Shown here: in pieces, positions 1 through 31,507 of the stretch | Layout of the letters: every line of letters begins with the position of its first letter | Position numbering within the stretch: position 1 is the stretch's first letter | NCBI RefSeq assembly: GCF_006345805.1 | Contig: NW_021832195.1 | Span: forward strand, 1 to 31,507 | Reading direction: 5' to 3' | DNA from: Octopus sinensis | Lineage: Eukaryota | DNA length: 31,507 nucleotides | Notes under the pieces: model-generated | What the model was told of the DNA's origin: nothing | The model's input: the letters and a program-made list of their open reading frames with translations, nothing else | Database searches by the model: none | Program-made: the position numbers and the translations under genes

Positions 1-536
1 AACACGCATACGCACACCCACAAAAACAAACACACGCGCGCGTACACGCACGCACACACACACACTTATGTGTATATGCAAACTGTACGTGTGTCTGGTC
101 GATTTTCCGCACATAATAATGAGGAGATGAAAACATAACACATTAACCGTCAGATTTTTCCGTAACTACGCGAATCTCGACGTGCTTTCAGATATTTTCC
201 CTGATATAATCTTTAACAACTATCTTCGCCAATCGTTTCAACAAATGGATCTTAAAAGAAATTATGGTTGATTATATATGGGTATGTATCATACTTCTGC
301 TAATTGTTTCAGATGTCTTAAGAAGCGCTGCGCAAACACTGACACTTTTCTCGCCTTTTCTTCCAAACGTCACATTCATAATGTGACAAGCGAACGGGGT
401 GCAGGCTATGTCAGCTTGTACCCTGTTGCAGCTATGTAGACTGGAGCGACGTAGATTGACGTACTTTCAATCCCAACCCCGATCTAGGAAACGAATACTC
501 GGTTTTGTGGACACGAATCCAATACTCTAATTGTTT

Positions 537-921
537 GTGGAGGCGCAATGGCCCAGTAGTTAGGGCAGCGGACTCGTGGTCATAGGATCGCGGTTTCGAT
601 TCCCAGACCGGGCGTTGTGAGTGTTTATTGAGCGAAAACACCTAAAAGCTCCACGAGGCCCGGCAGGGATGGTGGTGATCCCTGCTGTACTCTTTCACCA
701 CAACTTTCTCTTACTCTTACTTCCTGTTTCTGTGTACCTGTATTCAAAGGGCCGGCCTGTCACTCTCTGTGTCACGCTGAATATCCCCGAGAACTACGTT
801 AAGGGTGCACTGTCTGTGGAGTGCTCAGCCACTTACACGTTAATTTCACAGAGCAGCTGTTGTTCCGATGATTCGGATCAACCGGAACCCTCATCGTCGT
901 AACCGACGGAGTGCTTCATCC
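537..921 (+). mobile_element. tRNA-derived SINE, family A, full length
   Basis: Head has A-box TGGCCCAGTAG and B-box-like GTTTCGATTCC. Near-identical to 16812-17195. Perfect 13-bp TSD ACTCTAATTGTTT at 524-536 and 922-934. Confidence 0.92.
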
Positions 922-1336
922 ACTCTAATTGTTTTGCCACGCACCTGCCTACCTGCGCCTCACGAAAATGTGAGCATTTAGATATTTTGTTGAGTCAACT
1001 TTGAAATGTGTGTGTGTATATGTGTATCTGAAAATACGTGTCTATATCTATGTCTGTATTTACGTTGGCACCACTTTAAAAAAATGGTGTTCTTGTTTCG
1101 CCAAATAGAGGGCGACAGGGTAAAGACTAGATGGAAGTAGAAGTACTGGAGTGTATAAGACTGAGCGAAGCACTTGAAGGGGGTGCCCCGGGAGGGCTAC
1201 CGTCTATTGGCGGAAATAAGTAAACGAATAAGAAAACTGTTCATATACATATATACCTGTATGTTTACATACACACACGCACACATACACACACATATTC
1301 ATTATGTGTGTGTGTGTGCGCGCGTTTTGCTTTGAG

Positions 1337-1490
1337 TACATCCCCGTAAACTGGCTGTTCGGCAAAATAGATCGATAGAATGAGGAACGGCTTAAAATAA
1401 AATGACATTGAGGTCGATTTGTTCGATAACTATTTTGAGGCGGTGCTCCAGCATGATCGCAGTCTAATGACAGGAACAAGCAAATAAAAG
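1337..1490 (+). mobile_element. Decayed 3' half of SINE family B
   Basis: Matches 15990-16135 (TCCCCG...GTTCGGCAAAA...GGTCGATTTG...GGCGGTGCTCCAGCATG..CGCAGTC.AATGAC). An even older tail-like remnant may lie at ~1105-1235. Confidence 0.75.
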
Positions 1491-1926
1491 CAGCTCTAGA
1501 GTAAATTCTTAATCTATATAACATATCCAACGTGTGTATATCGTTGAAAAGCCAGATGTAATTTTCGTCTGGAAAAAATCACTTTACAGATATTATAGTG
1601 TTAAAAAGCTCAGCATAATTCAGACTGACCGATTCGAAATGATGTTTACCTGACAAGCTGCAAAAATGGTGAAATGTACGTCTGTCGCTCGCGCAGTCAC
1701 TTTCGGAGAGATATTGTTTCGCTAGCTCTGAAGTATATTGTTTTTTCAACTCCATGTCACCTCTGTCTTTTCAACGATACATTATATATGTTATATAAAT
1801 TTTAAAAGATTAATCTAGTCCGAATTTTATTCATCTACGAAATGTCATGGCAATTCACTTCAGAATTATGCTTCAGAATCATCGTTTCGGCATCCTTTCG
1901 GGAAAGGACCGAGAGTGTTAGATAAG

Positions 1927-1927
1927 T

Positions 1928-1959
<32 letters not shown>

Positions 1960-1981
1960 GCTTATATATATATGTGTGTGT

Positions 1982-2029
<48 letters not shown>

Positions 2030-2039
2030 GTGTGTGTGT
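1927..2039. repeat. (CT)n-(TA)n-(TG)n compound microsatellite
   Basis: Directly visible dinucleotide runs. Confidence 0.95.
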
Positions 2040-2133
2040 CTAAAATTAAATAAGTGTAGAAATTAATATCAATTAATTAAAACCAGCGGCCTAGCATATT
2101 TTTTAAAAATCCGAAGATTAAAAATTATTTTAC

Positions 2134-2566
2134 ATACAAAATTTAGAAGACTGACCACTAAAAATGGACAGCCTATATGCTAGATATAGACGTCAAAAAC
2201 GCCATTTTCCACGAAGAATGTGTTCTCAAGAAAAAAACTCAGCAAAAAGACCAGTGTAAAAATAAGCAAGACAGATGAAAATATACGAAATAAAAAACGA
2301 TTACCCATGTACTAATTAGTTTCACTTGTTAATATTTACGTATATGGATACGCAAACATTTGCAAGATAATCAGCATAGTCTGTCGTTTACAAAACACAA
2401 TTTCCAGAACTAGATACGGAGCGCTCAACCGAAATCCACTAATTATAAAGTTCTACACTTTATATTTATGTGTATGCCTTCAAATGCCTTCACTTTGGCG
2501 CACTGAGATTTTGACGTCTATATCTATCATATAGGCTGTCCATTTTTAGTCCTCTAAATTTTGTAT
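2134..2566. mobile_element. Fold-back non-autonomous element (probable Penelope pLTR derivative)
   Basis: Inverted arms 2134-2198 and 2509-2566 (ATACAAAATTTAGA...AAAAATGGACAGCCTATATG.TAGATATAGACGTCAAAA, 7-bp indel). The spacer contains a hammerhead-like motif. Confidence 0.75.
2305..2379 (-). ncRNA. Minimal type-I hammerhead-like motif (G8U defect)
   Basis: Minus strand reads CTATG-CTGATTA-T-CTTG...long hairpin ATGTTTGCGTAT/ATACGTAAATAT...CAAG-T-GAAACTAATTAGTA-CATGG. Stem I is CTATG/CATGG; stem III is the palindrome ACTAATTAGT. Confidence 0.65.
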
Positions 2567-2672
2567 ATATATATAATGTTTTTTTAGAATTTCTGGATGC
2601 TTCTGTTTAATGAAGTTTTCCTATATTGTTGAAAACTCGAAATAGAGAGTAATTAACAGTCAACAACTAAAG

Positions 2673-2960
2673 AGGGGTTAGTGGTCAGGGTGTTGCACTC
2701 ACGAAAGCGAGATCGTGGGTTCGATTCCCGGACTGGGTGTTGTGTTGTGTTCTTGAAAGCACTTCATTTCACGTTGCTCTGCGATCATTTCGACATCTGA
2801 CATGTAGCATCCGTTGCACCTGTACAGGTAATGTCGATTCGATTGCGGGACTGAGCTTATGTGTACACAAAGATTTGATCACTATAAACAAATCGTCTGT
2901 GTGGTTGTTCGCCAAGAAATTGCCGAGACATCAAACGTCATTTAACGACGGGAGGGTCCA
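2673..2960 (+). mobile_element. Older tRNA-derived SINE
   Basis: GTTAGTGGTCAGGG A-box-like sequence, GGGTTCGATTCCCGG B-box, head resembles family A, ends in (ATT)n. Confidence 0.7.
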
Positions 2961-2978
2961 TTATTATTATTATTACTA

Positions 2979-3029
<51 letters not shown>

Positions 3030-3095
3030 TATATATATGTATGTGTGTATGTATATATGTATATATATATGTATATATATATGCATATAATATTG

Positions 3096-3126
<31 letters not shown>

Positions 3127-3133
3127 CTCAATT

Positions 3134-3172
<39 letters not shown>
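2960..3172. repeat. (ATT)n/(AAT)n/(TA)n microsatellite cluster
   Basis: Directly visible. Confidence 0.95.
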
Positions 3173-3174
<2 letters not shown>

Positions 3175-3392
3175 CATGCAAAGGTACCTGAAGCCCAGTT
3201 ACAACTGCAGCCGGCCATTACCGGTAAAGGTTTAGTTGCCAATTCTGTACAAACATTGTAGATCTTTAGCTGGGCTAAAAAGTCACATTCGATCACAGCA
3301 CCAGTAGCATTTTAAGCTTCGTGCAATGGCCATACTCGATACGAGGGGGCAGCCATAATAATAATAATAATATGTATGCATATTTATATATG

Positions 3393-3435
<43 letters not shown>

Positions 3436-3443
3436 TTATATAT

Positions 3444-4330
3444 TTTTTTTTATCTAGTTTCAGCTCACAAGCTGTGGCCATGCTGGGGCCCGCCATTTGG
3501 TGTTGCTACATGATTTATTTCACGAATGCTTTTTTACAATGCCATTTGGTGCATGAGATAGTTCGATGCAGCTGCCCTCATCTGCACCTCCTGCCGTGAA
3601 GTTGGTTCATCTGGGATACCTGTTTCATTTAAAGACATCTGCATCCACCCCATGCAGGTCTCTTAGGTTCTTCGGGAGGATATTGAAAGCTGTGGGCCTC
3701 GGAAGCCCAGGCTATCACAGTATCTTGTCCTACATCTTGATGGCAAATTTTAAGTCCTTGGCACTATGCAGTGGCGCCCAGTTCTGGCATTTGTGTAACT
3801 CTCGATACCAAAGTTTGGGACACGTCCTTGTAGGATCTTCCAGATGTATATTATGGCAAATCTTTCTCGCCTACGCGCTAAGGAATAGAGTCTCAATCTC
3901 TTGAGTCTTTCCCAATAGCTTATATGCTCCATAGAGGCTATCTTCTTCGTGTAGCTTCGTTGGATTGTCTCAATTCTGAGATTAATTTGACACTGGTTGG
4001 TGACCATAGCTGAGAGCAATAGTCAAAGTGGCTTAGGACAAGCGTCCTCCAGAGGACCATCATGGTTTCCTGGTCTCTTGTTCTAAAGGTTCTAAGAATC
4101 CATCGGGTCAGCCGCCTACATTTCATTGCCAATTTAGCAACATGTACATGAAAGGTTGCATCATCACTCATGTAAATACCCAGGTCTCGCACAGATTGTG
4201 CCTCTGGGATTGCAATTCCTCCAGGTCCAGTGTATTTATTGGGTATTCCATTTAGTTTTGCATGCTGATAGCATAAGGCTTGAAACTTTTCAGCATTGAA
4301 CTGCATGCTATTCTTTTCAGCCCACTTGTA
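3444..4330 (-). mobile_element. 5'-truncated CR1-group LINE (3' end of RT ORF plus 3' UTR), frameshifted
   Basis: Minus-strand frames give WAEKNSMQFNAEKFQ, VRDLGIYMSDD, LVLSHFDYCSQLWSP, ETIQRSYTKKI...YWERLKRLRLYSLARRRER, typical of the CR1/L2-group RT C-terminus. A-rich tail at ~3444-3450. Confidence 0.88.
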
Positions 4331-4349
4331 TATATATATATATATAATT

Positions 4350-4754
4350 TCAACAATTGAGGGTAAAATTAATTAATTAATCAATTTCACCAAGTGTTCA
4401 GTATGCAAAGGGACCATTTAAGGTGAATTCAAATTATTACATTATATAAAAGGGCTTAGTAAAATACTTTCAGTGTTTTCAAATCCAAACCAGGGAGTTC
4501 TGAGCTGATGATAGAAGTGTCGTGTTGACTAATCTTGAAACGTACGTTCTCAAATAACCTTTGCACTTGATTTTTAATGTCTCTACCCCATATTTGCGTG
4601 AGTTGAATTGAGCAAACACTATATGAGAGAGTTTTCTTTAAGTATTAGAAATAGTTTTAAAAAAGTTTTTTTAGCTGCTATTTCTAATGAGTTCAGTATG
4701 CGGCAAAGTAATTTATTTTACTAAGCCCTTTTATATAATGTAATAATTTGAATT
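4350..4754. mobile_element. Fold-back non-autonomous element (probable pLTR derivative), same family as 23349-24640
   Basis: Perfect 41-bp inverted repeat at 4426-4466 and 4714-4754. 4360-4425 is homologous to the reverse complement of 24552-24635. Internal hammerhead at 4501-4552. Confidence 0.8.
4501..4552 (+). ncRNA. Minimal type-I hammerhead ribozyme motif
   Basis: TGAG-CTGATGA-T-AGA..GTC GTGTT GAC..TCT-T-GAAACGTACGTT-CTCA: canonical core, stem I TGAG/CTCA, palindrome AACGTACGTT. Confidence 0.75.
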
Positions 4755-4792
4755 ATATATATATATATATAAAGGCAGAAGAAGAAGCTTAT

Positions 4793-4950
4793 ATGAATAT
4801 AAACCACAGATTTTTATATGCATACTTATTATTTTTCAGGAAATCAATTCCCCCAAAATATTAAGTATTGAACAAATATTTCTTTGGATGACCCCATCCC
4901 TTCATGAGACTAACATAACCTCTAATCGAGGTGTGCAGGTAAAAAATAAT
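4793..4950 (+). repeat. Interspersed repeat, homologous to the reverse complement of ~27675-27805
   Basis: Shared ATGAATATAAAC.ACAG, GGAAATCAATTCCCC.CAAAATATTA.GTATT, TTGGATG, TCATGAG..TAACATAACCTCT. Confidence 0.7.
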
Positions 4951-5017
4951 TAAAAAAAAATTTATAGAAAAAATAAAGCAAGTTTGAATTTTAATCGTTG
5001 TCCCTGAAAAGAGTGTC

Positions 5018-5020
5018 ATA

Positions 5021-5116
<96 letters not shown>

Positions 5117-5681
5117 GTTTATGAATGTTTGTATGTGTGTGTATATGTATATGTATATATGTATGTAGAGATGGATAAGCGTATATGTGTGTATACTTTA
5201 AGTATATTTGTGAGTGTGTGTAAGTGCCTATATGATTGTATGTATATGTATATATGCATAAGGTTATATGTGCATATATGTATCTAAGACGTTGTATCCA
5301 TTCAGAGCTAGACGATTGTGAGAGGGACAAACGCACACACACACACACATATATATATGTGTGTGTGTCTATATAAATATATATGTGTGTATATATACAA
5401 CCTTCAACAAGGTAACAGTCATGTATACAACTTGAACTGACACATATCATTACATAAACATACGTTCACATGTACATACACATGTACACACACACAGACA
5501 CGTCTACACACTCTCCTAAATACTCACATACATATGTAAGTACATAAGTACATACATACAAGCGTATAGGCATGCGCACATACATACATACATACATACA
5601 TGTACACACATACGCACATACATACATACATAATACATACATACATACATATATGCATACGTACATACATACATACATACA

Positions 5682-5715
<34 letters not shown>

Positions 5716-5790
5716 CATACATACATACATACATAAATACATACATACATACATACATCCACACATATATACATACGTACATATATATAT
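5018..5790. repeat. (TA)n/(TG)n/(CATA)n low-complexity tract
   Basis: Directly visible; source of many spurious ORFs. Confidence 0.95.
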
Positions 5791-5829
5791 CATGAACTAA
5801 CTGTTACTTTCTCAGATGCAGCACGAAGT

Positions 5830-5880
5830 TTTGTCAGTGAAGAGGTCGCGGTCTGAAAGCGAGGAAAATATTTTGACAAA
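5830..5880 (+). ncRNA. Hammerhead-like motif with variant core (G at position 3)
   Basis: TTTGTCA-GTGAAGA-GG-TCGC GGTCTGAAA GCGA-G-GAAAATATTT-TGACAAA: 7-bp stem I, 4-bp stem II, palindrome AAATATTT. Confidence 0.55.
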
Positions 5881-6036
5881 TTAAATTTAAATGTTGAAGT
5901 GAATCTAACGGTTTTGTGTGTTTCTTAAATGGCTTATAAACACCTTCTACGCCGCAATTGTTTTCGTTCCAGCACACGATCTCAGATCAGGTCACTCGCT
6001 ATGCAAGTACATCTCCGTAGTATATATATATATATA

Positions 6037-6570
6037 TAACGGGAAGGTTTACGAAAATAAACAAAAGACGAAGGCAGGTGGAGTACAAACAATGTATTAG
6101 TTTGGCGCTCAGGAATAGAAATAAAACAAGTCTTTTACGTTTCGAGCCTACGCTCTTCGACAGAAAGATACACAGAAAAGAAACGAGAGAAAAAATTGCG
6201 TGTAAGGGCTAACGATCCAACATGGCGTGATTTCAGAAGTCAGAGATCGGAGGTCAAACGTTAGAGGTCAGACGTTAGACGCTAGAGGGATAGTAGGGGA
6301 GATAACAGGGACAAGAGACCTCACTCCAACCTGAAGGTGCGTGTGTGCATCATCAGAGTATGTATGTGCATGTGGAAGAGGGCTGGTGGTTTGGGCGTGT
6401 GTATGTATGTATGATGTGATGTGTAATGTCGTATGGTGTAGTGTAGTGTGGTGTGGGGGAGAGTGAGGGGGGAGAAGAGAGAGGAGGGGAAGGGAGAGGG
6501 GAGGAGAGAGGGGAAAGGAGGAGAGGGGAAGAGGGAGGGGGAAGGGGTGATGAGGGGGAGAGGGGATGAT
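6037..6570 (-). mobile_element. Non-autonomous Penelope-derived element (pLTR plus low-complexity body)
   Basis: Reverse-complement homologue of ~26830-27485. Shares its hammerhead-like pLTR motif with the PLE 3' end at 8497. Confidence 0.8.
6131..6168 (-). ncRNA. Hammerhead-like motif, core CUGUCGA
   Basis: TCTTT-CTGTCGA-A-GAGC GTAG GCTC-GAAACGTA-AAAGA. Confidence 0.6.
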
Positions 6571-6585
6571 ATATGTAAATATATA

Positions 6586-6804
6586 TACTCTTTTATTAGT
6601 TTCGGTCAATTGACCGCTGCCATGCTGCAGAATCGCCTTTAGTCGAGCAAATCGACCACAAGATTTATTCTTTGTAAGCATAGTACTTATTCTATCAGTT
6701 TCTCTTGCCGAACCGCTAAGTGACGGGGACGTAAACACACCAGCATCGGTTGTTGGGGGACAAACACCGACACACAAACATATGCACACACACACACACA
6801 CAAG

Positions 6805-6837
<33 letters not shown>

Positions 6838-6999
6838 GTATATACGACGGGCTTTCAGTTTCCGTCTACCAACTCCACTCACAAGGCGTTGGTCGGCCCG
6901 AGGCTATAGTAGAAGACACTTGTCCAAGATGCCACGCAGTGGAACTGAACCCGGAACCATGTGGTTGGTAAAAGCAAGCTACTTACCACATAGCCACTC
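6586..6999 (-). mobile_element. SINE family B with internal (CA)n
   Basis: Colinear reverse-complement match to 15730-16143. Confidence 0.9.
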
Positions 7000-7319
7000 A
7001 TACATATATATACATACACAAGTGAGTGGACAAACGAAAAAAAGGGCACTCGTCATATTTATTGGGAGTTACATGTATGGATCAAAATAGTTTGATTCAA
7101 ATTCGTTGGTACTCATGAGTTTCAAGCATGATGGTAGTCTTCAGCCATTCTGAATTTGAATGAAAGAAGTTGATTATTAACGTACAATGGGCTGCGACTA
7201 GCGGAGGAATGTCACGTGGTGTCGTGGCTTGATGTTGGTGTAACCGTATATCAGGCTTTTCATTGACAATCATGACTTTGAGACTCAGTCTCAACTCATG
7301 GCTCACCACTTCATCCTAC

Positions 7320-8625
7320 GTGGATATCCCCTCAGCGCTATCCACACAGCCCAGTCGTTGCCCGTCCGTCGTTGCCTCTCACCTACCACACCTCCACCCT
7401 GACCCTCCAACCGACCTTTCCGGCGACTCCATCCGACCCCTCCACCTCGCACATCTTCTCCAACTTATTCCTTCCCTCTTTGAAACGAGCCCACAACCTG
7501 CGTGACTTCCTGGTCCACAGTTTCTTCCCTAACCCCACCACCCAGCTTGCTTCGTGTCCCTGCTCCCGCTCACACTGCCATACTTGCCCCTACCTCTCCA
7601 ACACCACCATCCTCACCTGCACCCATCATTGTCCTTATCATATCACCGATTCCTTTATCTGCACATCTAACAACGTCATTTACTGCATCTCCTGCTCTTT
7701 CTGCTCTTCTCATCGGTTAAACGGGACGCCGCTTGGATAGCCGGTTCGTGGAGCACCCTCGAGACATCAGACTCAGCAATGACATCCTCGTCTCCGGTTA
7801 TTCACTACAACACCTATCTGTGTTGAGATTTGTCTTTACACAGGGTCCATCTGGACTCCCACCTTCGCCGTGAACAGGTATTTTTTATCTTGTCCACGAT
7901 CTTTTGCTTCACATGGGCTCAACTCCCTTGCTCTCTTCTCTTCATCGGACACCTACTTCCTCTCTTCACTCCTACCACCAACTCTATTTATACCACCCCA
8001 CCCTACCCCCATGCATCCACCCCACACCCACATCTTCATCCATCTCACATCACCAAACCCCAACCACACACCACCCCACATCGCCCCACACTCCATACCC
8101 TACCCACACACCACAGTCCATATCACCACACCACCACATCACACCACCCCACACCACTCAACACATACACTAGCGCTGACCACTTTCCAGCACCCATTCC
8201 ACCATCATCCGCACAACCACACAAATCATCTACACACTCACACGTTACAGACGCATACACTTACACACGCATACCTCCACACACGTCAAAGATACTAGCC
8301 TCCATCCACACACACACGCACTTAAAAATTCTCACATACACACACGCACACGCACCTTCGTTTTGGGATGACCAAAACTTTATTATCTTTCCTTCTTTCA
8401 ACCTCTTCTGTCAAACCTTTTTCTAATATGTCACCAAGCTTGACCGCTAAATCCACAAGTTTTTTTTTTATTCTCTCTATTTATTTTCCCTTATTCCTTT
8501 CTGCTGAAGAGCGTAGGCTCGAAACGTAAAAGACTTTCTCACTTTCCCGAGTGTCAAATTAATACACTTGCTTGCTGTTCACACGCTTGTCTTTGTCTTT
8601 TGTTTATATATAAATTTCAACTGTG
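7320..8625 (+). mobile_element. 5'-truncated Penelope-like element 3' end: Cys-linker, GIY-YIG endonuclease remnant, CAC-rich UTR, pLTR
   Basis: KRAHNLRDFLVHS, CSRSHCHTC Cys linker (Neptune-like), FICTSNNVIYCISCSFC, then shifted frame IG*TGRRLDSRFVEHPRDI and ..SHGLN. Followed by a hammerhead-like motif at 8497-8532. Confidence 0.88.
8497..8532 (+). ncRNA. Hammerhead-like motif, core CUGCUGA
   Basis: CTTT-CTGCTGA-A-GAGC GTAG GCTC-GAAACGTA-AAAG, downstream of the PLE endonuclease. Confidence 0.6.
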
Positions 8626-8748
8626 TGTGTGTGTATTATTCCTAGACAAGAATATTGTTCAGTTCTATGTTTTAAGAGATGAGGAATTATGTACATTATT
8701 TACATTATTTACATTTGACGGATATTTGTCCTCATCTTGTTTGTTGTT

Positions 8749-8794
8749 AACACAACATTTCAGCTGATATACCCTCCAGCCTTCATCAGGTGTC
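8749..8794 (-). ncRNA. Minimal hammerhead motif (CpG-decayed copy)
   Basis: GACAC-CTGATGA-A-GGCTG..CAGCT-GAAATGTT-GTGTT. The sister copy at 9234-9278 (+) has a broken core (CTGGAGA...GAAT). Confidence 0.7.
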
Positions 8795-8930
8795 TGGGGG
8801 AAATTTCAAATCTGGGTTTCTCATTCCTAAGGTAACCACTACGCCATATGCCCGTGGGCATATGGCGTAGTGGTTATGAGCACGAGGTACTAACCCCAAG
8901 ATTCCGAGTTCGATTCCAGGCGGAGACCTG

Positions 8931-8942
8931 AATAATAATACT

Positions 8943-8990
<48 letters not shown>

Positions 8991-9003
8991 GATGATGATG
9001 ATG

Positions 9004-9093
<90 letters not shown>

Positions 9094-9122
9094 TTAATAT
9101 AATAATAATAATATTAATAATA

Positions 9123-9160
<38 letters not shown>

Positions 9161-9185
9161 TAATAATAATAATAACAACAACAAC
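8931..9185. repeat. (AAT)n/(GAT)n/(AAC)n microsatellite inside the element
   Basis: Directly visible. Confidence 0.95.
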
Positions 9186-9379
9186 ATCGAAAATACCTTA
9201 GGAATGCGAACCCAGGTTCGAAATCTCCCCCAAGACACCTGGAGAAGCCTGGAGGGTATATCAGCAGAATGCTGTGTTAACAACAAACAAGATGAGGACA
9301 AATATCCGTCAATTGTAAATAATGTAAATAATGTACATAAGAATATTGTTGACAGTGACTTTTGGCCAGCAAAGCCATT

Positions 9380-9800
9380 TTCGAACTGCAATGGATTCGA
9401 TTTAGTCTTAGTTTGATATAGATTCTGTTGGGTTTAAATCTTCTTTGGGTGTATGGATTTGAACGGAATGGTAAATACGTTTGTACGGTTGGCTTTTATA
9501 GAGACATTTTGGAGAAAATTTCACTGATTAAATTTGGGGCTATGTTATTGTTAAAATTCATGTGTGTAGAACTTTGTATACAAGTGTGTGTGTGTGTTTC
9601 TGTTTTGTTAGACAGACACAAGGTGTGACATTATTTTTGTTGCCTTTGATATTGGATTTAATCCTTTTTCTTTCACAATGTAAAGGTCAAAGTTACGAAG
9701 TCCAGTATTTAATCTCTTAGTAACTGGGTGTGTCTGTTTTCCACAAAATAATGTAGATATGTGGTAAATTTAGGCTGGTCATCTTGTTGTTGCTTTTTGG
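9380..9800 (-). pseudogene. Highly decayed Penelope-like RT fragment
   Basis: Minus strand ~9500-9445 reads Y/KPTVQTYLPFRSN, resembling the PLE thumb motif Y.KPT....YL...S.HP. HIYIILW near 9760-9740 resembles the DDIFIIW region. Boundaries are uncertain. Confidence 0.45.
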
Positions 9801-10461
9801 GGGTGTTTATCTTTTCATTTCTAAGGTCAGGCATGTCATGGTTTTGTCAGTACAGAAAATTATTTCTCTTGTGCTTTGATGTTTACAAAAGTATTCGGGT
9901 AAAGGTTGTATTTCTATACATTTCTTCCTAGGTGTTCATTGTTCTATAAGCAATTTGATTAGTATTTAGGGAATTTAACCTTTTTATTATGGAGGTAGAG
10001 TGTGTTCCGTGTTTTTTATAGAATTTCTTCAAATTTTGTTCTTAGTGTATGCTAAAGTGAGGCTAATATAGAAGATGTGTGTATATTGATATATAAAATG
10101 GGAACAAAAAGATCTAATTACTACTCTTCTCAAACCCAAATACCCAAAGAAGGTGTTAACTCAACAGAGATTATGTAAAGGCAAGACTACCCGTAATCCT
10201 AATGCAAGACTACCCGAAGATGGTTCAGCTGGCCGAGACTTCAAAGTCACTGACCAAAATATTCATGTTTAAAAATACTGAATTTGTATTCTCCAAAAGT
10301 ATAGAGTAACCCATCAGATTAATATAATTTTAATTAAAACTGAGCATAAAAATAACGATTAAGATACAGATATGCACACACACATATACACACACACATT
10401 TAATGTAATATTCCGAGACGGTAAGATAAGCAAAAAGTACTCCATCGAGTGAGAGATAAGT

Positions 10462-10830
10462 ACACACACGCACACACACACCCACGCACACACACACCCA
10501 CACCACACACACACACACACACACACCCACACGCACACACACGCACACCACACACACACACATGCACGCACACACACACACCACACACACGCACACACAT
10601 GCGCACACCACGCACACACCACACGCCACACACACGCACTCAACCACCACACACACACAACACACGCACGCACACACACACCGCACACACACGCACGCAC
10701 ACACACACACATACACACACGCACACGCACACACACACAAACGCACACACACGCACGCACGCACACACACACATGCACACACACACACACGCACGCACAC
10801 GCACACACACGCACACACACACACACACAT
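10462..10830. repeat. Degenerate (CA)n/(CACG)n tract
   Basis: Directly visible. Confidence 0.95.
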
Positions 10831-11173
10831 TAAATGATTGATATAAAAGACTGAGTGTGTACTGCAACCTTCATTTAATGCGACGGACTTTCTATAGACG
10901 CACGCACCCTACCGACTTCATCCTGCCACGCACAGTAGCGAAATGTACATATTATAACTGTATACAGTATTATTTAGGCTGATGTAGTCTCCTCTGCACA
11001 AAGAGGTGAATTCGATTCCATTACATCATTCCCCATCCATTAGGAAGCAGTGCAGATTTAAGCCGAAACGATTGTTGCGCTAAGTAAGCTCACAATGCAC
11101 TCTCGCTTCCCTATCAACCATTTAAAATATACCCAAACGTACTGCGAGTAATTCCTTACTCGCTGTAAGGAAT

Positions 11174-11572
11174 GGATCTTTTCGGTTTGAACGGCAGTTT
11201 TTCTAGCGGTGTCATGAAATTGTCACCCATAATTATGACCCTAGCATCGATCTATTGCATTAGGGTTAGGGGTGGGAGGAAGGGTATCTTTTTCCTTCAC
11301 AAATGTAAATAAACCCAATCTGTTTCTTAAACGAGGGAAATATTCATACGGCATAGAATGTTTTTTTTTTACCTCAATGGACGTAATTGATTGGTTGAAA
11401 TTGCAGAAATTGAAGAAGAAAAACAACAAATATCTAACAAACTATAGAATTTTCTCAATAAAGCCAAGAGAAGAAGATGTTTTATAAAAACATTCTACCA
11501 GTATACGAAGTTTAAAATTTTTTAATTACCTAGAAATTATGTTAAAAACTGCCGTTCAAACCGAAAAGATCC
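11174..11572. mobile_element. MITE with 28-bp TIRs and 8-bp TSD (Merlin- or hAT-type)
   Basis: TIR GGATCTTTTCGGTTTGAACGGCAGTTTT at both ends; TSD TAAGGAAT at 11166-11173 and 11573-11580. Confidence 0.93.
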
Positions 11573-11645
11573 TAAGGAATTACTCCTGCGATGAAGCTGC
11601 AGTACTAAGGATGACGTTTGGTAGCCGTAAGTGGTGAACGTGCTC

Positions 11646-11817
11646 TTGACTGCGGCCACGCTGGAGCACAGTCTTCAGTCGAACAAATCCACCCCGAAAA
11701 AAATTATTCTTTGTAAGCCTTGTACTTTGCCGAACGCAAAGTTACGGGGACGTAAACACGCCAACACCGGTTGTCAAGTGATGGTGGTGGTGGGGAAAAC
11801 ACCTACATACATACACA

Positions 11818-11885
<68 letters not shown>

Positions 11886-12009
11886 CAACTAGCTTCTTTC
11901 AGTTTCCGGCTTTGGTCGGCCCAAGGCTATAGTAGAAGACACCTGCCTAAGATGCCATGCTGTGGGATTGAAACCACAACCATGTGGTTGGGAGGTTATG
12001 CCTGCGCCT
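11646..12009 (-). mobile_element. SINE family B, decayed with internal deletions
   Basis: Reverse-complement match to 15730-16115, with internal (CA)n. Confidence 0.85.
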
Positions 12010-12071
12010 CTCTATATATATATTATATATACATACATATATATATATATATGTATGTATGTAAATATATT

Positions 12072-12129
<58 letters not shown>

Positions 12130-12134
12130 TAGTC

Positions 12135-12617
12135 ACGTATATTTGCCATTTGAATATGGCTAACCCCTAAGAGTGGATGCTACTGTAGTTTGTAGCCCCA
12201 GGAAGACACCTCCTCCAGCTGGCTATAGACACTTTCTGTGCCCTGTCAGTATTTGTGAAAAGAAGTCATCCTTCCCGTCTTCAACTTATGATACACACGG
12301 ACTCGAGTTTCAAGGTATTGACCTATCATCGGCGTGTGACAATCATAGTTGTCGACGAGAATTCAGTTTCCCTCACAAATACATATACTTTTTCCAGTAT
12401 CGATTGACACTGATATTGAAAAAGTGAAATCAAACAATGATACTCGAGTCCGTGTGTATCATAAGTTGAAGACGGGAAGGATGACTTCCCTTCACAAATA
12501 CTGATAGGGCACAGAAAGTGTGTCTATAGCCAGCTGGATGAGGTATCTTCCTGGGGCTACAAACTACAGTAGCATCCACCCTTAGGGGTTAGCCATATTC
12601 AAATGGCAAATATACGT
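12135..12617. mobile_element. Long fold-back element (~178-bp arms), probable inverted pLTR pair
   Basis: 12135-12312 is a near-perfect reverse complement of 12438-12617. A hammerhead overlaps the inner edge of the left arm. Confidence 0.88.
12294..12338 (-). ncRNA. Minimal type-I hammerhead motif, GUC cleavage triplet
   Basis: CACACG-CCGATGA-T-AGGT CAAT ACCT-T-GAAACTCGAGTC-CGTGTG: 6-bp stem I, palindrome ACTCGAGT, U4C core change. Confidence 0.75.
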
Positions 12618-13539
12618 CACGATGTGTTGCCGCTACTGTTTATAACTCGCTCTGAGATTTATCATTATATATATATATCAGTTACGATGGTCGTCAAGAT
12701 CAACAGATCTCCCAGGATGAGGCTCGTCTTTTTGACTGTGGTGTTCGGCTCAGAATTTCTGGAACTACCTTTGGCACCAGCCTATGTGAGAGTTTCTTTC
12801 GTGTTTTCTACCACAGTATAGTTTGTTCTAACAGGACATCCACGATTAAGAGGAGATCAAATATTACCTTTCGATATGTGTCTGTGTATGTGTGTCCGCG
12901 CGCATGTGCACGCGTATAGTCGTGCATCTATGTATAACATTTCTATGATAAAGAAGCATATAATGAATATGCCTGTATACTATTTAGAACAACAGTATTT
13001 AATCTGTTTTTTTTTTCTTTTTTTTAAAGACAGTACGGTGTAATTGAGGATAATCTGGCTCCTATTTCAAGCAGAATATTTGTAGATATTTAAGATAGCG
13101 CAATTTTGTGAATATGTATCATATACTGTTGGCAGAGAAAACATTGTATAAGTCTGCCAATTGACTATGAATAGACACAATAAATGTGAATAAAAGAAAA
13201 ATATAATGTAAAAGACTAAATGAACTCCTGAACTGCACTTTGAGATTGTAAATTAAAACGGCTTTGCAATATATTAGGCTGGAATCATTTCTGTTATATT
13301 TACTAAACAAAACTGCCTTTCTTTTAAATTGAGATTATTAAAAACTTTGATGAGAGATCTTGTACATATGTTTATTCAGTAACATTTCCGGTGCAGAAAA
13401 TTGGTTTCCTGGCATCTGAGATGAATGTTGTTTTTTCTCTCTCTTTTTACACACTTTATATTCTGACGAGGGAACTTACCGTTTCAAACGAGTGCAAGTT
13501 TTTTTCACTTTTTTTTTAACTCAACAACCTATTACTTTT

Positions 13540-13582
13540 ATTATTATTATCATTATTGTTATTGTTAATTATTGTTGTTGTA

Positions 13583-13666
<84 letters not shown>

Positions 13667-13757
13667 TACTACTATTATTTTTATTATTTAAATTTTTATT
13701 ATCATTATATTGTTGTTATTATCATCATCATCATTATTATTATTATTATTATTATTA

Positions 13758-13790
<33 letters not shown>

Positions 13791-13918
13791 TATTATTATT
13801 ATTATTATTATTTTATTATTATTATTATTATTATTATTTTTAATTATTATTATTGCTGTTATTATCATATAATAATAATTATTATTATTACTATTATTAC
13901 TATTATTATTATTATTAT
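13540..13918. repeat. (TTA)n microsatellite tract
   Basis: Directly visible. Confidence 0.95.
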
Positions 13919-14485
13919 AGCTCTTTCGTTTATTGAAGCAATACTATCCAGACACCGTTAACCATTCGAAGACTGACGATGTCAATAACATGAAATCAAA
14001 TATTACTAATTCATGAAATTTAACTAAAAACAATATTAGCCAATGACTAACAACATTGTTTTCCCTAAACCTTCTGTTTTCTTCCTCATCTACGTTTTTT
14101 TATGCATCGTTCATTAAATATGCTATCGCTGACTTATCTGTCTGTTTGTCTGTTTAGCTGCGTTGGATACTTTAACACTTACATAAAATTGTAAACATCC
14201 GACCGTTTTGCAGCATACATCTCAACATATACAACACGAGAGCCATTAAAGCAGGCTTTCACGAGGTCACACGAACTGATAGAAATAGTCTAACGAAATA
14301 TGTCTCAAATCCTTTCGCACCAACATAGAAACGGATTTATGGAATAACACCGCTTAGGGTTCCATATTCAGTCAGAGTCAAAAGGCAGCGTAGTCACATT
14401 TCGAATACCCCTGAGCATAGGTTTACACGATCAGCGGTCCACTGGGTCTGATTAAAACATGCATCGCACACAACATATGTGTGTG

Positions 14486-14526
<41 letters not shown>

Positions 14527-15003
14527 GAAGAGAAGGAGAGAGAGTGTGTGTGCGTGTGTATGTGTGTATGTGTGCACGGTCGTATACGTGGGAAAAATCA
14601 AAGTGAAATGGTTATGAAAATTACAGGCAGAAAAGAACAGTTCTGCATGGAATAACTATCACTCATCCACAGGGTCCAAAACGACTGTAGATTCAGCGTA
14701 TTTAGGTCTATATTCTTAATCCGATATTGTTATTCCTATGGATATCCCAGTTATTGTAAATATTACTGACGTAGTGGATATTACAAAGAAAAATCTCGTT
14801 GTATGGAGAACAATAATACACGAGACGAAAGTTATAGGCAAACAGATACGTATTATACAATTCAAAAAACAAAAGAAGTGTATTGTCTTTCAACTCAGCA
14901 CAGAAATAAAGCGAGAATGTTAGTGCGACTGAAGGAATAGAAGCTTCATTGGAAGAGAAGTTGAATGATAGAGAAAGGGGTAAAATGGAACGGTAGCGAG
15001 GCG

Positions 15004-15430
15004 AGATCTTTTCGGTTTGACCGGCAGTTTTTAACATAATTTCTAGGTAACTAAAAAATTTTAAACTTCGTATACTGGTAGAATGTCTTTATAAAACATT
15101 TTTTTCTCTTGGCTTTATTGAGAAAATTCTATTGTTTGTAAGATATTTGTTGTTTTTTCTTCAATATCTGCAATTTCAACCAATCATTGACGTCTATTGA
15201 GGTAAAAAAAAACATTCTATGCCATATGAATATGTCCCTCGTTTAAGAAACAGATTAGGTTTATTTACATTTGTGAAGAAAAAAGATACCCTTCTCCCCA
15301 CCCCTAACCCTAACTAACCCTAACCCTAAAACAGATTGAAATGCAATAGATCGATTCTAGGGTCATTATTATGGATGACAATTTCATATGACACCGCTAG
15401 AAAAAGCTGCCGTTCAAACCGAAAATATCC
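15004..15430. mobile_element. MITE, second copy in opposite orientation
   Basis: Same TIRs; interior is the reverse complement of 11174-11572; TSD GCGAGGCG/GTGAGGCG at 14996-15003 and 15431-15438. Confidence 0.93.
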
Positions 15431-15729
15431 GTGAGGCGATCAGAAGATGGAATATGTTAATTACAGGAGTTTAAGAATATCTGAGAGGAAAGTTCAGCGA
15501 GAGAAAGTACGAGTGAAGGACGCATACGTTTTTTTGTGTGTATGAAATATTGTTTAGGGCAGAGTTGTCTAAAAAGGGGAAATCCCCAAGGAAGATGTAT
15601 AAATATTTCGGTAGGTCAGAGGTTAGTTCAGAATAGGGTGCTAGTAAAAATTTAATAAAACTTGCAATAAAGTATTAATTAAAGTATAATTGAAATGTTG
15701 TGAATAAATATATATACTATATATACTAT

Positions 15730-16143
15730 AGGCGCAGGGGTGGCTGTGTGGTAAGTAGCTTGTTTACCAACCACATGGTTCCGGGTGCAGTCCCACTGCG
15801 TGGCATCCTGGGCAAGTGTCTTCTACTATAGCCTCGGGCCGACCAAAGCCTTGTGAGTGGATTTGGTAGACGGAAACTGAAAGAAGCCCGTCGTATATAT
15901 GTATATATATATATATATATGCGTGTGTGTGTTTGTGTGTCTGTGTTTGTCCCCCTAATATTGCTTGACAACCGATGCTGGTGTGTTTATGTCCCCGTTA
16001 CTTAGCGGTTCGGCAAAAGAGACCGATAGAATAAGTACTGGGCTTACAAAAGAATAAGTCCCAGGGTCGATTTGCTCGACTAAAGGCGGTGCTCCAGCAT
16101 GGCCGCAGTCAAATGACTGAAACAAGTAAAAGAGAGTAAAGAG
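15730..16143 (+). mobile_element. SINE family B, full length (tRNA head, CORE-like block, internal TA/TG microsatellite)
   Basis: A-box TGGCTGTGTGG, degenerate B-box GGTGCAGTCCC, CORE-like TGGGCAAGTGTC, GAGTAAA tail repeats, candidate TSD TATACTAT at 15722-15729 and 16144-16151. Confidence 0.9.
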
Positions 16144-16477
16144 TATACTATTTTACTAAAGCTGAAAAAATCTTTACAAACTGTAACTCATGTTTCATGT
16201 AATGTTTTATCAGACAGTTGTGATTATGCTCGAAAACTTTTGAAGAATATTATTGCAAGTGTCTGATGAGTAGTCACGTGAAAGGGTCACGAGTATCAGT
16301 TTATGAAGATTTTTTTCATGGCATTCGAATATTATTTTTTCCACCTTGTTTTGCACCTATGTGCTTACTTGCGACTTTTGTGTGTGTGTGTACGCGTGCA
16401 AGCGTACGTATGCGTGTGAGTGCGCGTACGTGCGTGCACACGAAGCTGTGTATAATGTGCTTGCTTGCTTATGACAG

Positions 16478-16636
16478 TCCATCAAAGGTGAAGACAGCGT
16501 CGATCGAGGACATTTATCTTCCCCCGGCCTCAAACACATAGTTTCACATGGCAGACAAGGCTCGGCAGACAAGGCTGTGGCAGACAAGGCTGTTACGAGA
16601 CAGGCAGATCCTATGGCCCTGAGAGCACTCAATAAG
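16478..16636 (+). CDS. Candidate host coding exon (159 bp, phase 0-0), product unknown
   Basis: Preceded by TGCTTGCTTGCTTATGACAG and followed by AAG|GTAAAC. Open frame SIKGEDSVDRGHLSSPGLKHIVSHGRQGSADKAVADKAVTRQADPMALRALNK. GC-richer sequence that is unique within the window. Confidence 0.5.
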
Positions 16637-16811
16637 GTAAACATTACAAATATCTTAATTAACATATGTGTGTCGTTTAAACGCCAGAGGCTGCGGTTTT
16701 TCTCTGGGAAGATCCCTTTAAAGGTGTAGTGTTAAAAAAGAGTCGTGTTAAAAAAACACGGCGAAATGAAACCGCATGTATTAGAAGTTAGACATTTTGG
16801 TATACGTAATT

Positions 16812-17195
16812 GGGGAGGCGCAATGGCCCAGTGGTTAGGGCAGCGGACTCGCGGTCGTAGGATCGCGGTTTCGATTCCCAGACCGGGCGTTGTGAGTGTT
16901 TATTGAGCGAAAACACCTAAAGCTCCACGAGGCTCCGGCAGGGGATGGTGGTGATCACTGCTGTACTCTTTCACCACAACTTTCTCTCACTCTTACTTCC
17001 TGTTTCTGTTGTACCTGTATTTCAAAGGGCCGGCCTTGTCACTCTCTGTGTCACGCTGAATATCCCCGAGAACTACGTTAAGGGTACACGTGTCTGTGGA
17101 GTGCTCAGCCACTTACACGTTAATTTCACGAGCAGGCTGTTCCGTTGATCGGATCAACCGGAACCCTCATCGTCGTAACCGACGGAGTGCTTCCT
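16812..17195 (+). mobile_element. tRNA-derived SINE, family A, second copy
   Basis: Near-identical to 537-921; 11-bp TSD with 1 mismatch, TATACGTAATT/TATACGTTATT. Confidence 0.92.
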
Positions 17196-17589
17196 TATAC
17201 GTTATTTGGAATCATGTAATCTTGAAGTGCTGATCGAAATTCAACTTGCTTTCAACGAAAGGGGCTGTGATATAACATACAGACGAACACAACGCTGTCC
17301 CTGACCATTACAATCATTCGAGATGAATTAATTATCGAGACCATGTAAACAAAACCGATTTATGTTGCCAGCCTCTTTAAAAAAAATTTTTTATGAGATT
17401 AAACCTCTAAATAATGCGACGATATTTTTAAAGAGCATAAGAGCTTATTAGTACAGCAATTAGATGTTCTGCGAGTAAATAAAATTTCGATATGCTTAGC
17501 CTAAGGCATTTAATAATAAAGAGCTTTTGTTAATTAATTAAAAAAAAATATTCAGAGCTATATCACTAGTTTGCTTGTTTAATACGAAA

Positions 17590-17675
17590 CAGAGCAGTAG
17601 CAGCAGCAGTAACAGTAGTAGTAGTAGTAGTAGGGGGTAGTGGTAGAAGTGGTAGTAGCAGCAGCAGCAGCAGCA
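17590..17675. repeat. (AGC/AGT)n trinucleotide repeat
   Basis: Directly visible. Confidence 0.9.
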
Positions 17676-17786
17676 TCTACGACTACATTACCAGACGCTT
17701 TTGTTTTGGAAGACTAATTTTGGCGAGATTTAATATTCTTTCTAAGTGGCTTATTGAATTGGTTTTTGGTGGCCGCCTCTTTGGTT

Positions 17787-17843
<57 letters not shown>

Positions 17844-18600
17844 TATCTAGCGTATAGTAGTTTCTGTATGTATATTGTATATTTAGCTCACGTGAAATCT
17901 GGAATATCTTATCCAATGTTCTTTTACGATTGTGGTATGTGATTTGAGTGATGCTCGTCAGTCATTTGTAGTGAGTCGCACAACCACATACGGTTTTCCT
18001 TGACTCATATCAATGAACTTTAATAAATTATATCTACTGTTCCTAACCTTAATACTCACTAATGTCAAACTTAAATATCTACACACTAAATCATTCTCCT
18101 CGTTCGGTGCAATCATAAACTGGCTCTATTTTTATGCGAGCATTTAACATAATTTATGTTGATAAGGCATGACAGATTTTCTCAATTTAATTATCTATCA
18201 AATCCACATTTAAGATTAGAACTTGTAATTTCCCTTTATCTCACACCAAGATTTGTAGATTTGGCAGAAAAATGCTATGCTTTACATTTTTTTGCAATTA
18301 TTATTTGTCAGACACAATTTGTTTGGTTTGTAAGAATGGTTAGAACCAGACGTGGAAAGTTTTAAACCTGACACTTTTAATCATGCAAGGGCTGGAACAC
18401 GAAACAGACCCAAACCTTCTTTATTGGTCAAGAAATAATTCAAGACGCTTTGATGTTTTCAAATAAATGCATGAAATTCCAGATATTTATACTGAAATGT
18501 AAATAAAGGGAAAATATAGATCGATTGTTGCTTGAGAGAAATAACAGCTAAGTAACAGCTTCATTTCATTAGACACTGCATCTCACTGAAGGCCTTCTCG

Positions 18601-18669
18601 AAAAGGGTTTATAAAAAAGGTTTACAAAAAAGGGTTTATAAAAAGAGTTTACAAAAAGAGTTTACAAAA
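18601..18669. repeat. ~14-bp tandem repeat x5 (AAAAAGRGTTTAYA)
   Basis: Directly visible. Confidence 0.85.
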
Positions 18670-20967
18670 CGGTCGAAGCACGAAATCTAAAGAAAGGACA
18701 AGCGTTGAGACTAAAACATATCTTAATGACGAACCTGAAGTACAAAGTATATATACACCTTGCCACTAAAGAAAGGGAAAAGTGAGAGGCCCTCGCTAAA
18801 GTGGAGAACTTAATGAAACAATTAAAAGAACTACTCCGTCGTGAATGTAACTCCGTATGGAACCAGGTGCGTACAACACTTTGAAGAGAAACTAACATGG
18901 ACGTTACAACTACCATACAACCACCCAACAACTAAACAGTTTGACATGACTGAATCGATTGATGGGGTCTCTATGAATGACAAACCCGTAGATGATGACC
19001 AACTAACAAGAAACGTAGAGTGTACGGAGGAGTACAACTGGACACAGATGAACTCGCTGCCTTAGAACTCCCCCCAAAGTTCGCCACATATAATAAGGTT
19101 AGCAAGATATCAATACTATCAGACATTGAGAAATGCTTCACCAAACTTAGATGGAGAACACACTTTAACTGCAACCAAAATCCTGACATTCATGACATAT
19201 CTGACAATAACCATTCCATACGTTGTTTCTATGATAAACGTGACATATCATTTGACATGAAAAGGGTCTGCCCTACCAACTTACCCTTCAACAAAAGAGT
19301 ATGCATGCCACCCTATGCTGACGCTGCTTTAGAAGCAAAGTTTATCCTTACTAAGTCCAAACTCCTGTCAGCTTTCTCTGATTACACCCAAAGGCATAAA
19401 CAAAAACGAACAAAAAATAAGACCCATGATCTTGACACCAAAATTAATAAAGGCTTTAACAAATTAAAAAACCGTATAAAAAATAGATTGTATGCTTCCC
19501 AACTGACAAATCAGGTAGAATGTCTGTTGACAACCTATCTAATTATATTTCGAACATGCAACCACACATCAGAGACATGAGACAAACAACAACTCTCGAG
19601 TACATTGAAAACGAAAAAGTCCTTAATGCTCAGATGGAGATGTAGAGTATCATTCTCCAGTCTGAGAAACGCACAGCGAACACTTTCATGACCCCCAACA
19701 ATGAAATCCCACCCCTATATGGCCTTCGAAAAGATCATAAGAGCCACATGCATCATATACTTGGGCCATCTACCCGACCTGTTTGTGGTGCCAACAATGC
19801 TAACAACCACAAAATAGCATATTTTTTCTCACAATTCCTACGACCCTTAATAGAGTTATCTGCGGATGTATGTGATAGTACTGAAGACCTCCTTAGCAGG
19901 ATCCGCGAATGCAACAACACATGTGACCCCAGTGACCATATCGTAGGTAGCATGGATGTGGTATCCCTATATCCTTCCATTGATGTAGACTTTGCTGTCG
20001 AAAAATGTATAAAGATGATTAGTGAGAGTAATATGATATTTAAAAATGTGGACGTATATGAACTAGGGCTCTTCCTGGCCCTTAATAGTACCGATGAGTA
20101 TCTGTCACACAACAATCTTCTTCATGCTTGTCCCACCCGTAACAAACAAAGTAGACCACCTACCATTACCCCAGCATACAAAAAGACCCACTGTGAACGC
20201 TGGCAGGGCTGGATGAAGCCAGACTACCCACCTTCAGATGCACACGACATCAGAACTACCATCGCACATGCTATCGGTGTCAGCCTTAGAACTACACTTA
20301 AAACTCATATTTTTAAGTTCAACAACAAATTGTATAAACAGACGAAAGGCGGTGCTATTGGAGTAGGGATCACCGGTGATGTTGCAAACCTCTTCATGGT
20401 ATGGTGAGACAGACAGTTTGAACACTGCCTAGCGACCCATAACATCCACTTAGCTATGTACTCTCGATACGTTGACGACATTAACCTTGTCGTGAAATGT
20501 AATAATAATACAGACACAGAGATTGACTCTCTACTAAATGAAGAACAGGTGGTGACAGCTATACTACACATAGCTGACTCTATTCATAGCAGTATAAAAG
20601 TTACCGTGGACTACCCCTCTAAACACCCCAGTAATAGATTACCTGTCCTAGATACTGAGCTGTGGATGGAAAATACTATGATTAACGGAACTGTTAAACC
20701 CTGTATACTCCATTCACACTATTGTAAACCTATGGCTAATCCACTGGTAATCCGTAATGACTCAGCGATGTCGAGTACTACCAAGCTCAACATCCTGGTG
20801 GCAGACTTTGTTAGAGTAATGAGGAATGTATTTCCACTATGCCAACCACAAGAACGACAACAACACATCCAGCACTTCATATTCCGAATGCAACGCTCCG
20901 GATACACACAATATGACAGAATCAGAGTGTAGAAAGTGCGAAAACAAGATTCGAAAACTTAGCCGAG
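18670..20967 (+). pseudogene. Penelope-like retroelement reverse transcriptase ORF, disrupted and 3'-truncated
   Basis: LELPPKFA, PTDKSG, LYGLRKDHK..RPVCGA, GSMDVVSLYPSI (motif A), YKQTKGGAIG (motif B), YSRYVDDI (motif C), LPVLD, HYCKPM, QRSGY. Frameshift at ~19486, in-frame TAG 19643 and TGA 20405, frameshift at ~20930. The 5' boundary is uncertain. Confidence 0.92.
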
Positions 20968-21124
20968 GTCAAATTTAACTTTCTTCGATGCAATCAAATT
21001 TACCTTTCAGGATTAGTATATGGAAACTTAATATGAACATAATCATTATCCAGAAGAGACTTAGATGTGGCTATTATACACTCTATTCTCTATTACCTTC
21101 ATCTTCATCTCTTTTACATTAGTT

Positions 21125-21400
21125 TCCCTGCTCGCCACAATTCGCGATCCTTTGTCACCTCCTTTGATGGGTTCAACCTTCTTGGATCAGTCTTCGCCAT
21201 TTTGCCCCTGTTCTTTCTTCGCTTCAGTCTTGCACGAGTTTCATGCACTCGTAGTGCTCACTACTTCTTATGCATCATATGTCCTCCATACCAGTGAAGT
21301 CTTCTCGCTGGCACAAAACCTGTCTTTTTCTTTCAACCAGATTTTTTCTCCGCTCACTTGAGCCATATTTTCGTGCATATTAACATTGCTCATTCAACCT
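21125..21400 (-). mobile_element. Decayed RTE-like LINE 3' fragment
   Basis: Minus strand gives RRLHWYG/GHMMH and VTKDRELWR, resembling the RTE C-terminus RLRWFGHV.R...DR..WR. Confidence 0.6.
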
Positions 21401-21781
21401 TAATTCTTTCCATTCGCAAATCTCTCTTATTCGAATCCCCGTCTCCTTGTTATTCAGAATCGTACTTAGTTCACAAGACTCGTTCAATTAGTTACTCGAT
21501 TAGTTGTTCGAGAAGAAAATAGTTATTCTATTTTCGGGAAGATATTTATATATGGATATAAACTGCTTATAAACTTATATAAAAAGTTTATAGTCTCTTT
21601 CAGATTCCATGTTGTAAAGGTTCCTCGCTGTAAATGCATTATCTCAGGTGAGAAACTATCATACCTGTGATTCCTTCATTTTTAGTCATTAATTCGTAGT
21701 TTATGTTAATGAGGTTTTCGATTCATGGTCCTTTCAATACTTGCTGTTTGTAGGTAGGTGTGATACATGTTAGGTGTGATA

Positions 21782-22011
21782 AGGCGGCGAACTGGCAGAA
21801 ACGTTAGCACGCCGGGCGAAATGCTTAGCGGTATTTCGTCTGCCGCTACGTTCTGAGTTCAAATTCCGCCGAGGTCGACTTTGCTTTTCATCCTTTCGGG
21901 GTCGATGAATTAAGTACCAGTTACGCACTGGGGTCGATGTAATTGACTTAATCCGTGTGTCTGTCCTTGTTTGTCCCCTCTGTGTTTAGCCCCTTGTGGG
22001 TAGTAAAGAAA
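21782..22011 (+). mobile_element. tRNA-derived SINE, family C
   Basis: TGGCAGAAACGTTAG A-box-like sequence, GAGTTCAAATTCC B-box, central GTCGACTTTGCTTTTCATCCTTTCGGGGTCGATGAATTAAGTACC block, TSD TAGGTGTGATA/TAGGTGGGATA. Confidence 0.85.
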
Positions 22012-22751
22012 TAGGTGGGATACATGTTCTGTTTCGTAAGTTTTTTTTATGACATGTCTATTCTCTATCTATAATGCGATTGGTTCATACAGTACATTGT
22101 ATATGTGGCTTGAGTAGTTCTTTTTTTTCGTCTGTTGAAGCGTATTTGTTTTCTATTATTCTCTTGCGGGATCAAGTATTTTTTACTGACCAGCGTTTGT
22201 TCAATTTCTTGAAACTTTCTTTTCTCGAGTGTCTTCGCAGTTTCAGATTTAAAACTCTTATCAGGAAACTGTTACCATGCATACCCTAGACCGTTGTTTT
22301 TAAATAGATGCGCTACATGAATTATTCCTTGATTTAACATCTCGTATATCTAAAAATGAAGCATTTGTGTCATCTGTATTTCTACAAAATCTATATTGAA
22401 CAGTACCTTTAACGAAATAATTACTTTCACGACCTCTATGCCTGTCTATTCTTTTGTGTTTCTTACAATTAATTCAACTCGACGCACCTGGCAAACCTTG
22501 TAAAATACTGTAAAAGGGCTTTTTCGATGTGGGCTATGTAGAATGAAACAAATGGGGTTTAGAATGAAGAATTCAAGGCCTCTTCGTCCTTTTAGATGTA
22601 GAAGTTGCTTTTACATTACATACATGGCAAATATTGTCATAGACTACGCAGTGTAAACTGTGAAACCGGTTGAATCTTTAAATATAATAATAAACAATAT
22701 TTTAACTATTCTTGCTGTATTTTCAACTTCTATTTTTCCTATATATATATA

Positions 22752-23316
22752 TGTAACGAACGTTCTGTGAATATCTTCTCTTGTACTTTTGGGGTACAAG
22801 AAAGCAATCACTTTCCGTTGCTTTAATAATCCAGAATTCTACCCGTCAGAAACAAACAAGACGCAAACGTAAATAATATATAAACTACTTTATTCTCTAA
22901 TGTGGTAACAGTAACAATAAGTGGTTATCTGGTATCCCTTTGGTATAAATGTGTCAGTGCTGAACCTTATCGCTGTAAAATAAGAAAGTGTTCAAATGCA
23001 AAACGACACTGGTCAAAGATGGCGTCCGGAACAGGGAGAAGATGTGGTCTGCAACAATTTGGTTAAAGGCCTTTTGGTAAAGCTGCTGCTAGAATCAAGT
23101 TCGGACAGAGAGAAAAATATTTCACGTCCTGCTCCCTCGGTCGCTGCTGTCTCAAGTCGCTGCTTGCTGGACGCTGGTGGTCAACGTCTTACGATCCCCT
23201 TGCCTCGGCTAACTGCTACGTAGGCAAAAGGGTTCTTCTTCCGGTGGTGAAAGCACCAACCCCGCACGCGCGAAATACAAATGGACGGTGCGCGAGCGCG
23301 CGCCGTTGTATAGGAT

Positions 23317-23323
<7 letters not shown>
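22752..23323 (-). mobile_element. Probable solo LTR inserted in (TA)n
   Basis: 572 bp, TGTAACGAAC...GATCACTACA termini (TG...CA with imperfect inverted ends), AATAAA on the minus strand near 22890, CpG-rich end, (TA)n on both flanks. Confidence 0.6.
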
Positions 23324-23348
<25 letters not shown>

Positions 23349-24640
23349 AAACATTACTTTATATAATTAACTGTTTTGAGCAAGCATGTAATGACTTTGG
23401 CTTAGCTATCAGCCTTAAGAAGACCAACATCATGGGTCAGGCTACATCGGACATCCCAATCATACATATTGGAGACCACAGATTACAAGAGGTGGAGAAG
23501 TTTACCTATCTTGGCTCTACCGTCACCTACAACCTATCCGTTGACGCTGAGCTCAATATACGCATTGGCAAGGCAGCTGCTGCGATGGCCCAACTCTCCA
23601 AACGGGCTGGGACAACAATAAGCTGACCAAGACCACGAAAATGAAGATCTACCAGGCATGTGTACTTAGCACTCTACTGTATGGAAGTGAGACTTGGACG
23701 CTATACACACGCCAAGAGCGTCGCCTAAACATCTTTCACCTGCGCTGCCTCCGGAAAATCCTCCGCATCAAATGGCAGAATCATATCCCTAACAAAGATG
23801 TCCTCAGGCAAGCAGGAATACCAAGCATGTTTGCACTCTTCACACAAAGACGTATGAGATGGCTTGGGCATGTTAGCCGTATGAAAGATGGCAGAACCCC
23901 CAAGGACATACTCTACGGAGAGCTTGCAAGGGGTACTAGGTCTGTGGGTAGACCGTTCTTACGATACAAGGATATTTGCAAAAGGGACATGAAGGCCTGC
24001 AACATCAATATTAGCAACTGGGAAGCAGTTGCCAGCAACCGTGGAGATTGGCGACGTACCGTAAATGAGGGAATACAAAGGAGTGACAGAGAGAGAGAGG
24101 AGAAATGGAAAGACAAGAAAAGACGTCAACAAGAAACTATGGCACTACAACCAGCCAGGAACAGTCTTCGCTACATTTGCGGCACCTGCCAGAGGGAGTG
24201 TTTGTCCAGGATAGGACTACACAGCCACAGCAGGATATGTATTAGGACAGGAAATGTAAAAGCCGGACTAGATTATTTTATGCGCAACTCCATTGTCTCC
24301 CGAGACAAAAAGGATGCCAACAACTTTATATAATTAAGGTTCAGCAAAAAAAAATTTGCTTTACCACATACCGAAATTTTAGAAATAGCAGCCAAAAGAT
24401 TTAGCTATTTCTTCTACTATAAGAATAATCTCCCAGACAAATTCTTACAGTAGAAGAAATAGCTAAATTTTTTGGCTGCTATTTTTAAAACTTCGGTATG
24501 TGGTAAAGCAAATTGTTTTTTGCTGAACCCTAATTATATAAAGTTATGTTTAAATTTACCGTAAATGGTCCTTTTACATACTGAACACCTACTTGGTAAA
24601 ATTGTTAATTACTAATTAATTAATTAATTTTGCCCTTTAT
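23349..24640. mobile_element. Hairpin fold-back element interrupted by the RTE insertion
   Basis: Arms are (23349-23370 plus 24338-24426) and 24441-24551, with a 14-nt loop. The extension 24552-24635 matches the reverse complement of 4360-4425. Confidence 0.85.
23371..24322 (+). mobile_element. 5'-truncated RTE-clade LINE
   Basis: FGLAISLKKT, VEKFTYLGS, RIGKAAAAM, YQACVLSTLLYGSETW, RMRWLGHVSRM, C-terminal CGTC..C..RIGLHSH. One frameshift at ~23605. Perfect 15-bp TSD ACTTTATATAATTAA at 23356-23370 and 24323-24337. Confidence 0.95.
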
Positions 24641-26663
24641 TATTATTGACTCTATATATATATATATATATAATATATATATATATAATATATATATATA
24701 TATATTATATATAATATATATGCATATATATATATATTATATATATGCATACATACAAGAGAGGGGGGAGAGTGAAAAAGTGAGAGATGCAGAGAAATAC
24801 ATGCTTTATATCTATATTCAAACATCTTTACATATGTGTGTGTATACACATAACATACACACAACACACACACACACACACACACATATATACAACCCTC
24901 ACACACTCATACATTGTATTTTATTGTATTGTATGATGCTTTTATGCTTTTATACTTTTATAAAGGCAAGAGAATGCGAAATATATGTAAGGTGAATCGA
25001 AATAAGTCAATGGGTTTGCACTTTTATCTTATATTTTGATATTTCAGTGTTAATACCCTTTCTTCAGTTAACTATTTTTTGCTTTGTAATATGTGCGTAT
25101 ATATGTAGCTTTTTTGCTGTGTAGTGTGCGTTTACGTGTAAATGGAGGCGGTGCTTGGCAAGTGCATGATAGCATTGCTATAAGGCAACAAAAAGAGATA
25201 AGAACAGATACGACGAGCCGGCATTCAGGCACCTCAAAAGCACAACATTATATGAAAACGTCAATAAGATCATATCTAACTAGCTCGAAGCTTTCATAAA
25301 CACCTGCTAGGTGAATATTTTTAAGGATTATCGAACAAGCTTAAGCGTAACTTCATCACGAGAAATAATCAAATCCATCAATCATCGTCGAATAGAAAAT
25401 GGCGTAAATCTGGGCCAAATTAAAAGAATTTAGATCTATTGTCTCCAGTATTATCGGACCTTTCTGCAAAATCTCTTGGCACGTATCTAAAATTCTCAAA
25501 CCGCTATTTAAACTTTTCCATGATTTGCTGAATACTGCACCGAAGTTGTCAATAGACTTTAAACCATCCGTACTTAGAAGATAAAAGCATGTTCTCTTAG
25601 TTTAAAACATTGCATCTGTCTTTCCTGCTCCCACCACCATCAGCGATCAAATTACTGACCGAACCCATTGCCTCCTCGTATAAATCTTAACTGCTTAGGG
25701 ATTACACATTCGGATATCCACGGACATTTCACTTCTATCATGCACAATACCTTCTTCCAGATCGAAGTCTCCGTTTACAAACTAATGTCTGGGTTGCTGA
25801 TGAGGTCGAGTTTGTCAGGCCTCCCGGCTATCACACACTATACCATATACGTGATGGTCAGTAGGCTTCGCGAGTTAGCGCGCAGAGCACTCAATACTTG
25901 TCACTTGTGGCGATTTTTACCTCGAGTTTGTCGATGACTTTTCACCCTGGCATCCTCTTGCGAGGAGACCATCATGATACACGAAACATTTTTTAAATAT
26001 TCAGGACTACGTGAAATTTATAGTGAAGCACCCAGATAACACCGATTCCTTATTTCTGCTTGATTTCGAACTAAAAAATCACAGAAAAGTGATCCATCCA
26101 CACTAACTTTTACAGAAAAGCGACAGATAAATATTTGTACATTACTATTCATTCCAGTGCATCAAATCCAAGAGTGTTCACATAAAAAACGAGATCCATA
26201 CATTATACTGTAAATGCAACGAGTCTAGAGACAAAAAGACTAACTAACTTCTTGTGATTCCGAAGAATCCTTATGAGAAACCAGCTAATGCAAACCGCCA
26301 GACTGTCCGTGGGCGGGATGAATATACGGCTTCCACATTCTGGATCCTCCACGGCGGTTCCTAACTGCAGCATACAACGAGGTGATATACATATTGACTA
26401 TTATAACAACGCCATCTTGTGCATGCCAGGTTCCACATTTCATATATACACACTAAAGGGTAAAAAAGCTCGCTCAATACACACCTGTCTCCAATTACTT
26501 CTTTCTGAGGAGTAAATGTCCGAATATAAGATAAAAGTATAAACCATTATTTATACTGATGATATCTACAAAATAGGTGAAACTAGTCCTATTCTAGTGA
26601 TTCTAGAGAGGTCATGGTGCGGTTATTTCCCCTGTCAATGTATATATATATATATATATATAT

Positions 26664-26707
<44 letters not shown>

Positions 26708-26829
26708 CGCTCTTCTTATAGCACTAAAAGTTTTTAACTCTTACTTCTAGCCATGTAGGTGCATTGGACACCCTTAGTCACATGTAGTGACGCTAAAATC
26801 TTCCTTTATGGTATTATATTGCGCCTAGC

Positions 26830-27485
26830 TGTTTATATACTCCTCCTCCCCTCCTCTCCTCTTCCCCCCTCTCCCCCCCTCTTCTCCCCTCCCCTTCTCC
26901 CCCTCTTCTCCCCCTCCCCCTCTTCTCCTCACTACACCACACGACTTAACACATCACATCATATATGATGTGCCATACTAATACATACACCAACTAATAC
27001 ATACTAATACGTACTAATACATACTAATACATACACCAACCCTATACATACACACGTCCAGACCCCTCATACGCACTTATACTCTCTCATACACACACAC
27101 ACTTATACATACTAATACGTACTAATACATACTAATACATACACCAACCCCATACATACGCCTGTCCAGACCTATCCTAGGGTCATTCAACCCTATTATC
27201 AACCCTATTATCTCCCCTTATTTCGCTCTCGCGTCTCATGTTTGATCTTTGACCTCTGGCCGAAATCAGATCGCCATGTTGATTCGTTAGTTACTGCACG
27301 CATTTTTTTTCTCTCCTTCTTTCTGTGTTTTTTTTCTCTCTGTGTATCTTTCTGTTGAAGAGCGTAGGCTCGAAACGTTAAAGACTTGTTTTATTTATAT
27401 TCCCAGAGCGCCATACTAATACAATTGTTTGTTTGTTTTCCACCTGCCTTCGTCTTTTGTCTATTTTCATAAAGCTTCCCGTTAT
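26830..27485 (+). mobile_element. Non-autonomous Penelope-derived element, second copy
   Basis: Homologous to 6037-6570. CT-rich and CATACTAATA-rich body with a ~108-bp-period internal duplication (27001-27172). Confidence 0.8.
27347..27384 (+). ncRNA. Hammerhead-like motif, core CUGUUGA
   Basis: TCTTT-CTGTTGA-A-GAGC GTAG GCTC-GAAACGTT-AAAGA. Confidence 0.6.
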
Positions 27486-27608
27486 ATATATATAAGTGCC
27501 AATACACGAAACACTTGAACCTTGAGTCACGCCGTTACTCCTCAATATTAATAAAAATATACATATACTCATATTTTAAATTCTATTTTTCCTGATTGCA
27601 CCAACATG

Positions 27609-27657
<49 letters not shown>

Positions 27658-27988
27658 TGTGTGTGTGTAATTCAATCAGAGGTTATGTTAACCTCATGAT
27701 GTGATAGTGACATCCAAGGAAATACAGGTTTAATACCTAATATTTTGCGGGGAATTGATTTCCTTAAAATAATAGGCTTGTATATAAACTGTAGTTTATA
27801 TTCATGAAAGGAAAAAGAAGAAACTGGAGATTTTGAAGCTAATAGGAATTTATTATCTACAATAAATTGATCTTTATCCCTTACAGCTGTTTCAATTATA
27901 CACAGGGAAATTAATTAAATTTCAAATTTATATTTCTGATTTTCACGTTTCATCATTTACAATTTTTACAATTTTACAATATTATTGA

Positions 27989-28032
27989 AATAAAGTAGTA
28001 TTTTCATGCGTTACCCAATCATCAGATTTATT
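27989..28032 (-). ncRNA. Decayed minimal hammerhead-like motif
   Basis: AATAAAT-CTGATGA-T-TGGGTAACGCA-T-GAAAATACTA-CTTTATT: canonical core with mismatched stems. Confidence 0.45.
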
Positions 28033-28431
28033 GAGTGACAGTTGTGTTCCACAATTGACAAACGTAGCGAAATTGTTAGATTTGTCCTGCAAGTATCTTC
28101 CGATGGGCTCCAGCAGGCTGACTCTAACGAAATGTCTTTTGACTTAGATGTTACGATCTGATGAATGGGCCACTTTAGTTAGCATTTATCCTGCTTTTTT
28201 TCAACAAGATATTTTAGTCAGCTGGTGTGCGGCCTGGACATTATAGTTTCGTGGGCACATCAACGATTCATAACTTTGACCGCATCTAAAGGAATAATTG
28301 TTTGGCTATTTTTGACTATTTTCATTGAATTCTATTGTTACATTTATGAATCTGTGTTGCAAAATTCCTGATGTGAAACTGTATACATTATTTACATTTG
28401 ACAGATATTTGTCCTCAACTTCTTTGTTGTT

Positions 28432-28477
28432 AACACAACGTTTCGGCTGATATACCCTCCAGCCTTCATCAGGTGTC
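28432..28477 (-). ncRNA. Intact minimal type-I hammerhead ribozyme motif
   Basis: GACAC-CTGATGA-A-GGCTG GAGGGTATAT CAGCC-GAAACGTT-GTGTT, palindrome AACGTT. Confidence 0.82.
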
Positions 28478-28564
28478 ATGGGAAAATTTCGAACTTGGGT
28501 CCTCATTCCTAAGTTATTTTTCGATGTTGTTGTTGTTGTTATTATTATCATTATTATTATTATT

Positions 28565-28946
28565 GAGTGAGAGAGCAGTGCATGCCATCAAAGTGACACT
28601 GGGATAAAATATACAAAGCCCAGTATACCCATCATGACTACCCGTCTGATAAGGGTACACCAGGTACATGCATCACAAACATATGTGCGCGACATGGTAA
28701 TCTCATATCAAGATAAACAACGCATGACCTTGCAGGTCCTTGAATAAAGATTGTTTAAGGATGTTGAACGAAACACCCATGTTTCCAAAGAATTTCATTC
28801 AACACACGCCTATGATGCTTCCCCACTACTTCTGCTCGTGATCAGAGATGCACGTAACGCCAGCCACTAAGGGACATGCTCAACTGGTTAAGGTTAAACA
28901 ACTGACAAGCAAATCTGTGGTATTGAGTAGAATATTTGCTGTAGCC

Positions 28947-28947
<1 letters not shown>
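28565..28947. mobile_element. Unclassified ~380-bp insertion nested in the (ATT)n body
   Basis: Complex sequence flanked on both sides by (ATT)n and absent from the equivalent arms at 8931-9190 and 29085-29200. Confidence 0.65.
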
Positions 28948-28986
<39 letters not shown>

Positions 28987-29098
28987 GAGGTACTGCCTGG
29001 GATCGAACTCGGAATCTTGGGGTTCGTAGCCCTCGTTCTTAACTACTACGCCATATGTCCACGGACTCATGGCAGGGACCTGAACAATAATAATAATG

Positions 29099-29162
<64 letters not shown>

Positions 29163-29245
29163 CAATAATAAAAAATAACAACAACAACAACAACAACAAC
29201 GAAAAATACGTTAGGAATGAGAACCCAGGTTCGAAATTTCCCCAA

Positions 29246-29291
29246 GACACCTGATGAAGGCTTGAGGGTATATCAGCCGAAACGTTGTGTT
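29246..29291 (+). ncRNA. Minimal type-I hammerhead ribozyme motif
   Basis: GACAC-CTGATGA-A-GGCT..AGCC-GAAACGTT-GTGTT. Confidence 0.8.
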
Positions 29292-29447
29292 AACAACAAA
29301 CAAGATGAGGACAAATATCTGTCAAATGTAAATAATGTAAATAATGTACACAATTCCTCATCTCTTAAATATAGAGCTCTAAAACTATGTGTTGAAACAG
29401 ATATTGTTGTATTTCGGGATGGTCATTCTTTTTTTTTTTTGCCAAAT

Positions 29448-29529
<82 letters not shown>

Positions 29530-29599
29530 TATATATATATATATATTTGTTCTTCTCTCATTTATTATTGTTCTTATTTTAACTCATGTCCATTGTCCT

Positions 29600-30650
29600 G
29601 AAATCTTTCATCACACACCAGTGTAGACGTTGAAGTGCAGACATCTCTGATTCGTTAATACTTTGGCTAACATTAGTATTGAGTCTAAGGGGAAATTTAG
29701 ACAGAATATCAATGTATTGGCCGAGATAGTTATTTCTTCCTTTTGGCGGGGTGAATTTTAATTTATTCCATACTAAGAATACATCAATCTCACTACTTTT
29801 ATTAGTAAAAGATGCAACAAATAATTTCCGACAAAATTTTTGGATAACCCCCTACAATTCTTGGTGGTTGACTGTTGGTAAAGGCATGAATTTCAGTCCT
29901 TTCCCCAAAAGTTGGAGTTAATCATTGTCTAAATCTCTTTTAGAGAAATTAATTATTTTTGAAGGGTCTATACGTTCAGCTGTTTTGTATATGTTGCCAC
30001 TTGGTTTTTTTCTTTCTCCGCTGTTTGTTATTCTGACATTAAAAAATGGATTTTTCTCTCTTTATGATTTCTATTAATGTTGATGTTTGCTTGATGAACT
30101 TTGGGTTTCGGCCCTGTATGTATTTCGTTATGCTTTCGTTATGTTTTCTGTCCTGTTTCGTATATTGTTTTTCATTTTATTGTTGGTACTATTTTTAACA
30201 ATCTGGGGAAATAATCTAGGTTCCCTTCGGGATCTACACTGTTTTTATTTAGCCCAGTTCCTTACAAGTAATCTTTGTGGAGATCTTGAGAATGATCTCC
30301 TTCTAGTTTTACTACACCTAATGGTTTGATGCCTGTTTTGTTTATGTTTTTTATGCATGCTATGTGCATTAGGGTGTTCTTGTAATAATAATGAAGAGTT
30401 CTTACCGTAGTTAATCTTCGATTCACAGCGAAACGAGTGCGTTTGTTGCCACGTGCTCTGGCGTATGTTGCATTGACGAGGTTGTTCCCTTTTAATTCTA
30501 GTTCTCGGTGTTGTAGAGTCTTTACCGTAATTTGCAGCATATCGAGAAATGATTGTTTCCGCTGCCCTAACTGTCTAGATCTGTTTTCTTCTTTTGAGAT
30601 ATCCCTGATCCATAGCTCTCGCATCTTTTACGCCATATTGCCAGTCGTCA
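29600..30650 (-). pseudogene. Decayed N-terminal part of a Penelope-like ORF
   Basis: Minus strand 29959-29882 reads KIINFSKRDLDND*LQLLGKGLKFMP (PLE N-terminal N.S...L.KGL.F.P motif); HIACIKNINKTGIKPLG lies upstream. Confidence 0.65.
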
Positions 30651-30939
30651 GCTTTGATATTTCATCGGCAATTTGATCATCAATAACACCGTCTTTCTCT
30701 CTTATAATGGAATTATCTACATAGGGTAATGGAGATGTCGGTCCTGAATTTTTTCATGGTGAGCTCCCATCGAAGTTTTGTTTCCTTCTCCGGTTCACCT
30801 ACAACTTCCTTAATCAGGTACTTACTAGGGTGTATGAGTGCAGCTAGTGAAATCCATTTAGAGTGAATTTCAGCATATTTTTCACATTTAAATGACGATG
30901 ATATTTTTTCTATTTAGCCTTTTCACTCTTCTCTCTTCT

Positions 30940-31320
30940 TCTGTACACCACTCTCCTCTATTCTCTTTCTTTCTCTCTACAATCTCTTCTAGTTTCTTCA
31001 GAATTTCTTCCTATCTGCCAACTTTCTCCTTTTACTTTGCTTCCATCTCTAAATCGGTCTTTCGCCTTGCCCCGTCACAACCTGATTTATCTCCCCCTTC
31101 CCTTTTCGGTACCACGTGATCATCCCATTTCTTCTTTCAGCTTCCCTTTTTGCTTGACTGCTGACCTCTTCAGTCATGTCTCTCTCGGCCCCTCGATTTC
31201 TATTTTTCCCCGCCTTTCGTTCTATCTTTCCAGCGTTCTACATTTTTTCAAGATTTGTAGTGCATCATGTCCCATTAGCGTCACTCATTATACACGTCTT
31301 GTCGTAATGCTGTTTCATAG
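30940..31320 (-). mobile_element. Very decayed RTE-like LINE 3' fragment
   Basis: Purine-rich minus strand with KKWDDHVV and NRGEW, weakly resembling the RTE C-terminus. Confidence 0.35.
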
Positions 31321-31341
31321 CTGAAAGGCCTTTATCTTGTA

Positions 31342-31507
31342 CTAGCAGTATCGCCCGGCGTTGCTCGGGTTTGTAAGGGAAATAACTATAAAGCATTTTT
31401 AGAGAGTTATAGCCAAAAAGTAGCAAAAAATGCATTAAAAATGGAAAAAAAATTATGGTAAATTTTTTTAAATCGTTGACTCATCGTAGACATTTTTAGA
31501 GAGTTAC
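31342..31507 (-). mobile_element. Helitron-like 3' end (element runs off the window)
   Basis: Minus strand ends CCCGAGCAACGCCGGG hairpin, 8 nt, CTAG, followed by T. Confidence 0.65.

What the first reader, a model, noticed from the sequence alone, without database searches (positions are those of the whole stretch)
8660..9338. tRNA-Arg head + (AAT)n + hammerhead tail: candidate Pol III-driven ribozyme SINE parasitising Penelope machinery
Seen: the monomer is a tRNA-like head (A-box TGGCGTAGTGG, B-box GTTCGATTCC; the 28988-29060 copy has loop CT-ACG-AA and AAGATTCCGAGTTCG, resembling tRNA-Arg(ACG)), an expandable (AAT)n/(AAC)n spacer, and a ~170-bp tail with a minimal hammerhead. There are four arms in the window. 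Established: minimal type-I hammerheads with palindromic stem III mark Penelope pLTRs, and SINEs normally borrow LINE 3' tails. Inference: this is a SINE-like element whose tail is a PLE pLTR, with a Pol III promoter at one end and self-cleavage near the other, mobilised by PLE RT and endonuclease.
Basis: partly seen in the sequence, partly recalled or inferred. Interest (0 to 1): 0.9.

Follow-up and report, generated by a model that had tools for sequence, protein, structure and literature searches.

The report
Penelope retrotransposon with tRNA-derived promoter
This repeat is the short end-piece of a protein-coding jumping gene of the Penelope type that carries a tRNA-derived segment and a ribozyme-like motif, and the tRNA part likely acts as a promoter that spawned tens of thousands of SINE-like copies and may even drive the whole element, which would be very unusual.

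Summary
In detail: tRNA-like head, (AAT)n tract and a minimal hammerhead motif, four arms in the window, 1,081 exact hammerhead matches genome-wide. 8660-9338 is one insertion of two head-to-head arms inside a 12-bp target duplication. The reading changes. I found the autonomous partner, a Penelope/Poseidon-type element (RT + GIY-YIG-type end), and it carries the whole unit, head included, as its pLTR: ORF stop, 30 nt, head, (AAT)n, then the 'tail', which is the first 54 codons of the ORF. Paired arms are one long, one short in 58 of 64 loci, the Penelope 30-40-bp tail signature. About 76 of 100 intact heads start within ~12 nt of the tRNA 5' end, so most copies come from an RNA that begins there (likely Pol III). 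The 2.3-kb body has no shared TTTT run (about 4-5 expected; 0 of 52 comparable relatives lack one), hinting that Pol III reads the whole coding element; this is suggestive only (p about 0.01-0.1). Related elements lack the head (0 of 41). Transcription, cleavage and prior database description were not testable. New variant of a known kind.

The parts
8648..8659 (+). Left target-site duplication (12 bp)
   Evidence: Exact repeat at 8648 and 9339 only
8661..8834 (-). Long arm: pLTR/ORF-start module, positions 9-180, with the ~35-bp Penelope 'tail' at 8661-8690; hammerhead core 8789-8754 with two substitutions
8833..8853 (-). First 21 nt of the head on the long arm (rest deleted); forms the central palindrome with the + head
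8856..8930 (+). tRNA-Arg(ACG)-derived head; A box 8863-8873, B box 8908-8917
8931..9186 (+). (AAT)n/(GAT)n/(AAC)n tract between head and ORF start
9187..9338 (+). Short arm: module positions ~2-150, no tail; hammerhead core degenerate
9339..9350 (+). Right target-site duplication
28384..28523 (-). Second insertion, short arm; intact minimal hammerhead at 28477-28432, predicted cut after GAAACGUU
   Evidence: features as in PMC4209133
28566..28947 (-). Separate repeat ('M') inserted into the (AAT)n tract of the short arm
   Evidence: Same repeat, differently truncated, in L002, L003, L021, L039, L058, L108
28985..29063 (-). Second insertion, head of the short arm (the copy with the ACG loop)
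29068..29198 (+). Second insertion, last ~15 nt of the head and (AAT)n/(AAC)n tract of the long arm
   Evidence: sequence
29199..29378 (+). Second insertion, long arm; 29217-29378 reads as the first 54 codons of the Penelope-type ORF, hammerhead core 29251-29286 inside it

Best explanation
The head-(AAT)n-hammerhead unit is the terminal repeat (pLTR) of an autonomous Penelope/Poseidon-type retrotransposon in this genome, and the short copies are likely made when that element's reverse transcriptase copies an RNA that begins at the tRNA-derived head, probably a Pol III transcript. Shown: order ORF stop - 30 nt - head - (AAT)n - module; module in frame with the ORF; two preferred 3' ends; sharp 5' boundary at the head; target duplications. 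Inferred: (1) TFIIIC/Pol III starts RNA a few nt before the head; (2) the element's protein binds the ORF-start hairpin and primes reverse transcription at two internal sites (~module 140-152 and ~175-185), one per nicked strand, giving two cDNAs that meet head-to-head, one with and one without the tail; (3) the TGCCC-AC-GGGCA hairpin at the 5' end helps them join; (4) priming in the first module of a full-length RNA, or on RNA from a solo copy, yields the SINE-like short form; (5) the hammerhead probably cuts only as a dimer or with protein help and is probably not needed for insertion.
For: Partner: a degenerate RT-motif pattern gave 122 matches; 25 of the 30 loci fetched hold the module and/or head, 14 with the head right after the ORF end, against 0 of 30 GIY-YIG loci of other families and 0 of 13 longer stretches of them. 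In 20 longer stretches 16 read ORF-head (14 of the 20 were re-fetches chosen; of 6 picked blind, 3 have the head, 2 jump from mid-ORF to the module, 1 has neither). L202 is head-(AAT)n-module-ORF-head, L201 module-ORF-head-module. 188 module-to-ORF junction matches, 48 exact ORF-side head junctions. The window's module peptide matches the N-terminus of an 847-aa relative (21/43, E 2e-6) and runs on in frame (42% over 214 aa); RVT_1 E 3e-8; 382 homologues. Long+short arms in 58 of 64 pairs; 26 of 29 in the sets picked by hammerhead only, p 1.5e-5 against 50%; PMC8557442 and PMC11167929 describe this tail and its two RT start sites. 5' ends: 29 of 54 at -14..+5 of the head, 16 inside it, 9 far upstream, 0 at -30..-15; about 76 of the first 100 of 774 intact heads lack upstream element sequence beyond ~12 nt (read by eye). 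tRNA profile hits 9 of 16 own 3' ends, 0 of 41 relatives.
Against: No direct RNA evidence: the two RNA runs laid are strand-symmetric, depth follows copy number, and no molecule ends pile up at the head or the cut site. The 5' pile-up could come from RT folding back at the hairpin inside a longer Pol II RNA. About 23 of 100 heads do continue upstream. Of 12 upstream modules joined to ORF sequence only 1 has a full head and 1 a partial head, fewer than the 16 of 30 among hammerhead-picked copies. Which strand carries AC or GT at the junction does not sort cleanly with long/short arms (12 against 7). No intact ORF was seen in any fetched copy (longest frame 319 aa), so the family may be dead. 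Only 14 of 39 arms keep an intact core and the core is no better conserved than its flanks. The tRNA comparison sampled only 10 isoacceptor types.
Confidence: 0.68

Rival explanations
1. The head is an old tRNA-SINE fragment riding passively in the 3' UTR of a Pol II-transcribed Penelope element; short copies are plain 5'-truncated insertions, and the pile-up at the head comes from RT stalling or folding back at the hairpin.
For: Native hairpin TGCCC-AC-GGGCA sits exactly at the boundary; fold-back junctions are common; Penelope insertions are known to be heavily 5'-truncated (PMC8557442); Pol III is held too weakly processive for coding retroelements (PMC10886601); T-run depletion is only borderline with codon-aware shuffles (p 0.04-0.05) and not significant per copy with dinucleotide shuffles.
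Against: A 5-bp stem with a 2-nt loop is a weak stop for a ~76% loss within 12 nt; the head fills nearly all non-coding space between ORF stop and next ATG; L202 begins at the head with no upstream element sequence; A and B boxes and spacing are intact in the majority; no shared TTTT in the body.
Confidence: 0.22
2. One reading: an independent SINE fused a tRNA head to a borrowed pLTR and parasitises a Penelope element that has no such head.
For: Short copies outnumber ORF-bearing ones by far; one solo copy moved with 175 nt of flank (L153); structure looks like head-body-tail.
Against: Every 3'-complete ORF copy examined has the head 30 nt after the stop codon; no head-less version of the 3' end was found other than internal jumps. 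A SINE-first history followed by capture into the element cannot be excluded.
Confidence: 0.07
3. The module is the 3' end of the (AAT)n-associated LINE often found just upstream, or the inverted arms are the terminal repeats of a DNA transposon.
For: An R4/Dong-like LINE (name recalled) directly precedes the module in several loci; two arms face each other.
Against: In 3 of 4 such loci fetched the head lies on the far side of the LINE, so the LINE inserted into the tract (L152-L154; L155 shows no head); arms are unequal, duplications vary 10-17 bp, and the module is in frame with a Penelope-type ORF.
Confidence: 0.02

Closest known systems
Penelope/Poseidon PLEs, e.g. PAc of Anolis (PMC11167929)
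   Same: Single RT-EN ORF, pLTR overlapping the ORF start, hammerhead in the first codons, two internal RT start sites leaving a 30-40-bp tail on one arm, inverted truncated partner, AT-rich targets.
   Different: A tRNA-derived A/B-box segment and an (AAT)n tract sit inside the pLTR; most copies start at that segment; body lacks TTTT. None of 41 related elements tested has such a head.
Schistosome Sm-alpha/Sj-alpha SINE-like hammerhead repeats (as reviewed in PMC6765202; primary paper not held)
   Same: Pol III-type promoter followed by a hammerhead in a short retroposed repeat.
   Different: Described as tandem repeats with canonical hammerheads and no named coding partner; here the unit is the pLTR of an identified coding element and inserts as inverted pairs.
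TRIMp3: Cassandra, Helenus, Ajax (PMC10886601)
   Same: Small-RNA-derived Pol III promoter inside a terminal repeat of a retrotransposon.
   Different: Those are non-autonomous LTR elements of 0.3-1.3 kb; that paper argues their coding partners must use Pol II. Here the carrier is a 2.7-kb coding Penelope-type element.
tRNA-derived SINEs, including octopus tRNA-Arg SINE families OR1/OR2 (recalled from Ohshima and Okada 1994; nothing seen)
   Same: tRNA-Arg-like head, short high-copy repeat, variable target duplications.
   Different: 3' part is a Penelope ORF start, not a LINE 3' UTR; the head also belongs to the autonomous element. Whether this head is one of the published families could not be checked.
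Non-autonomous Chlamys PLEs such as MRC1 (PMC8557442)
   Same: Short elements moved by a PLE, sharing its 3' end.
   Different: No tRNA head or canonical hammerhead reported in the passages read.

Membership tests
EN+ Penelope-like element, Penelope/Poseidon clade | RT domain in one ORF with PLE-type homologues | tested here: met
   RVT_1 E 3e-8; 382 homologues, best 53-66%
EN+ Penelope-like element, Penelope/Poseidon clade | C-terminal GIY-YIG endonuclease without the Zn-finger linker of Neptune/Nematis | tested here: inconclusive
   Translations show VYSIPCSCG.LYKGET...EEHRK at the C-terminus and no CxxC linker; Pfam GIY-YIG not hit by the fragment scanned or by P0005/P0001, precomputed on 3 of 120 homologues; no tree built
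EN+ Penelope-like element, Penelope/Poseidon clade | pLTR-ORF-pLTR layout, inverted truncated partner, 30-40-bp tail on one end | tested here: met
   L201, L202; 58 of 64 pairs long+short
Minimal type-I hammerhead of PLEs (PMC4209133) | Core, extra base between 9 and 10.1, G10.1-C11.1, palindromic 15.2-16.2, helix I 4-5 bp | tested here: met
   28477-28432; helix II is 5-6 bp; near-identical motifs in relatives L277, L327
Minimal type-I hammerhead of PLEs (PMC4209133) | Self-cleavage as dimer or with protein | not testable with these tools
   No read ends at the site in RNA-seq, which is uninformative
tRNA-derived SINE | Head homologous to a tRNA with A and B boxes | tested here: met
   Colinear with genomic tRNA-Arg(ACG), score 51.5-59 against shuffle maxima 36-44.5; not called by Rfam or ARAGORN
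tRNA-derived SINE | Head absent from the autonomous partner; only the 3' end shared with a LINE | tested here: not met
   Head is part of the autonomous element; partner is a PLE
tRNA-derived SINE | Transcription by Pol III from the head | tested here: inconclusive
   Sharp 5' boundary and no TTTT fit; RNA-seq uninformative
tRNA-derived SINE | Short copies act as their own templates | tested here: inconclusive
   One locus with a 175-nt flank copied into both arms
Retrozyme / tandem hammerhead satellite | Direct tandem repeats or LTRs with no coding partner sequence | tested here: not met
   Mostly single or inverted-pair insertions; module is an ORF start

The most novel reading that the evidence does not exclude
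An autonomous, protein-coding retrotransposon is transcribed end to end by RNA polymerase III from a captured tRNA-Arg gene in its own terminal repeat; its 2.3-kb ORF has been purged of TTTT terminators, the uncapped RNA is translated (possibly after hammerhead processing), and the same promoter lets solo repeats spread as a SINE, giving a direct route by which a Penelope element gives birth to a SINE.
Probability: 0.3. Interest if true: 0.9.

Novelty: new variant of a known kind. Interest (0 to 1): 0.7.

Why it matters
SINEs with a named Penelope partner, and coding retrotransposons with a Pol III promoter, did not turn up in the nine literature searches run; PMC10886601 argues that coding partners must use Pol II. 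This family supplies tens of thousands of natural insertions that record the two RT start sites seen in vitro for one lizard element, links the schistosome-type 'Pol III promoter plus hammerhead' repeat to a concrete coding source, and makes it directly testable whether Pol III can drive a 2.7-kb coding retroelement. If only the short copies use Pol III it is still a clear case of a SINE-like family born inside a pLTR, which repeat annotators would split into a SINE and a Penelope.

Tried and rejected
Rfam and ARAGORN found neither head nor hammerhead. GIY-YIG family search returned mainly Neptune/Nematis-like families (names recalled from motifs), none sharing the module. A first Poseidon-motif pattern gave 1 chance match. 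Hammerhead patterns with other spacer lengths gave deleted copies of this family (27 of 30 loci) and 3 unrelated T-rich motifs. Three other RT-motif matches fetched as controls were not PLEs; two were this family. A strict A/B-box pattern found only 3 of 16 known heads, so the 0 hits in relatives were replaced by a profile test. Low-threshold ARAGORN hits are noise and were ignored. Single-strand folding of 28523-28384 is unremarkable (z -0.42), as expected for a minimal hammerhead. No RNA holder on record in the run search; the lay was strand-symmetric and says nothing on polymerase or cleavage. AC/GT centre versus arm length did not settle self-priming against twin priming. Three look-ups of earlier findings returned nothing. 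Two papers (Sm-alpha primary paper; dimeric PLE hammerheads) were not held. Repbase, Dfam and SINEBase were not available, so prior description there is open. A larger blind sample of full-length copies was not obtained.

Full report
Observation. 8660-9338 is one insertion: T on the minus strand with 21 nt of head, then a full head, an (AAT)n tract and T on the plus strand, between exact 12-bp repeats at 8648 and 9339. The second insertion spans 28384-29378 and has a further repeat inside its tract. The genome G000 is 2.72 Gb; I take it for an octopus from recall of its repeat make-up, which I did not test. The 39-nt hammerhead has 1,081 exact matches, reversed control 0. Only 1 of 39 head-picked arms matches it exactly and columns are about 92% conserved, so arms number in the tens of thousands (rough). 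Near-identical sequence is held by runs of seven coded organisms.

Linkage and insertion pattern. T follows H in 25 of 29 head-picked loci; H precedes T in 17 of 29 T-picked loci and 16 of 30 hammerhead-picked loci. Missing heads are mostly truncations or insertions in the tract: in 3 of 4 loci fetched, an R4/Dong-like LINE (name recalled) lies between H and T, which rules out T as that LINE's 3' end. T ends at about position 140-155 or 175-185. Facing arms are one long and one short in 58 of 65 pairs, 58 of 64 after removing one duplicate locus; the T-picked set is biased to long arms, and the hammerhead-picked sets alone give 26 of 29 (p 1.5e-5). About 16 of 60 loci show 10-17-bp duplications at the ends (by eye, no control). 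PMC8557442 (passages read) describes inverted truncated partners and a 30-40-bp tail at one end as Penelope hallmarks; PMC11167929 (first two of four parts read) traces the tail to two internal RT start sites about 111-118 nt into the ORF, puts the hammerhead at the ORF start, and finds cleavage protein-assisted and dispensable in vitro.

The partner. Thirty GIY-YIG loci and 13 longer stretches of other families had no T. A degenerate RT-motif pattern gave 122 matches; 25 of 30 fetched loci held T and/or H, 14 with H directly after the ORF end. In 20 longer stretches, 16 read ORF-H; 14 of the 20 were re-fetches, and of 6 picked blind 3 had H, 2 jumped from mid-ORF to T, 1 had neither. The stop codon lies about 30 nt before H. 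L202 reads H-(AAT)n-T-ORF-H and L201 T-ORF-H-(AAT)n-T. T continues into the ORF at 188 places. Window 29217-29375 translates to a peptide that matches the N-terminus of an intact 847-aa relative, P0005 (21/43, E 2e-6), and the frame runs on at 42% identity. The ORF has RVT_1 and 382 homologues; it lacks the CxxC linker by eye, so I place it in Penelope/Poseidon without a tree. No fetched copy has an intact ORF.

The head. It aligns without gaps to the genome's tRNA-Arg(ACG) gene, best of 24 distinct tRNA sequences from 10 isoacceptor types in 5 of 5 heads, above all 200 shuffles each; before that gene was in the set no type stood out. A profile of these tRNAs hits 9 of 16 own 3' regions and 0 of 41 regions after the ORF of related elements from metagenome contigs. 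The head is therefore special to this family among those tested.

Where copies start. Among hammerhead-picked loci, 29 of 54 head-covering alignments begin at -14..+5, 16 inside the head, 9 more than 30 nt upstream, none at -30..-15. Of the first 100 of 774 intact heads, read by eye, about 23 continue into native upstream sequence, 1 jumps from the ORF, and about 76 stop within ~12 nt. That is the geometry of a Pol III start, but a native hairpin lies at the same place and could cause fold-back. Against a simple picture, only 2 of 12 upstream T modules joined to ORF sequence retain any head. One locus carries the same 175-nt non-element flank on both arms, so a solo copy served as template at least once.

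T runs. Fourteen natural bodies hold 9 TTTT runs, none shared with another copy, against 52 (base shuffle) or 27 (dinucleotide shuffle) summed; the copies are one family, so this is one observation: 0 ancestral runs against about 5 or 2-3 (Poisson 0.007 and 0.07). Codon-preserving shuffles of three separate open fragments give 1 observed (private) against 3.7-4.4, p 0.04-0.05. Controls: other elements of this genome 53 observed against 35-49; 77 relatives 505 against 348, and 0 of the 52 with at least 3 expected have none; 1 of 29 long control ORFs has none. Suggestive, not decisive.

RNA. Two RNA runs of a related organism gave equal strands, depth following copy number and no pile of ends at head or cut site; this neither supports nor refutes Pol III or cleavage.

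Literature. Nine searches found no description of a tRNA head in a pLTR or of a Penelope-driven SINE. I read passages of PMC6765202, PMC4209133, PMC8967140, PMC10886601 and PMC13282606 (plus its one supplement, searched by term), which list octopus SINE and Penelope families only by class. Subscription papers, Repbase, Dfam and SINEBase were out of reach; octopus tRNA-Arg SINEs from 1994 are recalled only and may include this head.

Verdict. Real feature; Penelope/Poseidon-type element with a tRNA-Arg-derived segment inside its pLTR and a large SINE-like solo population. Structure about 90% sure; Pol III origin of the short RNA about 68%; Pol III transcription of the whole coding element about 30%. 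New variant of a known kind, interest 0.7.

Noticed in passing
L152, L153, L154 (also L030, L104, L116, L124); window 28566-28947: The (AAT)n tract of this pLTR is a repeated target for an R4/Dong-like LINE (name recalled) and for a ~460-bp non-coding repeat 'M' with variable 5' truncation: a parasite-on-parasite hotspot.
   Followed up: partly
L153:4390-4680 and 860-680: Both arms carry the same 175-nt purine-rich flank without TTTT, followed on one side by a further partial module: a 3' transduction from a solo copy.
   Followed up: partly
window 7282-7950 and 8498-8607; also 27348-27464 (+), 6195-6057 (-): Remnant of a different, Neptune-like PLE endonuclease (label recalled) with its own T-rich pLTR and another minimal hammerhead (CTGAAGA...GAAACGT), 50 bp left of the finding; unrelated to the module.
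   Followed up: partly
window 18970-20932 (+): Broken PLE-type RT frame of yet another family; no Pfam hit.
   Followed up: no
window 535-917 and 16810-17193: Two 95%-identical copies of another tRNA-like SINE with A/B boxes; a third, more diverged tRNA-like repeat at about 2670-2900.
   Followed up: no
G000:C2:3121908-3157893: Tandem array of tRNA-Arg(ACG)-matching units, about 88 listed, period about 206 bp.
   Followed up: no
window 12129-12623, 24322-24545, 11174-11571/15005-15430: Long palindromes or inverted repeat pairs, MITE-like.
   Followed up: no
window 3750-4372 (-) and 23350-24333 (+): 3' remnants of two LINE-type RT frames (CR1/L2-like and RTE-like by recall).
   Followed up: no
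L156, L157, L158: Other PLE families in G000 have open frames of 775-781 aa and are rich in TTTT runs (about 4 per kb); one family showed no hammerhead by my pattern.
   Followed up: partly
run X2, record 14: A 1,333-nt contig from another organism covers the 5' half of the ORF in one piece, a possible lead to a better-preserved copy.
   Followed up: no

What the first reader, a model, noticed from the sequence alone, without database searches (positions are those of the whole stretch)
8833..8876. Both loci are head-to-head dimers fused at the tRNA 5' end with the same 2-nt spacer
Seen: at 8833-8876 a perfect 21-bp palindrome TAACCACTACGCCATATGCCC-GT-GGGCATATGGCGTAGTGGTTA, and at 29050-29073 GCCATATGTCC-AC-GGACTCATGGC (AC is the reverse complement of GT). 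In each locus one arm keeps the full head and the other has an internal deletion right after the first 11-21 nt. The 8.7-kb dimer is bounded by one 12-bp TSD, so it inserted as a unit. Inference: either the mobile form is a palindromic dimer with divergent promoters, or cDNA snaps back reproducibly at the 5' end. The deletions would relieve cruciform instability.
Basis: partly seen in the sequence, partly recalled or inferred. Interest (0 to 1): 0.82.

Follow-up and report, generated by a model that had tools for sequence, protein, structure and literature searches.

The report
Head-to-head Penelope ends with tRNA head
The two palindromes are real back-to-back copies of the end repeat of a Penelope-type jumping gene, an arrangement already known for that family; this one also carries a tRNA-like head, and its copies suggest that each insertion is likely made from two separately started DNA copies that meet at a built-in hairpin.

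Summary
Observation largely confirmed. 8833-8876 is a perfect 21-bp palindrome around GT; 29050-29073 is a 9/11 match around AC. The first dimer is 679 bp long (not 8.7 kb) and has a 12-bp TSD; the second has no clean TSD. The exact junction occurs 127 times in the genome.

The unit is not a stand-alone SINE. It is the pseudo-LTR (pLTR) of a Penelope-like element: it follows the RT/endonuclease ORF, holds a hammerhead-like motif and encodes the ORF's first 54 codons. The spacer is the loop of an element-encoded TGCCC-AC-GGGCA hairpin. Head-to-head pLTRs, 5' palindromes, a one-sided 30-40-bp tail and ~10-bp TSDs are published Penelope hallmarks.

Two things go beyond what my searches found in print. 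The pLTR carries a tRNA-Arg-like head with A and B boxes. The copies also follow strict rules: 51 of 55 two-armed loci have one tail and none has two; the tail sits on either arm; 36 of 51 have TSDs. This favours twin priming from the two known RT start sites over plain snap-back or a fixed mobile dimer. Pol III transcription and ribozyme activity are untested. New variant of a known kind.

The parts
8648..8659 (+). Locus 1, left copy of the 12-bp target-site duplication
8660..8688 (-). Locus 1 left arm: ~29-nt Penelope 'tail', on this arm only
   Evidence: it continues into the ORF in long copies
8689..8832 (-). Locus 1 left arm: pLTR body (start of the ORF) with a hammerhead-like motif at about 8749-8794 (GAAAC changed to GAAAT)
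8833..8853 (-). Locus 1 left arm: first 21 nt of the head; the rest of the head and the AAT tract are deleted
8854..8855 (.). 2-nt spacer GT (AC on the other strand): loop of the element-encoded TGCCC-AC-GGGCA hairpin
8856..8930 (+). Locus 1 right arm: full tRNA-Arg-like head, A box at 8863, B box at 8906
8931..9184 (+). Locus 1 right arm: (AAT)n/(AAC)n tract
9185..9338 (+). Locus 1 right arm: pLTR body without tail; hammerhead core damaged (about 9234-9278)
9339..9350 (+). Locus 1, right copy of the target-site duplication
28384..28527 (-). Locus 2 left arm: pLTR body without tail; intact hammerhead-like core at about 28432-28477
28564..28948 (.). A different repeat inserted into the AAT tract of the locus 2 left arm (found in 16 of 226 fetched loci)
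28985..29060 (-). Locus 2 left arm: full tRNA-Arg-like head
29061..29062 (.). 2-nt spacer AC
29063..29082 (+). Locus 2 right arm: 11 nt of head joined to the last ~9 nt of the head; the middle is deleted
29196..29351 (+). Locus 2 right arm: pLTR body; hammerhead-like motif 29246-29291; an ATG at 29217 opens a 54-codon frame matching the N-terminus of a full-length Penelope-type protein
29352..29378 (+). Locus 2 right arm: tail, on this arm only

Best explanation
Both loci are head-to-head pairs of the pseudo-LTR of a Penelope-like retrotransposon, likely made by twin priming, in which the two ends of one staggered target cut would each prime a cDNA and the two cDNAs would join at the hairpin in front of the tRNA-like head. 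SHOWN: the unit follows the ORF stop after ~24 nt; TGCCC-AC-GGGCA is part of ORF-bearing copies; body plus tail are the first 54 codons of the ORF; dimers carry one tail, never two, and ~10-13-bp TSDs; the tail falls on either arm. INFERRED: (1) The element's RT/endonuclease cuts an AT-rich target with an ~11-nt stagger. (2) One 3' end primes at the outer RT start site (tailed arm) and the other at the inner site ~30 nt upstream (untailed arm), probably on the same RNA. (3) Short templates begin just 5' of the head, probably as Pol III transcripts from the A/B boxes; an RT stop at the hairpin is the alternative. (4) Both cDNAs then end in the nearly self-complementary TGCCC-GT-GGGCA and anneal, or one folds back briefly and is handed to the other, giving the fixed junction in either orientation. 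(5) The ~250-bp perfect palindrome is almost always broken by a deletion in one arm, during synthesis or afterwards.
For: Family: 25 of 29 ORF-end loci run on into this unit (read by eye). RT motifs GSPLS and YVDD plus a C-terminal CVYSIPC..YKGET nuclease are present. Homologs carry PF00078. The window frame 29217-29372 matches residues 18-34 of full-length P0005 at 12/17 identities, E 6e-6. The tail continues into the ORF in L209, L210, L214, L215 and L218. Tail rule: 51 one, 4 none, 0 both in 55 two-armed loci out of 122 examined; P about 2e-6 if arms were independent. The tail is on the inverted arm in 10 of 18 ORF-bearing two-armed rows, 9 of 15 after removing duplicated segments. Tail on AC arm 12, on GT arm 10, among 36 GT/AC loci. 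In L208 and L213 the two arms stop at different depths of the ORF. Arms of one locus share 15 non-majority variants against about 4.8 expected, 0 of 2000 permutations (30 loci). 57 of 70 intact heads have no ORF end upstream, so the 5' boundary is strongly preferred. No run of four T lies in one natural pLTR or in the pLTR-to-ORF stretch checked. Literature: a Penelope-clade protein cuts and extends both strands, starts at two sites that bracket the tail, and is predicted to be a dimer (PMC11167929).
Against: No transcript, RT product or ribozyme activity was seen. An intact head follows AC twice as often as GT (155 vs 77), so purely symmetric annealing is not the whole story and some fold-back is likely. 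The AT and GC spacers expected from mismatch repair of an annealed G.T/T.G duplex are not clearly in excess: AT 9 of 50 is also explained by CpG decay, GC is 1 of 50. Shared variants could come from gene conversion, and the two window loci share none in the body. Pfam found no family on the ORF fragments themselves. 15 of 51 dimers, including locus 2, show no TSD.
Confidence: 0.6

Rival explanations
1. Snap-back with nuclease resolution: one cDNA is primed at the tail, folds back at the built-in hairpin and copies itself; the endonuclease cuts the copy ~30 nt short and joins it to the second target end; deletions then hit either arm.
For: The hairpin is element-encoded and folds in prediction (-11.6 kcal/mol for 51 nt). 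Intact heads follow AC 155 times and GT 77 times. The arms share variants. Self-priming was proposed for such palindromes (PMC3846280) and nuclease resolution for the tail (PMC8557442).
Against: It predicts the tail on the sense-templated arm. The tail is on the inverted arm in 9 of 15 distinct ORF-bearing copies and on the GT arm in 10 of 22. Rescuing it needs about half of all templates to come from inverted arms plus later loss of kilobases from the tailed arm.
Confidence: 0.25
2. The mobile form is a preformed palindromic dimer, transcribed and copied as a unit.
For: L039 and L040, 143 kb apart, share the same deleted junction and variants at different flanks. TSDs bound whole dimers.
Against: 28 mapped jumps fall into 23 sizes; the repeats are 0-1-nt mismatch artefacts and one 22-nt pair. 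Tailed arm, deleted arm and spacer orientation vary between loci. Long ORF-bearing insertions show the same inverted geometry with variable junctions. Occasional re-copying of a dimer is compatible with the best explanation.
Confidence: 0.1
3. The palindromes are assembly or library chimeras, or two independent insertions that met by chance.
For: No long read or listed contig spanned a window locus. Hairpins can mislead assembly.
Against: 127 exact junctions with a fixed loop. TSDs in 36 of 51 against a shuffled mean of 0.67, maximum 3. The arms differ at ~9% of sites. The one-tail rule. Short-read contigs of four runs from four studies pile up on 8832-8867 (suggestive only, since partly laid contigs add to that depth).
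Confidence: 0.03

Closest known systems
Penelope/Poseidon-clade PLEs: Adineta vaga Pen1-6 (PMC3846280, passages) and Anolis Poseidon PAc (PMC11167929, parts 1-2 of 4)
   Same: [quoted passage not shown]
   Different: Here the pLTR carries a tRNA-like head with A/B boxes and an (AAT)n tract. Solo head-to-head pLTR pairs outnumber ORF-linked heads (57 vs 13 of 70). The junction is fixed to a 12-nt hairpin. TSDs are ~10-13 bp.
tRNA-derived SINEs, including the octopus OK/OR1/OR2 families (Ohshima and Okada 1994; seen only as a citation) and tRNA-CORE/Deu/Ceph SINEs (PMC4758252, PMC8967140, passages)
   Same: tRNA-like 5' head with A and B boxes, short length, high copy number (1081 exact 26-nt heads).
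   Different: The 3' part comes from a Penelope ORF start, not a LINE 3' end. There is no poly(A) or simple-repeat 3' end. The head is built into the autonomous element, and copies are mostly inverted pairs. Identity with OK/OR1/OR2 could not be tested.
TRIMp3 elements Helenus, Cassandra and Ajax (PMC10886601, passages)
   Same: A small-RNA-derived, presumed Pol III promoter inside a terminal repeat of a retrotransposon.
   Different: Those are non-autonomous LTR elements with PBS/PPT and 4-5-bp TSDs; this is a Penelope pLTR that is also part of the ORF-bearing element.
Non-LTR retrozymes (bioRxiv 10.64898/2026.07.22.740005, part 1 of 5) and minimal PLE hammerheads (PMC4209133, passages)
   Same: Non-coding, PLE-derived units with a type I hammerhead. 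The motif here has the extra base at 9.1, G10.1-C11.1 and a palindromic 15.2-16.2.
   Different: Retrozymes are head-to-tail tandem arrays; these are head-to-head pairs with TSDs and a tRNA-like head.
LINE-1 twin priming 5' inversions (recalled, no call)
   Same: Both target ends prime cDNA, and the products join by microhomology into an inversion.
   Different: In L1 the second primer lands at a variable internal site and the arms do not overlap; here both arms start at two fixed sites ~30 nt apart and duplicate the same sequence.

Membership tests
EN+ Penelope-like element (Penelope/Poseidon type) | ORF with PLE-type RT followed by a C-terminal GIY-YIG-type nuclease | tested here: met
   Motifs GSPLS, YVDD and CVYSIPC..YKGET in linked copies; 14 homologs at 28-68% identity, 12 of them with PF00078. 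Pfam did not hit the short fragments; the nuclease label rests on recalled motifs.
EN+ Penelope-like element (Penelope/Poseidon type) | pLTR downstream of the ORF that also contains the ORF's first codons | tested here: met
EN+ Penelope-like element (Penelope/Poseidon type) | Inverted 5' arm and a 30-40-bp tail at one end only | tested here: met
   51 one tail, 4 none, 0 both of 55; ORF-bearing copies likewise
EN+ Penelope-like element (Penelope/Poseidon type) | Short TSDs | tested here: met
   36 of 51 against a null of 0.67; absent at locus 2
EN+ Penelope-like element (Penelope/Poseidon type) | Minimal type I hammerhead motif in the pLTR | tested here: met
   Sequence pattern only: helix I GACAC/GTGTT, CUGAWGA, extra A, helix II, GAAAC-GU-U; 34 matches in fetched loci, compared with the description in PMC4209133. 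Rfam models did not call it.
EN+ Penelope-like element (Penelope/Poseidon type) | Placement in the Penelope/Poseidon clade by RT phylogeny | not tested
   No named reference RTs were available; no tree was built
tRNA-derived SINE | Head derived from a tRNA, with A and B boxes | tested here: met
   Four heads score 59.5-71.5 against this genome's tRNA-Arg(ACG), 52.5-62.5 against the best of 20 other tRNAs, and at most 45 when shuffled. Only part of the tRNA set was compared.
tRNA-derived SINE | Transcription by RNA polymerase III | not testable with these tools
   Only contigs were on offer; they cannot show a start site or strand
tRNA-derived SINE | 3' end shared with a LINE, ending in poly(A) or a simple repeat | tested here: not met
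   The 3' part is the start of a Penelope ORF and ends at two fixed sites
tRNA-derived SINE | A separate non-autonomous element, distinct from its partner | tested here: not met
   The head is an integral part of ORF-bearing copies
Non-LTR retrozyme | Head-to-tail tandem repeats, each with a hammerhead | tested here: not met
   Both window loci and 41 of 70 sampled heads are inverted pairs

The most novel reading that the evidence does not exclude
A Penelope element captured a tRNA-Arg gene into its pLTR and so gained a Pol III promoter that makes short, SINE-like RNAs. Its dimeric RT copies one such RNA twice at once, from the two tail-bracketing start sites and the two ends of the target cut, and the two cDNAs anneal at a 12-nt hairpin. 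The genome's thousands of dimers would then be an in vivo record of the Penelope integration mechanism, and the element a Penelope counterpart of TRIMp3 or SINEs.
Probability: 0.4. Interest if true: 0.7.

Novelty: new variant of a known kind. Interest (0 to 1): 0.48.

Why it matters
How Penelope-like elements make their inverted arms and one-sided tail is an open question; the papers read call for it to be worked out. This family offers many short, uniform insertions whose statistics separate the models: one tail in 51 of 55 and never two, the tail on either arm even where template polarity is known, and TSDs at both arm ends. That gives a clear prediction for the existing in vitro system. It also suggests that part of what is annotated as tRNA-SINE in such genomes is Penelope pLTR. 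The head-to-head arrangement and junction palindrome themselves are known Penelope features, which limits the surprise.

Tried and rejected
ARAGORN and Rfam found no tRNA or hammerhead in the window or in other copies; all Rfam hits were below gathering score, mostly in microsatellites. Pfam found nothing meaningful on five ORF fragments.

An early idea that the tail always sits on the AC arm, true of both window loci, failed genome-wide: 12 vs 10. Mismatch-repair products at the spacer were not informative, because AT is also common in ORF-linked copies through CpG decay.

Reads: one search gave no listed piece across the whole locus, and the flank at 8634-8669 was barely covered in X1; neither can be read as presence or absence. 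A second laying on the junction, with two possible RNA runs, did not complete, so expression is untested.

One 'inverted ORF' class call (L179) was a microsatellite false hit and was counted as 'nothing found'. One search used a wrong frame and was not repeated, since answers the same point. Earlier scan findings: none.

Paper searches that found no description of a tRNA-headed pLTR or of twin priming in Penelope elements. Repbase, Dfam, SINEBase, Ohshima and Okada 1994 and Albertin 2015 (not held) could not be seen, and the family may be catalogued there. Supplements were searched only for PMC13282606 (one short file, no match to the head); its repeat library was not visible.

Full report
1. 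The observation. Window 8833-8876 is a perfect 21-bp palindrome around GT, and 29050-29073 is an 11-bp arm pair (9 of 11) around AC. Each arm leads outward into the same ~270-nt unit: a 75-nt head, an (AAT)n tract and a ~170-nt body. Locus 1 spans 8660-9338 (679 bp) between two copies of a 12-mer at 8648-8659 and 9339-9350. Locus 2 spans about 28384-29378, has no clean TSD, and carries another repeat in the left arm's AAT tract. In both loci the arm that follows AC has the deleted head and ~30 extra bases at its outer end. The genome is 2.72 Gb; an octopus-like host is my guess from size and repeat texture, not a tested fact.

2. It is a family trait. The 26-nt junction pattern occurs at 127 places, control 0. 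In the first 50, the spacer is GT/AC in 36, AT in 9 and something else in 5. An exact 26-nt head occurs 1081 times. I examined 70 of the first 71 listed, all on contig C1; one was dropped because it was already L004. Of these, 41 have an inverted piece of the element within 400 nt upstream, 13 have the end of an ORF directly upstream (3 have both), 1 has an inverted ORF piece, and 18 show nothing, several with a short remnant of the stem. So most intact heads are in inverted pairs, with many different deletions.

3. The unit is a Penelope pLTR. The ORF upstream of some heads encodes RT motifs (GSPLS, YVDD) and a C-terminal CVYSIPC..YKGET nuclease region. Its 14 homologs are 28-68% identical and 12 carry PF00078; Pfam did not hit my fragments directly. 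Of 29 further loci picked only by this protein, 25 continue into the unit (23 with head, 2 body only), 3 do not and 1 was not displayed (by eye). The native sequence is stop codon, ~24 nt, then TGCCC-AC-GGGCA with the head starting at GGGCA. The spacer is therefore the loop of an element-encoded hairpin (predicted fold). At the other end, an ATG at window 29217 opens 54 codons through body and tail that match the N-terminus of a full-length homolog. In L209, L210, L214, L215 and L218 the tail runs on into the ORF. The body holds a pattern fitting the minimal hammerhead described in PMC4209133 (passages); Rfam did not call it, and activity is untested. PMC3846280 (passages) describes pLTRs containing the ORF's first codons, an inverted head-to-head arm, 18- and 38-bp palindromes at the pLTR 5' end, an optional 31-bp tail and 8-10-bp TSDs. 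PMC8557442 (passages) says the tail is often at one end only, and at either end.

4. The head. It has A- and B-box-like motifs at tRNA spacing. Four natural heads align to this genome's tRNA-Arg(ACG) (found) with scores of 59.5-71.5. They score 52.5-62.5 against the best of 20 other tRNAs and at most 45 when shuffled against those 20. Only part of the tRNA set was compared, so Arg is the best tested parent, not a proven one. It no longer passes ARAGORN or Rfam. No four-T run lies in one natural pLTR or the pLTR-to-ORF stretch checked. 57 of 70 heads lack upstream ORF sequence, far more than random 5' truncation would give. Pol III transcription is the likely reason; a strong RT stop at the hairpin is not excluded.

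5. Rules that bear on mechanism. (a) Of 122 loci examined, 55 have both arm ends: 51 have one tail, 4 none, 0 two; P about 2e-6 under independence. (b) 36 of those 51 have a TSD abutting both arm ends, against a shuffled mean of 0.67 and maximum of 3. (c) The tail is on the AC arm in 12 and the GT arm in 10 of 36 loci. (d) Among 69 ORF-bearing loci, 18 have both arms: tail on the inverted arm in 10, the direct arm in 7, neither in 1; 9, 5 and 1 after removing duplicated segments. (e) Arms of the same locus share 15 non-majority, non-CpG variants in 2754 sites against about 4.8 expected, 0 of 2000 permutations; gene conversion could contribute, and the window loci share none in the body. (f) An intact head follows AC 155 times and GT 77 times. 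(g) Both heads are intact in 5 of 50 palindromic loci, whereas 14 of 16 ORF-linked heads are intact; 13 of 29 ORF loci were dropped because the head start did not match, and that set is biased to well-preserved copies. (h) 28 mapped jumps fall into 23 sizes, mostly with 0-3 nt of microhomology; L039 and L040 share one junction at different flanks.

6. Reading. PMC11167929 (parts 1-2 of 4) shows that a Penelope-clade protein cuts and extends both target strands, starts RT at two internal sites that bracket the tail, and is predicted to be a dimer; it saw no strand difference in start site. If each end of one staggered cut primes from one of the two sites, rules a-e follow: one tail, on either arm, both ends at the TSD, arms from one template. 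Long RNAs give arms truncated at different depths (L208, L213). Short RNAs end at the hairpin, where the two cDNA ends are nearly self-complementary and fix the junction. Rule f suggests that in some events the longer cDNA folds back briefly before joining a shorter partner. Plain snap-back fails c and d unless extra steps are added. A dedicated mobile dimer fails h, though dimers are sometimes re-copied. Whether they arise during synthesis, by later cruciform loss, or partly by under-assembly of perfect palindromes is open. All of section 6 is inference.

7. Artefact check. Short-read contigs from four runs of four studies give summed depths of about 15,000-240,000 on 8832-8867 against 0-26 on the flank at 8598-8615. 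This suggests the junction is in independent data, but no listed piece spans the locus and partly laid contigs add to the depth. The TSDs and arm divergence are the stronger argument. A second laying, including possible RNA runs, did not complete.

8. Novelty. Member of the EN+ Penelope-like elements by every sequence feature tested; clade placement was not tested. It would work like a SINE if Pol III transcription is real, but it fails two SINE criteria. The closest parallel for a tRNA inside a terminal repeat is Helenus/TRIMp3 (PMC10886601, passages). Ten searches of the held library found no tRNA-headed pLTR and no twin-priming account for Penelope elements. Repbase, Dfam, SINEBase and the 1994 octopus SINE paper were out of reach, so the family may already be catalogued. 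Other papers seen only in passages: PMC13282606, PMC4758252, PMC8967140; the retrozyme preprint, part 1 of 5. Verdict: real, a new variant of a known kind, interest 0.48.

Noticed in passing
window 28564-28948: A second repeat (~385 bp here, ~460 bp elsewhere) sits inside the AAT tract; it occurs in 16 of 226 fetched loci, several times directly after the same tract (L035, L041, L044, L086). Possibly the 3' end of a TAA-targeting LINE such as R4/Dong (recalled, not tested).
   Followed up: partly
window 8490-8545: A different minimal hammerhead-like motif (CTGAAGA..GAAACGTA) about 110 bp left of locus 1, very deep in short-read contigs; probably the pLTR of another Penelope family.
   Followed up: partly
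window 4505, 26556: Further CTGANGA..GAAA patterns that may be hammerheads of other families.
   Followed up: no
window 11419-11571 and 15005-15157: Inverted pair of a 153-bp repeat, 95% alike, 3.4 kb apart; found in 6 of 226 fetched loci.
   Followed up: partly
window 6852-6972 and 15763-15883: Inverted pair of a very common repeat with a tRNA-like end (52 of 226 fetched loci); likely an ordinary SINE.
   Followed up: partly
window 24384-24483: A 100-nt near-perfect hairpin (sub-threshold Rfam miRNA hit); could be a MITE or another inverted junction.
   Followed up: no
window 18999-20932 and 23551-24333: Stop-free frames of 174-260 codons outside microsatellites; not examined.
   Followed up: no
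L039:1440-1580 and L040:1440-1580: Two dimers 143 kb apart share the same doubly deleted inverted arm and variants but have different flanks: a dimer copied as a unit, or two insertions from one source.
   Followed up: partly
G000:C2:3121889-3162218 (L203-L206): A tandem array of more than 50 tRNA-Arg(ACG) genes, mostly at ~206-bp spacing.
   Followed up: no
L082-L110: ORF-linked pLTRs also carry frequent small internal deletions in the body (only 3 of 24 nearly complete in head and body), so the family is deletion-prone in general.
   Followed up: partly
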